Assembly (NCBI GenBank): GCA_016929855.1
Contig: JAFGHY010000092.1
Coordinates: forward strand, 1-46,888
DNA length: 46,888 nt
Direction: 5' to 3'
Origin: Candidatus Woesearchaeota archaeon
GTDB taxonomy: Archaea > Nanobdellota > Nanobdellia > Woesearchaeales > JAHJEM01
The notes under the pieces were generated by a model. That model ran no database searches. It saw nothing but the letters and a program-made list of their open reading frames with translations, and was not told where the DNA came from. Below are positions 1 through 46,888 of the stretch, piece after piece. The position numbers were made by a program, and so were the translations under genes. Position 1 is the first letter of the stretch, and the number at the start of each line of letters is the position of its first letter.

Positions 1-86
1 AATAATACCTATAATAATAAGATACCATAAAGAAAGCAAAAACAACCATTCCTTATATATCTATAACAAATGGTTAAAGGCTATTA

Positions 87-824
87 TTAATCGTTATCCA
101 CGCGCGGAGCAAGAATGAAAGCCAGGAACATCACATTCAACACCTTATACTCTAGCTTAATCGGATAATCCTTACTGAACTGGACTTGCACGTTGTCCGC
201 AAGCTTGCTACCAGCAACCATCTTCTTCAAGTATTCTATGCTGTACTTTGCCTTCTGCTTCTCATCAGCCACAATCTTGGTGTTCGAATCAGGAGTCATC
301 GTCACTTGAGCTTTAGTAAGCTCAGAAGCGCTGCTAACCTCAAAAGTCTTGCCATCAGCTTCAAAGACAACACTCTCCCCAACAATATCCATATCCTCAA
401 TAGCATCAGCCAACTGGCCCGCAGGGCATACTATAGTGGCCGAAAAAGTCAACTCAGGAATCTTCTGCTCCCTTGCCTCAACATCAATCATAGGCAAGTG
501 AAAAGTCCTCTTTTGAGCTCCCTTAAGAGTGAGTTTGAGCTTACCGTCAGCATCTTCAAGAGTCAGGGTGTCTGAAGGTTTGATTCGCCTGAAAACCTGC
601 TTCAAATCGTTCAGATTTATGGCAATGTCAACCTCTTCCTTGACCTCAAACTCCACAAAACTGCTGCTGAAAAGCTTGAAAATCACCATAGCCACGTTGG
701 CAGGATCCATAGCCACAAGCTCAAAAGCCTCCTTCGTGACCTTAAAACGAGCCTCAGTAACCAGCTCAGAGATTATTGAAGTGCTGTCTTTGATGTATTT
801 GGTATCTGAAAGTGTCAGTTTCAT
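87..824 (-). CDS. pcn: DNA polymerase sliding clamp (PCNA)
   Basis: 245-aa ORF with the length and overall sequence of archaeal PCNA (MKLTLSDTKYIKDSTSIISELVTEARFKVTKEAFELVAMDPANVAMV...). The ATG at 824 lies about 26 nt downstream of a TATA-like box. Confidence 0.88.
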   Translation of the reverse strand: MKLTLSDTKYIKDSTSIISELVTEARFKVTKEAFELVAMDPANVAMVIFKLFSSSFVEFEVKEEVDIAINLNDLKQVFRRIKPSDTLTLEDADGKLKLTLKGAQKRTFHLPMIDVEAREQKIPELTFSATIVCPAGQLADAIEDMDIVGESVVFEADGKTFEVSSASELTKAQVTMTPDSNTKIVADEKQKAKYSIEYLKKMVAGSKLADNVQVQFSKDYPIKLEYKVLNVMFLAFILAPRVDND

Positions 825-844
825 GAACTTCAGAGAAAATCCTG

Positions 845-855
845 TAATTTAAAAG
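845..855 (-). promoter_or_regulatory. TATA-like box for pcn (leaderless spacing)
   Basis: The plus strand reads taatttaaaag, i.e. CTTTTAAATTA on the minus strand. Its centre is about 26 nt upstream of the pcn ATG. Confidence 0.4.
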
Positions 856-934
856 CTTTTGGGGTATAAGAAAGGCATTAGCCTCTCCATACTGCTTATT
901 TTTTGAATTCTTGACAGCTTTGAATGCATGACTG

Positions 935-1032
935 GTATTGCCACTTAGCGAACCTTATTATGTACTCAAAGGCAACAAATAGCATAGTCGGTCAACTCAT
1001 GTCAATAATAAGTGATGTGAGCGTGGCAATAC
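935..1032. repeat. 10-bp perfect inverted repeat enclosing 78 nt
   Basis: gtattgccac (935-944) and gtggcaatac (1023-1032) lie in the 278-bp spacer between pcn and the RNase J-like gene. Confidence 0.6.
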
Positions 1033-1102
1033 TATAAAATGAAAATCAACAATGGATTAAACAGCAATGCAAGACAGAACAAATGCAACAGGATGCATTG
1101 AA

Positions 1103-2422
1103 CTACAGTATCAAAGTCTGCCCATTCTTCAACAAGTGAACATGATTCTTCTTCCAACCCATGTCAACTGCCAAATTCCTCAAAGCACGGCGCATCTTCT
1201 TGTTACCGTGCGTGGGAATTATGTGCTCGGGCCTAACAAGCTCCAAAAGGTCATGATGATCCTCCTTAGAAGCATGGCCTGAGACGTGCACGTCCTTGAA
1301 CATCCTCACTTTCCTGGACTTGAGCTTCTTCTCCAGGACCTTCCTGTTCTTCTTGCAAATCTTCACAGGGATTGTGATGCATGAGAAGACAACAATATCA
1401 TTCTCCTTCCACTTGAACAACCCCTCAGCCATTCTGGCCAGCACAGCCTTAGGCTCACCCTGATGACCTGTGACGACAAGCACATACTTCTCTGGATCCT
1501 TCAGCTTCTCAAGGAAATTATTTATCTTGCGCTTGTACTTGATAATTTTGACACCATTGAAATCATACACGCCCGCAAGCTTGGCAGCGTTCATGTACTT
1601 TGCGAGACTCCTTCCTAGAAAAACAGGCTCGCGCCTGAGCTGTTTCGAGATATCTGCTATCGCCTTGAGCCTGGCAATGTGGCTGGAGAAAGTTGTGACT
1701 ACAATCGCCTTATTCTTGGAATCAACACCCTTTAGAGTATCTTCAAGCATCTGCCTGGCAACTCGCTCGCTGGGAGTCTTCTGGACCTTGCCAGCATAAA
1801 GGCTGTCTACAATCAAGCATTTAATCTTAATCTGCCTGAGGCGTTCAAGGTTCTGCTTCTGCCCAAGAATCTTTGCCTTGTCAAACTTGAAGTCATTACA
1901 GTAAAGGACACTGCCTTCAGGAGTGTGGACTGCAACGGCAACACTCTGCGGGACACTGTGAGCTATACTTATGAACTCGACATCAATGCTGTCACTTACA
2001 GGGAAAGTGCTGTTCACATTATGCCTTATAAGCTTGTTTGAGAAAGATATCTGCTCGTCTTTGACAATCGACTTGATGACCTCGACTGAAAAGTCCGTGC
2101 CATGGACAGGACAGTTGAAAAAACCTGCGAGATGCGGGATGCTGCCCAAGTGGTCAAGATGAGCATGAGTGATGCAGATAGCCTTCACTTTCTTCTTAAG
2201 ATTGCCGAGAATGCTGATGTCAGGCGCCGCCTTAATGTCAATCAAAGTCTGAGGGTCAACGTGAATGATGTCTTCATCTTCGGTGAACTTGACATAATTT
2301 TCTACCTCCAATCCCATGTCACAGATGACAAGTTCATCAATATTTTTATTATGGTAGCGGACTGCAACGCAGTTCCTGCCAACCTCACCAAAACCTCCAA
2401 TAGGAATAACCTCTAAAGACAT
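1103..2422 (-). CDS. rnj: beta-CASP metallo-beta-lactamase ribonuclease, RNase J-like (aRNase J)
   Basis: RNase J-type N-terminus (LEVIPIGGFGEVGRNCVAVRY) and an HxHxDH motif (ITHAHLDHLG). About 440 aa with no KH domains. The ORF opens at a GTG at 2431; the first ATG is at 2422. Confidence 0.8.
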   Translation of the reverse strand: MSLEVIPIGGFGEVGRNCVAVRYHNKNIDELVICDMGLEVENYVKFTEDEDIIHVDPQTLIDIKAAPDISILGNLKKKVKAICITHAHLDHLGSIPHLAGFFNCPVHGTDFSVEVIKSIVKDEQISFSNKLIRHNVNSTFPVSDSIDVEFISIAHSVPQSVAVAVHTPEGSVLYCNDFKFDKAKILGQKQNLERLRQIKIKCLIVDSLYAGKVQKTPSERVARQMLEDTLKGVDSKNKAIVVTTFSSHIARLKAIADISKQLRREPVFLGRSLAKYMNAAKLAGVYDFNGVKIIKYKRKINNFLEKLKDPEKYVLVVTGHQGEPKAVLARMAEGLFKWKENDIVVFSCITIPVKICKKNRKVLEKKLKSRKVRMFKDVHVSGHASKEDHHDLLELVRPEHIIPTHGNKKMRRALRNLAVDMGWKKNHVHLLKNGQTLIL

Positions 2423-2487
2423 GAAAATCACTGATTAAAATCTGATTATATAAATTTAATTGAAACGGCAAAAAACAAAGTGAAACT

Positions 2488-2952
2488 CTAGCTATCCCAG
2501 ACACAACCACTGCAGAACATTCCTCTGCTCGTGCCTGAACACCTGGCCCAACCATAACCTGAAGTTACATCACAGTAACCAGAACACCCGCTCGGATAAC
2601 CGCACTCTAATCTTGCATTGCTGAAGACAAGCTCGTTACCATTAGCTGATGCGCTGACACCTTCCTCAAAATAAACGACATTGCTGTCTGAAAAAGGCTT
2701 GAGGATTCCCTGGCTAATCAGTTGGACCACACCATCACTAGCTGAGGTGCCTGAACCTGAAACTTGCTGATTTTGCAATAAGCTTGAATAAGCACTGCCT
2801 ACAACAGCCTGATTGTCTGCTAGAGATACTGTGTGCTTGAAACCTCCGGTAAAGACAAAAGCCAGCACCACCAGAGCAATGATACCCACAATGCCAATAA
2901 TAGCCATAATCTCCACTGTCTTATCCCATTGTGACATGCTGTTAGCAACCAT
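2488..2952 (-). CDS. small exported or anchored protein with a pilin-like N-terminal hydrophobic segment and a Cys-rich C-terminus
   Basis: The N-terminus (MSQWDKTVEIMAIIGIVGIIALVVLAFVF) resembles a type IV pilin or class III signal segment. The last 40 aa carry six Cys (ECGYPSGCSGYCDV...RCSGTSRGMFCSGCVWDS). A TATA box sits 27 nt upstream of the ATG. Confidence 0.5.
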   Translation of the reverse strand: MVANSMSQWDKTVEIMAIIGIVGIIALVVLAFVFTGGFKHTVSLADNQAVVGSAYSSLLQNQQVSGSGTSASDGVVQLISQGILKPFSDSNVVYFEEGVSASANGNELVFSNARLECGYPSGCSGYCDVTSGYGWARCSGTSRGMFCSGCVWDS

Positions 2953-2973
2953 ACATGAGTATTTTGAAATGGT

Positions 2974-2984
2974 GATATAAAAAC
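2974..2984 (-). promoter_or_regulatory. TATA-like box for the pilin-like gene
   Basis: The plus strand reads gatataaaaac, i.e. GTTTTTATATC on the minus strand. Its centre is about 27 nt upstream of the ATG at 2952. Confidence 0.4.
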
Positions 2985-3048
2985 TTTCCTAAATTAAAAA
3001 GCACAAAAAACAGAAAAATACATAAAACGGTGATTCAATAGCATTAAA

Positions 3049-3384
3049 ATGGGAAGCGAGCATGGTAAGTGCATAGGAGTCCAGAGCATGAACAAGAAGC
3101 TCGTGCTCAAAATAGTCCCTGACGGCAGATGGTTCACCAAGCTCAACAGCATATTCAACCTGCACAAAAGATTTGACCTTGAGTACAGCATAAAGCCAGA
3201 ACACTTCAAAGAATACACTTACTGGCTTGCCCTCGACAAGATAATCGACATTAAGGTAGGTAACTGCTGGTGCTACATATTCTTCGGGCATAAGACAATG
3301 CACATAATGATCACAAAATCAGGCGGATACGAACGCATTCTTGAAAAGGTCTGGAAGAAATTCCCGATGAAAGAACAGGTGTAG
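3049..3384 (+). CDS. hypothetical small basic protein (strand assignment uncertain)
   Basis: 111-aa ORF. A 104-aa ORF is open antisense to it (2989-3303). The plus frame is preferred because it covers the coding-looking 3304-3384 segment and leaves the A-rich 2989-3048 stretch as spacer. An alternative start is the ATG at 3088. Confidence 0.35.
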   Translation: MGSEHGKCIGVQSMNKKLVLKIVPDGRWFTKLNSIFNLHKRFDLEYSIKPEHFKEYTYWLALDKIIDIKVGNCWCYIFFGHKTMHIMITKSGGYERILEKVWKKFPMKEQV

Positions 3385-3406
3385 TCAAGCAATAAGACGG
3401 CAAAAC

Positions 3407-3420
3407 AAATATTTAAAAAC
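3407..3420 (+). promoter_or_regulatory. TATA-like box for the 517-aa membrane protein gene
   Basis: aaatatttaaaaac, centred about 27 nt upstream of the ATG at 3441. Confidence 0.4.
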
Positions 3421-3440
3421 TCAATTGTTAACATATTAAC

Positions 3441-4994
3441 ATGGATGAACTTGCACCAACAGAACCGACTATCCTATCATCTCAAGATACAATAACTCAA
3501 ACAATCTCTGAACATAAAGGACAAGTGAAAGAAAATATTGAATTCGCAATTTACACACTTATAGCCTTCTTGCTTATTGGCTTGATTGTATGTGCATATA
3601 CCTTAGTTAAGATACCCTCAACCGGCGGTACTTCCGCCAGTAGCTTAATTAAAGGAACAATCGTACTAGTGATATTATTGTTGCCCACTATAATTCTTAT
3701 GACAATAGCTGCTTTCTTCGGACATTCTGCCAGCATAAAGTACAACAAAACTTACTTCATCATACTAATACCATTTATATCTGCAGCGGTATCACTGACT
3801 GTAACAATAGCATTTTTTAGGAACTTAGATGGTCTTGCTGGTTTACTAGTGGGAACTATAGTTGCTGGCTTGACAACTTTATTCATATTGCCCACAATCT
3901 TCATTCCGCTAATAATTCATTTACTTTTAAAAAAATTTGGCATAAAGGCAGTGATTGCTAGTATTGCAGTTCTTACGCTGCTACTCTTAGTTGTTATTCT
4001 CACCGGAATTCATGGATTGAGATCTGAAACTGAATTAAACGACATGGACCTCAAAGCAGGTGAAATGATTTCAAATGCTGATAGTGAAAAACAAGAGTTA
4101 CTTGAACTCTGTGATGATTACGGCAACACTGTAGGGAAAGACCAATGCCTGCTTCAGGTCAAAGAAAAGTTCGGAGCTGAAGTCTCGTGTAACGAACTAC
4201 AATTTAATGATGCACAATCCAAAAGCACATGCATAATAATGGATGCAGAAATCAACTTAGATGAAGGATTATGTGACTCTTTGAAAGGAACCAATATAGC
4301 AATTTGCTATAGTCAGGTGGCTGTTGCAAAGCAATCCCTTGAACCATGCTCCAAATTGTCTGGAGCAGAATTTGAAATCTGCGCTCTACCTGCAATGAAT
4401 CAAATAACAACACCAGACAGCTGTCTGAAATATAAGGAACTTTTTTCAGAGGACGGATATTCAGTCTGTGTACGTAAAAATGCGGCATCAACCAACGACG
4501 CAGTAGCATGCACTACCCTTGAAGATTTGGAACAAGCTCTAGCATGCATAAGAAACGTTGCAGCACAAACTAATGATCCAAAAATTTGCGCTCAAATTCC
4601 AATCCTATTCGGTGAAGCATTAATGCAACGAGTGAATGAACGAACCCCCCCTGGAAGGTACGACTTTGAAATAAACGACCAGTATATAACCTGTTTACGG
4701 AGCGCAGGATTTAACATTGACTTCAACACACAACTTAGCTTCAGTCTTACTCCTTGTGTAAGGTTAGAAGGCAAGTCCTGCTCTGAGATTTGTGCAGAGA
4801 AAGGAAAATTATGCGGTAGAGGATGCCCTTATCAAGTTCTTGATATACCTGAACAAGATTACCAAGTCATAAGCTTCCATTCAGATGATTGCTCAGATGA
4901 ACCAGGATTCTCCGGATGTGACATTCAAAATAGCGAGTCAACCTCAGGAATTCGTGCTGCATTTTGCTGCTGTTCAGAACTTCCCACTAACTAG
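3441..4994 (+). CDS. multi-pass membrane protein with a large Cys-rich extracytoplasmic C-terminal domain
   Basis: About five hydrophobic helices fall in residues 35-190. They are followed by roughly 320 aa containing 24 Cys, 13 of them spaced 10-14 residues apart. I recognise no known family. Confidence 0.7.
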   Translation: MDELAPTEPTILSSQDTITQTISEHKGQVKENIEFAIYTLIAFLLIGLIVCAYTLVKIPSTGGTSASSLIKGTIVLVILLLPTIILMTIAAFFGHSASIKYNKTYFIILIPFISAAVSLTVTIAFFRNLDGLAGLLVGTIVAGLTTLFILPTIFIPLIIHLLLKKFGIKAVIASIAVLTLLLLVVILTGIHGLRSETELNDMDLKAGEMISNADSEKQELLELCDDYGNTVGKDQCLLQVKEKFGAEVSCNELQFNDAQSKSTCIIMDAEINLDEGLCDSLKGTNIAICYSQVAVAKQSLEPCSKLSGAEFEICALPAMNQITTPDSCLKYKELFSEDGYSVCVRKNAASTNDAVACTTLEDLEQALACIRNVAAQTNDPKICAQIPILFGEALMQRVNERTPPGRYDFEINDQYITCLRSAGFNIDFNTQLSFSLTPCVRLEGKSCSEICAEKGKLCGRGCPYQVLDIPEQDYQVISFHSDDCSDEPGFSGCDIQNSESTSGIRAAFCCCSELPTN

Positions 4995-5002
4995 GAAAAT
5001 AA

Positions 5003-5222
5003 TGCGGAGGACCGGATTTGAACCGGCGAACCCACTAAGGGAACAGATTCCTCAGGACCCAATTAAGGGCCTGCAAGGCATAACCCGCAGCTGCCTGTTG
5101 AAGCAACCACTCATAAGGCAAGCCTTGTTTAGAGGGAATGGCAAACAGCATCAAGTCATTGCCGAAGCTCATCACTCAAGGTCTCTTGAGTCTGTCGCGT
5201 TTGACCACTTCGCTACCTCCGC
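5003..5222 (-). tRNA. tRNA-Leu(CAA) with a 136-nt intron at position 37/38
   Basis: The reverse complement reads GCGGAGG-TA-GCGAAGTGGTCAAACGC-G-ACAGA-CTCAAG [136 nt] A-TCTGT-TCCCTTAGTGGGTTC-GCCGG-TTCAAAT-CCGGT-CCTCCGC-A. It has a 7-bp acceptor stem, a 5-bp anticodon stem, a 5-bp T stem with a TTCAAAT loop, and a long variable arm (type II). The anticodon CAA corresponds to ttg at 5186-5188. CCA is not encoded. Confidence 0.9.
5049..5184 (-). other. tRNA-Leu intron (136 nt) with bulge-helix-bulge junctions and C-box/D-box-like motifs
   Basis: Anticodon-loop nucleotides C32-A35 (CTCA) pair with TGAG at intron nt 131-134, flanked by two 3-nt bulges (AG|A and GA|A). GTGATGA occupies intron nt 10-16 (plus 5169-5175). 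CTGA occupies intron nt 130-133 (plus 5052-5055). Confidence 0.7.
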
Positions 5223-5250
5223 AAAGGATATTGTTTGGAATTGATATCAG

Positions 5251-5261
5251 GTTTATATTAG
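5251..5261 (-). promoter_or_regulatory. TATA-like box upstream of tRNA-Leu
   Basis: The plus strand reads gtttatattag, i.e. CTAATATAAAC on the minus strand. Its centre is about 34 nt upstream of tRNA position 1. Confidence 0.4.
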
Positions 5262-5346
5262 TTATTGTTGAACTAACCCCCTGAGTGCTTTTCTCCGGCT
5301 GAACTTTGCCCAGCACAAGCCATGACCGCCAGTCACTGGATAACCA

Positions 5347-5366
5347 CAGAATGTCTTGACATTCTG
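5347..5366. other. perfect 8-bp hairpin with a 4-nt loop in a GC-elevated spacer
   Basis: cagaatgt-cttg-acattctg. A second small hairpin, ccagt-c-actgg, lies at 5329-5339. Confidence 0.6.
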
Positions 5367-5444
5367 GCCTAAGTCAGTCTATGACCGACAAAAGAAATGA
5401 CAACAGGAAAAAGCACAAGTCCAAATTGAATCCCAAAACATATT

Positions 5445-5460
5445 CAAGAAAAAACCCCAA
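5445..5460 (-). terminator. T-run terminator after the coiled-coil operon
   Basis: On the minus strand the sequence is TGA-TTGGGGTTTTTTC, immediately after the stop codon at 5461-5463. Confidence 0.45.
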
Positions 5461-5814
5461 TCACAGCATACTGAGCTTCTTATCTATCTTCTTCAACTCC
5501 TCGGCAATATCCTTCACGTCTTCAGAAGTATTCTTGCTTGATATACTATCAGGAACATCCAGAGAATCAGGAAGCGATTTCTCAGACTCAGGAAGATTAG
5601 AGAAATGAGGCAAAGCCTCCTTCAGCTTGTTCACAAGAAACAACAATTCCTTCATGTCCGCACGCAAGCGCAACAGCTTCCTGCCCTTAAGTTCGCGAAG
5701 CTGCAGAATATAATTGTACTTTGCTAGCGAATGAAGAGTGCTCTTGCTGGCCAAAAGCAAATCCTTCCTGAACCCAGTAGGCTCGTCAAGCTGAACAAAA
5801 TACTCCTCTTTCAT
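5461..5814 (-). CDS. small predicted coiled-coil protein (third gene of a triplet)
   Basis: 117 aa from the ATG at 5814 (MKEEYFVQLDEPTGFRKDLL...). The ORF as tracked opens at a TTG at 5832. The ATG lies 1 nt after the upstream stop codon. The sequence has heptad-like K/E/L-rich segments. Confidence 0.6.
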   Translation of the reverse strand: MKEEYFVQLDEPTGFRKDLLLASKSTLHSLAKYNYILQLRELKGRKLLRLRADMKELLFLVNKLKEALPHFSNLPESEKSLPDSLDVPDSISSKNTSEDVKDIAEELKKIDKKLSML

Positions 5815-5815
5815 C

Positions 5816-6037
5816 TTACAAATCCTGGTCAAACAATGACCTGCTCATGCTCCCAACCTTGCTCTCCATATCCTCAACAGAACTGGCCCACTCTCTAATC
5901 TCTTCATCCTCTTTCTGCTTCAGCTCCTTAATCTCAGCCAAAGCAGCCTTTGCCTGGGCAATCCTGCCTTTTATGACATCAACAATGTCCAAGATCTCCT
6001 TGTAGTTCTCAACCTTAATGAATAATGGCTTTGTCAT
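5816..6037 (-). CDS. small predicted coiled-coil protein (second gene of a triplet)
   Basis: 73 aa from the ATG at 6037 (MTKPLFIKVENYKEILDIVDVIKGRIAQAKAALAEIKELKQKEDEE...). A GAGGG Shine-Dalgarno-like motif lies 6 nt upstream. The start is 1 nt after the upstream stop. Confidence 0.6.
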   Translation of the reverse strand: MTKPLFIKVENYKEILDIVDVIKGRIAQAKAALAEIKELKQKEDEEIREWASSVEDMESKVGSMSRSLFDQDL

Positions 6038-6038
6038 T

Positions 6039-6404
6039 TTATCCCTCATCACTGAACATTCTAGTATCAATAAGCATCAATCTCTCCTGGATGTCATCCA
6101 GGTGCTGCTTCCACTTGCCGTAAACATCAGCATGCGCATTATGCAGGCTTTCAATCTCATCCAAGTGCTTCTCGCAGGACTCGATATGCGCTTCAATCTC
6201 ATTTAGCTGATCTCTTGCCCTGGAATAAAGTGCTGCTTTGACAAAATGGTCCTTGACCCTGTAATCCTGCTTCAAGGCAGGAGGAACAAAACTGCCTGAC
6301 TGGCTGTCAGCAAGTTCAGCATGCTCCTCGCTATAAAAATGAGGAATACTATTGTCCTGACCTTCAGGCACCACTTTATTGAAATCAAACTTCCCAGAAT
6401 CCAT
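6039..6404 (-). CDS. small predicted coiled-coil protein (first gene of a triplet)
   Basis: 121 aa. The C-terminal half is helical and heptad-like (RARDQLNEIEAHIESCEKHLDEIESLHNAHADVYGKWKQHLDDIQERL). GAGGTGGAGG sits immediately upstream of the ATG. Confidence 0.6.
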   Translation of the reverse strand: MDSGKFDFNKVVPEGQDNSIPHFYSEEHAELADSQSGSFVPPALKQDYRVKDHFVKAALYSRARDQLNEIEAHIESCEKHLDEIESLHNAHADVYGKWKQHLDDIQERLMLIDTRMFSDEG

Positions 6405-6437
6405 CCTCCACCTCTTTTAAACAATAATAGCACCCCT

Positions 6438-6448
6438 CATTTAAATAA
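6438..6448 (-). promoter_or_regulatory. TATA-like box for the coiled-coil operon
   Basis: The plus strand reads catttaaataa, i.e. TTATTTAAATG on the minus strand. It is about 39 nt upstream of the ATG at 6404, which leaves a short leader carrying the Shine-Dalgarno motif. Confidence 0.35.
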
Positions 6449-6654
6449 CTTATGCTGATGAGCTTGCAATTAACTATACTCTTTTTAATAAAAATATGCA
6501 GAAATAGTACTTACAAAAAAGATTGATTCAACAATTATAGACAGAGAAAAAATTGCTTGCTGTTTTTGCTCTGCAGTGCGGATAATGGTATCCTCAGAAA
6601 GTATCAATTCCTATTAGAATTATAAAACAATGCATTACTGAACCGAAAATCTTC

Positions 6655-6669
6655 CCGTGAAATTCACGG
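6655..6669. promoter_or_regulatory. perfect 15-bp palindrome just upstream of the LTD-gene TATA box (candidate operator)
   Basis: ccgtgaa-a-ttcacgg, about 15 nt upstream of the TATA box at 6684-6697. Confidence 0.25.
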
Positions 6670-6683
6670 AAAAAAAGAGCATA

Positions 6684-6697
6684 CACTTAAATTACAG
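6684..6697 (+). promoter_or_regulatory. TATA-like box for the LTD surface protein gene
   Basis: cacttaaattacag, centred about 27 nt upstream of the ATG at 6718. Confidence 0.4.
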
Positions 6698-6717
6698 TTT
6701 AGTTATCACTATGGGTT

Positions 6718-8868
6718 ATGAAAAGAGGCCTCGCAATTCTCCTTGCCATCTTATGCATGCTAAGCCAGGCCAATGCGCTGGTAGAGTTCACAGAAATAAT
6801 GTACAATCCAGAAGGCAATGACAACAACCAGGAATTCGTAGAACTCTTCATACTGAACGAAACATTCAACATTACAGAACTTATTTTCGGAGACATGAAC
6901 CTCAATGATAGCCTCGAGATACTTCAATCTGCTGACTCCAACTACTATCTAATCGTGGAGGAAGGCTACAACTATTCAGGCCTTAACTGCACAATACTCA
7001 CTACAGGCGCAACAATAGGAGACAACCTGGACAATTCAGGTGACACAATATTCATCTACAACAACCATGAAACACTCGACCTTATGCACTATGATGCCAG
7101 CATGGCCAACGGCAACGGCCACAGCTTGGAAAAGCAAAACCAGACATGGGCAGAATCACTTAACGCCGGAGGAAGCCCTTGCCTAGAGAATCCAGTGAAC
7201 CAAACAGAACCTGTTGAACAGAACGAGACCAATCAGACAGACAATAACATCCAAGTAAAAGTCAATATAATCCTGCCGAGTTTTCCGATAGTGAATGAAA
7301 CTTACTTTCCATTCTCTCTCAATCAAGAAATAAACACTGACTACTGGATACAATTTTCATACAATACAACCCTAACTGACGATGTACTATTGAACATAAG
7401 TTCGGAGAACGAATTAAACAATGCAAGCTTGATGTTTAACCAAACAGGCAATATCTGCACGTGCACGCAAATAAATGAATGCTGGTTCAAACAAACAAAT
7501 GCTAGTGCAAACTACACCTGCATGGTGAATGAGAACTGCATCGAGAGCTACGTGAGAAACACGACGCTCGAAGACTGCAACATAAGCCTTGCGCTGCTGT
7601 TGGAAGAGGATTTTATCGATGAGAACACCTCAGTCCACATTCACAACATAATATCTGATGAAAGTTTTGATTACATAATCAACTACTGGGTCACAGACTT
7701 CTTCGGAAACGTCCTGAGCAACAAGACAACAACCAACGACAACCCAAAGTCATACAGGGCAGACAGAGACCAACCTCTGGACATCCTCTATGTGCATAAC
7801 TATCTGTTCACCCCTTCCTGCAATAACATCAACACCCAAGTTGCGAACAGCGAGAGCGTAATATACGTTGGAAGCCCTCCCCCGAACACCACCCACCTGG
7901 AAGTTGAGCTGGAAGATCAGACCTATCACTACGGGGGAGACCTTCCACTAACCCTTCACATTACAAAAGGTGACACGACCAAGCAAGTAATTGAAATAAA
8001 AATCAAAGCAGAAAATAGAATAGTCAGCACTGCAAAAGTCAAAGTCCCAGGAAAGAATGTCGAGATGACTGCAGAACTTGAACTGCCCTTGCCTGAAAAC
8101 TGCCCTGTAAGGTTCCAAGAAGGAGAAGCCATACTCTATATCGAAGGCCTGGATTATAATCTTGAATACACCGTGAATTTGGAAAATGAGGAAGCTTGCG
8201 AAATCGAAGAATGCTCTGACGCTGAAACTGTTGTGAGATACTGTCCTGATGAAAATGAAAAATTTGAAGATTCTGATGAAGCAGTAAACCAGTTGGAAGA
8301 GCTGAACCTAAACAGCCAGGAATTCTCAAACCCTATACTAGAACTGAATATTAGCGTTCACAACAAGTATGATACTGCAAAGAACTACTCAATCAACTCA
8401 TACATATACAAGAACAGCGTATCCTACTCTGGAGATCGGCAGATCAACACCCAAGAATTCTCACTAGAGCCTGGAGAGACAAAGAACCTAATCCTGAACA
8501 ACACATTTATAGGTGTGCAAGGCACTTACAAATTCAAAATACAATTGCTCAGGGCTGACAGGAAAACACCTATTGAAATAACCCAAGACCTCAATATCAC
8601 TGAGAAAGAGATATCTGAAAGCATTCTAAACCAGGCAATCCAAACACCACTACAAAATCCAAACGGCCAAGAAACAAGCAAGAACGAGCTTACAGGCCTT
8701 GTAATCCAAGAAACTAAATCAATAAATTATTTAAATCATCTGCCAGTCTTGGTAGTAGCCCTTTTACTTGGCGGGTTGTATTACAAGAAAAAAGCTGGTA
8801 GACGTGAAAAAAAAAGAAATAAAAGAAAAACTGGACCAGGGCTACATCCAAATAAATGTGATATTTGA
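6718..8868 (+). CDS. large secreted, C-terminally anchored surface protein with an N-terminal lamin-tail (LTD) domain
   Basis: Signal peptide MKRGLAILLAILCMLSQANA. LTD-type motif LVEFTEIMYNPEGNDNNQEFVELF. Dozens of N-x-S/T sequons. C-terminal TM helix LPVLVVALLLGGLYY followed by a basic KKKAGRREKKRNKRK tail. Confidence 0.8.
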   Translation: MKRGLAILLAILCMLSQANALVEFTEIMYNPEGNDNNQEFVELFILNETFNITELIFGDMNLNDSLEILQSADSNYYLIVEEGYNYSGLNCTILTTGATIGDNLDNSGDTIFIYNNHETLDLMHYDASMANGNGHSLEKQNQTWAESLNAGGSPCLENPVNQTEPVEQNETNQTDNNIQVKVNIILPSFPIVNETYFPFSLNQEINTDYWIQFSYNTTLTDDVLLNISSENELNNASLMFNQTGNICTCTQINECWFKQTNASANYTCMVNENCIESYVRNTTLEDCNISLALLLEEDFIDENTSVHIHNIISDESFDYIINYWVTDFFGNVLSNKTTTNDNPKSYRADRDQPLDILYVHNYLFTPSCNNINTQVANSESVIYVGSPPPNTTHLEVELEDQTYHYGGDLPLTLHITKGDTTKQVIEIKIKAENRIVSTAKVKVPGKNVEMTAELELPLPENCPVRFQEGEAILYIEGLDYNLEYTVNLENEEACEIEECSDAETVVRYCPDENEKFEDSDEAVNQLEELNLNSQEFSNPILELNISVHNKYDTAKNYSINSYIYKNSVSYSGDRQINTQEFSLEPGETKNLILNNTFIGVQGTYKFKIQLLRADRKTPIEITQDLNITEKEISESILNQAIQTPLQNPNGQETSKNELTGLVIQETKSINYLNHLPVLVVALLLGGLYYKKKAGRREKKRNKRKTGPGLHPNKCDI

Positions 8869-9397
8869 GCTTCTTGGAAGTCCGAAATCACATGTTGAAA
8901 AGACAATAAAAGCATTCATCCAAGGAATAAAAGTAGACCCTAACGTAATATTTCTGCAAGAAGAATTCGGAGAAGTCGAAGAGAGAGAAGGCAACCTTTA
9001 CAGCACATTCGCTGAAGTCGACATGCTCATCCTTGGACTGGAAAAAATAACCTTCCTGTGCTTTAACTACACTCCTGCATCACTTGAGATTGTAGAGCCG
9101 GGACAATTGACATTCAGGACAAAAGACCTCACCAACTGGATTAATGACTTGCTGGCCAAACTGCATGAGGTAAGCACCGTAACCAAAGCATTCAACTCAA
9201 AGAACCAGATGCTACAGCAGAACATAAACGCACTTCTTCATAATGCAATAATGTTGAGCATAAAGCAGGCAAAGACAGAAAAAGAGATAGCGCAAGACAT
9301 GGGTCTTCCAGTGAAAACTGTCAAGCCAATGCTGGACCTGCTCGTGAAAGACAAGAAGATTAATCTAAAAGACAAAAAATACTTGAGAATGGGGTGA
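8804..9397 (+). CDS. hypothetical protein with a C-terminal winged-helix-like segment
   Basis: The ORF is open from 8768 (TTG). Candidate starts are the GTG at 8804 or the GTG at 8858, so the gene overlaps the end of the upstream gene. The C-terminus (EKEIAQDMGLPVKTVKPMLDLLVKDKKINLKDKKY) looks like an HTH/wHTH. It ends 6 nt before metK. Confidence 0.5.
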   Translation: MKKKEIKEKLDQGYIQINVIFELLGSPKSHVEKTIKAFIQGIKVDPNVIFLQEEFGEVEEREGNLYSTFAEVDMLILGLEKITFLCFNYTPASLEIVEPGQLTFRTKDLTNWINDLLAKLHEVSTVTKAFNSKNQMLQQNINALLHNAIMLSIKQAKTEKEIAQDMGLPVKTVKPMLDLLVKDKKINLKDKKYLRMG

Positions 9398-9403
9398 AAT
9401 AAC

Positions 9404-10561
9404 GTGAAAAAATTCTTTACCAGTGAAAGCGTAACAGAAGGACATCCAGACAAGGTCTGCGACCAGATATCTGATGGAATACTTGATGACGTACTCGGAC
9501 AAGACAAGCACTCTCACGTAGCATTAGAGACTGTAACAAAAACAGGATTTGTGATGGTGGTCGGCGAAATGACAACAAAAGGATATGCCGACATCCAAAA
9601 AATAACCAGGGGCGTCTTGAAGAAAATAGGTTATGACGACCCTGCATTCGGCTTCGACTACGAAACATGCGGCGTGCTCAGCGCAATCAGCGAACAGAGC
9701 CCTGACATAGCACAAGGAGTGAACCGCTCCAATCCAGAAGACCAGGGTGCAGGAGACCAAGGCCTGATGTTCGGCTATGCATGCGACGAAACAGAAGAGC
9801 TCATGCCACTACCTATCATGCTCGCACACAAGCTCACAATGAAACTCGCAGAAATGAGAAAGAAACACAAGATAAAATACCTTAGACCTGACGGCAAAAG
9901 CCAAGTCACAATCGAATACGAAGACAATGTACCTAAAAGAGCAGATGCAATCGTGATCAGCACCCACCATGGTCCTGATGTGACTCAGGAGCAGATAAGG
10001 AAAGACATGATAGAACACGTCATTAAACCAGTCTGCAAAGACTGGATTGATGCAAATACAAAATTTTTTGTCAACCCGACAGGAGCATTTGTCCTAGGTG
10101 GGCCAGTAGCAGACAGCGGTTTAACAGGAAGGAAGATTATTGTTGACACCTATGGAGGTATGGGAAGTCATGGTGGAGGTGCGTTTAGCGGCAAGGACCC
10201 CTCAAAAGTCGACAGGTCCGCATCATATATGGCAAGGCACATCGCCAAGAACATCGTCGCCAGCGGTGTCGCAAAGAGATGCGAAGTTCAAGTCGCATAC
10301 GCCATAGGGGTGGCAAAGCCAATGTCAGTGCTGGTCGACACTTTTGGCACAGGAAAGATTGACGACGAGAAACTCGCGAATATAGTCACAGAGATATTCG
10401 ACCTGCGACCAGCAGCAATAATCAAGTATCTTGACCTTCTTAGGCCAATCTACCAGAAGACCGCATCATATGGGCACTTCGGCCGAGACGACCCAGACTT
10501 CACATGGGAAAAGACAAACAAGACTGAAGAGATAAAATCAGCTGTTGGAAAGTTGAAATAA
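9404..10561 (+). CDS. metK: S-adenosylmethionine synthetase, bacterial/eukaryotic MetK type
   Basis: Motifs [32 protein letters not shown] and [22 protein letters not shown] start with GGGGTGA 8 nt upstream. Confidence 0.92.
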
Positions 10562-10654
10562 GGACAAATATTTTTTTAATTTGTTATGTCATTTACTTAT
10601 ATTAAATAAAGAGTTATTCATAAAATAAATACAATAAAACCTGATAAGTGTAAA

Positions 10655-11065
10655 ATGAGAAATATCAGCGCGATGATTATATACAATGATAAAAATGAAT
10701 TTTTAATGGCCAGAAGAAATCCTAAAGCAAAAGTTTATGCAGGATTATGGCATTCACCAGCAGGCACTATAGAAGAAGGAGAGAATCCAAAAAATTGTGC
10801 TGACAGAGAATTAAAAGAAGAACTTGGCGAAGACCTTAAGTTAGAGTTTGTCAGACAAGGAAAAACATACATTGATAAACAACCTGAAGCAGAATGGCTG
10901 GTGCACCTATTCGTGTACAAGTATATTTCAGGAAACATCTGGCTTAATCATGAAAACACAGATTTCAAATGGGCATCTGAAGAAGAAATAAGAGAAATGG
11001 AATGTCTACCCGGAACACCCGATGACTTCTTCAATGCAGGATTTGACTTCTTGAAAAATAAATAA
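10655..11065 (+). CDS. NUDIX hydrolase
   Basis: Complete Nudix box GTIEEGENPKNCADRELKEELGE in a 136-aa protein. Confidence 0.8.
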   Translation: MRNISAMIIYNDKNEFLMARRNPKAKVYAGLWHSPAGTIEEGENPKNCADRELKEELGEDLKLEFVRQGKTYIDKQPEAEWLVHLFVYKYISGNIWLNHENTDFKWASEEEIREMECLPGTPDDFFNAGFDFLKNK

Positions 11066-11238
11066 ACTAAAGAGTTCGTTTTTTGAATTAACCACATGTA
11101 CTGTTATTTTTTTCCTCCCTGTATGGCGAAGAGGGAAGAAAAAATCTTTGGACCAGCGACAAAACAGTTGAAAGTGCAGAGGACTCTATCCAAACATTTA
11201 AAAACAACCTCTTTCCAAAATACAACAGTGAATCAGAT

Positions 11239-12336
11239 ATGGACGACAATATTACACTCAAGAACCAAGTGGAAGCCCTGCTATTCTCGGCAGGCAAAAA
11301 CATGGATGTAGAGACATTATCCACCACAATAGGCACTGAGAAAAAAGACATAGTGAAAGAGTTGAAAATCCTGAAAGAAGAGTATAATGACCGGGATGGC
11401 CCCTTGATGATTGTGGAGGAAGGCAACATGTGGAAAATACATGTGAGAGAGGCATATCTTAATCTGGTCAGAAAGATTGTGGCTGACACTGAACTCCCGA
11501 TGCCTGTTCTTGAGACGCTGGCAGTAATTGCCCAGCAGAACCCTGCAATGCAGGCAGAAGTGGTGAAAGTCAGAGGAATGAGCACTTACGAACACGTTCC
11601 CCTCCTGCAGGAAATGGGATTTGTCGTCAAAGAAAAGTTCGGCAGGTCATTCAAGCTTAAATTAACAGAAAAATTCTTTGAATACTTCGAGATAGAAGGA
11701 CAAGATGACATCAAAAAGATATTCTCCAATGTGAAAAAGCCAGAGCCAAAGCTGCTTGAAGCGCAGCAGACAATGACTGATGTCAAGCCAGAAATCGTCA
11801 AGGCAAGCGAACAAGAAAAGGAAGAAATCGCAAAACTGAGAGAAGAGCTTGCGCAGAAGACAGGCGGGCTGAAGGACGTTGCAGCAGGACTTAAGCAGTC
11901 CAGCAAAGAATTCAGCAGTTACAAAGGCGAACTGCCAGATGAGGATGATCCTGCACACCAGGAATTCACTGCCTATTCGACAGGCGAAGCCAGCAAGCCA
12001 GTACCTCAGGAAAATGGCGATGAAGAACAATTCCAAATTGAAGGGCAGGAGGATATTGAAGCCAAAGACACTCATGAAGTACAAGCTGATGAAGACGAAG
12101 ACCTCCAAATACCTATCGAGCATGAAGATGAGCCTGGTGATGTAAGCATAAAGAATGAAGAAGATGAAGAAAAAGAACTAGAAGCCGAAGCCCCTCTGCC
12201 TGAAGGAGAAGATTCAGCCACACCACAGGATTCCGAAGACAAGGCAGAAACCACAGAAGAAGAATTAGAAGCTCCTACATCACCAGATGACACAGTAGAT
12301 GAAATAACTCCCCTTGAATCTGGCAAGAAGAAATAG
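11239..12336 (+). CDS. scpB: segregation and condensation protein B (ScpB) with a long acidic C-terminal tail
   Basis: Motifs VEALLFSAGKNMDVETL and PVLETLAVIAQQNPAMQAEVVKVRG indicate tandem winged helices. Residues from about 190 to 365 are E/D/K-rich low complexity. Confidence 0.75.
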   Translation: MDDNITLKNQVEALLFSAGKNMDVETLSTTIGTEKKDIVKELKILKEEYNDRDGPLMIVEEGNMWKIHVREAYLNLVRKIVADTELPMPVLETLAVIAQQNPAMQAEVVKVRGMSTYEHVPLLQEMGFVVKEKFGRSFKLKLTEKFFEYFEIEGQDDIKKIFSNVKKPEPKLLEAQQTMTDVKPEIVKASEQEKEEIAKLREELAQKTGGLKDVAAGLKQSSKEFSSYKGELPDEDDPAHQEFTAYSTGEASKPVPQENGDEEQFQIEGQEDIEAKDTHEVQADEDEDLQIPIEHEDEPGDVSIKNEEDEEKELEAEAPLPEGEDSATPQDSEDKAETTEEELEAPTSPDDTVDEITPLESGKKK

Positions 12337-12376
12337 CTTATTCTAGCAGTTCAGTGCACTGGACACCCTCTCGCCA

Positions 12377-12387
12377 AGTATATAAAC
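12377..12387 (+). promoter_or_regulatory. TATA-like box for the zinc-ribbon gene
   Basis: agtatataaac, centred about 26 nt upstream of the ATG at 12409. The 10-bp palindrome cagtgcactg lies just upstream. Confidence 0.4.
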
Positions 12388-12408
12388 GCAGAAATCTCGT
12401 GTTCAGGT

Positions 12409-12624
12409 ATGATCCATGTCCGATGCCCCAGATGCCTTAAAATCCAGAAATATCAGCCAAAACAAAGCAGGATAACCAAGAAATACAAGGCCTGCGTGTA
12501 CTGCGGAAAGCACTTCAAAATCCATTCTAACGAGCATTTGAGCAGAATAGTGCCACAAAAAATGACTGGAGAGTTCCAGACCTTCACAAAACTCCAAGAC
12601 GACAAAATCATGGCAAAAACATGA
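12409..12624 (+). CDS. small zinc-ribbon protein (DUF1922-like, tentative)
   Basis: 71 aa with CPRC...(19 aa)...CVYC near the N-terminus. The size and layout are typical of small archaeal zinc-ribbon proteins. Confidence 0.5.
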   Translation: MIHVRCPRCLKIQKYQPKQSRITKKYKACVYCGKHFKIHSNEHLSRIVPQKMTGEFQTFTKLQDDKIMAKT

Positions 12625-12737
12625 TATAAACACAAAAGACAAACAATGCAATAAAACCCGGAACACCGCTTTTCAAACAGCCCAAACCTCATAATTTTGA
12701 CGTTTCAGAGGCTCTATCCTACTTTAATAAACCAAAC

Positions 12738-12750
12738 CCTTATAAATAAT
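12738..12750 (+). promoter_or_regulatory. TATA-like box upstream of gyrA
   Basis: ccttataaataat lies about 85 nt upstream of the gyrA ATG. An 18-codon ORF (12765-12821) starts about 21 nt downstream of the box. Confidence 0.35.
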
Positions 12751-12830
12751 ATTCTTTCACAAGTATGGTGAAGGTGAAGTGGCTGAAACAGGGAAATTCT
12801 CAAGCAACAACCCCTTCATAATAAAAGGAA

Positions 12831-15290
12831 ATGAACGAGAAAAATTCTGAAGACAGCAAGAGAATAGTGCCTCAAGTCATCGAGGACGAGATGAAACGCT
12901 CGTACCTAGACTATGCAATGTCAGTCATAATAGGCCGTGCACTACCTGACGCCAGAGACGGCCTGAAGCCAGTCCACAGACGAATCCTGTACGCAATGTC
13001 AGATATGGGCATGCGCTACAACACACCCTTCAAGAAAAGCGCCAGAATAGTTGGTGAAGTACTTGGTAAGTACCACCCTCACGGAGACAGTGCGGTCTAC
13101 GATACTCTCGTCAGGATGGCGCAAGACTTCTCACTTAGGTATCCATTGATACTCGGCCAGGGAAACTTCGGAAGCATAGACGGAGACAACGCAGCAGCCA
13201 TGCGTTACACAGAAGCAAAACTCTCAAAGATCTCTGACGAACTCCTCAAAGACCTTGAAAAAGAGACAGTAGAGTTCATTGACAATTTTGACGGGACCCT
13301 CAAAGAACCCACAATCCTGCCAACAGTACTTCCTAACCTTCTGGTGAATGGAAGCAGTGGAATCGCAGTAGGCATGGCAACCAATATCCCGCCTCACAAT
13401 CTCAAGGAAGTCTGCAAAGCCACTACAATGTTGATTGACTCTCCTGAAATGAGTGTTAAACAAGTTGCTGAGGTCATAAATGCGCCAGACTTCCCAACAG
13501 GAGGAATAATCATAGGAAAAAGAGGTATCATTGAAGCGTATGCCACAGGACGCGGTAAAGTGAAAGTAAAAAGCGTCATTGAAGAAGAGGAGAAAAAAGG
13601 AAACAATTACCTGGTAGTGAAAGAGATACCCTACATGGTCAATAAAAGCATTCTCATCCAAGAAATCGCTCAAGCGGTGAATGACAAGAGGATTGAAGGA
13701 ATAAGAGACCTTCGCGACGAGTCGGACAGGCAAGGCATGAGAATAGTCATCCACCTTAAGTCAGGTGCAAATATTGAGGTCGTGAAAAATCAGCTATTGA
13801 GGCACACCAAACTGCAAGTTAGTTTAAGCATGATTATGCTGGCACTTGTGGACAACACTCCAAAGATACTAAACATAAAGCAAATTCTCGGTGAATTCAT
13901 CAAACACCGAAAAGAAGTTGTCATAAGAAGAAGCAAATTCGACCTTAGAAAAGCTAAAGAAAGATCCCACATCCTAGAAGGCCTGTTGACAGCACTGAAG
14001 TTCATTGATCAAGTTGTTGCTCTACTTAAGAAATCAAAAGACGTACAGTCAGCCAGATCAGGGCTGATGACAGGATACAAGCTCAGCGAAGCCCAGGCCA
14101 ACGCCATACTGGACATGAAGCTTCAGAAACTGACGAGCCTCGAGCAGGAAAAAATCAAGGAAGAGCAGAATCAAATGCTCAAAAGGATAAAAGAGCTTGA
14201 AGAGCTACTTGCCAGCGAAACCAAAATATATTATGTCATAAAACAAGAGCTAAAGGAACTAAGCGACAAGTACGGTGATGAAAGAAGAACACAAATCCAA
14301 AACATAGAGGAAAACATAGAAGTAGAGGACCTGATAAAAGAAGAAGCCATGGTCGTCACGATAACAAACTCAGGATACGTTAAACGCAATCCCTTGGATC
14401 AGTACAGGATACAACGACGGGGAGGGGTCGGAGTCATAGGCGCGACAACAAAAGAAGAAGACTTTGTCGAAAGGCTTTTCGTTGCAAACACGCATGATTA
14501 TCTACTCATATTCACCAGCAAAGGCCAAGTTCACCAGAAAAAGGTATATGAACTCCCCATTGGAGGCAGAACAAGCAAAGGCAAAGCTATCATAAACCTC
14601 ATCAAGCTTGAGGAAGGCGAGACAGTCAAGTCAGTCATTCCAGTCAAGGAATTCACAGAAGACCAATATCTCGTGATAGCGACAAAGAAAGGTCTGGTAA
14701 AGAAGACCAGCCTGTCAGCATACAAGAAACCCAGGCAAGGAGGCATCATAGGAATAACTCTGAATCCTGGAGATAGTGTAGTGGATGTGGTCTTGACAGA
14801 CGGGAAGCAAACATTATTTTTGGCAAGCGCGAAAGGAAATGCAGTCAAGTTCGATGAAAAAGACGCCAGACCGATAGGCAGGACAAGCAGGGGTGTAAGA
14901 GGAATAAGCCTGGGAGGAAACGACCAGGTTGTAGGCATGATATTGGCAGAAGATGACAAGACTGTGCTTACAATCACAGAGAATGGCTTCGGAAAGAGAA
15001 CCCCTTTCCAAGAGTACAGGCTGATAAACAGAGGTGGTAAAGGCGTCATAAATATAAAGACTACAGAAAGGAACGGCAGGGTAGTATCAATAAACAGTGT
15101 CAATCGAAGTGAAGAAATTATGATAATGAGCAAGTCAGGCATTATAATACGAACGCCTGTCAAAGATATCTCTGAAATAGGCAGGAACACCCAAGGGGTC
15201 AGAGTGATGCGTTTAAGGAGCAATGACAAAGTTACAGGAACAGCAAAAATAGTGAATGAGGAACTGAACAATAATAATGGAAAAAATTGA
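12831..15290 (+). CDS. gyrA: DNA gyrase subunit A
   Basis: Motifs [33 protein letters not shown] and [20 protein letters not shown], plus a C-terminal beta-pinwheel repeat region. 819 aa. Confidence 0.95.
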
Positions 15291-15326
15291 AAATCTTTAA
15301 ATAGCAAGTTCCCAAAAAGAATACTG

Positions 15327-15842
15327 ATGGCAATAACCAAGAAAAAACTGGAAAGAAAAGGCTGGAGCAAAAAAGAGATACATCACACGCTCAGAATTCT
15401 GGAGAAAGCCAAGAAAAGCCCGCACAGGAATAGACAGCATGAAGTGCTTGCGTACATAATCGCAATCATAATGGGAGTGATCAGCAACGTCTTTGTCGCG
15501 GCATTCCTGATACCCTTAATCGTATTGTCAGCAGTCTCTCCATACAGCACATGGCTTTTAGGAAGTATAACAGCCTTCCTTGGACTGGTTTTTGGCATAC
15601 TTTATTCTGTACTTATAAGAGATTTAGATCATCTGGAAAAAAAACATCACATATCAGCGATATTCCTTATCCCTTTGCTGGGATTCATTAGCTTCCTGCT
15701 CATTGCCGGAAAAACAAGCCAGATATCAAACGCCATAGCATCTGCCAAAAACATAAACCCGACAACATTCGCGTTCACGTACATAATATTCTTTCTGATA
15801 CCCTATGCTATCGTACTATTCAACAAAGGTTTTGATAATTGA
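15327..15842 (+). CDS. hypothetical membrane protein (about 4 TM helices)
   Basis: 171 aa with a basic N-terminus followed by four hydrophobic helices. I recognise no family. Confidence 0.55.
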   Translation: MAITKKKLERKGWSKKEIHHTLRILEKAKKSPHRNRQHEVLAYIIAIIMGVISNVFVAAFLIPLIVLSAVSPYSTWLLGSITAFLGLVFGILYSVLIRDLDHLEKKHHISAIFLIPLLGFISFLLIAGKTSQISNAIASAKNINPTTFAFTYIIFFLIPYAIVLFNKGFDN

Positions 15843-15850
15843 GGAAAAAA

Positions 15851-16240
15851 ATGAATCTTGAAAACTGGTCAAACAACTTCATAAATTCAAAATACTATAA
15901 AATGCAGAAATATACTGAACACAAAAGAAAAAAATACTTCACGCATGACGGCAAGCAGTACTCTTTTGAAATAATGGAAACCCTGCCTGAAATACCCCCC
16001 TGTCCTGAAAACACCACCACAAGCCAAAATATAATAACATTAAACACCCAGAAGAATGTGCAGATTTTCATCAGACAATTCTCTAAGTATGCACAGAACC
16101 TTTTTCTGACAATAATATTTGTGAACCCGTCAGCAAACCAGAAATGGCTTATCAAGCCTCACGTGCATAACCTGGTGGCTGATAAAACCAGCCTGAAAAG
16201 AGGCATAATGGCCTTGTCTGAAAATGTGCTGCAAGTTTAA
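15851..16240 (+). CDS. hypothetical protein
   Basis: The ATG at 15851 is preceded by TGAGGA. About 129 aa. I recognise no family. Confidence 0.45.
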   Translation: MNLENWSNNFINSKYYKMQKYTEHKRKKYFTHDGKQYSFEIMETLPEIPPCPENTTTSQNIITLNTQKNVQIFIRQFSKYAQNLFLTIIFVNPSANQKWLIKPHVHNLVADKTSLKRGIMALSENVLQV

Positions 16241-16334
16241 GCACAACAAGTTCCAGTCCACATTGCTCTCTTGCCGGAAAATCTACGGACAAACCTGCGA
16301 AACTAATTTAAAACCAGTCCGCGTCCCATCAAAC

Positions 16335-17027
16335 ATGGAAACTAAAGTGCCTACAGGAACTGAAGCAATGGACTGGTTGCTTGAAGGCGGGTACGAAAAT
16401 GATGTGATAACCTGCATCTACGGACCGCCAGGCAGCGGAAAAACTAACTTCTGTATGCTGTGCATGGCTAGAGGCGTGAAAGACGGAAAAATAATATACA
16501 TAGATACAGAAAACAGTTTTTCAGCAGCAAGATTCAAACAGATAGCACCAGACCACAAAGAAATTCTGAAAAATGCTATATTCCTCAGGCCAATAAATTT
16601 TGACGAGCAACACCAAGCATTCGAGAAACTCCAGAAAATCATCACCAACAAAGTAAGCCTCATAGTGCTTGACAGTGTAGCAATGCTATACCGTCTGGAA
16701 CTTGGGAAGACAAAAGACACTTTTTCAGTCAACCGAAAACTCGGCCTCCAACTTTCCATACTTGCAGAGATTGCACGACGAAACAAGATACCTATAATCA
16801 TGACCAATCAGGTATATAGTGATATCGACCACAAGGACTCTGACATGCTAAAGATGGTCGGCGGCGACATCCTCAAATACCAAAGCAAGTGCCTAATCGA
16901 ACTCAAGAGAGACAAGAACGGCGTTCGGGAAGCGATACTAAGAAAACATAGGTCCCTGCCTGACGGAAAAAGATTCTATTTTGATATAATAGAATCAGGA
17001 ATCGAAGAACATAAGAAAGAGGAATAA
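16335..17027 (+). CDS. radB: RadB-like RecA-family recombination/repair ATPase
   Basis: Walker A motif GPPGSGKTNFC and Walker B-like LIVLDSVAMLYRLE. About 230 aa with no N-terminal HhH domain, as in RadB. The ATG at 16335 is chosen over the upstream extension of the tracked ORF. Confidence 0.8.
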   Translation: METKVPTGTEAMDWLLEGGYENDVITCIYGPPGSGKTNFCMLCMARGVKDGKIIYIDTENSFSAARFKQIAPDHKEILKNAIFLRPINFDEQHQAFEKLQKIITNKVSLIVLDSVAMLYRLELGKTKDTFSVNRKLGLQLSILAEIARRNKIPIIMTNQVYSDIDHKDSDMLKMVGGDILKYQSKCLIELKRDKNGVREAILRKHRSLPDGKRFYFDIIESGIEEHKKEE

Positions 17028-17086
17028 GAAATAATCACAATAAAACAAAATAGTAAACCAAAAAAAGAAATTCGCAAATCTGACTC

Positions 17087-17692
17087 TTATTCTCCCATGA
17101 ACTCATCCAGACTGACTTCCAAGTCCTGGCCCTTGTTAAGCAAGCCACGCGCATACATGTAATGCTTTGTCAGCAGGTAAAACACAACCCCTAAGCTCTT
17201 CTTTCCCTTATTGTTGCAAGGCAATACCAAATCGATGTTGTTAGGCTGGTTGTTAGTGTCACACAATGCAACAACAGGAACACCTACCTTCAATGCATCA
17301 TCAACTGCATTCCTGTCAGGCCAGGCATCAGTTACCACCAAAACCTTGGCTTCCCTGTAACTCTTAAGATTAGGATTTGTGAGAATGCCTGGAGGGTACC
17401 TGCCGATTAAGACCTGGACGCCCGCAAGCTTTTCCATCAGACTGACTGCATGCCAGCCGTTCTCGCGCCTGCTCACAATAAGAATGTCTTCTGGAGCATA
17501 GTTCGCAAGGAACTTTGCCGCAATACCTATCCTCTCATCAATCTTCTGGATGTTAAGTATTGACAATCCATCAGATCGTGTCTTGTATATGAAATTGGAC
17601 ATGTATTTTGTCCTGAATTTTGTACCAATATGAACCCCGCTTTTAAGGTAATCCTCATTAGTCACCAACATATCTTCTGTCATTTTCATCAT
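17087..17692 (-). CDS. rps2: 30S ribosomal protein S2 (uS2)
   Basis: Motifs YLKSGVHIGTKFRTKYMSNFIYKTRSDGLSILNIQKIDERI and VLVVTDAWPDRNAVDDA. The tracked ORF opens at a TTG at 17752; the first ATG is at 17692. Confidence 0.85.
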   Translation of the reverse strand: MMKMTEDMLVTNEDYLKSGVHIGTKFRTKYMSNFIYKTRSDGLSILNIQKIDERIGIAAKFLANYAPEDILIVSRRENGWHAVSLMEKLAGVQVLIGRYPPGILTNPNLKSYREAKVLVVTDAWPDRNAVDDALKVGVPVVALCDTNNQPNNIDLVLPCNNKGKKSLGVVFYLLTKHYMYARGLLNKGQDLEVSLDEFMGE

Positions 17693-17810
17693 CTCGTGAG
17701 AAGAAATCTTAATCTGATTTCCGCCCAAATTTTCACCCTGGACGCCGTCCAAGAACGGTCTCCGGCCAGTCTACGACCAGAATAGGGTAATAACTGTGGA
17801 AAAGACAAAC

Positions 17811-17825
17811 CATTTATAAATATAT
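17811..17825 (+). promoter_or_regulatory. TATA-like box for the hydrolase gene
   Basis: catttataaatatat, centred about 27 nt upstream of the ATG at 17845. Confidence 0.4.
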
Positions 17826-17844
17826 CTCCAATAGACCCTAAGCA

Positions 17845-18636
17845 ATGGACCTGAAAAAGGCATTGAATTATGGAATAATAATGCTTATATTCTTAGCATC
17901 AGCCCTGAATATCGGGTGTCAGGAAGCCAGCAATCAAAACAACAGCGTAGGAATAAATGGTACAAATGACACCAATGTCAAGACCGAAGGAGGTGACATC
18001 ATGTCTCAAGCAATCAAACTGCATACCGAAGACGGATTTGAACTGCAGGCAAAATACTACCCAAGTGCCGGCGGACCTGCAGTTATATGCCTGCATCAAC
18101 TGAACCTCAACAAAGAAACATTTGACGACCTTGCCAAAGACCTAAACAAAGAAGGCTTTGCAATCCTCTCTATTGACCTAAGAGGCCATGGTAACAGCCT
18201 GATGCAAAACGGAGATAAGCGAGACTGGCAACACTTCACAAACACTGACTTCCAAAACATGGAATTCGATGTCCTAGCAGGTGTTGAATGGCTCAAGACA
18301 CAAGATACACAAAAAGGCAACATAACAGTAATTGGAGCTAGCATTGGAGCCAACACAGCATACAACTTTGTCTCAAAACACGAAGAGACAGCATCAGCGG
18401 TGCTTTTGAGTCCGGGACTGCTTTACAAGGGAATCGATACTGAAAAAACGATATGGCCCGGAAACAAAAGTCTATTGACTGTGGTCTCCAGTGGTGACTC
18501 TTATGCATACCATTCTGCAAGGGAATTAAACCAGAAGACAGGCAAAGAACTCTTTGTTCTTGAAGGGAATAAGCACGGGACTTACATGCTGGACAAGAGT
18601 GTTAGGCAAAAGATTATTGACTTCCTAACTTCCTAG
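17845..18636 (+). CDS. secreted or lipid-anchored alpha/beta-fold hydrolase
   Basis: N-terminal signal with a lipobox-like LNIGC. Motifs HQLNLNKETFDDL...LRGHGNS and the nucleophile elbow GASIG. Confidence 0.7.
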   Translation: MDLKKALNYGIIMLIFLASALNIGCQEASNQNNSVGINGTNDTNVKTEGGDIMSQAIKLHTEDGFELQAKYYPSAGGPAVICLHQLNLNKETFDDLAKDLNKEGFAILSIDLRGHGNSLMQNGDKRDWQHFTNTDFQNMEFDVLAGVEWLKTQDTQKGNITVIGASIGANTAYNFVSKHEETASAVLLSPGLLYKGIDTEKTIWPGNKSLLTVVSSGDSYAYHSARELNQKTGKELFVLEGNKHGTYMLDKSVRQKIIDFLTS

Positions 18637-19189
18637 ACCAAAGCTTGGAATAAACAGGAGCGCTAGGTGTCAATTGACTGCGAAAAAAAACTATCTCCCT
18701 CAGCCTGAACAGTGAATCCTCCAACAAGAAATCACTGAATTTAATCTCATTTATTGACTTGAGTGCGTTCTGCTCAAGATTCTTCATCCTTGCCAAAGTG
18801 AGATGAATCAAACCGTCCTTCTTTTGTTTTCTCAAAGTTTTCGCCAGCTCATGATTCCTTTCCAGTACCTGAAGGATTTGTTTCAAGGAGATAAAATATT
18901 CTGGATTATACTGGAATTTAAGCGCAAACACTCTCGGCATTCTCGAGTCAGGCAGAACAACAAAATCATCAGCAATCAGGTCAATTGACTTGAAAGAAAG
19001 CTCATCCAATCCTGCAATAATATCCTTGGTTGATGACTCAGAAATTTCTCCCAGAAAACTTGCTGTAATGTGAACCTGCTCTTTACTTATAATCTTGACA
19101 TTACGGAACTGCGACAATTTATCCTGGAATAAGATTACCTTTTCTAGGTCTTCATCAAGAATCCTGTAAGCAATAAAGCATCTCATCAA
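18614..19189 (-). CDS. 2H phosphoesterase (2'-5' RNA ligase LigT/ThpR family)
   Basis: Two H-x-T/S-x motifs (VHITASFLG and IHLTLARM) at the expected spacing in a 191-aa protein. Confidence 0.7.
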   Translation of the reverse strand: MMRCFIAYRILDEDLEKVILFQDKLSQFRNVKIISKEQVHITASFLGEISESSTKDIIAGLDELSFKSIDLIADDFVVLPDSRMPRVFALKFQYNPEYFISLKQILQVLERNHELAKTLRKQKKDGLIHLTLARMKNLEQNALKSINEIKFSDFLLEDSLFRLREIVFFRSQLTPSAPVYSKLWSRKLGSQ

Positions 19190-19229
19190 GCATCCACACT
19201 TAAAAAAAAATAAAAAAAATACAATTGTA

Positions 19230-19796
19230 TCACTTTTTCTTCAATACAGGCTTTTTTTCTTCAGACTCTTCATCAGATTCGGGCTCTTTATCAACTTCAG
19301 GCTCGTCGTCTGATTCAGGTTCTTCAGAGTCATCTTTAACCTTTTCTTCAGAATCATCCTTCGACTCTTCGTCTTCAAGCTCCTGATCAGCCTCAGGCTC
19401 ATCCTTCACATCCTGCTCTTCCAAAGACTTGTCAGCACCCTCTTCTGTGTCATCACCAAAGTCCTCTGTACCCTCATCCTCAAGGTTAATATCCTGGTAC
19501 TTGTCCTTTTCCTGGGCTGACTCTTTCTGAGCAGAAGGTCTTGCAGAAATTGCTGGTTCAGCCTTAACTGGTGCTGTCGCTTCGCCTATAGACTCTGCAA
19601 ACGCCACTTTCTTCAAGACTCTGGTAACTTTTATTCTCACTTCGTCGCCTTCCTTAACATTCGGGACAAAGATTACAAAGCCTTGCTTCTTTGCAATGCC
19701 ATCGCCTTTCTCACCAACAGCTTCTATTTTTACATCCAACTCTTCGCCCTCTCTTACAGGGGCTATTCTATTGAACCTATTATTTCCAAATGCCAT
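19230..19796 (-). CDS. TRAM-domain protein with a long acidic C-terminal tail
   Basis: The TRAM/OB-like core is VREGEELDVKIEAVGEKGDGIAKKQGFVIFVPNVKEGDEVRIKVTRVLKKVAFAE. About 110 aa of E/D-rich low complexity follow. ATG at 19796 (the tracked ORF opens at a GTG at 19808). Confidence 0.7.
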   Translation of the reverse strand: MAFGNNRFNRIAPVREGEELDVKIEAVGEKGDGIAKKQGFVIFVPNVKEGDEVRIKVTRVLKKVAFAESIGEATAPVKAEPAISARPSAQKESAQEKDKYQDINLEDEGTEDFGDDTEEGADKSLEEQDVKDEPEADQELEDEESKDDSEEKVKDDSEEPESDDEPEVDKEPESDEESEEKKPVLKKK

Positions 19797-20051
19797 ATTC
19801 AATTTCACCTATGCATCCGGCTTGACTGGCTTATGTAGTGCTAGTTTCATTGCCGACTTTAAAATAGTAGACTGCAAGATTGTTTAAAAACTTTTTGGAC
19901 CTGAGCTGAAAAACACTGCAAAACCGGAAAACCTTTATACAAGGTCTGCAACTCGAGAATTCAATGTCACTCTTGTGCGAATAGCTGGAAGTTTTAACTA
20001 CTGCCCCAATACCAAGAGCAATAACTATCCAATGTTAGTAAAAAATAGTAA

Positions 20052-20065
20052 CATATTTATAGTAG
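20052..20065 (+). promoter_or_regulatory. TATA-like box for the TrmB-family gene
   Basis: catatttatagtag lies about 60 nt upstream of the ATG at 20120. The Shine-Dalgarno motif GGGAGGT is at 20112-20118. Confidence 0.35.
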
Positions 20066-20119
20066 TTATACAAACTTCCTTTTCAGAAGGGGTGATATTT
20101 AATCCCACTTTGGGAGGTA

Positions 20120-20917
20120 ATGAGAATGATTGTGAAAGAGGAATTTCTAAGCAAGTTAAGACGCTATTTCTCTTTGAATTTATACGAAGTAAAGATTTGG
20201 ACTGCCTTGCTCAGTAGGGGTGTAAGCACGGCAGGAGAGCTTTCTGATATTGCAAATGTACCCCGAAGCAGGTCATATGACATACTTGAAAGCCTTGAGA
20301 AAAAAGGGTTTGTTGTGATGAAATTAGGCAAGCCAATACAGTACCTGGCAGTGCCACCACAGGAAGTTGTTGAGAGAGTGAAGAAAAACGTTAAGATTAA
20401 AGCAGAGTCAAACGTCAAGAGACTTGAGGATCTCAAGAACACTGATGTGATCAACGAACTGAATAACTTGCACAATCAAGGAATTGAATTGGTAGAGCCG
20501 TCAGAACTTACAGGCAGCATAAAAGGCCGCCATAACGTATACAATCATCTTGAGTTCATGATCCGGAATGCTGAGAAGAACGTATCAATAATGACCACCA
20601 GCAAAGGCCTGATGAGAAAGGTAGAGGGACTCAAACCAGTGTTTGAAGAGATTGCCAAAAAAGGTGTCAAGATAAAAATCGCAGCACCTTTGAATGCAGA
20701 GACAACACAATTTGAACAGAGTCTAAAAGGCATTGCAGAAGTCAAGCACACTGAAGTTAAATCAAGATTTTGTGTTGTTGACGGCAAACAGCTGGCATTC
20801 ATGATAATGGATGATGCTGACGTCCACCCGACATACGATCTTGCAGTGTGGCTACACACACCTTTCCTGGCAAGCAGTATGCAAACGATGTTTGACAATG
20901 CCTGGAAAGGAAAATAA
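20120..20917 (+). CDS. TrmB-family transcriptional regulator
   Basis: The N-terminal wHTH (LNLYEVKIWTALLSRGVSTAGELSDIANVPRSRSYDILESLEKKGFV) is followed by a coiled segment and a C-terminal effector-type domain. Confidence 0.8.
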   Translation: MRMIVKEEFLSKLRRYFSLNLYEVKIWTALLSRGVSTAGELSDIANVPRSRSYDILESLEKKGFVVMKLGKPIQYLAVPPQEVVERVKKNVKIKAESNVKRLEDLKNTDVINELNNLHNQGIELVEPSELTGSIKGRHNVYNHLEFMIRNAEKNVSIMTTSKGLMRKVEGLKPVFEEIAKKGVKIKIAAPLNAETTQFEQSLKGIAEVKHTEVKSRFCVVDGKQLAFMIMDDADVHPTYDLAVWLHTPFLASSMQTMFDNAWKGK

Positions 20918-20923
20918 GTCTCA

Positions 20924-20952
20924 TTTTTTTCTTTGTTTTGATTTTTCTTTTC
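20924..20952 (+). terminator. T-rich terminator region after the TrmB-family gene
   Basis: tttttttctttgttttgatttttcttttc begins 7 nt after the stop codon. Confidence 0.45.
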
Positions 20953-20976
20953 TAAACATTTAAAAAATACTAATTA

Positions 20977-20990
20977 AACCTATATAAGAA
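20977..20990 (+). promoter_or_regulatory. TATA-like box for pheS-pheT
   Basis: aacctatataagaa, centred about 27 nt upstream of the ATG at 21011. Confidence 0.4.
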
Positions 20991-21010
20991 GGACTCGCAA
21001 GTGATTTCCA

Positions 21011-22543
21011 ATGGAAAAACAACAGGACATCAAAAACATCATCAAAAAACTTCATCCTCTTGAAAGGAGAGTACTCCCTGCACTAGCTGACTGCAATACA
21101 GAAACCCTTCTTGAAAAAACTACAAGCCTTAAGCAGGTGGAGGTTGTCCGTGCACTGCAGTGGCTATACAACAAGCGCATGGTGAACCTCAGCGAAAAAA
21201 TCACAGAACTCGTGGAACTGGACTCCAATGGAATTGAGTTCCTGAAAACAGGCCTGCCTGAAAAGAGGTTTCTTCAAGCCTTAAGCACAGAAAAAAAGAC
21301 ATTTTCACAACTTCTGAAAGTGCTGTCAAAAGAAGAAATAAACATGGCAATAGGATTGCTGAAGAGCAAAGCCGCAATAACAGTGAGAAAAGAGGAAGAA
21401 CTAGTATTCTCGATAACAAACCAAGGCAAAAAAATATTGGAGAAAGGCTTCATGGAAGAGAGATTCCTGCAAAAGCTTCCTTTGAACAAGAACGAACTTG
21501 AGCCAGAAGATAAGTTCTGCTTCGACAACCTTCTGAAAAGAAAAAAGATAGTAAAGACAACAATACGAAAAGAGAAGATTGCCAAGCTCCTGCCTCTCGG
21601 AGAACAGATTATAAAGGTAGGAATAAGCTCAAGGCAGGTTATTGATAGGCTTACTCCTGAAATTATCAAGAAAGACCATTACAAGGGCAAGGAATTCAGG
21701 GCTTATGACGTAGAAATCAACGTGCCTAAAATCAAGGGAGGAAAGACACACCCTTATGCAGACTTCGTGTTCCAGGCAAGACAGAAGCTTGTCGAAATGG
21801 GCTTCACTGAAACCACCGGCCCAATTATAGAAACAGAATTCTTCAATTTTGATGCATTGTACCAGCCTCAGAATCATCCTGCAAGAAATTGGACAGACAC
21901 ATATGCCATCAAGCAACCAAAGTATGGACGACTTCCAGACAAAAAAACAGTTCAGGCAGTAAAGAACGCGCACGAGAATGGTGCAGGCACAGGAAGCACG
22001 GGCTGGAAGTACAAGTGGAGTGAGACTATCGCCAAACAGCTCATGCCACGCGCCCATGACACTGCAATAACTCCCAGAGAGCTTTCCAGAAAAGACCTGA
22101 AAATACCGGGCAGGTACTTCACAATAGTGAGGTGCTTCCGCCCTGATGTGATTGACGCAACCCATGCAGTCGAATTCAACCAGCTGGGAGGTTTTGTCGT
22201 TGGAGACAATCTGAATTTCGCCCAATTGCTAGGGCTTCTGAAGGATTTTGCACAGAACCTGACAGGAGCAAAAGAATTCAAGTACTTTCCAGACTACTTC
22301 CCATTCGTTGAGCCAGGAGTCCAGTTGAGTGCAAAACACCCTAAATTCGGGTGGATGGAACTCTGCGGTGCAGGCATAGGCCGTCCTGAGCTAAGCGAAC
22401 CTTTAGGGATAAAAGGACCTGTGCTCATGTGGGGCTTTGGCATAGACCGGCTGGCAATGCTCAAGCTCGGAATCAGCGACATTAGAGACCTGTTCCAGAC
22501 AAACATAAAGACATTAAGGGAAAGCAAGGCGGTGATGCTCTGA
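21011..22543 (+). CDS. pheS: phenylalanyl-tRNA synthetase alpha subunit (archaeal/eukaryotic type)
   Basis: N-terminal winged-helix repeats plus a class II core (FNFDALYQPQNHPARNWTDTY, RAHDTAITPR, FRPDVIDATHAVEFNQLGG, GFGIDRLAML). Confidence 0.92.
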   Translation: MEKQQDIKNIIKKLHPLERRVLPALADCNTETLLEKTTSLKQVEVVRALQWLYNKRMVNLSEKITELVELDSNGIEFLKTGLPEKRFLQALSTEKKTFSQLLKVLSKEEINMAIGLLKSKAAITVRKEEELVFSITNQGKKILEKGFMEERFLQKLPLNKNELEPEDKFCFDNLLKRKKIVKTTIRKEKIAKLLPLGEQIIKVGISSRQVIDRLTPEIIKKDHYKGKEFRAYDVEINVPKIKGGKTHPYADFVFQARQKLVEMGFTETTGPIIETEFFNFDALYQPQNHPARNWTDTYAIKQPKYGRLPDKKTVQAVKNAHENGAGTGSTGWKYKWSETIAKQLMPRAHDTAITPRELSRKDLKIPGRYFTIVRCFRPDVIDATHAVEFNQLGGFVVGDNLNFAQLLGLLKDFAQNLTGAKEFKYFPDYFPFVEPGVQLSAKHPKFGWMELCGAGIGRPELSEPLGIKGPVLMWGFGIDRLAMLKLGISDIRDLFQTNIKTLRESKAVML

Positions 22544-24207
22544 TGCCAACCATAGAATGCTCATTCAAAGACCTGAAAAAACTTATCGGCAAACCAATCA
22601 CATATACTGAACTCGAGAAAGAGCTGATACTATACGTCAAAGGGGAGATAGAAAGCAAGGAAAGAGACAATCTCAAGATAGAGGTGGCAGAGACCAACCG
22701 TCCAGATCTCTGGAGCACTGAAGGAATTGCCAGAGAAATAAAATGCAAGTTGGGATTGAAGTACAACAACTTATTGAAATGCAGGAAATCAGGGCTGACT
22801 GTAAAAGTGCATCCAAACCTCAAGAACATCCGTCCAAGAACAAGTTGCGCAGTAGTCAAGAATGTCAAACTCACTAATGAAATCCTTATACAGCTCATTC
22901 AATTGCAGGAGAAGATATGCAACACCTTTGGAGCAAAACGAGAGCAAGTTGCCATAGGCGTGTATGATTACAATAAAATCACAGGGCCTATAGAATACAA
23001 AGCTTATCCAAAAACACACAAGTTCATTCCATTGGAGTTCGACAAAGAACTTACACTAAGCCAAATACTTCAAAAACATCCTAAAGGCAGAGAGTATGGA
23101 AAGCTCCTCGAGAAGTTTGACAAGTATCCTTTGTTCATAGACAGTGTGGGACAAGTCCTTTCCATGCCACCTATAATTAATTCGAACCACACAGGAAAAG
23201 TAACGTTGAACACTAAGAACCTATTCATCGAGTGCAGCGGATTTGACGACAGGTATCTTGATGTTGCGCTGGACATAATGGTACTCGCACTACACGACAG
23301 AGGAGGTATTGTCGAAGGAGTCAATGTCGATTATGGTAAAGTGAAGAAAACAACGCCCTTCCTTGAAGAAAAGAGCATTTCACTAAATCTTGACAGGTTT
23401 GAGAAGATTAGCGGGTTGAGGATAAGCCAGGTAGAAGCGATGAAGCTTCTAAAAAAATCAAATTTCATTGCAAAGGCAAAAGGGAAAAACCTTGTCGACG
23501 TCAAATTCCAGAACTACAGGCAGGACATAATGCACCAGGTTGATATCATGGAAGACCTGCTGATCACATATGGCTACAACAACCTGCCTGTAGAGGAGCT
23601 TAACGTGCTGCCCACACCATACTTGAGGCCAGTGGAAAAATGGAGCAGAAAGATTGCTGGTCTGCTTGCAGGAACAGGCGGGATAGAAGTCATGAATTAC
23701 ATGCTCACGAACAAGGAAGACCTGCAGAAGAACGTCATGCATAACGGAATAGAACCAATAGAAATCAGCAATCCAGTAAGCAAGAACTGGAACATCTTCA
23801 GGACGTGGCTGATTCCAGGACTAATGCACTTCCTGTCAAAGAACATCAAACAAGAATACCCCCAGCGCATATTCGAAATAGGAGAAGTTGTACTCCCAGA
23901 TGCCAATACAGAAACAAAAACCTCCAATCCAGTCAGCCTAGCATTCCTAATAGCTAGTGCAGACGCTGACTTCACTACAGCAAAGCAGGCCATGCAGCAC
24001 GTGTTCGACTATATTGGCCTGAAGCAAAAGACAGTTGAGACAAAACATGACTCATTCATTCCTGGTAGAGTGGGTAGAATTACCTGCTCGGGCAAGACTC
24101 TTGGCTATGTGGGAGAGATCAACCCAGAAGTGTTGGCTAACTTCGGGATGGAACTGCCAGTTGTCGGATTTGAATTGAATCTGACAGAAATAGTTGAGAT
24201 GCTGTGA
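22543..24207 (+). CDS. pheT: phenylalanyl-tRNA synthetase beta subunit
   Basis: The start overlaps the pheS stop (TGATG). It has a B3/4-type N-terminus (ELEKELILYVKGEIE..LKIEVAETNRPDLWSTEGIAREI) and the archaeal length of 554 aa. Confidence 0.92.
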   Translation: MPTIECSFKDLKKLIGKPITYTELEKELILYVKGEIESKERDNLKIEVAETNRPDLWSTEGIAREIKCKLGLKYNNLLKCRKSGLTVKVHPNLKNIRPRTSCAVVKNVKLTNEILIQLIQLQEKICNTFGAKREQVAIGVYDYNKITGPIEYKAYPKTHKFIPLEFDKELTLSQILQKHPKGREYGKLLEKFDKYPLFIDSVGQVLSMPPIINSNHTGKVTLNTKNLFIECSGFDDRYLDVALDIMVLALHDRGGIVEGVNVDYGKVKKTTPFLEEKSISLNLDRFEKISGLRISQVEAMKLLKKSNFIAKAKGKNLVDVKFQNYRQDIMHQVDIMEDLLITYGYNNLPVEELNVLPTPYLRPVEKWSRKIAGLLAGTGGIEVMNYMLTNKEDLQKNVMHNGIEPIEISNPVSKNWNIFRTWLIPGLMHFLSKNIKQEYPQRIFEIGEVVLPDANTETKTSNPVSLAFLIASADADFTTAKQAMQHVFDYIGLKQKTVETKHDSFIPGRVGRITCSGKTLGYVGEINPEVLANFGMELPVVGFELNLTEIVEML

Positions 24208-24265
24208 TAGAAAAATCAGAATATTTCAACAACACGGATATTAAACAAACATCAAATTATCTGGT

Positions 24266-24712
24266 TCACGTGCGTCTCTTCCTAGCTGATTTTTGTCCTA
24301 ACTTGGCTGCTCTGGCAAGCCAAGCAATGACTGACAAGTTCTTGACAGCCTTCCTGAACATCATCTCATAAGCCCAGTCCAAAATAAGATGCAGTAGCAA
24401 CCCCAGAAACATCATGAGAAACAAAGTGTTCAGAAACGAAAGAACTCCCAAGAGCAACAAAAATTCTATGGTATGAAACACAAAAATGTTCTTCTTCAAG
24501 TCCTTCTTAGTATGCTCGTGCATGAAATAATGACGCATCTTCTTAAATGAGATGCCCTTGCTCCTGAGTCTCTTCTTCGAAGCATACACTAATGTATGAT
24601 CGACGTCAAAAAGTACACCACCAACAAGCACGAACAAAGAAATAACTCCAAAAAAAGGAAACAACAATGCAATCAACACAAATGATGTCATCAAATGCTC
24701 CAGACCGTCCAT
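24266..24712 (-). CDS. small membrane protein, possibly a YdjM/DUF457-like metal-dependent hydrolase
   Basis: 148 aa with 3-4 TM helices. Conserved-looking H near the N-terminus (LEHLMTSF) and a DVDH motif. Basic C-terminal tail. Confidence 0.4.
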   Translation of the reverse strand: MDGLEHLMTSFVLIALLFPFFGVISLFVLVGGVLFDVDHTLVYASKKRLRSKGISFKKMRHYFMHEHTKKDLKKNIFVFHTIEFLLLLGVLSFLNTLFLMMFLGLLLHLILDWAYEMMFRKAVKNLSVIAWLARAAKLGQKSARKRRT

Positions 24713-24742
24713 GACATCACCAACAAGTATCAGCCAACAATC

Positions 24743-25150
24743 TTAGGCTTTGCTTTCTGCAGCGGTTTTAGCTGCCTTATCAGCTGGCTTAACAATCTGC
24801 TTAACTTCTTTTTTGACTTCAGTAGCTTTTGCAGGCTGTTTAGCAGGCTTTGCTTTCTTGACTTTCTGATGCTTAGGCCTTTCACCAGTCTTCTTAGGCT
24901 TCGTGTCTTTCAACTCAATACCAAACTCTTTCTTGAACAATACCTTAATGTCATTCCTTGAAGCCTTAATGCCAAGCTTGAAGACCTTGTCAAGAGGCTC
25001 GAGGTGAGCAATATTTACTTTGCGTCTTCGGGTCTCGCCGTCAATAACAACATGTTTTGCATCAACCGCTTCAACAACAACACAACGTCTGTCCGAATCA
25101 CGACCTGCGGTCTTAATGCACAATCTTCCAACACTAAAAGTTTCAACCAT
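24743..25150 (-). CDS. rpl14e: 50S ribosomal protein L14e (eL14) with a Lys/Ala-rich tail
   Basis: KOW core VGRLCIKTAGRDSDRRCVVVEAVDAKHVVIDGETRRRKVNIAHLEPL. The ATG at 25150 is preceded by GGAGGA 7-8 nt upstream; the tracked ORF extends to 25249. Confidence 0.8.
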   Translation of the reverse strand: MVETFSVGRLCIKTAGRDSDRRCVVVEAVDAKHVVIDGETRRRKVNIAHLEPLDKVFKLGIKASRNDIKVLFKKEFGIELKDTKPKKTGERPKHQKVKKAKPAKQPAKATEVKKEVKQIVKPADKAAKTAAESKA

Positions 25151-25259
25151 CTTAATATCCTCCATCCCATCAGAATCGTGCTCTGCCGCCAGACACACAG
25201 GGATAACACCAAATTCAAACATCAGCTTCAGACTATCCAGACTCACCAACAGGAACTAA

Positions 25260-25523
25260 CTACCTGTTTTCCTGAACAATCTTTTTCCTCGAACACCTTG
25301 AGCAAAGATTGCCGCCGAACGGACGCTGAGGCCTCCTCTGAGTCTTAGGCATCTTAGCAATCTGTGCAGGCTTGCCTCTAGGAACACCTACCAGCTTCTG
25401 ACCACAGGAACTGCACTTAGCCTGCGAAGGCTTTCTTGCCTTGTAGGTAAGCTTAGTAGCCCCTCCAGGGACCTTAACAAACACTCTTCTCTTGCTCCTT
25501 GATTTCTGATTACCTGCAGGCAT
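25260..25523 (-). CDS. rpl34e: 50S ribosomal protein L34e (eL34)
   Basis: Four-Cys zinc ribbon (CSSCGQ...CSRC) in a basic 87-aa protein, with the typical N-terminus SRSKRRVFVKVPGG. Confidence 0.88.
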   Translation of the reverse strand: MPAGNQKSRSKRRVFVKVPGGATKLTYKARKPSQAKCSSCGQKLVGVPRGKPAQIAKMPKTQRRPQRPFGGNLCSRCSRKKIVQENR

Positions 25524-25626
25524 TCTAACCTCAATTTATAGTCTAAACCAGCACGCATATACTCCATATACGGTTTGAATCGCTGTAAACTCACGGAAAT
25601 TAGCTTCCTTTTTAAAGCTTTGCGCC

Positions 25627-26394
25627 CTAAACAAGCTTCAAAGCCTTCCTGAGCAGAGTACTCAATACAATCGAGAAAATGATGTACGTGCCCAGCCATC
25701 CAGGATGCCAGCCGAACAGACTGAAGCCATCAAGAGGCCTTATAGGCTTGTTGCCAACAAGAATATGGGTGAAAGGCTTGTCCTTCACAATAATCTTAGG
25801 GTTCTCGTACCTGCGCTCTTCTGTAACTATTATAGGGAATGAATGAGACACTCCTTCAAACTCTATAGACAATTGGTTCGGACCAGTGTTTTCCTGCTTG
25901 AGAATCCAATTCAAAGAATTCTCTTCAATGGTCAACTCCTGACTGGCAGGAGTCTCAAAAACAATATCTTCAACAGCACCCAACGTCACATTGCCCTTCA
26001 AGTACTTCTCAAAATACACTGTAACCTCAAAAGGCTCGCCAGGACTCAACTGCTCGTAAGCCATGTGGCTGTTCAACCAACCAAAAATAAGAATGATAGG
26101 AAGGATAGTATAAAGCGTGCTCTTGAAACTGTTCTTCATGAAGTCCATATTAAGCTTCATGGCGCGCTGCTGCAACTCCATGGCTTTTTTGGGATTTGCC
26201 TTCTGCTCCTTGATCTGCCTCTGGATCTTCTTCAGCTCTTCTTTCAGGCCCTTCATCTTCTTTTGGTCCGTAGTATACTTGTAAACAAAAGTAATTATGA
26301 CCGTGATTACCAAGCTAATAAGGAATATCGCCAGAAAAGAATTCATGTCTAACAATGGAGAAAGTACAGGGTCAAGGAAATCGCTGAATGCCAT
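25627..26394 (-). CDS. DUF106/EMC3-type membrane insertase (archaeal YidC/Oxa1-like) with an extended C-terminal domain
   Basis: TM1 is followed by an amphipathic K/E coiled hairpin (KKMKGLKEELKKIQRQIKEQKANPKKAMELQQRAMKLNMDFMKNSF) and TM2. The gene occupies the conserved slot downstream of secY. ATG at 26394 (the tracked ORF opens at a TTG at 26409). Confidence 0.7.
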   Translation of the reverse strand: MAFSDFLDPVLSPLLDMNSFLAIFLISLVITVIITFVYKYTTDQKKMKGLKEELKKIQRQIKEQKANPKKAMELQQRAMKLNMDFMKNSFKSTLYTILPIILIFGWLNSHMAYEQLSPGEPFEVTVYFEKYLKGNVTLGAVEDIVFETPASQELTIEENSLNWILKQENTGPNQLSIEFEGVSHSFPIIVTEERRYENPKIIVKDKPFTHILVGNKPIRPLDGFSLFGWHPGWLGTYIIFSIVLSTLLRKALKLV

Positions 26395-26417
26395 AAAAAA
26401 TTGTGACAACCCATTGG

Positions 26418-26427
26418 TTTATAAAGG
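26418..26427 (-). promoter_or_regulatory. TATA-like box for the DUF106 insertase gene
   Basis: The plus strand reads tttataaagg, i.e. CCTTTATAAA on the minus strand. Its centre is about 28 nt upstream of the ATG at 26394. Confidence 0.4.
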
Positions 26428-26450
26428 TATTGATGAGAAGATGTCAATTT

Positions 26451-26515
26451 GCAGAACAAATAAATTTTGATTCAGCACTAGTAATAAGAACTATTCCTTT
26501 GGGTTTTTGTTCTGC
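26451..26515. repeat. 10-bp perfect inverted repeat enclosing 45 nt, between secY and the insertase gene
   Basis: gcagaacaaa (26451-26460) and tttgttctgc (26506-26515). Confidence 0.6.
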
Positions 26516-26550
26516 CTAGAATAAAATATCCATTAAAAAAGTATTACTTC

Positions 26551-26558
26551 AAAAAAAA
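26551..26558 (-). terminator. T8 run downstream of secY
   Basis: The plus strand has aaaaaaaa, which is T8 on the minus strand. It begins about 35 nt after the secY stop. Confidence 0.45.
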
Positions 26559-26591
26559 TTAAGTATAAGAAATATCATAAATATTACATTA

Positions 26592-27965
26592 TCACTTGCC
26601 CATGAACTTGCGCATCATCGGGTTCATGTCCATCATGTGCTGCTGAGCAATTTCTTCATAAAGTTTGTACACTATCATTACAGTCAGAAGCAAACCAGTA
26701 CCTGACGTCAATGCTCCACTCAAGTCTGCAAGAGCCGCAAGAATACCAACCGCAGCACCCCCCATAACCGTCAAAGGCCCAATGTATCTTTGAAGCATCC
26801 TCTCCAAAGTGCGCTCGTCCTTCCTGAAACCAGGAATCTGCAAACCAGAAGCCATCATCTGCTTAGCCTGGCTTCTCGCATCCAAACCAGCAGTCTGAAC
26901 CCAAAAGACACTGAATAGAATGCTACCTGCGATAAAAAATAAGAGGTAGGTAAAGCCTTGAACATAAGGTTCCCATCCAATATTAAAGCTGCCTTGATTT
27001 ATAAACAATCCGACAATACCCCCGCTTCCACCAGGAGCTGACAAGTATGAGATCAAGCCAGAATTTGAAATATTAGGGTCTCCAAGCCAGCCCCAATTCA
27101 CCATGCTGGCAAACAACTGCACATTAGCCAAAAGAGCAGCCACCAGGATGACAGGAATGTTCGAAGTGTACATAAAATTAAGAGGCCACCTAACACCATG
27201 CCCTCTAATCCTACCAAAAGACAAGGGAATCTCAACCTTCATGCTCTGCACGTAAACCACAATACCAAACACAACAAGCGTAGCCACAATACCTGCAAGT
27301 GCAGTAGCAGCGACCTTTGTGGCCCCAACACTCAAAGCCTGAAACAAACTAGGGATTGCTCCAGTCGCGAACTCAGGATTGGTCGGACTGGCCAGCGGAT
27401 TCAAGGCCCTCACAAAGATGCTCTGGCTGACTCCCGCAGCGATGAACAAGCTGATACCACTGCCAAAACCATACTTGGAAACAACCTCATCCATGAACAT
27501 AATCATTAGACCGCCAAGGAACAACTGAAAAATAAGGAAGAACGAACCCACTCCTTCAGCAGGGCTCAAACCTCCCATCTGCACGTAAATGATCGCCTCA
27601 AGAATAATGAACCCAATAGACAACAGCTTCTGAATTCCCTGAAACCTTTTCTTGCCCTCGTGCGTCGTCAAGTCAAACTTGACCAGACCTGAACCATTAA
27701 GCAACTGCAAGACAATTGATGCCGTGACTATAGGACCTATACCTAAACTGATTATGCTTCCAAAACTCGCTCCAAGAATAACTGAAAGAAACTCGAATCG
27801 TGACAAAGCATTATTACCAAGACCTGCCAAAGGAATCAAACCGAGAACGTAAAACAAGACAAGAACAACAAGCGTCCACTTAAGCTTAGTCTTGAAACCC
27901 TGCTTCTTCTCTTTAGGCTGGGCGACCTCAGGAAGATTATCAAGTATAGTATCAATAAACGCCAT
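26592..27965 (-). CDS. secY: preprotein translocase subunit SecY
   Basis: 457 aa with 10 TM helices. Typical N-terminus (FKTKLKWTLVVLVLFYVLGLIPL) and position at the end of the ribosomal protein cluster. Confidence 0.95.
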   Translation of the reverse strand: MAFIDTILDNLPEVAQPKEKKQGFKTKLKWTLVVLVLFYVLGLIPLAGLGNNALSRFEFLSVILGASFGSIISLGIGPIVTASIVLQLLNGSGLVKFDLTTHEGKKRFQGIQKLLSIGFIILEAIIYVQMGGLSPAEGVGSFFLIFQLFLGGLMIMFMDEVVSKYGFGSGISLFIAAGVSQSIFVRALNPLASPTNPEFATGAIPSLFQALSVGATKVAATALAGIVATLVVFGIVVYVQSMKVEIPLSFGRIRGHGVRWPLNFMYTSNIPVILVAALLANVQLFASMVNWGWLGDPNISNSGLISYLSAPGGSGGIVGLFINQGSFNIGWEPYVQGFTYLLFFIAGSILFSVFWVQTAGLDARSQAKQMMASGLQIPGFRKDERTLERMLQRYIGPLTVMGGAAVGILAALADLSGALTSGTGLLLTVMIVYKLYEEIAQQHMMDMNPMMRKFMGK

Positions 27966-27985
27966 TTTGAAATCACGTGCTAGGA

Positions 27986-27996
27986 TATTTATAAAT
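27986..27996 (-). promoter_or_regulatory. internal TATA-like box for secY
   Basis: tatttataaat (near-palindromic), centred about 27 nt upstream of the secY ATG at 27965. Confidence 0.35.
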
Positions 27997-28025
27997 TTTT
28001 ATACACCATCAACTTGGTCATTTAG

Positions 28026-28499
28026 TTACTCCTCTGCATCAGCAGCCTCTTTTTGCTTAGGAACAGCAGGCTCGTCCACAAACACTTTCCCGCCAGCAGA
28101 CTCAATCTTGTCGACGGCATGCTCGCTTGCAGAAGCAACAGTAATATAATATTTTCTTGAAGGCAGACCATTTCCGAGCAGCTTATCATACTTCATCTTC
28201 TTTAAATCAATTATGCACTCTTTTCCACTCAACGAAACAGCACCGTCCAAAGACAATGTTTTAATGTGATTTTCAATGTAAACTATAGAAATAGACCTCA
28301 TCGAGGATGTTTTGGAATTAAATCCTATCTTACCAGGTTTTTCAGTGCTCCAGTATCTTGGTTTCTTTGCATCACCACGCTTGCCTGAACCCGCTCTGCC
28401 TCGACCGCCTCTGTGACCAGCACCTCTGTGCTTTTTCTTGGCACCCCAACCGTGAGTATGGGAGCCTCTTTGCCGTGAATTCTTAGTTCTTTTTATCAT
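28026..28499 (-). CDS. rpl15: 50S ribosomal protein L15 (uL15)
   Basis: Gly/Arg-rich N-terminus (RQRGSHTHGWGAKKKHRGAGHRGGRGRAGSGKRG) and cluster position. Confidence 0.9.
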   Translation of the reverse strand: MIKRTKNSRQRGSHTHGWGAKKKHRGAGHRGGRGRAGSGKRGDAKKPRYWSTEKPGKIGFNSKTSSMRSISIVYIENHIKTLSLDGAVSLSGKECIIDLKKMKYDKLLGNGLPSRKYYITVASASEHAVDKIESAGGKVFVDEPAVPKQKEAADAEE

Positions 28500-28547
28500 A
28501 CTGCACCATCACCAAATGTAACATAATGTATTACACAATCTTCTTAA

Positions 28548-29027
28548 TCATAACATCTTCCTGATTAGAGCATTAATCTTGTCTTTCCTGTCTCCAAGAA
28601 CTCCTCCTTTAGTGTAAGATTTCTTGATACCCTCTCTTTCAAAACCACCCCTGGGAGGATGTAAAGTATGAGCGTACCTAGACCTGCTCTTGGCTTTTGA
28701 TGAAATAGGCCTTTTTTCTCTCAACAATCCAAGAGTCTCAGCATCAATAATGCCGTAAGCAACATAATTCTTCACCTTGTTTAACATACCGCGGTTTGTA
28801 GGATTATCCTGAACAATCACACAGTTATGCTTCCTTCTAAGGTGAAGCATGAATAAAGTATCCTTTGCGTCCTGCCTGACACCCATAAGGCCTCTGACCA
28901 GCACTACAGCCAGCATCCTTTTATTTGATGTGTCTGATGTGCCTAAAAAGCTCTTCTTGAGAGTACTAGAAAGTATAGGTTGCTTTTTCACAGCATGTTT
29001 TTTTGCTGCATCATCAACTGCTTTCAT
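28548..29027 (-). CDS. rpl30: 50S ribosomal protein L30 (uL30)
   Basis: Motif LAVVLVRGLMGVRQDAKDTLFMLHLRRKHNCVIV...GMLNKVKNYVAYG. The ATG at 29027 has GGAGGT 6 nt upstream; the tracked ORF extends to 29048. Confidence 0.88.
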   Translation of the reverse strand: MKAVDDAAKKHAVKKQPILSSTLKKSFLGTSDTSNKRMLAVVLVRGLMGVRQDAKDTLFMLHLRRKHNCVIVQDNPTNRGMLNKVKNYVAYGIIDAETLGLLREKRPISSKAKSRSRYAHTLHPPRGGFEREGIKKSYTKGGVLGDRKDKINALIRKML

Positions 29028-29811
29028 TTGATACCTCCACAGCACCATCCCTCACACCCAGAGCATCATAATCCTTGGGGCGCAGTTTTGTCGTCGAAAG
29101 CTTCCTCAAAGCATCTTCCAATGCATAAATAAGATTTATCTTGTTCTTTGTCTGGCCGAAACTCTTTGACCAAACATCCGACACTCCTGCCAGCGCCAAG
29201 ACTTTAGCGCATTCCTTCTCAACACAAAGACCCTTACCCCTCGGAGCAGGTTTCAATCGAATACGGACCGAACCGCACTTGCCCTCAACCTCAAAAGGAA
29301 CAGTATGAGGCGTCTTGCACTCGCACTCCCAGGAACCGCAACCTCTCCTGATTTTGAAGACATTAATCTTTGCCTTCCTCAAAGATTTCTCCCTTGCAGG
29401 AACAGTCTCTTTTGCCTTACCATAACCAATGCCGACATGACCATTGTGGTCTCCGACAATAGCCAGCGTCGAAAACTTGGGCTTGTTTCCTTCGTTTGTC
29501 TTCTTCTGTGTTTGACGGAATATTCTCCTCTGACCGCCGCCGAACTTACCCTTAGACTGGCCTATCAACAAGAGATCTGACTCCAGATCAAGCAAAGACT
29601 CTGTAATCTGCTCCTCCAATATAGCCTGGCCCTCGTCCAAAATTTTATCAATATCTGTAATCTCCTTGTTCTTAACCTTCAAGCCCAAACTAGTCTTGGG
29701 CTTCCACTCTTCCAGTCTCTGCGAAAGCATCTGCTTCTGATCAGGACCCCCCCTATATTGCGAACCTCTCGAAGGTGAACTTCTGCTTCTTGGTTTTTGT
29801 GACTTATCCAT
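29014..29811 (-). CDS. rps5: 30S ribosomal protein S5 (uS5) with an Arg/Ser/Gly-rich N-terminal extension
   Basis: Motifs VGDHNGHVGIGYGKAKETVPAREKSLRKAK and VEKECAKVLALAGVSDVWSKSFG. Confidence 0.9.
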   Translation of the reverse strand: MDKSQKPRSRSSPSRGSQYRGGPDQKQMLSQRLEEWKPKTSLGLKVKNKEITDIDKILDEGQAILEEQITESLLDLESDLLLIGQSKGKFGGGQRRIFRQTQKKTNEGNKPKFSTLAIVGDHNGHVGIGYGKAKETVPAREKSLRKAKINVFKIRRGCGSWECECKTPHTVPFEVEGKCGSVRIRLKPAPRGKGLCVEKECAKVLALAGVSDVWSKSFGQTKNKINLIYALEDALRKLSTTKLRPKDYDALGVRDGAVEVSNESS

Positions 29812-29833
29812 TTTAACTACAGACCTGACAAAA

Positions 29834-30382
29834 TCATGCCTTCAGGACTGCCTCCTTTATCTTGCTGAAATCATCTGTTATTGATTTGATGGTCTTCGAC
29901 TTTGAAAACTGATTACCTTTGACACCTGCTTCTGCATATGACTTGATATGAGTTCCTGAAATCCTTTCATCAGCAGGGAAAACATCTTGTGACACAGGAA
30001 CATTCAAACCGCCATCAACGACACCCTTTACAACAGCATAAAGTCTGGAACCAGGAACATGAGAATGAAGACCTATATCCAAGATTGCTTCAGACACACC
30101 TCCTTTTGCTTTTTTTGCAAGCAACAATCCAGTAAGGTATGCTGCAGGAATGTTCTTCAACCCGTGCTTCCAACCCTTCTCCTGCAACTCAGACGACAAG
30201 CAGCTGACCTTGACCTGATCTCCTTTGTCTGAATAATCAACCAGTTGAGCGATAACCTGATTGTTTGAAAGTCTGACAACCAGCCTCGTCTTCCTGCTCT
30301 TCAGCAATTCAAGCCTCTTGCGATAGTTCGTCCTGCCATTTCGCTTCCTGCGAAACTGAACAACTGTTTTTTTGTGTGACAT
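29834..30382 (-). CDS. rpl18: 50S ribosomal protein L18 (uL18)
   Basis: Motif RRKRNGRTNYRKRLELLKSRKTRLVVRLSNNQVIAQLV. The ATG at 30382 has GAGGA 7 nt upstream. Confidence 0.9.
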   Translation of the reverse strand: MSHKKTVVQFRRKRNGRTNYRKRLELLKSRKTRLVVRLSNNQVIAQLVDYSDKGDQVKVSCLSSELQEKGWKHGLKNIPAAYLTGLLLAKKAKGGVSEAILDIGLHSHVPGSRLYAVVKGVVDGGLNVPVSQDVFPADERISGTHIKSYAEAGVKGNQFSKSKTIKSITDDFSKIKEAVLKA

Positions 30383-30405
30383 TTTTTTCCTCAACAAAAA
30401 GAAAA

Positions 30406-30867
30406 TCAAGATTTTTGACTTTCCTTGAAGTAACCCTTATCTGTAACGTAAAGTTTAATGTGCCTCTTGCTCCTGAAGAAACCACCCTTCACTTTCGAAT
30501 ACAAGTCCTTATACGCGGTATTGTCAATTGACCCGTTCTCCTTCAATGATGCAATAAAATCCCTCTGCAACCTAATCCGGTTCATCCAAGTCTCCTTGCT
30601 ATCTGCTCTAGCATTATAGCTTCCCTTCCTCCTGCCAGTCCCTTTCCTCAGACCCTTGTTCTTCTGCACCTGCCTCTTCCTTGCCCTATGACGGGAATTT
30701 CTCGACGGAACCTCAACTTGAATAACACCTTCCCTGACCAAAGACCTAACATCAGTCTTTGTAATGGCCTCCTTAATATCCTCCAACCTGGAAGGATCTA
30801 AAGCCACCTTCTTCTTGGACACCTTTAAGATGCCTCCTGCTAGTTTCTTTTGATGCTTCAAGTTCAT
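30406..30867 (-). CDS. rpl19e: 50S ribosomal protein L19e (eL19)
   Basis: Motif LKHQKKLAGGILKVSKKKVALDPSRLEDIKEAITKTDVRSLVREGVI. ATG at 30867. Confidence 0.9.
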   Translation of the reverse strand: MNLKHQKKLAGGILKVSKKKVALDPSRLEDIKEAITKTDVRSLVREGVIQVEVPSRNSRHRARKRQVQKNKGLRKGTGRRKGSYNARADSKETWMNRIRLQRDFIASLKENGSIDNTAYKDLYSKVKGGFFRSKRHIKLYVTDKGYFKESQKS

Positions 30868-30872
30868 GATTA

Positions 30873-31400
30873 TCACGCACTCTTAGTTACTAAAATCTTA
30901 TCCTTCTCCTTCTTTTCTTCTTTTTTCCTCTCTTCATCAGTTTCTGGCTTCGTTTTCTTCAAATCTTCAGATGACTCTTTTTCTTTCTTCTTCTCTTCAG
31001 ATTTCTTTCCAGATTCTTTCTTCAGCTTCTGCTTTTCAAGTCTTGCCTGCTTTTTGGCAAGAATCTTTTTGTTCCTTGCAGCAAGAGTATCAGTGGATAA
31101 GTTCAATAGCTTGATTCCTACTTTCTCAGCAGCATCCAACAACTCCTTCTGTTTTTTGAGACCAACGCTCGCTGAAACACATGCTTTTGTTGCAGGAGAT
31201 AAACCTTCAAGCTGACTTGCAGAGGATATAATCACAATATCATCTCTGCTCGACCTGGCATTGCCATAACCAGTGGTTGGTTTTTTCAGGTAGCCTCTTT
31301 TGTTCAATCTCATCTTACTCTGAAGTCCTTTAGCCCGCCTATACTTGAAACCGACCCTGCTTTTTCCATGCGCGTTTTGTCTAGTGAATATCATTTTCAT
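30873..31400 (-). CDS. rpl32e: 50S ribosomal protein L32e (eL32) with a K/E-rich tail
   Basis: Core FKYRRAKGLQSKMRLNKRGYLKKPTTGYGNARSSRD, followed by a tail of about 60 aa rich in K, E and S. Confidence 0.88.
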   Translation of the reverse strand: MKMIFTRQNAHGKSRVGFKYRRAKGLQSKMRLNKRGYLKKPTTGYGNARSSRDDIVIISSASQLEGLSPATKACVSASVGLKKQKELLDAAEKVGIKLLNLSTDTLAARNKKILAKKQARLEKQKLKKESGKKSEEKKKEKESSEDLKKTKPETDEERKKEEKKEKDKILVTKSA

Positions 31401-31414
31401 TTTTCTAACAGTGC

Positions 31415-31987
31415 CTACACTGCCTTACCATCCTTTTCTATCATATAAATGCCGTCCTGAAACACTCTGTGATCAAACCCCGGTCTTCTCGTCAATAATT
31501 CAATTGAAGACGCAACTGTTGATACAAGCTCTTTCTCAATGCCTGACACTACAACAATCTCTCCCTCAATCTTCACTTCAGCACCTTTCTTTACCTTCAC
31601 AGTCCTAGGAACTTTCTCTCCTATGAAATTCTTTATCTCAAAAACATCTCCTTTCATACCCACTGACATTGGAAAGTGCCCCGAGCATATCTTCAGCCTG
31701 TATTCATGCCCTTTTGTAACCCCTTTTATTATGTTGTTAATGTGAGACTTCATTGTGAAAAGAATCTTCTTTTCTCTTTTTGAAGCGGACTTTGACAGCA
31801 CAAGAATCTCTGAACCTTGACAATCCAGTGTGAAATTCTTGCTAGTCAACTTTCGAACAATACTCCCCTTAGGACCTGTTACCTCTATGATATTCTTCTT
31901 AGTATCAACAACTTTCGCCGAAACCCTTTCGGGCAGTGCAATTTTGATGCTGATATCTTGTTTCATCTTGACAGCCAATCTCTTCAT
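31415..31987 (-). CDS. rpl6: 50S ribosomal protein L6 (uL6)
   Basis: Motif IALPERVSAKVVDTKKNIIEVTGPKGSIVRKL and cluster position. The start may be the internal ATG at 31966. Confidence 0.88.
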   Translation of the reverse strand: MKRLAVKMKQDISIKIALPERVSAKVVDTKKNIIEVTGPKGSIVRKLTSKNFTLDCQGSEILVLSKSASKREKKILFTMKSHINNIIKGVTKGHEYRLKICSGHFPMSVGMKGDVFEIKNFIGEKVPRTVKVKKGAEVKIEGEIVVVSGIEKELVSTVASSIELLTRRPGFDHRVFQDGIYMIEKDGKAV

Positions 31988-31996
31988 ACTGCAAAA

Positions 31997-32389
31997 CTAG
32001 TAGCAGTATGCAAGAAGCTTACCTCCAATATTCTTTTCTTTTGCCTGCTGGTGCGTCATCAATCCCTGATTCGTGCTGATTATCATTATCCCTGTTTCCC
32101 TGGCAGGCAGATACCTTTTCTCAAAGTACTCTATCTTATCAACTCCAATCTGAAAGTTAGGCCTGATAACTCCTGTCTTATTTATAACCCCCAGCAGATT
32201 GACCACCAAAGCATCACCTTTTGAATCTTTTATCTCTTCGTAACTACCAATATAGCCTTCATCCTTGAAGATATCAAGAATCTTCTTTATTATCTTTGAA
32301 TTGAATTTTGTGTGCAACGTCTTCTTTCCTGCCGCATCATAATTAGTGACGTGGCTCAATACATTCGCAAGAGTGTTGTTCAATGTCAT
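31997..32389 (-). CDS. rps8: 30S ribosomal protein S8 (uS8)
   Basis: N-terminus NTLANVLSHVTNYDAAGKKTL. 130 aa, and cluster position. Confidence 0.9.
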   Translation of the reverse strand: MTLNNTLANVLSHVTNYDAAGKKTLHTKFNSKIIKKILDIFKDEGYIGSYEEIKDSKGDALVVNLLGVINKTGVIRPNFQIGVDKIEYFEKRYLPARETGIMIISTNQGLMTHQQAKEKNIGGKLLAYCY

Positions 32390-32397
32390 TTTTTCTC

Positions 32398-32640
32398 CTA
32401 ATCAAATTTCTTGAATCCTAATTTTGTTGAATTGTCCCTAAAGCACTGCCTGCAAAGATGCAAGCCATACTTGCTTATGTGACCGCCAGTCCTGCCGCAC
32501 CTGCTGCACTTTTTTGTGCTTTCACCAAACTTTCTTTTTCTCGGAGTGTTGTTCTTCTCCCATTTCTTCAGCTTTGCAGGTTTCAATTTCAGCTGCACCA
32601 GGACCTTGTTGTAATCTGAAGTCGTCATTTTATTCATCAC
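32398..32640 (-). CDS. rps14: 30S ribosomal protein S14 (uS14, zinc-binding type) with an N-terminal extension
   Basis: Motif [24 protein letters not shown]. The start is uncertain (32640 or 32628). Confidence 0.88.
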
Positions 32641-33142
32641 CTATCTTAATATTGAACTGCTTCTTGAAAAAATCATAAGCTTCAATCTTTGAGATACCGT
32701 GGTTCTTATGAATTCTTCTCTTGAGAATTTTTCGCCTCTTAATCCTGAAACCAGGCCTTTCAAGAGTGATACTCGCCTGCAATCCAATTATGCCTATCTC
32801 AGGATCGTACTTTATCCCAGGAATATCAATGTACTCATGAATGCCGAATGAAATGTTGCCGTACTCATCAAAACAGCTTGGATTGAGCTTATTGTCCTTG
32901 GCAGCAAGCAGTTTCTGAATCAGCTCTGTAGCCTGACCATTCCTCAAAGTAATTTTACAGCCGATAGGCAGGCCTTTCCTCAAACCCCACTGAGCAATCC
33001 TCTTGCTTGTGATTGTCTTCACAGGAGGTTTGCCAGTGATGTGCTCAAGCAACTTCATACCTTTTGCTAGATGCGACTGCTCCTTGCCGGCACCAAAATT
33101 CAGTGTCAGCTTCTCAATCCTGATATCCCTCATTTTGTTCAT
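32630..33142 (-). CDS. rpl5: 50S ribosomal protein L5 (uL5)
   Basis: Motif [19 protein letters not shown]...[13 protein letters not shown], and cluster position. Confidence 0.9.
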
Positions 33143-33843
33143 TTTGCCATAATATCCAATTTCTTGTCAGCAGGAAGGACTATCAAGTACTGTTTGTTGG
33201 TCGTAACATTCTTTCCCTCACCTGATTGCATAGTAACATGCCTATCTGAAATCGTCTGGATGCTTCCATGAACGCCTGTGTGAATGCCCTTGAAAACAAA
33301 CGCTTCAACGCCCGCCTTCATATTCTGGTGGGATACTATCTTCTGAGACGGCAACTCAAGCACCAGACTGTCTCCTGTCTTATACGAGTTCTTCTCTTTG
33401 ACATCAATAAGGATGTTTCTCCCTCCAAAAAGGTTCAGTTGTTTAACACCCCCCTTTTTGAGCACAATATTCTCAATTTTCGATAATTTGAGCTTTGATT
33501 CTTTTTCATTAATCTTCTTCGGAAAAAGTTTGCCCTTCGTGGACAACACGATTCTGTAGCTGGCCTCGCTATCCGTCAGAGTTACTACATCCATGAAACC
33601 GACAGGATATTTGATATTATATCTTCTTTTGCCATCTACTAAAACTTGGTTGTTCTTCAACAAGTACTTTGCCTCTTTTATGGTCTTAACCTTATTAAGA
33701 ACATCTCTCAACAGCACGCCCAAAGGAACAGATAACTCCATCTTTTGCGCTCCAGGATTTGGCCGCACTACAAACTTCAATAATCTTCTCTTGACACTCC
33801 ACTGGGTGGGTGTTGCTGGTCTTTTCAAGTGGCTTTTTGTCAT
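33139..33843 (-). CDS. rps4e: 30S ribosomal protein S4e (eS4)
   Basis: Motif HLKRPATPTQWSVKRRLLKFVVRPNPG. 234 aa. Confidence 0.9.
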   Translation of the reverse strand: MTKSHLKRPATPTQWSVKRRLLKFVVRPNPGAQKMELSVPLGVLLRDVLNKVKTIKEAKYLLKNNQVLVDGKRRYNIKYPVGFMDVVTLTDSEASYRIVLSTKGKLFPKKINEKESKLKLSKIENIVLKKGGVKQLNLFGGRNILIDVKEKNSYKTGDSLVLELPSQKIVSHQNMKAGVEAFVFKGIHTGVHGSIQTISDRHVTMQSGEGKNVTTNKQYLIVLPADKKLDIMAK

Positions 33844-33845
33844 TT

Positions 33846-34271
33846 TCAGTTCTTCTTGACAACTGTTTTTTCAGATGCCTTCTCCAAAACTTTCTTCTTA
33901 ATCCTTCTTTTGTCCTGACTAGTGATTTCAGTAATCATGAGATTTGAGGGATCCAAAGGATAAGGTATCTTATTGCCGTCCTTCTTTGAAATCTCAATCT
34001 TATCCACAAAAACCTTTAATTTCTTAAGGTCTGCACTTGAGACTTTTCCTTCTTTTCCCTTATGCGAACCTCTTAACACTTTCACCTTGTCGCCTTTCCT
34101 GACGCCCAATGATTTTATACCCATCTTCTGTTTCAGCTCTTTAGAGAGGGCGCATGAAAGCATTTTTCGTTTAATATGAGCTGGAGCATTATACCTGTAC
34201 TTACGCTGCTTCCTTGGCTGAACACTTTCAATCCACGTTCTTGAAAAGTCTGACTTCATTTTTTTCCTCAA
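33846..34271 (-). CDS. rpl24: 50S ribosomal protein L24 (uL24)
   Basis: KOW motif RKGDKVKVLRGSHKGKEGKV, and cluster position. Confidence 0.9.
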   Translation of the reverse strand: MRKKMKSDFSRTWIESVQPRKQRKYRYNAPAHIKRKMLSCALSKELKQKMGIKSLGVRKGDKVKVLRGSHKGKEGKVSSADLKKLKVFVDKIEISKKDGNKIPYPLDPSNLMITEITSQDKRRIKKKVLEKASEKTVVKKN

Positions 34272-34310
34272 TCAATATTCATCAATATTCAACTACGTTG
34301 TGGTGTCATA

Positions 34311-34712
34311 TCATACAATTATGCTTGCTACCTTTGCAACTGCAGGCCATCTTTCACATGCTTCTTTCGCCAAAGGTCCTTTAAATATCGTGCCTTTAGG
34401 ATTTCCTTTGTCGTCCTTAAGCACAACAGCAGAGTTGTCCTCAAACTTGACTCTCGTCCCATCTGCTCGCCTGTACTCTTTTCTCTGCCTCACAATCACC
34501 GCGAACACGACCTGCTTTCGCATGTCCGGCCGTCCTTTCTTCACTGAAGCCATAACCATATCCCCTACGCCAGCTCCTGGAACTCTTCCTTTCACTGTCT
34601 TTTTTCGCTTAACAGCAGTTATCTTAAGCACTTTGGCGCCAGAGTTGTCACAAGTCTCTAAATAGGTTCCTACGCTTATACCATTTGTGACATTTGCTTT
34701 AACGGCTTTCAT
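34311..34712 (-). CDS. rpl14: 50S ribosomal protein L14 (uL14)
   Basis: Motif LETCDNSGAKVLKITAVKRKKTVKGRVPGAGVGDMVMASVKKG. 133 aa. Confidence 0.92.
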   Translation of the reverse strand: MKAVKANVTNGISVGTYLETCDNSGAKVLKITAVKRKKTVKGRVPGAGVGDMVMASVKKGRPDMRKQVVFAVIVRQRKEYRRADGTRVKFEDNSAVVLKDDKGNPKGTIFKGPLAKEACERWPAVAKVASIIV

Positions 34713-34714
34713 TT

Positions 34715-35086
34715 CTACCTCTTAACAGCATTACTCTCTGCAGACTTTGTAATGATTTCATCAGCAAGCACTCTTGTCACGACAAAACACTTTGTCTTTG
34801 ACAAAGGTCTTGTTTCCTGAATCTCGACCACATCCCCTTCTTTTGCATTAATACTTCCAGGATTGTGGGCTTTAACATGAGTCCTTCTCTTCTCGTATCG
34901 TTCATACTTGCTGCTGTAAAGCCTCCTGTCCCATTCGACAGTCACTGTCTTGGCCATCCTGTCAGAAACGACCTTTCCAACAAAAGTCCTTCCTCTAGGA
35001 ATGATGCCGTCATAGACTGCCAGCAACTTATCTTCTGACTTTACAGTCTTGCCATCCTGTTTTTCGTTTTTTTCATCTTTTTTCAT
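34715..35086 (-). CDS. rps17: 30S ribosomal protein S17 (uS17)
   Basis: Motif PRGRTFVGKVVSDRMAKTVTVEWDR...EGDVVEIQETRPLSKTK. Confidence 0.9.
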   Translation of the reverse strand: MKKDEKNEKQDGKTVKSEDKLLAVYDGIIPRGRTFVGKVVSDRMAKTVTVEWDRRLYSSKYERYEKRRTHVKAHNPGSINAKEGDVVEIQETRPLSKTKCFVVTRVLADEIITKSAESNAVKR

Positions 35087-35334
35087 TTTCTTTGCTTCAG
35101 CCTTTCCTCAGGCCTCTTGAGGATTTCATCCCCAACAAATTTTCTTCCGCTGATGTCAAACACAGATCCTGACTTTAGTATCTTGATTGTTCTTTCCTTG
35201 CTATTGACCTGGCACCGTATCGTGAAAGTATTCTTCGACTCGGCAACAACTTCTCCCTGCAACCCTTCAAACCCTAAGTGATTGCTTTGAATCACCTTCA
35301 GCCTCTCGCCGATGCTCAATTTCATCCTTGTCAT
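35083..35334 (-). CDS. rnp1: RNase P protein component 1 (Rpp29/Pop4)
   Basis: 83-aa Sm-like barrel (GLQGEVVAESKNTFTIRC...RTIKILKSGSVFDISGRKFVGDEILKRPEERLK) in the conserved slot between sui1 and rps17. Confidence 0.8.
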   Translation of the reverse strand: MTRMKLSIGERLKVIQSNHLGFEGLQGEVVAESKNTFTIRCQVNSKERTIKILKSGSVFDISGRKFVGDEILKRPEERLKQRK

Positions 35335-35340
35335 GTTTGC

Positions 35341-35652
35341 CTATCCTTTGATGTCGATTGTATCAGGTGAAAAATCCAACTCGATCAAAGCTTTCTTAAG
35401 CTTCTTCAAATGATTTCCCTGAAGCTCGACATAGTTCCCTTTTGAGGTGCCTCCACATGCGAATCTTTCCTTGAGCGCTTTTGTCAGTTCTTTTAGATTA
35501 ATACTCGAACCGCCAAACCCCTCAATGAGAGTATACTTCTTGCCGAACTTCTTCTTAATCACTTTTGCAGTAATCTTTTGACTTTCCCTTGCGATTGATT
35601 CACAAACGCAAAGTTCCTCTGGTAAACCACAAGTAGTGCATATTTTCGTCAT
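35341..35652 (-). CDS. sui1: translation initiation factor aIF1/SUI1
   Basis: N-terminal CTTCGLPEELCVC zinc knuckle plus the SUI1 fold (YTLIEGF....LKELTKALKERFACGGT..GNYVELQGNH). Confidence 0.85.
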   Translation of the reverse strand: MTKICTTCGLPEELCVCESIARESQKITAKVIKKKFGKKYTLIEGFGGSSINLKELTKALKERFACGGTSKGNYVELQGNHLKKLKKALIELDFSPDTIDIKG

Positions 35653-35660
35653 TGTTTACC

Positions 35661-35855
35661 CTACTGCACCCCTCTAGTTTTTTTAATGGTGTTGATACGG
35701 GCAACCATTCTCTTCAAAAGCAGAATCTGCTTGGGATTCTTGGGTGGCGTGCCCGAAGCGGATTGTGATCTGAGCTTCATTAAATCCAATTCAATCTCCT
35801 CAAGCTTCTTGTCCAAAGCAACATTCTCCATCTGCTCAAGCTCCTTGAATTTCAT
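35661..35855 (-). CDS. rpl29: 50S ribosomal protein L29 (uL29)
   Basis: 64-aa helical protein (KLEEIELDLMKLRSQSASG..KNPKQILLLKRMVARINT). Confidence 0.88.
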   Translation of the reverse strand: MKFKELEQMENVALDKKLEEIELDLMKLRSQSASGTPPKNPKQILLLKRMVARINTIKKTRGVQ

Positions 35856-36760
35856 TGGACTACCTCATCATTCTTCAAATCTTTATTATCTTGATCTTTA
35901 GTTGCTTCTTGTGTACTGGCAGACTTCTCTTCTTCTGCACCCATACATTTTTTGCTCTCACTTCCCGAACCTGGTTTCATGGCCTTGACGGCTTTTTGCT
36001 TGATTTCCTTTTTTAGCTTGGATTCCTTGCGAGCTTGCTTGTCATCAGCAGAACCTTCATAAAAGCTGTCAGCATGATTTTTTTCTTTAGATTCCTTTTC
36101 AGAGGATTCGGGCTTTTCTGACATTTTGGCATCAACCTTAACTTCCTCAACAACAGTCTGAGGCTGAACCAGCAAACTGACTTTATCCGGCAGGACAATG
36201 TCAGACGGCATGATGCTCACCTGGATTCCAACGACACCTGTCTTGAGCCTGGCAATAGCATAAGCTTTCTTCACGCCGGACACTGCAATGTCACCGCACT
36301 TCTTCAAGTAACCCATATAAAACCGCCAGGTTTTGGCTCTTGAACTGGGAATCTTACCAGACAAGAGTATCTCCACCCCTTTTGCACCACCAGACATGAC
36401 AGACAGCATCGCCTTGTGTCCTATTGCTTTGAATCGTGAAGGACCAAACCTCTCCAATGAATTAGCAATCATCTCAGCAACAATACTTGCATCATTAGTG
36501 TGATCCTGGACTTCATTAATCTCAATCTGAGGATTCTCAAGATTAAACTTCTTCTTCAAATCCGCAGTCAACTTTGCAATGTTCGCACCCGCCCTGCCTA
36601 CAACAATCCCGGGCCTTGATGCAGAGACAATAATCTTCTCACCAAGCGGAGTCCTCTGCAGTTTAACTTCACTCAACCCTGCACGGCTAATCTGAGATGC
36701 CACGAACTCCTTGACCTGCAACTCCTTAATATTTTGGGCCACAAATTTTCTTTCAATCAT
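35852..36760 (-). CDS. rps3: 30S ribosomal protein S3 (uS3) with a K/E/S-rich tail of about 90 aa
   Basis: KH-domain N-terminus (KFVAQNIKELQVKEFVASQISRAGLSEVKLQRTPLGEKIIV). The tail starts near VKVDAKMSEKPESSEKESKEK. Confidence 0.9.
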   Translation of the reverse strand: MIERKFVAQNIKELQVKEFVASQISRAGLSEVKLQRTPLGEKIIVSASRPGIVVGRAGANIAKLTADLKKKFNLENPQIEINEVQDHTNDASIVAEMIANSLERFGPSRFKAIGHKAMLSVMSGGAKGVEILLSGKIPSSRAKTWRFYMGYLKKCGDIAVSGVKKAYAIARLKTGVVGIQVSIMPSDIVLPDKVSLLVQPQTVVEEVKVDAKMSEKPESSEKESKEKNHADSFYEGSADDKQARKESKLKKEIKQKAVKAMKPGSGSESKKCMGAEEEKSASTQEATKDQDNKDLKNDEVVQ

Positions 36761-36762
36761 TT

Positions 36763-37371
36763 TTAATCATCACTCTTGGTTTTTCTTTCCATTGAAGTCT
36801 TCTTTGCTTGAAGCTCCATCTTAGTTTTATCCTGCCTAATTTCCGACCTAATTTCCTGCTTAACATCTTTTTTTACCTGCTTTGCTGACTTCTGCTTGAC
36901 AGGCTTCTTATCTGCTTTTGCAACAGACTTTACTTCCTTCAATACAATCTCAATATGTGTCCTCTTCATCTTTCTCCTTCTTAAACGGCCGAAATGCCAT
37001 TGGTCACTGCCTTTGCTGGCCCTGATGTGCTCCACACGCAATTTGCCCAAGCCCTTATTCTCTGCATTAGCTTCGGCTGACTTCAACAAAGATAAAATCC
37101 TCGTACACGCCTTGACAGGATAACGCCCTGAAGCCATGCCCTTTCCAGACCTGTGGCCTAAACCATTGGTAAACCTGGTGAATGCTATCGGCTGTTTCAT
37201 GTCAATCGCCTGCTTCAGTATACGCTCTGCGCCCTCAGATGACTTGTGCCTGATTGCCTCACATATCATGATGGAGTCTTTGATACTGATATCTAAGTCC
37301 CTGCCGACGGCATATGCTAGTTTTTCTTTATCCTCGGATGACGCGTTGTACGCGTATTTGTAATCTGCCAT
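36763..37371 (-). CDS. rpl22: 50S ribosomal protein L22 (uL22) with a Lys-rich tail of about 50 aa
   Basis: Motif AYAVGRDLDISIKDSIMICEAIRHK...GRYPVKACTRILSLLKSAEANAENKGL. Confidence 0.9.
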   Translation of the reverse strand: MADYKYAYNASSEDKEKLAYAVGRDLDISIKDSIMICEAIRHKSSEGAERILKQAIDMKQPIAFTRFTNGLGHRSGKGMASGRYPVKACTRILSLLKSAEANAENKGLGKLRVEHIRASKGSDQWHFGRLRRRKMKRTHIEIVLKEVKSVAKADKKPVKQKSAKQVKKDVKQEIRSEIRQDKTKMELQAKKTSMERKTKSDD

Positions 37372-37437
37372 TTTATCTTTGATTCTCCATCATCTTTTAC
37401 ATTATCTTTGTTCACTATTACCTTACTTGAATGATTC

Positions 37438-37818
37438 TTATTTGACTGAAGAGCTTGCGCTTGACTTTGTGGCCCCTACGCCAGGTGCGCTGTGAGTGCT
37501 TCTTTTTCTTGTGAACACGAGCTCGCCAAAGTATTTGCCAATCATCTCTTCAATCACAGTTATTGAAACGAATTCCTTTCCGTTGTGAATCCTAATGACC
37601 TTGCCAACCATGTTTGGGAAGACAATCATGTCCCTGCAATGAGTCTTGACAACATCCTTTTTCTTGATCTTTTCAAAAAGCTTTTTCTGAGTGTCAGTCA
37701 AACCCCTTTTCAAACTTCTTCTTTGCCTTGATGGCAGTATGTCAGCAAACTGATTAGTGCTCAATTCCTTAAGCTGTTCCAGTCCCAAGCCTTTGTAGGT
37801 AAATTCTTTCTTTGCCAT
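37438..37818 (-). CDS. rps19: 30S ribosomal protein S19 (uS19)
   Basis: Motif VKTHCRDMIVFPNMVGKVIRIHNGKEFVSITV...GELVFTRK. Confidence 0.92.
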   Translation of the reverse strand: MAKKEFTYKGLGLEQLKELSTNQFADILPSRQRRSLKRGLTDTQKKLFEKIKKKDVVKTHCRDMIVFPNMVGKVIRIHNGKEFVSITVIEEMIGKYFGELVFTRKRSTHSAPGVGATKSSASSSVK

Positions 37819-37858
37819 TTTCTTTCACTTCAATATGGTTTTTTGAACATGTTACGAT

Positions 37859-38572
37859 TCAAGACTGTTTTCCAGTCTTTCTTCCAGTTCTCCTAGGTCT
37901 TATAGCCCCAACTTTCCTTCCAGGAGGAGCGTTCTTGGGTGCAGGCTTCGCCTTTGACTTTCTGGAAGTTCTCTTGTTACCGTAAGGATGATCTACGGCA
38001 TTCATTGCGCTTGCACTGACGCTTGGGTAGTACTTGTTCCTGGCTTTCATGGCATGATGCTTCTTACCTGCCTTTAGGAAAGGCTTGTCAGCACGCCCCG
38101 AACCTGCAACTACGCCAACAGTCGCCAAACATTTTGGATTGAAAACCTTCTTTTTCTTAGAAGGCAGGATAACAATGATTTTTGTTGCAGTGTTCGTCAA
38201 AATCCTGGCTGCCTGGCCTGATGACCTGACAAACTTACCGCCATCACCCGGAATGCCTTCAATATTATACACGAACGTCCCTTCAGGAATATCCTTCAAA
38301 TACAACGTGTTACCCAGTGCCAATTCAGCCTTCTCGCCAATATCAACAGTACTGCCGACCTTGTGTCCTTCTGAAGCAGGAATAAAATGCACAGAACCAT
38401 CAGGACACCTTAGCTTAGCAAGAGGAGCACTATGAGCCTGGCTAGGAACAATATCCTCAATCAGTGCAGACTCAACATTAGCTATACCTATTTCAGCTCT
38501 GTATCTGAAGCTTGGCGCCTTGTACGTAGGACTGCCTTTACCCCTTTTCTGTGCAGTGATGTTCTTTCCCAT
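37859..38572 (-). CDS. rpl2: 50S ribosomal protein L2 (uL2)
   Basis: Motifs GKNITAQKRGKGSPTYKAPS and HPYGNKRTSRKSKAKPAPKNAPPGRKVG. 237 aa. Confidence 0.93.
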   Translation of the reverse strand: MGKNITAQKRGKGSPTYKAPSFRYRAEIGIANVESALIEDIVPSQAHSAPLAKLRCPDGSVHFIPASEGHKVGSTVDIGEKAELALGNTLYLKDIPEGTFVYNIEGIPGDGGKFVRSSGQAARILTNTATKIIVILPSKKKKVFNPKCLATVGVVAGSGRADKPFLKAGKKHHAMKARNKYYPSVSASAMNAVDHPYGNKRTSRKSKAKPAPKNAPPGRKVGAIRPRRTGRKTGKQS

Positions 38573-38622
38573 TTTACACTCACTTAATCTTTGCTAATAT
38601 CATAATCTTGCTTGTGCTACAG

Positions 38623-38874
38623 TCACATCAACCCTAGCTTAGTAGCTATGTCAATAGCAGGTGAATCTTGACTAAACTTAACGTATATCCTCGTGTTACC
38701 GCTCTGCCTATCCATCAACTTATTGATCGAGACAATTTTTGCGTTAAACCTTTTCTCAAGCAACTCTTTAATATGCTGCTTTGTAAACTTACCCTCAACC
38801 ACAAACGCCAGTTTGTTCTCTGACTCGAGCATCCTTATTACCTTTTCTGTTGAAACAGGGTAAATTTTCATCAT
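38623..38874 (-). CDS. rpl23: 50S ribosomal protein L23 (uL23)
   Basis: Motif YPVSTEKVIRMLESENKLAFVVEGKFTKQHIKELLEKRFNAKIVSIN. Confidence 0.9.
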   Translation of the reverse strand: MMKIYPVSTEKVIRMLESENKLAFVVEGKFTKQHIKELLEKRFNAKIVSINKLMDRQSGNTRIYVKFSQDSPAIDIATKLGLM

Positions 38875-38881
38875 GTCACTC

Positions 38882-39982
38882 TCAATTCTTCTTAGACCCT
38901 GCTTTTCTGGCAGTTCCTTTCATAAGTATGTCTTTTGCTGCTTTCTCCACAGCAATCTTATCAACACCAGCATCTTCTTGAGCAGTCCTCTTTTCAGGCG
39001 CAACGAACTTTGCTTTATCCATATCCTTTGCAGAAGTTTTTGCTTGGCTTTTAACTTTACTTCCCTTTCCTGGTTTAACTCCCTTCATCACTGTGCCTTC
39101 TTTTGCTTCCTTTTCTTTCTTCATTTTCTTTGAACTCTGAACTGTTTTTTCTTTGACATTCTTTTGCCCTGCATATTCTTTAGTAAAAAAACCTGTGCTT
39201 GAAAGAGTATCAATCGCGCTTTCAGTAAACAAAGCCAGCCTGCCAGGCATTGCCCCTGGTGCGAGCATCCTAATATTCAAGGACTTAACATCAGAAACTT
39301 CAACTCCACTAATGTTTCCTGCGCTTTTGACAAGAGGACAATCATCACCAACAACAAACAAAGGCCCTAAAGGCTGTTTGTACTTTCTACCCCTCATCTT
39401 TCCCTTTCCTGCCCTTATGCTCTTATCAAGCCTTCCAAGCTCCTTGCTAAAGCCAAGCTTAACAAGCATATCGTGCACCTCTTTTGTCTTGGACAAACTT
39501 TGGACAGAATCTTGAAGGATAAAAGGAAAAGAAGAGGGAATCAAATGACCTCTTACCTGAACCAAATTCCTGTTCAAACTTGCGCTCATAGCGCTTCGAA
39601 TAGCCTTTCTGAACTCCTTCTTGTTAATCTTAAGCTCCAAGTCCTTTCCTGACTTTGGAGGGTGAGCCTGCCTGCCACCTACAGTTCCAGGCGCAAAAGC
39701 TCCAACCCAATTCATTCTTGTCCCCCTACGACTAAGGATTTTTCGAGGAACCCTGCTAATCCCAAAACCATAACTACCACGATAATTGTGCCTTCTCCTG
39801 GAGAGCTTGGCACTGGCCCTCTTCCCAGCATCAGGCTTGGCACCATGGGGTTGTCTTCCTGAGAGTTCGTAAACCCGCACTGCCTTCTCAATGATATCTT
39901 CTCGTATTGGCTCGTAGAACTGACTAGGCAATTCCTTCTGACCCACTATAGTGTTCTTTGAGTTCACAATGTCAAGTTTCAT
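38882..39982 (-). CDS. rpl4: 50S ribosomal protein L4 (uL4) with a Lys-rich tail of about 100 aa
   Basis: The uL4 core runs to about residue 260 (GRQPHGAKPDAGKRASAKLSRRRHNYRGSYG...), followed by KEKTVQSSKKMKKEKEAKEG...KAGSKKN. 366 aa in total. Confidence 0.9.
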   Translation of the reverse strand: MKLDIVNSKNTIVGQKELPSQFYEPIREDIIEKAVRVYELSGRQPHGAKPDAGKRASAKLSRRRHNYRGSYGFGISRVPRKILSRRGTRMNWVGAFAPGTVGGRQAHPPKSGKDLELKINKKEFRKAIRSAMSASLNRNLVQVRGHLIPSSFPFILQDSVQSLSKTKEVHDMLVKLGFSKELGRLDKSIRAGKGKMRGRKYKQPLGPLFVVGDDCPLVKSAGNISGVEVSDVKSLNIRMLAPGAMPGRLALFTESAIDTLSSTGFFTKEYAGQKNVKEKTVQSSKKMKKEKEAKEGTVMKGVKPGKGSKVKSQAKTSAKDMDKAKFVAPEKRTAQEDAGVDKIAVEKAAKDILMKGTARKAGSKKN

Positions 39983-40065
39983 TTTGCATCAATTTTGATA
40001 AGTCAATTTTGTCAGTTTTAATTTGGTTTCTGCTATTGATATTATTATTCTGGTCCATTCAAGTT

Positions 40066-41046
40066 TCATCCTTGTTGTGATGATTTTGAAATGTGATTGA
40101 TTGATGGAACAGGGTCTTTCCTCTTCTGGCGAACAGCGGCGGTAAGCACCACCAACCTTTTCTTAGGACCTGGAATGCTACCCCTAACGAGCAAGCAAGG
40201 ATTCTTTGTCATACCATACCTAACAAACCCTCCTTTTGGGTTAAATGGTTCCTCTATAATCTTTATGACTTGGGAATTGAAGTTGACTCGCTGATGAAAC
40301 CCCATCTGACCTGCATGAGCTATCCTATACATGAAATGTCCATGGCCCTTCCACCCACCAAGACTGCCGGGAGTTCTTCGTCCTTTCTCGCTTTTATGCT
40401 TCTTCAGATTGATGCCGAATCTTTTCACAGGACCTTGAAAACCTTTTCCTCGTGTGATTGCATGAGCGTCAATGTAATTGCCTTCTTCAAAAACATCATT
40501 GATACTAATTGGTTTTGTAATATGTTCCTTAATAAATGCTGTTTGTTCTTCTGAACTGCCGCCAATGTGAAGTTCAAAAAGCTCGGGAGTTTTTTTGATA
40601 CCTGTCAAAGAAGGATTTGTGTGAACAAGAGCAGTCAAAAAATGCAGTTTTTCTGTAGAAGCAAAAGAATCAATGTCCTTTTCAGATGCAAACTTGTCAG
40701 ATTTTGGCAAGGGTCTTTTCCTCGCCAAGTGCTTGTCCGGCTTGAACAATGCTTCCTTGCGGACTTGAGGAACACCATCAGATAAGATATATGCCCTGAT
40801 TCCTGCCAATTTCATCGGAGGACACTCAATTACAGTCACAGGCACAACAACATCCTCTCCTTTTGTCGGACTGTTCTTGCGTGCATCAGTACCTATAATA
40901 TGAGTCATTCCTGCCTTGTAGCCTGCAAACCCAAGCAATCCTGCCTTATGAGAGCTCCAACTTCTAATCCTGGGAATCGGCCTTTTAGCCCTCTTTCTAG
41001 GCCAAACACCCATACTACCATGCCTTGGATTGACTCTCTTTGCCAT
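40066..41046 (-). CDS. rpl3: 50S ribosomal protein L3 (uL3)
   Basis: N-terminus RHGSMGVWPRKRAKRPIPRIRSW..AGLLGFAGYKAGMTHI. 326 aa. First gene of the cluster. Confidence 0.93.
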   Translation of the reverse strand: MAKRVNPRHGSMGVWPRKRAKRPIPRIRSWSSHKAGLLGFAGYKAGMTHIIGTDARKNSPTKGEDVVVPVTVIECPPMKLAGIRAYILSDGVPQVRKEALFKPDKHLARKRPLPKSDKFASEKDIDSFASTEKLHFLTALVHTNPSLTGIKKTPELFELHIGGSSEEQTAFIKEHITKPISINDVFEEGNYIDAHAITRGKGFQGPVKRFGINLKKHKSEKGRRTPGSLGGWKGHGHFMYRIAHAGQMGFHQRVNFNSQVIKIIEEPFNPKGGFVRYGMTKNPCLLVRGSIPGPKKRLVVLTAAVRQKRKDPVPSINHISKSSQQG

Positions 41047-41058
41047 GTTATGACCGCC

Positions 41059-41214
41059 TTAGATACAATATTTGCAACATACAATATTTATAGCATAATG
41101 CATAGCATAATGCCGTTTTATGTCGTTTGAAAGGCTCAAAAAGTCTTTTTCATAGAAACAGCTCTCTTGCTGTACTGAAAAAGTCTTTATTTTCAGCCCG
41201 ATTAAATTCCACAT
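41059..41214 (-). CDS. candidate unannotated 51-codon ORF immediately upstream of rpl3 (speculative)
   Basis: ATG at 41214, TAA at 41059-41061. Sequence MWNLIGLKIKTFSVQQESCFYEKDFLSLSNDIKRHYAMHYAINIVCCKYCI. It is below the 60-aa cutoff of the ORF track. A palindromic TATA box lies about 39 nt upstream. It could be a chance ORF in AT-rich spacer. Confidence 0.2.
   Translation of the reverse strand: MWNLIGLKIKTFSVQQESCFYEKDFLSLSNDIKRHYAMHYAINIVCCKYCI
41084..41094 (-). promoter_or_regulatory. TATA-like box for the rpl3 operon
   Basis: The plus strand reads atatttatagc, i.e. GCTATAAATAT on the minus strand. It lies about 43 nt upstream of the rpl3 ATG. The short leader contains AAGGCGGT. Confidence 0.35.
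41091..41114. repeat. 12-bp tandem duplication
   Basis: tagcataatgca immediately followed by tagcataatgcc. Confidence 0.7.
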
Positions 41215-41244
41215 CCGAATTTAACTACTTGCCAGAAAATCCAG

Positions 41245-41264
41245 CCCATTTATAAATGTATGGG
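41245..41264. promoter_or_regulatory. palindromic TATA element flanked by a 5-bp inverted repeat
   Basis: cccat-ttataaatgt-atggg. The core tttataaat matches the TATA boxes seen at other genes in this window, so it could fire in either direction. Confidence 0.3.
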
Positions 41265-41424
41265 TGACAGAATACCCTCTAAAGGTATTTGCAGAAGGAA
41301 GTTATGGAATGCACGTGTAGTAATATGGGCAAATTGAAGCCAAATAATGCTTGTGTTCTAGTACACAGGTTGTTTCTGCTATGCTAACAAGATAATTGAT
41401 ATTCAACCAACAAGAATTTGTAAT

Positions 41425-42336
41425 TTATATGGATGTGCAGTAGAATTTCTCAAAAGTCCTGAATGTTTCACCCTCATCGTCCATAGCATGCATATTATAC
41501 CACACCCTATCACTGAAAGTGGGGCCAAGAGTTGTGGGACTCCACATCCATAGCTTGTGCGTTTCATCACTTTCAAGCTCTTGCTTCTTGCAGTACACTG
41601 CTTGCATATTCCTGCAAGTTTCCAGCTTCTCACACTCTATAGCATCATACTGCTTTCCTTGGTCAATCCAGACTAGCTTGAACTTAGTGTCTGCTTTCTT
41701 TTCAGCCCACTCTTCATATATCTTATTGGCATCAACCCTGACATTAATCCTAAAATTATTCAGCTCATACTCTTTAGAGTACTGCCCATACTTGCTCCTC
41801 AATATCCAGAAAGGATCATATACGTCATCCCCTCCTCTCGCATACGTTGTGTAAGAATTCACATTATAAATGACATCCTGGTCCTTTACATTCTTGAACT
41901 TTGCATTGTACACAGACATCGCAGTCAAAATCTCTGTCCACCTCCACCCAGATATCTCTGGGTAGTTCACATTCTCTGAACTGCCTGCAACATTATCTGC
42001 CAGAGGAGCTGAACTATCATCTGAAATACCTTCAGATTGAGCATTTTTTTCGACATCAGAAACAGCGCCTGCCTCAGTATTGTCTGCTTGGTCTGATTCC
42101 AAGTCAATCTGCGTACCTGATGAAGTTTCATCATCGATCTGGCTGTCTGCGAGCGGAACATCATTACCAGGACATTGAGACTTGTCTTCAACTATGCTAC
42201 CATCTGGACACTTGAAACCAAAATCACCAGTTTTTTGACAGCCAGAAAATACAAAAAAAGCAGGTACAAAGAGCAGAATAACTAATATGTTCAGCAAATA
42301 ATGAGCAAAGATGCTGTGTTTTTCAAGCACTTTCAT
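41425..42336 (-). CDS. hypothetical lipoprotein or secreted protein
   Basis: The signal anchor ends in a lipobox-like FSGC. An acidic S/D/E-rich linker follows, then a W/Y-rich globular domain of about 180 aa. I recognise no family. Confidence 0.65.
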   Translation of the reverse strand: MKVLEKHSIFAHYLLNILVILLFVPAFFVFSGCQKTGDFGFKCPDGSIVEDKSQCPGNDVPLADSQIDDETSSGTQIDLESDQADNTEAGAVSDVEKNAQSEGISDDSSAPLADNVAGSSENVNYPEISGWRWTEILTAMSVYNAKFKNVKDQDVIYNVNSYTTYARGGDDVYDPFWILRSKYGQYSKEYELNNFRINVRVDANKIYEEWAEKKADTKFKLVWIDQGKQYDAIECEKLETCRNMQAVYCKKQELESDETHKLWMWSPTTLGPTFSDRVWYNMHAMDDEGETFRTFEKFYCTSI

Positions 42337-42452
42337 TGAATAAAATTATTGGGTGACATGTATATAAATTATTCGATTATGAGAATATCAATGAGAGAAC
42401 TAATTAAGAGATTATAAGAGATAGAATCCTTGTTAATTTGGTCTGTAGAAAA

Positions 42453-43976
42453 TTAGTCTTGCTTGTTATGCCTAACCCTGCTTCTTGTTTTTTTCTTATT
42501 CTTGATATCAAACATTATCTTTGAATAACTGACAGGATTCTTGATTTTTTGGCACAACCCATTCGGCAAACAAACCCTCAGTTCTTCGTAATAACCTCTG
42601 CAGTTTGGTGGCAGAACAGACTTTTTTACTTGACGATGATACCTAACATGCCCTTTTAAGACGGTCTCGCGCAAAGGTTCCTTGTTCAGCTTATTCCATT
42701 CCACCAGCCTGTCTTGTATGTTTTCATAAGTCCACCCAACATTCCTAAGAAAATTCAGGAGGATGAACAAGCTCCTTTTTCTGCCATCCTCAAGCCCAAG
42801 AAGTATTTTCTTGATACACGGCGGAAAAAATTCCTCTGAAATGGCCTGGTCAGGAATCTCATACTTCTTCTTGGAAGCCAAAGAAACACTTTCAGGATCC
42901 TCAACATCGGGATTGAAATCAAACGCCCTGACAAGAAGATCTGCGGCTTCACCTTTTACAGTATCTTTCTGGTTCAGAAAAACATGATTAAATTCAATAT
43001 TTTCTGGCTTTGCAGAGTTCTTCTCAAACGTCAAAATATCTTTTGTGCTGAAAGGAACTGATACCAAACCAGATTTCTCATGCAGTGAATAAGGCATCCT
43101 ATACATGTGGCGCGGGGCAATCAGCACAGTATCTACTTCAACAATTGAAAGAGGATTAAAAAATTGCCTGAACTCCTTGCTACCACAGGCACACAAAATC
43201 ATTCCTGGAGAGCTTGGTTTGATAATCTTGCCGCACTTGCTGCAGATTTTGTGGTCTTCCTCACCCCGGCTCTCAGAATTCCCGCAATATGGACAAGTAA
43301 AAACATTGTTTAATTCAGTCTTGGGCATGCTTTTCCCGCATTTCACGCATTTCATAGGAAACATGTTCTCATTGGAAACCCCAAACATTATCTGAAGATC
43401 TTCAAAAGAATATTCTTTATTGTCAAAACTAACTGAATCAGGCTTTATTCTGACATAATTTCTCGTGTAATCAAGCAGATACGAGGCCAGACGCCTAGGA
43501 CCCTCTGGAAACAGGTCCTTGATAGAAACATCATTAATTGTTTTTGGAAATGCTTCAAACGCAACACCAATGTGAAAACCTTTATTTCCAGAAAACTTTA
43601 CTGTGACAGAATTGACCCCGTGTTCTTTTATGGCCTTCACAAAAAGATTCGTGATAATTCTCGAAAAGTCCCAGTGCGGACAGTCAATATCCAAAATAAA
43701 ATCCCACCCCTCTCTAATCTCATCCATCTCCTTCCTGGAAATGCCTGAATACAACAGCAGAGGATTAGACCATCTTTCTTCACTGCAATGAAAGCTTGAA
43801 GCTCTCCTCTGCGCAAAGCTCAGAACATCATTAGGGTATGTGATTACATCAGGCCTCTTGCCGAACCGTTCACCAAAAAATACTCCAATTTCCTTCTGCC
43901 TTGCAAAGCCCGCAATAGCCTCGGCAACGTCCTTCCGCTTATAATATGACAGAGTGTAAGATATGTCAACAGCCAT
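42453..43976 (-). CDS. priS: DNA primase: PriS catalytic domain fused to a PriL-CTD-like four-Cys helical domain
   Basis: AEP motifs I (FILDIDCP), II (FSGNKGFHIGV) and III (VEVDTVLIAPRHMYRMPYSLHEKSG). Inserted zinc ribbons (CVKCG..CPYCG, CSKCG..CACG). The C-terminal ~140 aa has FPPCIKKILLGL..GRKRSLFILLNFL plus three more Cys (PPNC, RVC, GLC). Confidence 0.8.
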   Translation of the reverse strand: MAVDISYTLSYYKRKDVAEAIAGFARQKEIGVFFGERFGKRPDVITYPNDVLSFAQRRASSFHCSEERWSNPLLLYSGISRKEMDEIREGWDFILDIDCPHWDFSRIITNLFVKAIKEHGVNSVTVKFSGNKGFHIGVAFEAFPKTINDVSIKDLFPEGPRRLASYLLDYTRNYVRIKPDSVSFDNKEYSFEDLQIMFGVSNENMFPMKCVKCGKSMPKTELNNVFTCPYCGNSESRGEEDHKICSKCGKIIKPSSPGMILCACGSKEFRQFFNPLSIVEVDTVLIAPRHMYRMPYSLHEKSGLVSVPFSTKDILTFEKNSAKPENIEFNHVFLNQKDTVKGEAADLLVRAFDFNPDVEDPESVSLASKKKYEIPDQAISEEFFPPCIKKILLGLEDGRKRSLFILLNFLRNVGWTYENIQDRLVEWNKLNKEPLRETVLKGHVRYHRQVKKSVLPPNCRGYYEELRVCLPNGLCQKIKNPVSYSKIMFDIKNKKKTRSRVRHNKQD

Positions 43977-43995
43977 AAATTATCAGAAAACTCCT

Positions 43996-44010
43996 GTTTT
44001 TTAAATAATT
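43996..44010 (-). promoter_or_regulatory. TATA-like box for the primase gene
   Basis: The plus strand reads gttttttaaataatt, centred about 28 nt upstream of the ATG at 43976. Confidence 0.35.
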
Positions 44011-44078
44011 TGGTAGAATACTTTGATGGCTTGCCCTTAATGAGACACAACCCCTGCCAAATATATTTTGGAACTACT

Positions 44079-46313
44079 TCATCGTTCTTTTCTGAAAAAA
44101 TCATATAAGCTCTTTGCAGTCTTCTCACCAATAAGACCAACCTTCTGCAATTCAGCAACGTCAGCATTGATAATCTTCCTTATTGACCTAAACTCATCAA
44201 GTAGCTTTTCAGCAGTCAAAGCGCCCACAAACGGGAAAGAACTCACAGTCTTCAACTGCTGGTCGAACATGCCTTGTGGTTTGACAAGACGCGGGTGCAT
44301 TGACTTTCCTCCAGTATCCTGCTCCCTCTTCACCAACAGCATCAGAAACTCTGCAGTCTCTTGAGAATCCTTGGAAAAAATGATTGGAATACGATAATCA
44401 AGAGCTATGGAAGCTAGTAACCCTCTGATTGCATTAGGGTGGACGTTCCTCTGAGAAAAAACATCACCACGACCTTCAATAACAATAATAGGCTTAGGGT
44501 ACTTCTTCAACATAGTAAGCTGAGAAAATAACCTCTTGTCCAGCAGGCTATCCACAAAATCCTTCGCTGTTTTCAACTCAACACAACACTCATCAGAGAT
44601 AAGATAATCGCCCACCTCCAAGTGAGATGGCTCAATCTTAAGCTCTTCGTGCTGTTGAAGGAATCTTGCGGCGCCAGCTGATTTCTCCCGAAAATCAATC
44701 TTGATAGAAAACCTATGATTCTCCGGCTTGAATCCTTCAAGAGTCTTTTGACCTTTATCAGACACACAAGATTTGCCTGAACCAGCATGACCAGTTACAT
44801 TCAAATCGTTAAACACCTGCTTACTCTGAAAACTCTTCAACAAACTAATCATCCTTTTTTCCTTATGATGCGAAGACCATTTATAGCTCTCGTCCCTAGT
44901 GCCTTTTGCAATGAGCACAAAAACTTTTCCAGCATCCTGTCTTCCAGTTCTTCCTCTTCTCTGCACAGTTCTTATGGCTGAAGGTATTGCCTCGTAGAAA
45001 ACAACAACATCAACAGAAGGGATATCCAAGCCCTCTTCAGCCACACTTGTCGCGATAAGGCAATTGAATTCATTATTTCTAAATCTTTCAAGGATTTCCT
45101 GCTGTGCCTTTTGAGACATGCTCTTACCTTTCTTTTTTGTCTGACCAATAAAAAGAGAATTGCTGATTCCAATATTCTCACACAAAGACACAATCTCATC
45201 CGCCTGATCTCTAAACTGCGTGAAAATAATTATCTTGGCATACGTTTTCCTGCTAATTTCCTCCTTCAACAACTTCTCCAAAGCCCCGATTTTCGGGTGA
45301 AAAAATTTCTTTGACATCAAAACATCACAATGGTGCTTTGTTGCCTTGAAAGAAGGATCTGAAGCGAGAGCTTTCACTGCCTTGACAGAAGTAGCCTCTG
45401 CCTGCCGAAATATCTTTGTCAGATATTCATTCAACGCATGAACCCCTTGGGTCTCGATAAGCTCGAGAGCGTGTTGAACCTTTATCGCCTGAGCAACCAT
45501 ACTCAAGGCACGTAGCATCTGAAAGTCCTTGTGGCCCCGCACTAGCTGCTGCTGCAAAGACCTCTGAAGTTCCAGCAACCCCTTCTTGCCGAAGTTAAGT
45601 CCATTCCTCTCAATATCTACCCCAAGAGCATTTAATTCAGAAATCTTGGATTTGAAAGTGTCATCAAGCAATTTCCTTATTCTCTTCAGTTCATCAGGCA
45701 ATTCAACCTCAAGCCAATTCACAGTTGTCTCATTAATATACTGCTTTACATCAGAATCCTCATCAGTCCTGACTTCAATGCGTTCAATGTGCAAGTTCTT
45801 GCACACCCCCTCAATATCCTCTTTCTTCGAACCAGGGCTCGCTGTCAAAGCCAATATCCTTCCGTGGACTGACTGTCTAACATACTCTTCAGCCAAGAAA
45901 ACATAGGCATAACTGCCTGTAGCCCTGTGCGCTTCATCAAAAACAACCAAGGAAACATCTTTAAGGCTGATTTTTTTGCTAAGAACATCATTCTCAAACC
46001 CCTGCGGTGTAGAAAAAATAAGATTGTTCTCCTTGAAAAGCATCTGCCTCTTTTGCGAGGATAAGGTGCCAGTGAATACGACAGAACCAAAACCTTCTTT
46101 GTCAAAGGTCTTCTTGTGCTGTTCAACTAAAGGCTTAGTTGGCGCAAAAATAATCGCCTTGGATTCTGGATAAATTTCGAGGCGATGCTTGACTAACATT
46201 ATTGATATGGCTGTTTTTCCCAGGCCGGTCGGCAAAACCACTAAAGTATTGAACAATGCAGCAGTATCCAATATTTTTTCCTGATATAATCTGGGTTTGA
46301 ATGTAAAGACCAT
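44079..46313 (-). CDS. hef: Hef: SF2 helicase fused to an XPF/ERCC4 nuclease and an HhH domain
   Basis: Walker A motif VLPTGLGKT, DEAH box (VVFDEAHRA), and motif VI QRRGRTGR. The C-terminal ERCC4 core is IKIDFREK...VGDYLISDECCVELKTAKDFVDSL, and the terminal HhH region is VGALTAEKLLDEF. ATG at 46313 (the tracked ORF opens at a TTG at 46319). Confidence 0.88.
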   Translation of the reverse strand: MVFTFKPRLYQEKILDTAALFNTLVVLPTGLGKTAISIMLVKHRLEIYPESKAIIFAPTKPLVEQHKKTFDKEGFGSVVFTGTLSSQKRQMLFKENNLIFSTPQGFENDVLSKKISLKDVSLVVFDEAHRATGSYAYVFLAEEYVRQSVHGRILALTASPGSKKEDIEGVCKNLHIERIEVRTDEDSDVKQYINETTVNWLEVELPDELKRIRKLLDDTFKSKISELNALGVDIERNGLNFGKKGLLELQRSLQQQLVRGHKDFQMLRALSMVAQAIKVQHALELIETQGVHALNEYLTKIFRQAEATSVKAVKALASDPSFKATKHHCDVLMSKKFFHPKIGALEKLLKEEISRKTYAKIIIFTQFRDQADEIVSLCENIGISNSLFIGQTKKKGKSMSQKAQQEILERFRNNEFNCLIATSVAEEGLDIPSVDVVVFYEAIPSAIRTVQRRGRTGRQDAGKVFVLIAKGTRDESYKWSSHHKEKRMISLLKSFQSKQVFNDLNVTGHAGSGKSCVSDKGQKTLEGFKPENHRFSIKIDFREKSAGAARFLQQHEELKIEPSHLEVGDYLISDECCVELKTAKDFVDSLLDKRLFSQLTMLKKYPKPIIVIEGRGDVFSQRNVHPNAIRGLLASIALDYRIPIIFSKDSQETAEFLMLLVKREQDTGGKSMHPRLVKPQGMFDQQLKTVSSFPFVGALTAEKLLDEFRSIRKIINADVAELQKVGLIGEKTAKSLYDFFRKER

Positions 46314-46331
46314 TAACAAAGTAAAGAAGCA

Positions 46332-46345
46332 GTAATTTATAAAAC
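46332..46345 (-). promoter_or_regulatory. TATA-like box for hef
   Basis: The plus strand reads gtaatttataaaac, centred about 26 nt upstream of the ATG at 46313. Confidence 0.4.
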
Positions 46346-46367
46346 ATTAGCAGGCACGTGACCAGTG

Positions 46368-46405
46368 AAAAAAAAACAAAATAAAAAATTAACAAAAAAT
46401 CAGAA
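46368..46405 (-). terminator. extended T-rich terminator after the small basic repeat protein gene
   Basis: On the minus strand the stop codon is followed by TTTTTCTGATTTTTTGTTAATTTTTTATTTTGTTTTTTTTT. Confidence 0.5.
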
Positions 46406-46408
46406 AAA

Positions 46409-46660
46409 TCATCGCTTCTTCTTTTTAGCTTTTCTTCCTCGAGCCATCTTAGCCCGGGAAATGTCTCCTTTGGTGTCAACAAAATAAAGGTAGCCATCTT
46501 CTTTTTCAACACCAACTTTAGCAACGACTTCTTTTTTGGACTTGCCTTTTTTCCTTCCGCCACGGCTCATTACAGCCCGCGAAATATTCCCTTTCTTGTC
46601 AACGAAATATAGGTAACCATATTCTTTCTTAATCCCTACTTTCTGTACTTTTTCAGCCAT
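46409..46660 (-). CDS. small basic protein built from two tandem ~38-aa repeats
   Basis: VQKVGIKKEYGYLYFVDKKGNISRAVMSRGGRKKGK aligns with VAKVGVEKEDGYLYFVDTKGDISRAKMARGRKAKKK. GGGGTGA lies 8 nt upstream of the ATG, and a TATA-like gattatataaatc sits at 46702-46714. Confidence 0.7.
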   Translation of the reverse strand: MAEKVQKVGIKKEYGYLYFVDKKGNISRAVMSRGGRKKGKSKKEVVAKVGVEKEDGYLYFVDTKGDISRAKMARGRKAKKKKR

Positions 46661-46747
46661 TAAAATTTCACCCCATAATTGATATTATTTTCTTGAATGT
46701 TGATTATATAAATCTTTTGGTTTTTAGAGGGCACTAACAGACCAAAA

Positions 46748-46888
46748 CTAGCTGAATCTAATCCTAGGAATAAGCTCCAACAAGGCAATAACATAAGCAA
46801 AAATTACATTAAAAATCATGATTATTATGAGAAAAGGCTCTTGCGGAGACAACATCAACATGCTGAGGATAAAGATTGCGGGCATGTA
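46748..46888 (-). CDS. C-terminal fragment of a hydrophobic (membrane) protein running off the window edge
   Basis: 46 open codons (..YMPAIFILSMLMLSPQEPFLIIIMIFNVIFAYVIALLELIPRIRFS) end at a TAG at 46748-46750. The start lies outside the window. Confidence 0.3.
   Translation of the reverse strand, partial: YMPAIFILSMLMLSPQEPFLIIIMIFNVIFAYVIALLELIPRIRFS

Follow-up and report, generated by a model that had tools for sequence, protein, structure and literature searches.

[quoted passage not shown] Archaeal tRNA introns were reported to measure 11 to 129 nt, with medians of 12 to 25 nt per isodecoder, in a review from 2014 (PMC4090602). In DPANN archaea, the endonucleases are reportedly of an α4 type that carries an L3 insert, and they have been linked to more disrupted tRNA genes (PMC5829648). 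Among the tRNA-Trp intron sRNAs in supplement 4 of PMC2584109, the guides are mostly ∼12 nt long, AUGA serves as a D box in Thermoplasmatales, and UGAGGA is found as box C or C' in members of Pyrococcus, Thermococcus, and Methanosarcina. Here, we focused on a contig of 46,888 nt (JAFGHY010000092.1; the whole contig is referred to as the window) from a Woesearchaeota (DPANN) metagenome-assembled genome. The contig encodes PCNA, aRNase J, the archaeal ribosomal proteins L19e, L32e, and S4e, SecY, and a fused primase as well as Hef, and the NCBI names of its proteins refer to Candidatus Woesearchaeota. Based on its sequence, the window very probably contains a functional woesearchaeotal tRNA-Leu(CAA) gene, in which a 136-nt intron, predicted to be spliced by proteins via a BHB, occupies the canonical position 37/38 (Table 1).

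The full RF00005 model of Rfam (model positions 1 to 71) aligned to the minus strand with 40.8 bits (E = 2.5e-5; gathering threshold, 29), with 139 nt inserted into the anticodon loop. This was the sole RNA family found in the window, in agreement with an earlier sequence-only reading of this DNA that had proposed a minus-strand tRNA-Leu(CAA) as the only tRNA present. ARAGORN called no tRNA at default settings. The intron mode of the program (-i), suggested in the earlier reading as a check, reported a tRNA-Leu(caa) at c[5002,5223] and thereby bore out the identity of the gene, with the intron borders badly placed. Once the intron is removed, the remaining 84-mer folds in ARAGORN into a perfect type II tRNA-Leu(caa) cloverleaf, with an acceptor stem of 7 bp, a D stem of 3 bp, an anticodon stem of 5 bp, a long variable arm, the T stem GCCGG/CCGGU, the T loop UUCAAAU, G18G19, and A73. 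All four stems and all conserved positions are intact, G-U being the sole deviation from Watson-Crick pairing. This fold displays the stems, the long variable arm, and the CAA anticodon that had been read from the sequence, and both coordinates and sequence agree with the proposed exons of 38 and 46 nt separated by 136 nt at position 37/38. Exon 1 contributes the 5' strand of the acceptor stem, the D arm, the 5' strand of the anticodon stem, and the loop up to G37, while exon 2 contributes A38, the 3' strand of the anticodon stem, the variable arm, the T arm, the 3' strand of the acceptor stem, and A73; CCA is not encoded.

The flanks of the gene carry putative transcription signals. A TATA-like element lies upstream of the tRNA, 27 to 40 nt from its mature 5' end, and the U-rich trailer is plausibly an archaeal oligo-T terminator, judging from its sequence. 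Gene callers assign no gene to the tRNA interval. A 119-amino-acid open reading frame (ORF) on the opposite strand (4885 to 5244, plus strand) was treated as spurious, because the gene track of the corresponding Logan contig is empty there. This contig, from the Logan assembly of SRR13394437, is identical to the window over 9,114 nt, which include the whole tRNA locus. Genes for a splicing endonuclease and ligase are absent from the 46.9-kb contig.

Table 1. Features of the tRNA-Leu(CAA) locus in the window; arrows mark predicted cleavage sites
Feature	Position	Strand	Basis or remark
Complete tRNA-Leu(CAA), exons and intron	5003..5222	-	Rfam, ARAGORN -i
Exon 1, 38 nt, GCGGAGGUAGCGAAGUGGUCAAACGCGACAGACUCAAG	5185..5222	-	Sequence and cloverleaf of spliced product
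Anticodon CAA, nt 34-36	5186..5188	-	ARAGORN fold and sequence
Intron, 136 nt, between nt 37 and 38	5049..5184	-	Rfam, BHB scan, sequence
Exon 2, 46 nt	5003..5048	-	Sequence and cloverleaf of spliced product
Putative TATA-like A/T-rich element, ACUAAUAUAAACCU	5249..5262	-	Read from sequence
Putative U-rich trailer UUAUUUU, directly 3' of A73	4996..5002	-	Read from sequence
BHB central helix, 5' strand, C32-U33-C34-A35 (CUCA)	5187..5190	-	Partner strand UGAG at 5051-5054
BHB central helix, 3' strand, intron nt 131-134 (UGAG)	5051..5054	-	BHB scan
5' splice-site bulge, A36-G37↓A	5184..5186	-	Predicted cut 3' of G37 (5185)
3' splice-site bulge, G-A↓A38	5048..5050	-	Predicted cut 3' of intron nt 136 (5049)
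BHB outer helix, 5' strand, intron nt 2-6 (GACCU)	5179..5183	-	Partner strand GGGUC at 5056-5060
BHB outer helix, 3' strand, intron nt 125-129 (GGGUC), with C130 (5055) left unpaired	5055..5060	-	BHB scan
Intron nt 1-12, AGACCUUGAGUG, antisense to spliced tRNA nt 31-41	5173..5184	-	10 of 12 Watson-Crick pairs
GUGAUGA, box C-like heptamer, intron nt 10-16	5169..5175	-	Last four nt, AUGA (5169-5172), possible D-type box
CUGAGGA, intron 3' end	5049..5055	-	D-like CUGA (nt 130-133) or C-type UGAGGA (nt 131-136)
AUGA (nt 26-29), CU, UGAUGC (nt 32-37), possible D'/C'	5148..5159	-	Inspection; weak, noncanonical spacing

To locate the splice sites, we used a purpose-made BHB scan, which independently recovered the motif proposed in the sequence-only reading, with the central helix CUCA/UGAG, the bulges AGA and GAA, and one extra C. 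The central helix comprises 4 bp and is flanked by bulges of 3 nt each (AG↓A and GA↓A), and the helix on the side of the exons, toward the anticodon stem, comprises 6 bp. The outer helix is reduced to a single base pair (G2-C130) in the strict register but extends to 5 bp if the C at position 5055 is left unpaired. Exon 1 ends with CUCAAG (G37) and exon 2 starts with A38-UCUGU, so that the predicted cleavages leave an anticodon loop of exactly 7 nt, CUCAAGA. Placing the intron at 38/39 would yield an identical product, given that the first nucleotide of the intron is also an A; it is the register of the BHB that picks out 37/38. The extra C noted in the earlier reading as a relaxation of the outer helix is thus real, but the point was overstated, since the same relaxation recurs in two unrelated 31-nt introns (in the loci L024 and L048). 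A relaxation by one nucleotide also agrees with published findings on DPANN endonucleases (PMC5829648). We also considered nested or multiple introns and rejected them: the other BHB-like matches within the intron did not stand out from those in other sequences scanned at the same lenient thresholds, and none of them gives a sensible product.

We searched for relatives of the locus by tRNA sequence and by synteny. A search of genome contigs with the 3' T-arm/acceptor pattern matched only uninterrupted tRNA-Leu(CAA) genes of Methanocellales and tRNA-Leu(GAG) genes of Thermoplasmata. The pattern from the D loop to the anticodon retrieved 50 diverse tRNA-Leu(CAA) genes from metagenome contigs, none of which has the 136-nt intron, while 14 contain an intron of 26 to 111 nt at position 37/38, two of them with lengths of 108 and 111 nt. 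A central helix of the type CUCA/UGAG or CUCA/UGGG was found in five loci (L018, L024, L026, L027, and L048), and the introns with this helix are the scanned members of a group with a GCAGG-type acceptor. The neighborhood of the gene was searched as well. No homolog was found for the ORF at 3441 to 4994, and the ORF at 6718 to 8868 showed only partial matches to lamin-tail domains. The nearest homologs of the RNase J are 55 to 56% identical, and on their contigs the RNase J gene adjoins PCNA, with no tRNA nearby. Hence, neither the tRNA pattern nor synteny revealed close relatives of the contig in the databases.

Since the endonuclease reads the BHB and not the intron body, the length of the intron places no special demand on this enzyme. 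The earlier proposal that a 136-nt insert implies a specially tolerant endonuclease therefore went too far, all the more so as introns of 108 and 111 nt occupy the same site in other tRNA-Leu(CAA) genes. Given that introns at this site are common in metagenomic tRNA-Leu(CAA) genes, and given the published range of 11 to 129 nt (PMC4090602), against which the description of the insert as unusually long was fair, the intron stands out by its length within a well-known class, and its mechanism is not new.

The reading that we favor follows from the features above and the established splicing pathway. The gene would be transcribed from the A/T-rich promoter, with transcription ending at the oligo-U trailer. 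In the pre-tRNA, C32 to A35 would pair with intron nt 131 to 134, resulting in two 3-nt bulges that are 4 bp apart. The archaeal splicing endonuclease would then be expected to cut 3' of G37 and 3' of the last intron nucleotide (nt 136), and an RtcB-type ligase would join the exons into an 84-nt type II tRNA, with the intron being circularized. Most likely, the intron body is a passenger and the BHB alone matters for its removal. The passenger view is supported by the lack of a second copy of the intron in the window and in the 64 fetched loci, and by the structure of the isolated intron, which is not unusual (fold z = -1.51); it is challenged by a C/D-like unit in the intron, described below.

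The folding of the pre-tRNA, another check proposed in the sequence-only reading, came with a caveat, in that the BHB form differs from the minimum-energy fold. In the nearest-neighbor model, the unconstrained pre-tRNA reached -86.1 kcal/mol, compared to -82.9 kcal/mol with the cloverleaf stems alone forced, -78.0 kcal/mol for the BHB conformer, and -75.3 kcal/mol when the outer helix was also forced. The BHB conformer is not the minimum because intron nt 5 to 11 (CUUGAGU) pair with the anticodon loop instead, generating a 7-bp hairpin in the pre-tRNA that competes with the BHB. This difference of 8 to 11 kcal/mol, as computed with the same model, would be expected if the gene were a disabled copy, i.e., a pseudogene or a poorly spliced allele in which the pairing of the anticodon loop with intron nt 5 to 11 and the imperfect outer helix of the BHB prevent efficient removal of the insert. 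The relaxed outer helix points in the same direction, and another tRNA-Leu(CAA) gene may exist elsewhere, given that a single contig of the genome was examined. We nevertheless regard a disabled copy as improbable. The conserved tRNA positions and the four stems are intact, the core of the BHB is exact and in the right register, and both the A/T-rich upstream signal and the oligo-U downstream signal are present. Moreover, the relaxed geometry is shared with other tRNA-Leu(CAA) introns, tRNA-Trp provides a precedent for competing pairings, and archaea usually have one gene per isoacceptor (PMC4307357). Far less probable still are other identities of the insert, namely a self-splicing intron of group I or II, the remains of a mobile-element insertion, or an assembly chimera. 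Group I introns are known from the anticodon loop of bacterial tRNA genes and were reported to be widespread in archaea (PMC6125680), and tRNA genes are common integration sites. However, no Rfam intron family matched at gathering thresholds over the window or with E values up to 10 over positions 4700 to 5500, and 136 nt are too short for group I or II ribozymes, given that the P1-P9 core of group I introns exceeds 200 nt. An origin as a repeated or mobile sequence was rejected, since neither a repeat nor a second copy occurs in the window or the fetched loci, and no integrase was found near the tRNA locus. An assembly chimera is contradicted by the identical sequence from the second assembler. 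A partial tRNA duplication as the source of the intron was likewise rejected, as the comparison of CCCUUAAUUGGGU with the variable arm CCCUUAGUGGGU scored exactly at the shuffle mean.

A further possibility concerns the intron within the spliced gene that we favor. We consider it unlikely, but more probable than the alternatives above, that the 136-nt intron represents a box C/D-type guide RNA in circularly permuted form, which would be formed only by excision and ligation and would direct 2'-O-methylation of the wobble C34 of its own tRNA once circularized. Across the junction of the circle (nt 136 to nt 1), UGAGGA (C-type) is followed by the 12-nt AGACCUUGAGUG and then by AUGA (D-type). In this arrangement, G8, the fifth nucleotide upstream of AUGA, pairs with C34, as in the N+5 rule for the methylated position. 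In shuffle tests that held the UGAG required by the BHB fixed, a C-(11 to 13 nt)-D unit able to form 10 or more Watson-Crick pairs with the tRNA appeared in 13 of 200,000 shuffles, and a unit with N+5 on C34 in 3 of 100,000 when G-U pairs were allowed. None of 10 other tRNA-Leu(CAA) introns contains such a unit, and RUGAUGA is rare in the contig (19 occurrences in 93.8 kb, counting both strands). Both UGAGGA and AUGA occur as real box variants (C/C' and D, respectively) in the tRNA-Trp intron sRNAs of supplement 4 of PMC2584109. Trans-acting C/D sRNAs of Pyrococcus target position 34 of tRNA-Leu(CAA) (PMC7994747), and excised archaeal introns are circularized, with the circular tRNA-Trp intron being stable and active (PMC3326292).

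Several observations argue against this methylation-guide role. The C-guide-D pattern was noticed post hoc, and the UGAG within CUGAGGA is already demanded by the BHB, thereby fixing three of the four D-box bases. A working C/D ribonucleoprotein (RNP) needs two K-turn motifs, but this intron offers poor partners: UGAUGC (nt 32 to 37), the best candidate for C', has its last base off consensus, and the sole D candidate for UGAGGA, the AUGA at nt 71 to 74, lies 33 nt from C' instead of the expected ∼12 nt. No closing stems form in the candidate unit, and the duplex between guide and tRNA is mismatched at A38, with just 7 contiguous pairs. The linear intron also contains both boxes, GUGAUGA (C) near its 5' end and CUGA (D) near its 3' end. 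However, D' and C' boxes with guides of ∼12 nt were not found there, the spacers being 9 and 92 nt and the D'-C' loop 2 nt; neither guide fits tRNA-Leu(CAA), and no guide directly 5' of a D-type box in the linear intron matches the host tRNA at a known Nm site. A canonical linear C/D sRNA was thus rejected on spacing and self-targeting, and no full C/D sRNA pattern was found anywhere in the window. The Rfam snoRNA match (SNORD59, E = 5.8) is at chance level, the RNP genes fibrillarin, Nop5, and L7Ae are absent from the 46.9-kb contig, and there are no close relatives in which to assess conservation. If the guide reading is true, it would set a precedent both for intron-borne guides outside tRNA-Trp and for guide units that arise through circularization, and it would hint that such introns can originate when a circular guide sRNA inserts into the site that it targets. 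Confirmation would mean that methylation-guide introns are not confined to tRNA-Trp and that the circularization of excised introns gains a constructive role.

For the tRNA gene itself, an intron of 136 nt widens the range of lengths known for protein-spliced tRNA introns (11 to 129 nt in the review from 2014) and provides a further case from DPANN in which the BHB is slightly relaxed. The gene is missed by the default ARAGORN search, and the intron mode misplaces its borders. Due to the failure of the default search, such genomes could be mis-scored as lacking a UUG-decoding tRNA-Leu, which affects claims on completeness and codon usage of DPANN genomes.

Compared to canonical archaeal BHB introns, the intron described here has the same insertion point, one nucleotide 3' of the anticodon, the same 4-bp helix between nt 32 to 35 and the intron 3' end, and the same 3-nt bulges, with cleavage after the second bulge nucleotide. 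It differs from them in its length of 136 nt and in the extra C between the outer and central helices, and its sequence is unrelated to those of the other tRNA-Leu(CAA) introns that we recovered. The C/D introns of tRNA-Trp(CCA) (103 to 105 nt in Haloferax volcanii; sR50 in Pyrococcus) are likewise long and located at 37/38. The likeness extends to C-type and D-type boxes at both intron ends, to a candidate guide antisense to the anticodon loop, whose fifth nucleotide upstream of a D-type box faces C34, to a putative guide pairing that rivals the BHB, and to an expected circular form after excision. In contrast to the tRNA-Trp introns, the host here is a tRNA-Leu, the C-guide-D unit exists only across the circularization junction, there is no guide for U39, and the C'/D' partners and 12-nt spacings are noncanonical. 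The trans-acting C/D sRNAs of Pyrococcus have the same predicted target, C34 of tRNA-Leu(CAA), and the same guide logic (PMC7994747), but they are independent genes with canonical boxes, whereas the candidate guide described here lies within the intron of its own target. In eukaryotes, the intron of pre-tRNA-Leu(CAA), on which m5C34 formation by Trm4/NSUN2 depends, is found in the same isoacceptor and at the same position, and a segment of it pairs with the anticodon loop and lengthens the anticodon stem (PMC11408192). These eukaryotic introns are short and are recognized through a ruler mechanism instead of a BHB, and m5C34 is a base methylation introduced by a stand-alone enzyme, unlike the ribose methylation that the candidate C/D guide would direct.

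At 5222..5003 on the minus strand, the Rfam tRNA model aligns from end to end (positions 1 to 71; 40.8 bits, gathering threshold 29, E = 2.5e-5) around 139 nt inserted in the anticodon loop; this is the sole RNA-family match within the window. ARAGORN found no gene for the split tRNA-Leu(CAA) at default settings, and with introns allowed it reported tRNA-Leu(caa) at c[5002,5223] with badly placed intron borders. The spliced 84-mer is a faultless type-II cloverleaf in ARAGORN, with a 7-bp acceptor stem, a long variable arm, a GCCGG/CCGGU T stem, and the discriminator A73. A sequence-only reading had proposed this split gene, with tRNA search tools as tests; these were favorable, and the observation is upheld by the full-model match, the intron mode, and the clean cloverleaf. 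The A/T-rich upstream element and the trailer would be compatible with an expressed archaeal tRNA gene, and the locus is a Woesearchaeota tRNA-Leu(CAA) gene that contains an intron and is probably functional. In practice, what matters most is that tRNA finders at default settings overlook it.

Features of the window and of the comparison loci (positions preceded by an L handle refer to that fetched locus)
Feature	Position	Strand	Remarks
A/T-rich element ACUAAUAUAAACCU	5262-5249	-	Upstream of tRNA; read from sequence
Exon 1 GCGGAGGUAGCGAAGUGGUCAAACGCGACAGACUCAAG	5222-5185	-	38 nt; read from sequence
Insert (intron)	5184-5049	-	136 nt; read from sequence
Exon 2 AUCUGUUCCCUUAGUGGGUUCGCCGGUUCAAAUCCGGUCCUCCGCA	5048-5003	-	46 nt; read from sequence
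UUAUUUU trailer	Directly after A73	-	Read from sequence
517-aa ORF	3441-4994	+	Abuts tRNA
119-aa ORF	4885-5244	+	Opposite strand of tRNA gene; overlaps end of 517-aa ORF
716-aa ORF	6718-8868	+	Other side of tRNA
MetK ORF	9404-10561	+	Preceded by MJ0538-family ORF
LigT-like and adjoining TRAM-domain proteins	18614-19189, 19230-19808	-
507-aa ORF	42453-43976	-	Primase
Hef-type DEAD helicase	44079-46319	-	ERCC4 nuclease and HhH domains; adjoins primase ORF
tRNA-Leu(CAA)	L018:2809-3000	+	108-nt intron
tRNA-Leu(CAA)	L027:5300-5496	-	111-nt intron
Tyrosine-integrase ORF	L027:3912-5210	-	Adjoins tRNA
tRNA-Leu(GAG)	L004:4949-5033	-	Uninterrupted
tRNA-Leu(GAG)	L005:1295-1379	-	Uninterrupted

Run SRR13394437, assembled independently in Logan, agrees over 9114 nt without mismatch, the entire locus included. 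In that assembly no gene is called across the tRNA, nor in the interval of the 119-aa ORF, which looks spurious and was rejected as a real gene. The contig encodes PCNA, archaeal RNase J, GyrA, ScpB, a complete archaeal ribosomal-protein operon with SecY, PheRS alpha and beta, a RadA-like ATPase, a primase, and a Hef-type helicase-nuclease, and two of its proteins are carried in NCBI under Candidatus Woesearchaeota archaeon. The next-best relative of the RNase J is only 55-56% identical, the 517-aa ORF has zero homologs among 5.8 billion proteins, and the 716-aa ORF has only partial matches, to lamin-tail-domain proteins of other Woesearchaeota and mostly over ∼20-30% of its length; neither flanking ORF matches Pfam or NCBIfam. 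Given such distant RNase J relatives and flanking ORFs with partial homologs or none, the lineage is essentially unsampled. The 507-aa ORF matches the families of both primase subunits, small and large, which points to a fused PriS-PriL; the large-subunit match is weak (24.1 bits, no single stretch passing). The S-adenosylmethionine synthetase on this archaeal contig is of the bacterial type (MetK, TIGR01034, 605 bits), not the archaeal one. The LigT-like 2H phosphoesterase (2'-5' RNA ligase/cyclic phosphodiesterase family) and the TRAM-domain protein have RNA-end or tRNA-related functions, and nothing ties either to the tRNA-Leu intron.

Regarding the splice motif, a simple bulge-helix-bulge (BHB) scanner recovered exactly what had been read by eye, including a single extra C: C32-U33-C34-A35 pairs with UGAG at intron nt 131-134, the bulges are A36-G37|A and G-A|A38, the exon-side helix has 6 bp, and the intron-side helix is GACCU/GGGUC plus the extra C (5055). 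This helix can be drawn with C130 unpaired, or with a G2-C130 pair closing the bulge and C129 bulged out; two unrelated introns of 31 nt in tRNA-Leu(CAA) genes (L024 and L048) are relaxed by one nucleotide in the same manner. Folding of the pre-tRNA adds one caveat, in that the BHB form is not that of minimum energy. Without constraint the fold reaches -86.1 kcal/mol, compared with -82.9 kcal/mol when the cloverleaf stems are forced, -78.0 kcal/mol when the BHB core is added, and -75.3 kcal/mol with the outer helix as well. The unconstrained fold is lowest because intron nt 5-11 (CUUGAGU) make a 7-bp hairpin with A31-G37. Folded alone, the intron has no unusual structure (z = -1.51). The motif is a near-canonical BHB and the intron is exceptional in length only; the sequence-only interpretation was essentially right.

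Archaeal tRNA introns span 11-129 nt, with per-isodecoder medians of 12-25 nt except for tRNA-Trp (65 nt), according to a 2014 review (PMC4090602), and 136 nt is indeed unusually long against this range. A 22-nt pattern from D loop to anticodon, scanned against metagenome contigs, yielded 50 tRNA-Leu(CAA) genes: 14 uninterrupted, about 22 with a short noncanonical T-loop insert, and 14 with an intron at 37/38, with measured lengths of 26, 31, 47-53, 108, and 111 nt. The intron is a genuine length outlier, the longest documented here, in a well-populated class and at a well-used site. In Methanocellales MAGs of the genome collection whose T arm and acceptor are as in the window tRNA, the gene is uninterrupted. 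The suggestion that such a substrate implies a tolerant endonuclease goes too far, because enzyme recognition rests on the BHB and length itself demands no special enzyme. DPANN lineages reportedly have alpha4-type endonucleases that carry an L3 insert and accompany a larger number of disrupted tRNA genes (PMC5829648); such an enzyme would fit the slight relaxation of the outer helix.

Both long metagenomic introns (L018 and L027) lie at 37/38 with a strict BHB, and share a conserved 3' half (..AGUUCGCGUUCGUUCUCAUAUCGA..) next to diverged 5' halves. The T-loop inserts (L009, L010, L015, L016, L020-L022, L025, L029-L035, L040, L041, L043, L045, L047, and L055) are roughly 10-25 nt long, lie between GUUCAA and AAAUC, occur without an anticodon-loop intron, and are presumably noncanonical BHB introns typical of one lineage. 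On two Thermoplasmata MAG contigs (L004 and L005), the tRNA-Leu(GAG) is apparently perfect, is identical to the window tRNA in T arm and acceptor, and has a gene for archaeal RNase P RNA ∼2.4 kb away; at gathering thresholds, Rfam reported those RNase P RNAs and neither of the two tRNAs.

As for the content of the intron, Rfam returned no family except tRNA at gathering thresholds, and the sole relevant match of a permissive search was the snoRNA SNORD59, at chance level (E = 5.8). The intron occurs only once across the window and the 64 fetched loci, and its faint resemblance to the variable arm of the tRNA was at shuffle level. At nt 10-16 the intron has GUGAUGA, which resembles a box C, and at nt 130-133 it has CUGA; a linear C/D sRNA reading was rejected, as its spacers would measure 9 and 92 nt and its two guides both fail to match the host tRNA.

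It is conceivable, though we consider it unlikely, that the circularized intron forms a C/D-like guide unit aimed at wobble C34 of its own tRNA. Excised archaeal introns are expected to circularize (PMC3326292), and the circle here would read UGAGGA (131-136), AGACCUUGAGUG (1-12), AUGA (13-16). Against nt 31-41 of the spliced tRNA, the 12-mer forms 10 Watson-Crick pairs and pairs C34 with the fifth nucleotide upstream of AUGA (N+5), but the duplex is mismatched at A38, no closing stems form around the unit, and it has poor partner boxes (UGAUGC as C', with the D candidate 33 nt away). With the BHB-required UGAG held fixed, 13 of 200,000 shuffles contained a C-(11..13)-D unit able to form 10 or more Watson-Crick pairs with the tRNA, and 3 of 100,000 contained one with N+5 on C34, G-U pairs allowed; no such unit is present in any of 10 other tRNA-Leu(CAA) introns. 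However, the pattern was found post hoc. The box variants and guide length are shared with the tRNA-Trp intron sRNAs, in which UGAGGA is a real C/C' variant, AUGA a real D variant, and guides are mostly ∼12 nt (PMC2584109, supplement 4). In Pyrococcus, position 34 of tRNA-Leu(CAA) is targeted by a C/D sRNA (PMC7994747), but that sRNA acts in trans, whereas the candidate guide here lies within its target's own intron.

Follow-up and report, generated by a model that had tools for sequence, protein, structure and literature searches.

A predicted single-kink-turn box C/D-type guide in the tRNA-Leu(CAA) intron of a Woesearchaeal genome, aimed at its own precursor

The DNA analysed here (the window) is a stretch of 46,888 nucleotides from a MAG of the archaeal DPANN order Woesearchaeales (assembly GCA_016929855.1, contig JAFGHY010000092.1), which measures 0.91 Mb and is ~80% complete. 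Its minus strand carries a tRNA-Leu(CAA) gene that ARAGORN detects once introns are allowed. The exons lie at 5222–5185 (5′ exon) and 5048–5003 (3′ exon), and CCA is not encoded. The gene and the elements discussed below are as follows.

5003–5222, minus strand: tRNA-Leu(CAA) gene with intron (Rfam RF00005, 40.8 bits; ARAGORN -i agrees)
5049–5184, minus strand: intron of 136 nt at the canonical 37/38 site, from the gene parse; intron nt x is window position 5185 − x
5185–5191, minus strand: predicted target ACUCAAG, tRNA nt 31–37 including the wobble base C34; seven Watson-Crick pairs with intron nt 5–11
5181–5184, minus strand: loop of the target/antisense hairpin, AGAC, intron nt 1–4; sequence not conserved among orthologs
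5174–5180, minus strand: antisense CUUGAGU, intron nt 5–11; pairs with tRNA nt 31–37 in the register of the orthologs
5169–5172, minus strand: putative D′-type box AUGA, intron nt 13–16, non-bulged strand of the predicted K-turn; GA invariant in orthologs
5161–5168, minus strand: mini-hairpin H2, GC-UUCG-GC, intron nt 17–24, C stem of the predicted K-turn; covarying pairs
5153–5160, minus strand: putative C′-type box AAU-GA-CUU, intron nt 25–32; 3-nt bulge, sheared-pair GA and positions 3b–5b
5056–5152, minus strand: lineage-specific intron tail, nt 33–129; not alignable to orthologs
5051–5055, minus strand: C-UGAG, of which UGAG (nt 131–134) forms the BHB central helix with C32–A35; pairs checked

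The intron has a BHB motif at its exon junctions. The central helix of UGAG and C32–A35 is perfect over 4 bp. The motif is slightly relaxed, because the outer helix (GACC/GGUC) contains by inspection one extra unpaired C. Of 102 distinct orthologous introns, 62 have a central helix of 4 bp and 37 have one of 3 bp.

The 5′ end of the intron can pair with the same part of the anticodon loop. CTTGAG (intron nt 5–10) is complementary to C32–G37, and U11–A31 extends the pairing to 7 bp. In this duplex G8 pairs with C34, and G8 is the fifth nucleotide upstream of the AUGA box. The duplex runs from N+2 to N+8 with the target at N+5, and it is slightly short; the usual C/D guide duplex comprises 8–12 nt. 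The hairpin formed by the anticodon loop and the antisense belongs to the unconstrained MFE fold, and it is mutually exclusive with the BHB. A preliminary description of this DNA, made from the letters alone, had regarded CUUGAG as an alternative pairing that would compete with the BHB. The complementarity and the exclusion of the BHB are upheld, but the segment appears to be the guide itself rather than a mere competitor. The letters and coordinates given there for GUGAUGA, CUGA, CUUGAG and UGAG are all correct. GTGATGA occupies intron nt 10–16 (window 5175–5169), and the sole CTGA of the intron occupies nt 130–133 (window 5055–5052). By our own arithmetic, RTGATGA is expected ~0.016 times per 136 nt.

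In a BLAST comparison with 60 relatives, conservation in other families of the order covered the first ~30 nt of the intron and nothing beyond. A strict pattern, GACTCAAG N2–7 TTGAGTGATGAG, was scanned over 185,579 species, with one genome each. It yielded 60 matches, of which 54 lie in tRNA-Leu(CAA) introns of Woesearchaeota/Nanoarchaeota and 6 are bacterial. The bacterial matches are about what chance would produce, since the chance estimate is also ~6. To avoid a bias towards GUGAUGA, tRNA-Leu(CAA) genes were also collected by their 5′ exon alone from 301 Woesearchaeales genomes. This unbiased set contained 123 matches with 122 readable genes, 107 of which have a 37/38 intron. A strict parse of the module was passed by 82 of the 107 introns (78 distinct), several others were near misses, and the module is absent from ~15 further intron-bearing orthologs. 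Hence, the module is dispensable, because these ~15 introns do without it and 15 of the 122 genes have no intron at all. Most orthologous introns measure 37–66 nt. In a genome of the same family (G001) the module sits within an intron of ~48 nt, so the length of 136 nt is a local expansion. Metagenome scans for closer relatives found none.

The conserved module consists, in this order, of a leader of 2–5 nt, a 7-nt antisense (YUUGAGU), box 1 (NNNGA), the hairpin H2 and box 2 (N-R-U-G-A-N-N-N). The leader has this length in 67 of the 78 distinct orthologous introns, and its sequence is variable. The antisense forms all seven base pairs in 44 of the 78 orthologs and six of seven in 28. A register test was carried out on 56 introns in which the K-turn and the antisense were each located independently. 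The partner of C34 was found exactly 7 nt before the GA of the box in 54 of them.

Box 1 ends in an invariant GA throughout the 78 distinct orthologs, while the three nucleotides before it vary (GAUGA 26, GUUGA 10, GCUGA 7, AAUGA 5; GGCGA and others also occur). Box 2 likewise has an invariant GA, preceded by a bulge that reads GAU in 49 orthologs, AAU in 10, UAU in 8 and UGU in 5. Between the two boxes, H2 has 2–8 bp in the orthologs, with every composition and with G-C/C-G swaps; 98.5% of its cells are paired, and its closing pair G(−1n)-C(−1b) is present in 77 of 85. Position 4n (2 nt before the GA of box 1) covaries with position 4b (2 nt after the GA of box 2), mostly as AU (41), CG (12), UA (11) and GC (7). 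These two positions are paired in 56 of 78 orthologs, whereas shuffles reach 31 on average and 44 at most. Their covariation score is 0.415, compared with 0.126 ± 0.015 for shuffles, none of which reached 0.415 in 500 trials, and with at most 0.06 for slid partners. The alignment (A2) favours the structure, because it was fitted to the module model, and the manual parse behind the counts took the antisense into its score. The position 3b·3n is mostly U·U in the orthologs and C·U in the window.

In the window, nt 13–16 and nt 25–32 face each other across the hairpin of nt 17–24, with the 3-nt bulge, the tandem G·A, the position of the U·U and the Watson-Crick pair that are expected of a K-turn. 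The module was cast as a covariance model of 30 positions (R1), which matches window positions 5153–5180 with 29.1 bits. Judged from its sequence and that of its orthologs, the segment of nt 13–32 is a box C/D-type kink-turn in C′/D′ order, with a D-type strand, a C stem and a bulged C-type strand. The K-turn-compatible fold that the preliminary description had made a test of its proposal is thus present, but it is built from these two segments and not from GUGAUGA and CUGA. The earlier statement that convincing internal D′ and C′ boxes are missing proved wrong, given the conserved C′-type AAUGA at nt 25–29.

The assignment of GUGAUGA as a C box is not supported either. The sheared pairs of a genuine C box are formed by its first GA (G3-A4). 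Here, G3-A4 is not conserved (GUGGCGA, GUUGUGA, GUGUUGA and GUGGGGA occur among the orthologs), only the last GA is invariant, and AUGA would act as a D′-type strand. The initial GU belongs to the antisense and pairs with C32 and A31; it becomes GC in introns of tRNA-Trp and tRNA-Met, where nt 31 is G. We also tried to read GUGAUGA as the bulged strand of C type, for which either the 3′ flank or the anticodon hairpin would supply the C stem, and rejected this, as inspection gave no complementary strand and no conservation of G3-A4.

Several features count against the reading as a guide: a single K-turn and a 7-bp duplex, a D-type box that reads AUGA in place of CUGA, and a C-type box that has no second GA. 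Rfam, searched at gathering thresholds and at E ≤ 10, matched tRNA alone, and none of its C/D families, a scan of the kind suggested earlier, came up to threshold. The sole C/D match was a non-significant one to SNORD59, with 15.6 bits and an E of 4.3 against a gathering score of 45. A second box pair is not recognisable in the short orthologs (37–50 nt); a 3′ AUGA is present in 24 of the 102 distinct introns, and no partner strand was found for it.

The same module, with a matching antisense in the same register, was also found in introns of tRNA-Met(CAU) and tRNA-Trp(CCA). The antisense is UUUGAGC or AAUGAGU in the tRNA-Met introns, and CUGGAGC or AUGGAGC in the tRNA-Trp introns. The source genome's own tRNA-Trp, on another contig (C90), carries the module as well. 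Further compensatory 4n/4b pairs were seen in the introns that we inspected, such as GGGGA with ..CC and GCUGA with ..CG. Model R1 was searched in 31 genomes with a module-less tRNA-Leu(CAA), in a phylum sample of 251 genomes and in 6 other genomes of the family. No free-standing copy was found among the strongest matches, which upon inspection all lie in introns of tRNA-Leu(CAA), tRNA-Met(CAU) or tRNA-Trp(CCA). The 49 genomes of the phylum sample that gave a positive result are all Woesearchaeales, in a sample for which the number of other orders is not visible.

The protein machinery of C/D RNPs is encoded in the source genome. The preliminary description had named L7Ae, Nop5 and fibrillarin genes as a point to check, and all three were found (fibrillarin with 213 bits, Nop (Nop5) with 158 bits and L7Ae with 107 bits). 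Fibrillarin is present in all 26 module-bearing relatives tested, and the 4 genomes without fibrillarin all lack the module as well (Fisher p ~0.009 by our own arithmetic, uncorrected for kinship). This co-occurrence is weak, because three of the four fibrillarin-less genomes share one family.

Beyond the module, the extra ~100 nt of the intron do not resemble the exons, nor was an internal repeat found that could point to their origin. The tail has a fold z-score of −1.5, and its only family match is the sub-threshold one to SNORD59. Within it, CAAGG (nt 58–62, window 5123–5127) can pair with CCUUG (nt 4–8). In many orthologs the tail contains a pseudo-target, AACUC, that could take up the antisense in the BHB state. 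In about one third of the orthologs, another antisense, complementary to the variable arm (GCCCAUUA / UAGUGGGU), stands directly before the 3′ UGAGGA and shows compensatory changes. It forms at least 7 bp in 19 of 60 introns, against a mean of 8 and a maximum of 18 in shuffles, so that the count is significant, and it is not significant as a mean. We considered this element as a D guide and rejected it, since orthologs differ by 1 nt in its register relative to the 3′ AUGA and no partner box was found. The window does not have the element; its sole run of at least 7 bp (UGGGUCC/GGGUUCG) involves a different place of the variable arm.

Several known systems resemble this arrangement. Position 34 of tRNA-Trp, tRNA-Met, tRNA-Leu(CAA) and tRNA-Leu(UAA) is a known or predicted methylation target of C/D guides in Haloferax and Pyrococcus (PMC7994747; PMC7668247). 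The guides for tRNA-Leu(CAA) share the predicted target C34 and the same protein machinery with the module described here, but they are free-standing bipartite sRNA genes (PMC7994747; PMC7668247), whereas the module was seen only within introns among the strongest model matches in 280 genomes of the phylum. According to a survey of 2008, the guide for tRNA-Trp is always intronic and the guide for tRNA-Met is always a separate gene (PMC2584109). Our literature search, of incomplete coverage, found no description of a guide inside a tRNA-Leu intron. In the elongator tRNA-Met intron of Nanoarchaeum equitans, a C/D-like RNA was reported in 2012 (Randau, 2012, PMC3491384). This 66-nt intron RNA is similar to our case in that it comes from a DPANN archaeon, lies in an intron other than that of tRNA-Trp and has C/D-like elements, and there it is a stable RNA (PMC3491384). 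It differs by its description, with a box C plus a box D, a GC hairpin and tRNA-Met as host; the target register was not analysed there.

The appropriate comparison is with the guide in euryarchaeal pre-tRNA-Trp (Haloferax volcanii; Pyrococcus sR50). The preliminary description had already named this precedent, rightly so. The register of the C34 antisense is shared. Both reside in the 37/38 intron of a C34 tRNA. In both, C34 lies opposite the fifth nucleotide upstream of an xUGA box (..UGGAGCN-CUGA there, CUUGAGUG-AUGA here), and the splice motif has to compete with the guide for identical nucleotides. The tRNA-Trp intron guide has to act before splicing takes place (PMC2584109), and the same would hold here. 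All 26 canonical guides listed for tRNA-Trp introns follow the order stem-C-[U39 guide]-D′-loop-C′-[..UGGAGCN]-D-stem (PMC2584109, Additional file 4). That design has two K-turns and two guides, in contrast to the order [C34 guide]-D-type box-hairpin-C-type box-tail observed here. Our intron has one recognisable K-turn and lacks a terminal stem, a position-39 guide was not recognised in it, and its host is tRNA-Leu(CAA). Of the dual-guide design of the sR50 type (C-D′-C′-D with guides for positions 39 and 34), it has nothing but the C34 guide with its register. Compared to the archaeal C′/D′ K-loop or K-turn, the likeness extends to the succession of D′-strand, loop and C′-strand, the tandem sheared G·A, the U·U that is present in most cases, the Watson-Crick pair of 4b with 4n and a guide that directly adjoins D′ on its 5′ side. 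It is unlike that motif in that the loop is a real stem-loop of 2–8 bp, D′ is mostly AUGA (NNGA overall), and no partner C/D motif was found. The design is a variation on the known tRNA-Trp intron guide, with the order of the boxes rotated.

Taken together, intron nt 5–32 (window 5180–5153) probably constitute a self-targeting box C/D-type guide with a single K-turn that directs the formation of Cm34. The K-turn of the intron would be bound by L7Ae, and Nop5-fibrillarin would then be recruited to 2′-O-methylate C34 of the precursor (Cm34) before splicing. Subsequently, the RNA would refold, with the 3′ UGAG pairing to C32–A35 to form the BHB. In the many orthologs with an AACUC-like tail, this pseudo-target may take up the antisense after refolding. 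The splicing endonuclease would remove the intron once the BHB has formed. The remaining ~100 nt of the intron would be a lineage-specific addition.

The preliminary description had proposed a different architecture, in which the whole intron is a canonical C/D sRNA with a C box at nt 10–16, a D box at nt 130–133 and a D guide (UUAAUUGGGUC) directed at rRNA or tRNA. Near the ends of the intron, the letters of both consensus boxes can indeed be read, the BHB would bring these ends together as in Haloferax pre-tRNA-Trp, and the C/D protein genes are available. Yet the terminal CUGA is not conserved across the 102 distinct orthologous introns. At the four positions opposite CUCA, 54 of them have UGAG, 21 have UAAG, 8 have UGGG and 5 have UGUG; a terminal UGA is preceded by A in 24 cases, by U in 12, by G in 11 and by C, the rarest base there, in 8. 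We therefore attribute the CUGA of the window to BHB pairing plus chance, because the preceding base is unconstrained in the orthologs. The preliminary description had itself suspected that CUGA might be a by-product of the pairing between UGAG and the anticodon loop, and its chance-level occurrence bears this out. When the conservation of both boxes is compared, as proposed there, the region of GTGATGA is conserved (with its last GA invariant), but CTGA is not. Inspection of the sequences flanking the two boxes revealed no complementarity, and hence no terminal stem that would close a K-turn at the ends of the RNA; in addition, G3-A4 varies. The spacing of 113 nt is absent from the orthologs, whose introns mostly measure 37–66 nt. 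The guide upstream of the D box fares no better. The 12-nt D guide CTTAATTGGGTC was compared with the 16S and 23S rRNAs of four relatives (rRNA genes were not found in the source MAG) and with the 23 detected tRNAs of the source genome, and had nine-bp matches at 2 places, where shuffled guides averaged 3.7. Its complementarity is not above theirs. The comparative data largely refute the canonical whole-intron model, which we regard as highly improbable. What persists of the idea of an intron-hosted C/D guide is a box C/D-like element that appears aimed at its own tRNA; its anatomy of a terminal C box and D box does not persist.

Two other explanations accept the module and dispense with guided methylation. 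An alternative explanation might be that the module is a structural or regulatory device without methylation, in which L7Ae or another K-turn binder holds the precursor in a conformer other than the BHB, and in this way times or chaperones splicing or protects the anticodon loop. The mutual exclusion of hairpin and BHB, the presence of the hairpin in the unconstrained MFE fold and the AACUC pseudo-target in many ortholog tails would all suit such a device. Moreover, L7Ae also binds to K-turns of RNPs that do not methylate, such as RNase P (PMC4245976). However, the device would leave unexplained why C34 is held at the fifth position (54 of 56 introns), why the module is hosted by the three C34 tRNAs at which C/D guides are directed elsewhere, and why the module co-occurs with fibrillarin. 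We therefore consider this explanation unlikely. Alternatively, the helix between anticodon loop and intron could be the recognition element of a protein-only, intron-dependent enzyme that modifies C34, with the K-turn incidental or used otherwise. Intron-dependent modification of C34 in tRNA-Leu(CAA) is well established in yeast and human, where Trm4/NSUN2 makes m5C34 on the intron-containing precursor alone (PMC4090602), and the helix covers the same nucleotides. Against this, the K-turn equals the helix in conservation and adjoins it in a fixed register, and the same module serves tRNA-Met and tRNA-Trp. A protein-only enzyme thus seems a rather improbable explanation.

If the self-targeting guide is accepted as the preferred reading, a more general proposal can be made, albeit tentatively and with some doubt. 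Possibly, the C34 tRNAs of Woesearchaeales (Leu-CAA, Met-CAU and Trp-CCA) use a natural 'half' C/D RNP, with one K-turn, one 7-nt guide and a hairpin in cis. The antisense would toggle between the anticodon loop, permitting methylation, and an intron-internal or BHB state, permitting splicing. If so, the order 'methylate, then splice' would be built into the RNA itself. Natural C/D sRNAs are described as bipartite, and a complex on a single motif is active in vitro but loses its site specificity (PMC1635284). A natural 'half' RNP would be at odds with the idea that C/D guides in nature are bipartite without exception. With it, the positioning of fibrillarin by one K-turn, for example with two precursors per Nop5 dimer, could be studied in a minimal system.

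Intron-hosted methylation guides are textbook knowledge for tRNA-Trp only, plus one suggested case in the tRNA-Met of Nanoarchaeum. If our interpretation is true, tRNA-Leu(CAA) would be the third host of an intronic guide. A single K-turn in rotated order would serve as a natural test of the in vitro requirement of two motifs for site specificity, and C/D finders that seek a terminal C...D arrangement would mis-assign the boxes of such elements or miss them altogether. Guides for all three C34 tRNAs would reside inside the introns of their own targets in a large DPANN order, in which no stand-alone genes for them were found. The tRNA introns of these streamlined genomes would thereby gain a selectable function.

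The sequence around the tRNA-Leu(CAA) gene of the window holds the following features:

Window 4885-5244, plus strand: 119-aa ORF, overlapping the entire tRNA gene
Window 5251-5261, minus strand: A/T-rich TATA-like box (TAATATAAAC), ~30-38 nt upstream of the tRNA
Window 4994-5002, minus strand: T-run (TTATTTT), directly 3' of the tRNA

The ORF is most likely spurious. The TATA-like box and the T-run fit an independent archaeal transcription unit.

The antisense-box-hairpin-box module is also present in the intron of another tRNA of the same genome:

Contig C90:7896-8056, minus strand: tRNA-Trp(CCA), outside the window, with an intron of ~80 nt

Here the module reads CUGGAGC-GAUGA-GGCG..CGCC-GAUGA-CUG, and C34 of the tRNA faces the fifth nucleotide upstream of AUGA. 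The tail of this intron also contains a stretch, UUGGUAU, with complementarity to the 3' splice junction (AU|ACCAG); no box lies next to it.

In many Woesearchaeales, the module is likewise found in tRNA-Met(CAU) introns, with UUUGAGC or AAUGAGU as antisense:

tRNA-Met(CAU) introns with the module: loci L216-L221, L225, L227, L248, L249, L252-L255, L263, L265, L266, L268-L273, L284

A generalisation from 2008 held that the guide for C34 of tRNA-Met is always a separate gene (PMC2584109); as predicted guides, the module-bearing introns would run against this rule. Many of the tRNA-Met intron tails contain a pseudo-target, AACUCA, which could pair with the antisense in a splicing conformer.

Some orthologous tRNA-Leu introns carry a second antisense (GCCCAUUA, UCCGCUA, UCCACUAA) directly 5' of the 3' UGAGGA. 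Its complement is found in the loop and 3' strand of the variable arm (UAGUGGGU, UAGCGGG, UUAGUGGA), with compensatory changes, and it occurs in 19 of 60 tRNA-Leu introns, versus a mean of 8 after shuffling.

Second antisense, 3' part of tRNA-Leu introns: loci L105, L140, L178, L183, L186, L194, L209 and others

Besides the intron at 37/38, many of the order's tRNA-Leu(CAA) genes are interrupted once more, by a second intron (20-60 nt) that lies in the T-loop or close to it, after GGTTCGAA:

tRNA-Leu(CAA) with a second intron, in or near the T-loop: loci L109, L116, L123, L134, L141, L142, L163, L169, L179, L208, L214

Rfam SSU and LSU searches gave no match to 16S or 23S rRNA genes in the whole source assembly. 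Among genomes of the same order, no fibrillarin gene is recognisable in four near-complete ones (G023, G164, G231, G286). One family (f44) accounts for three of these four, while a fourth member of it, G049, retains fibrillarin; this suggests that the C/D methylation machinery was lost in a sublineage.
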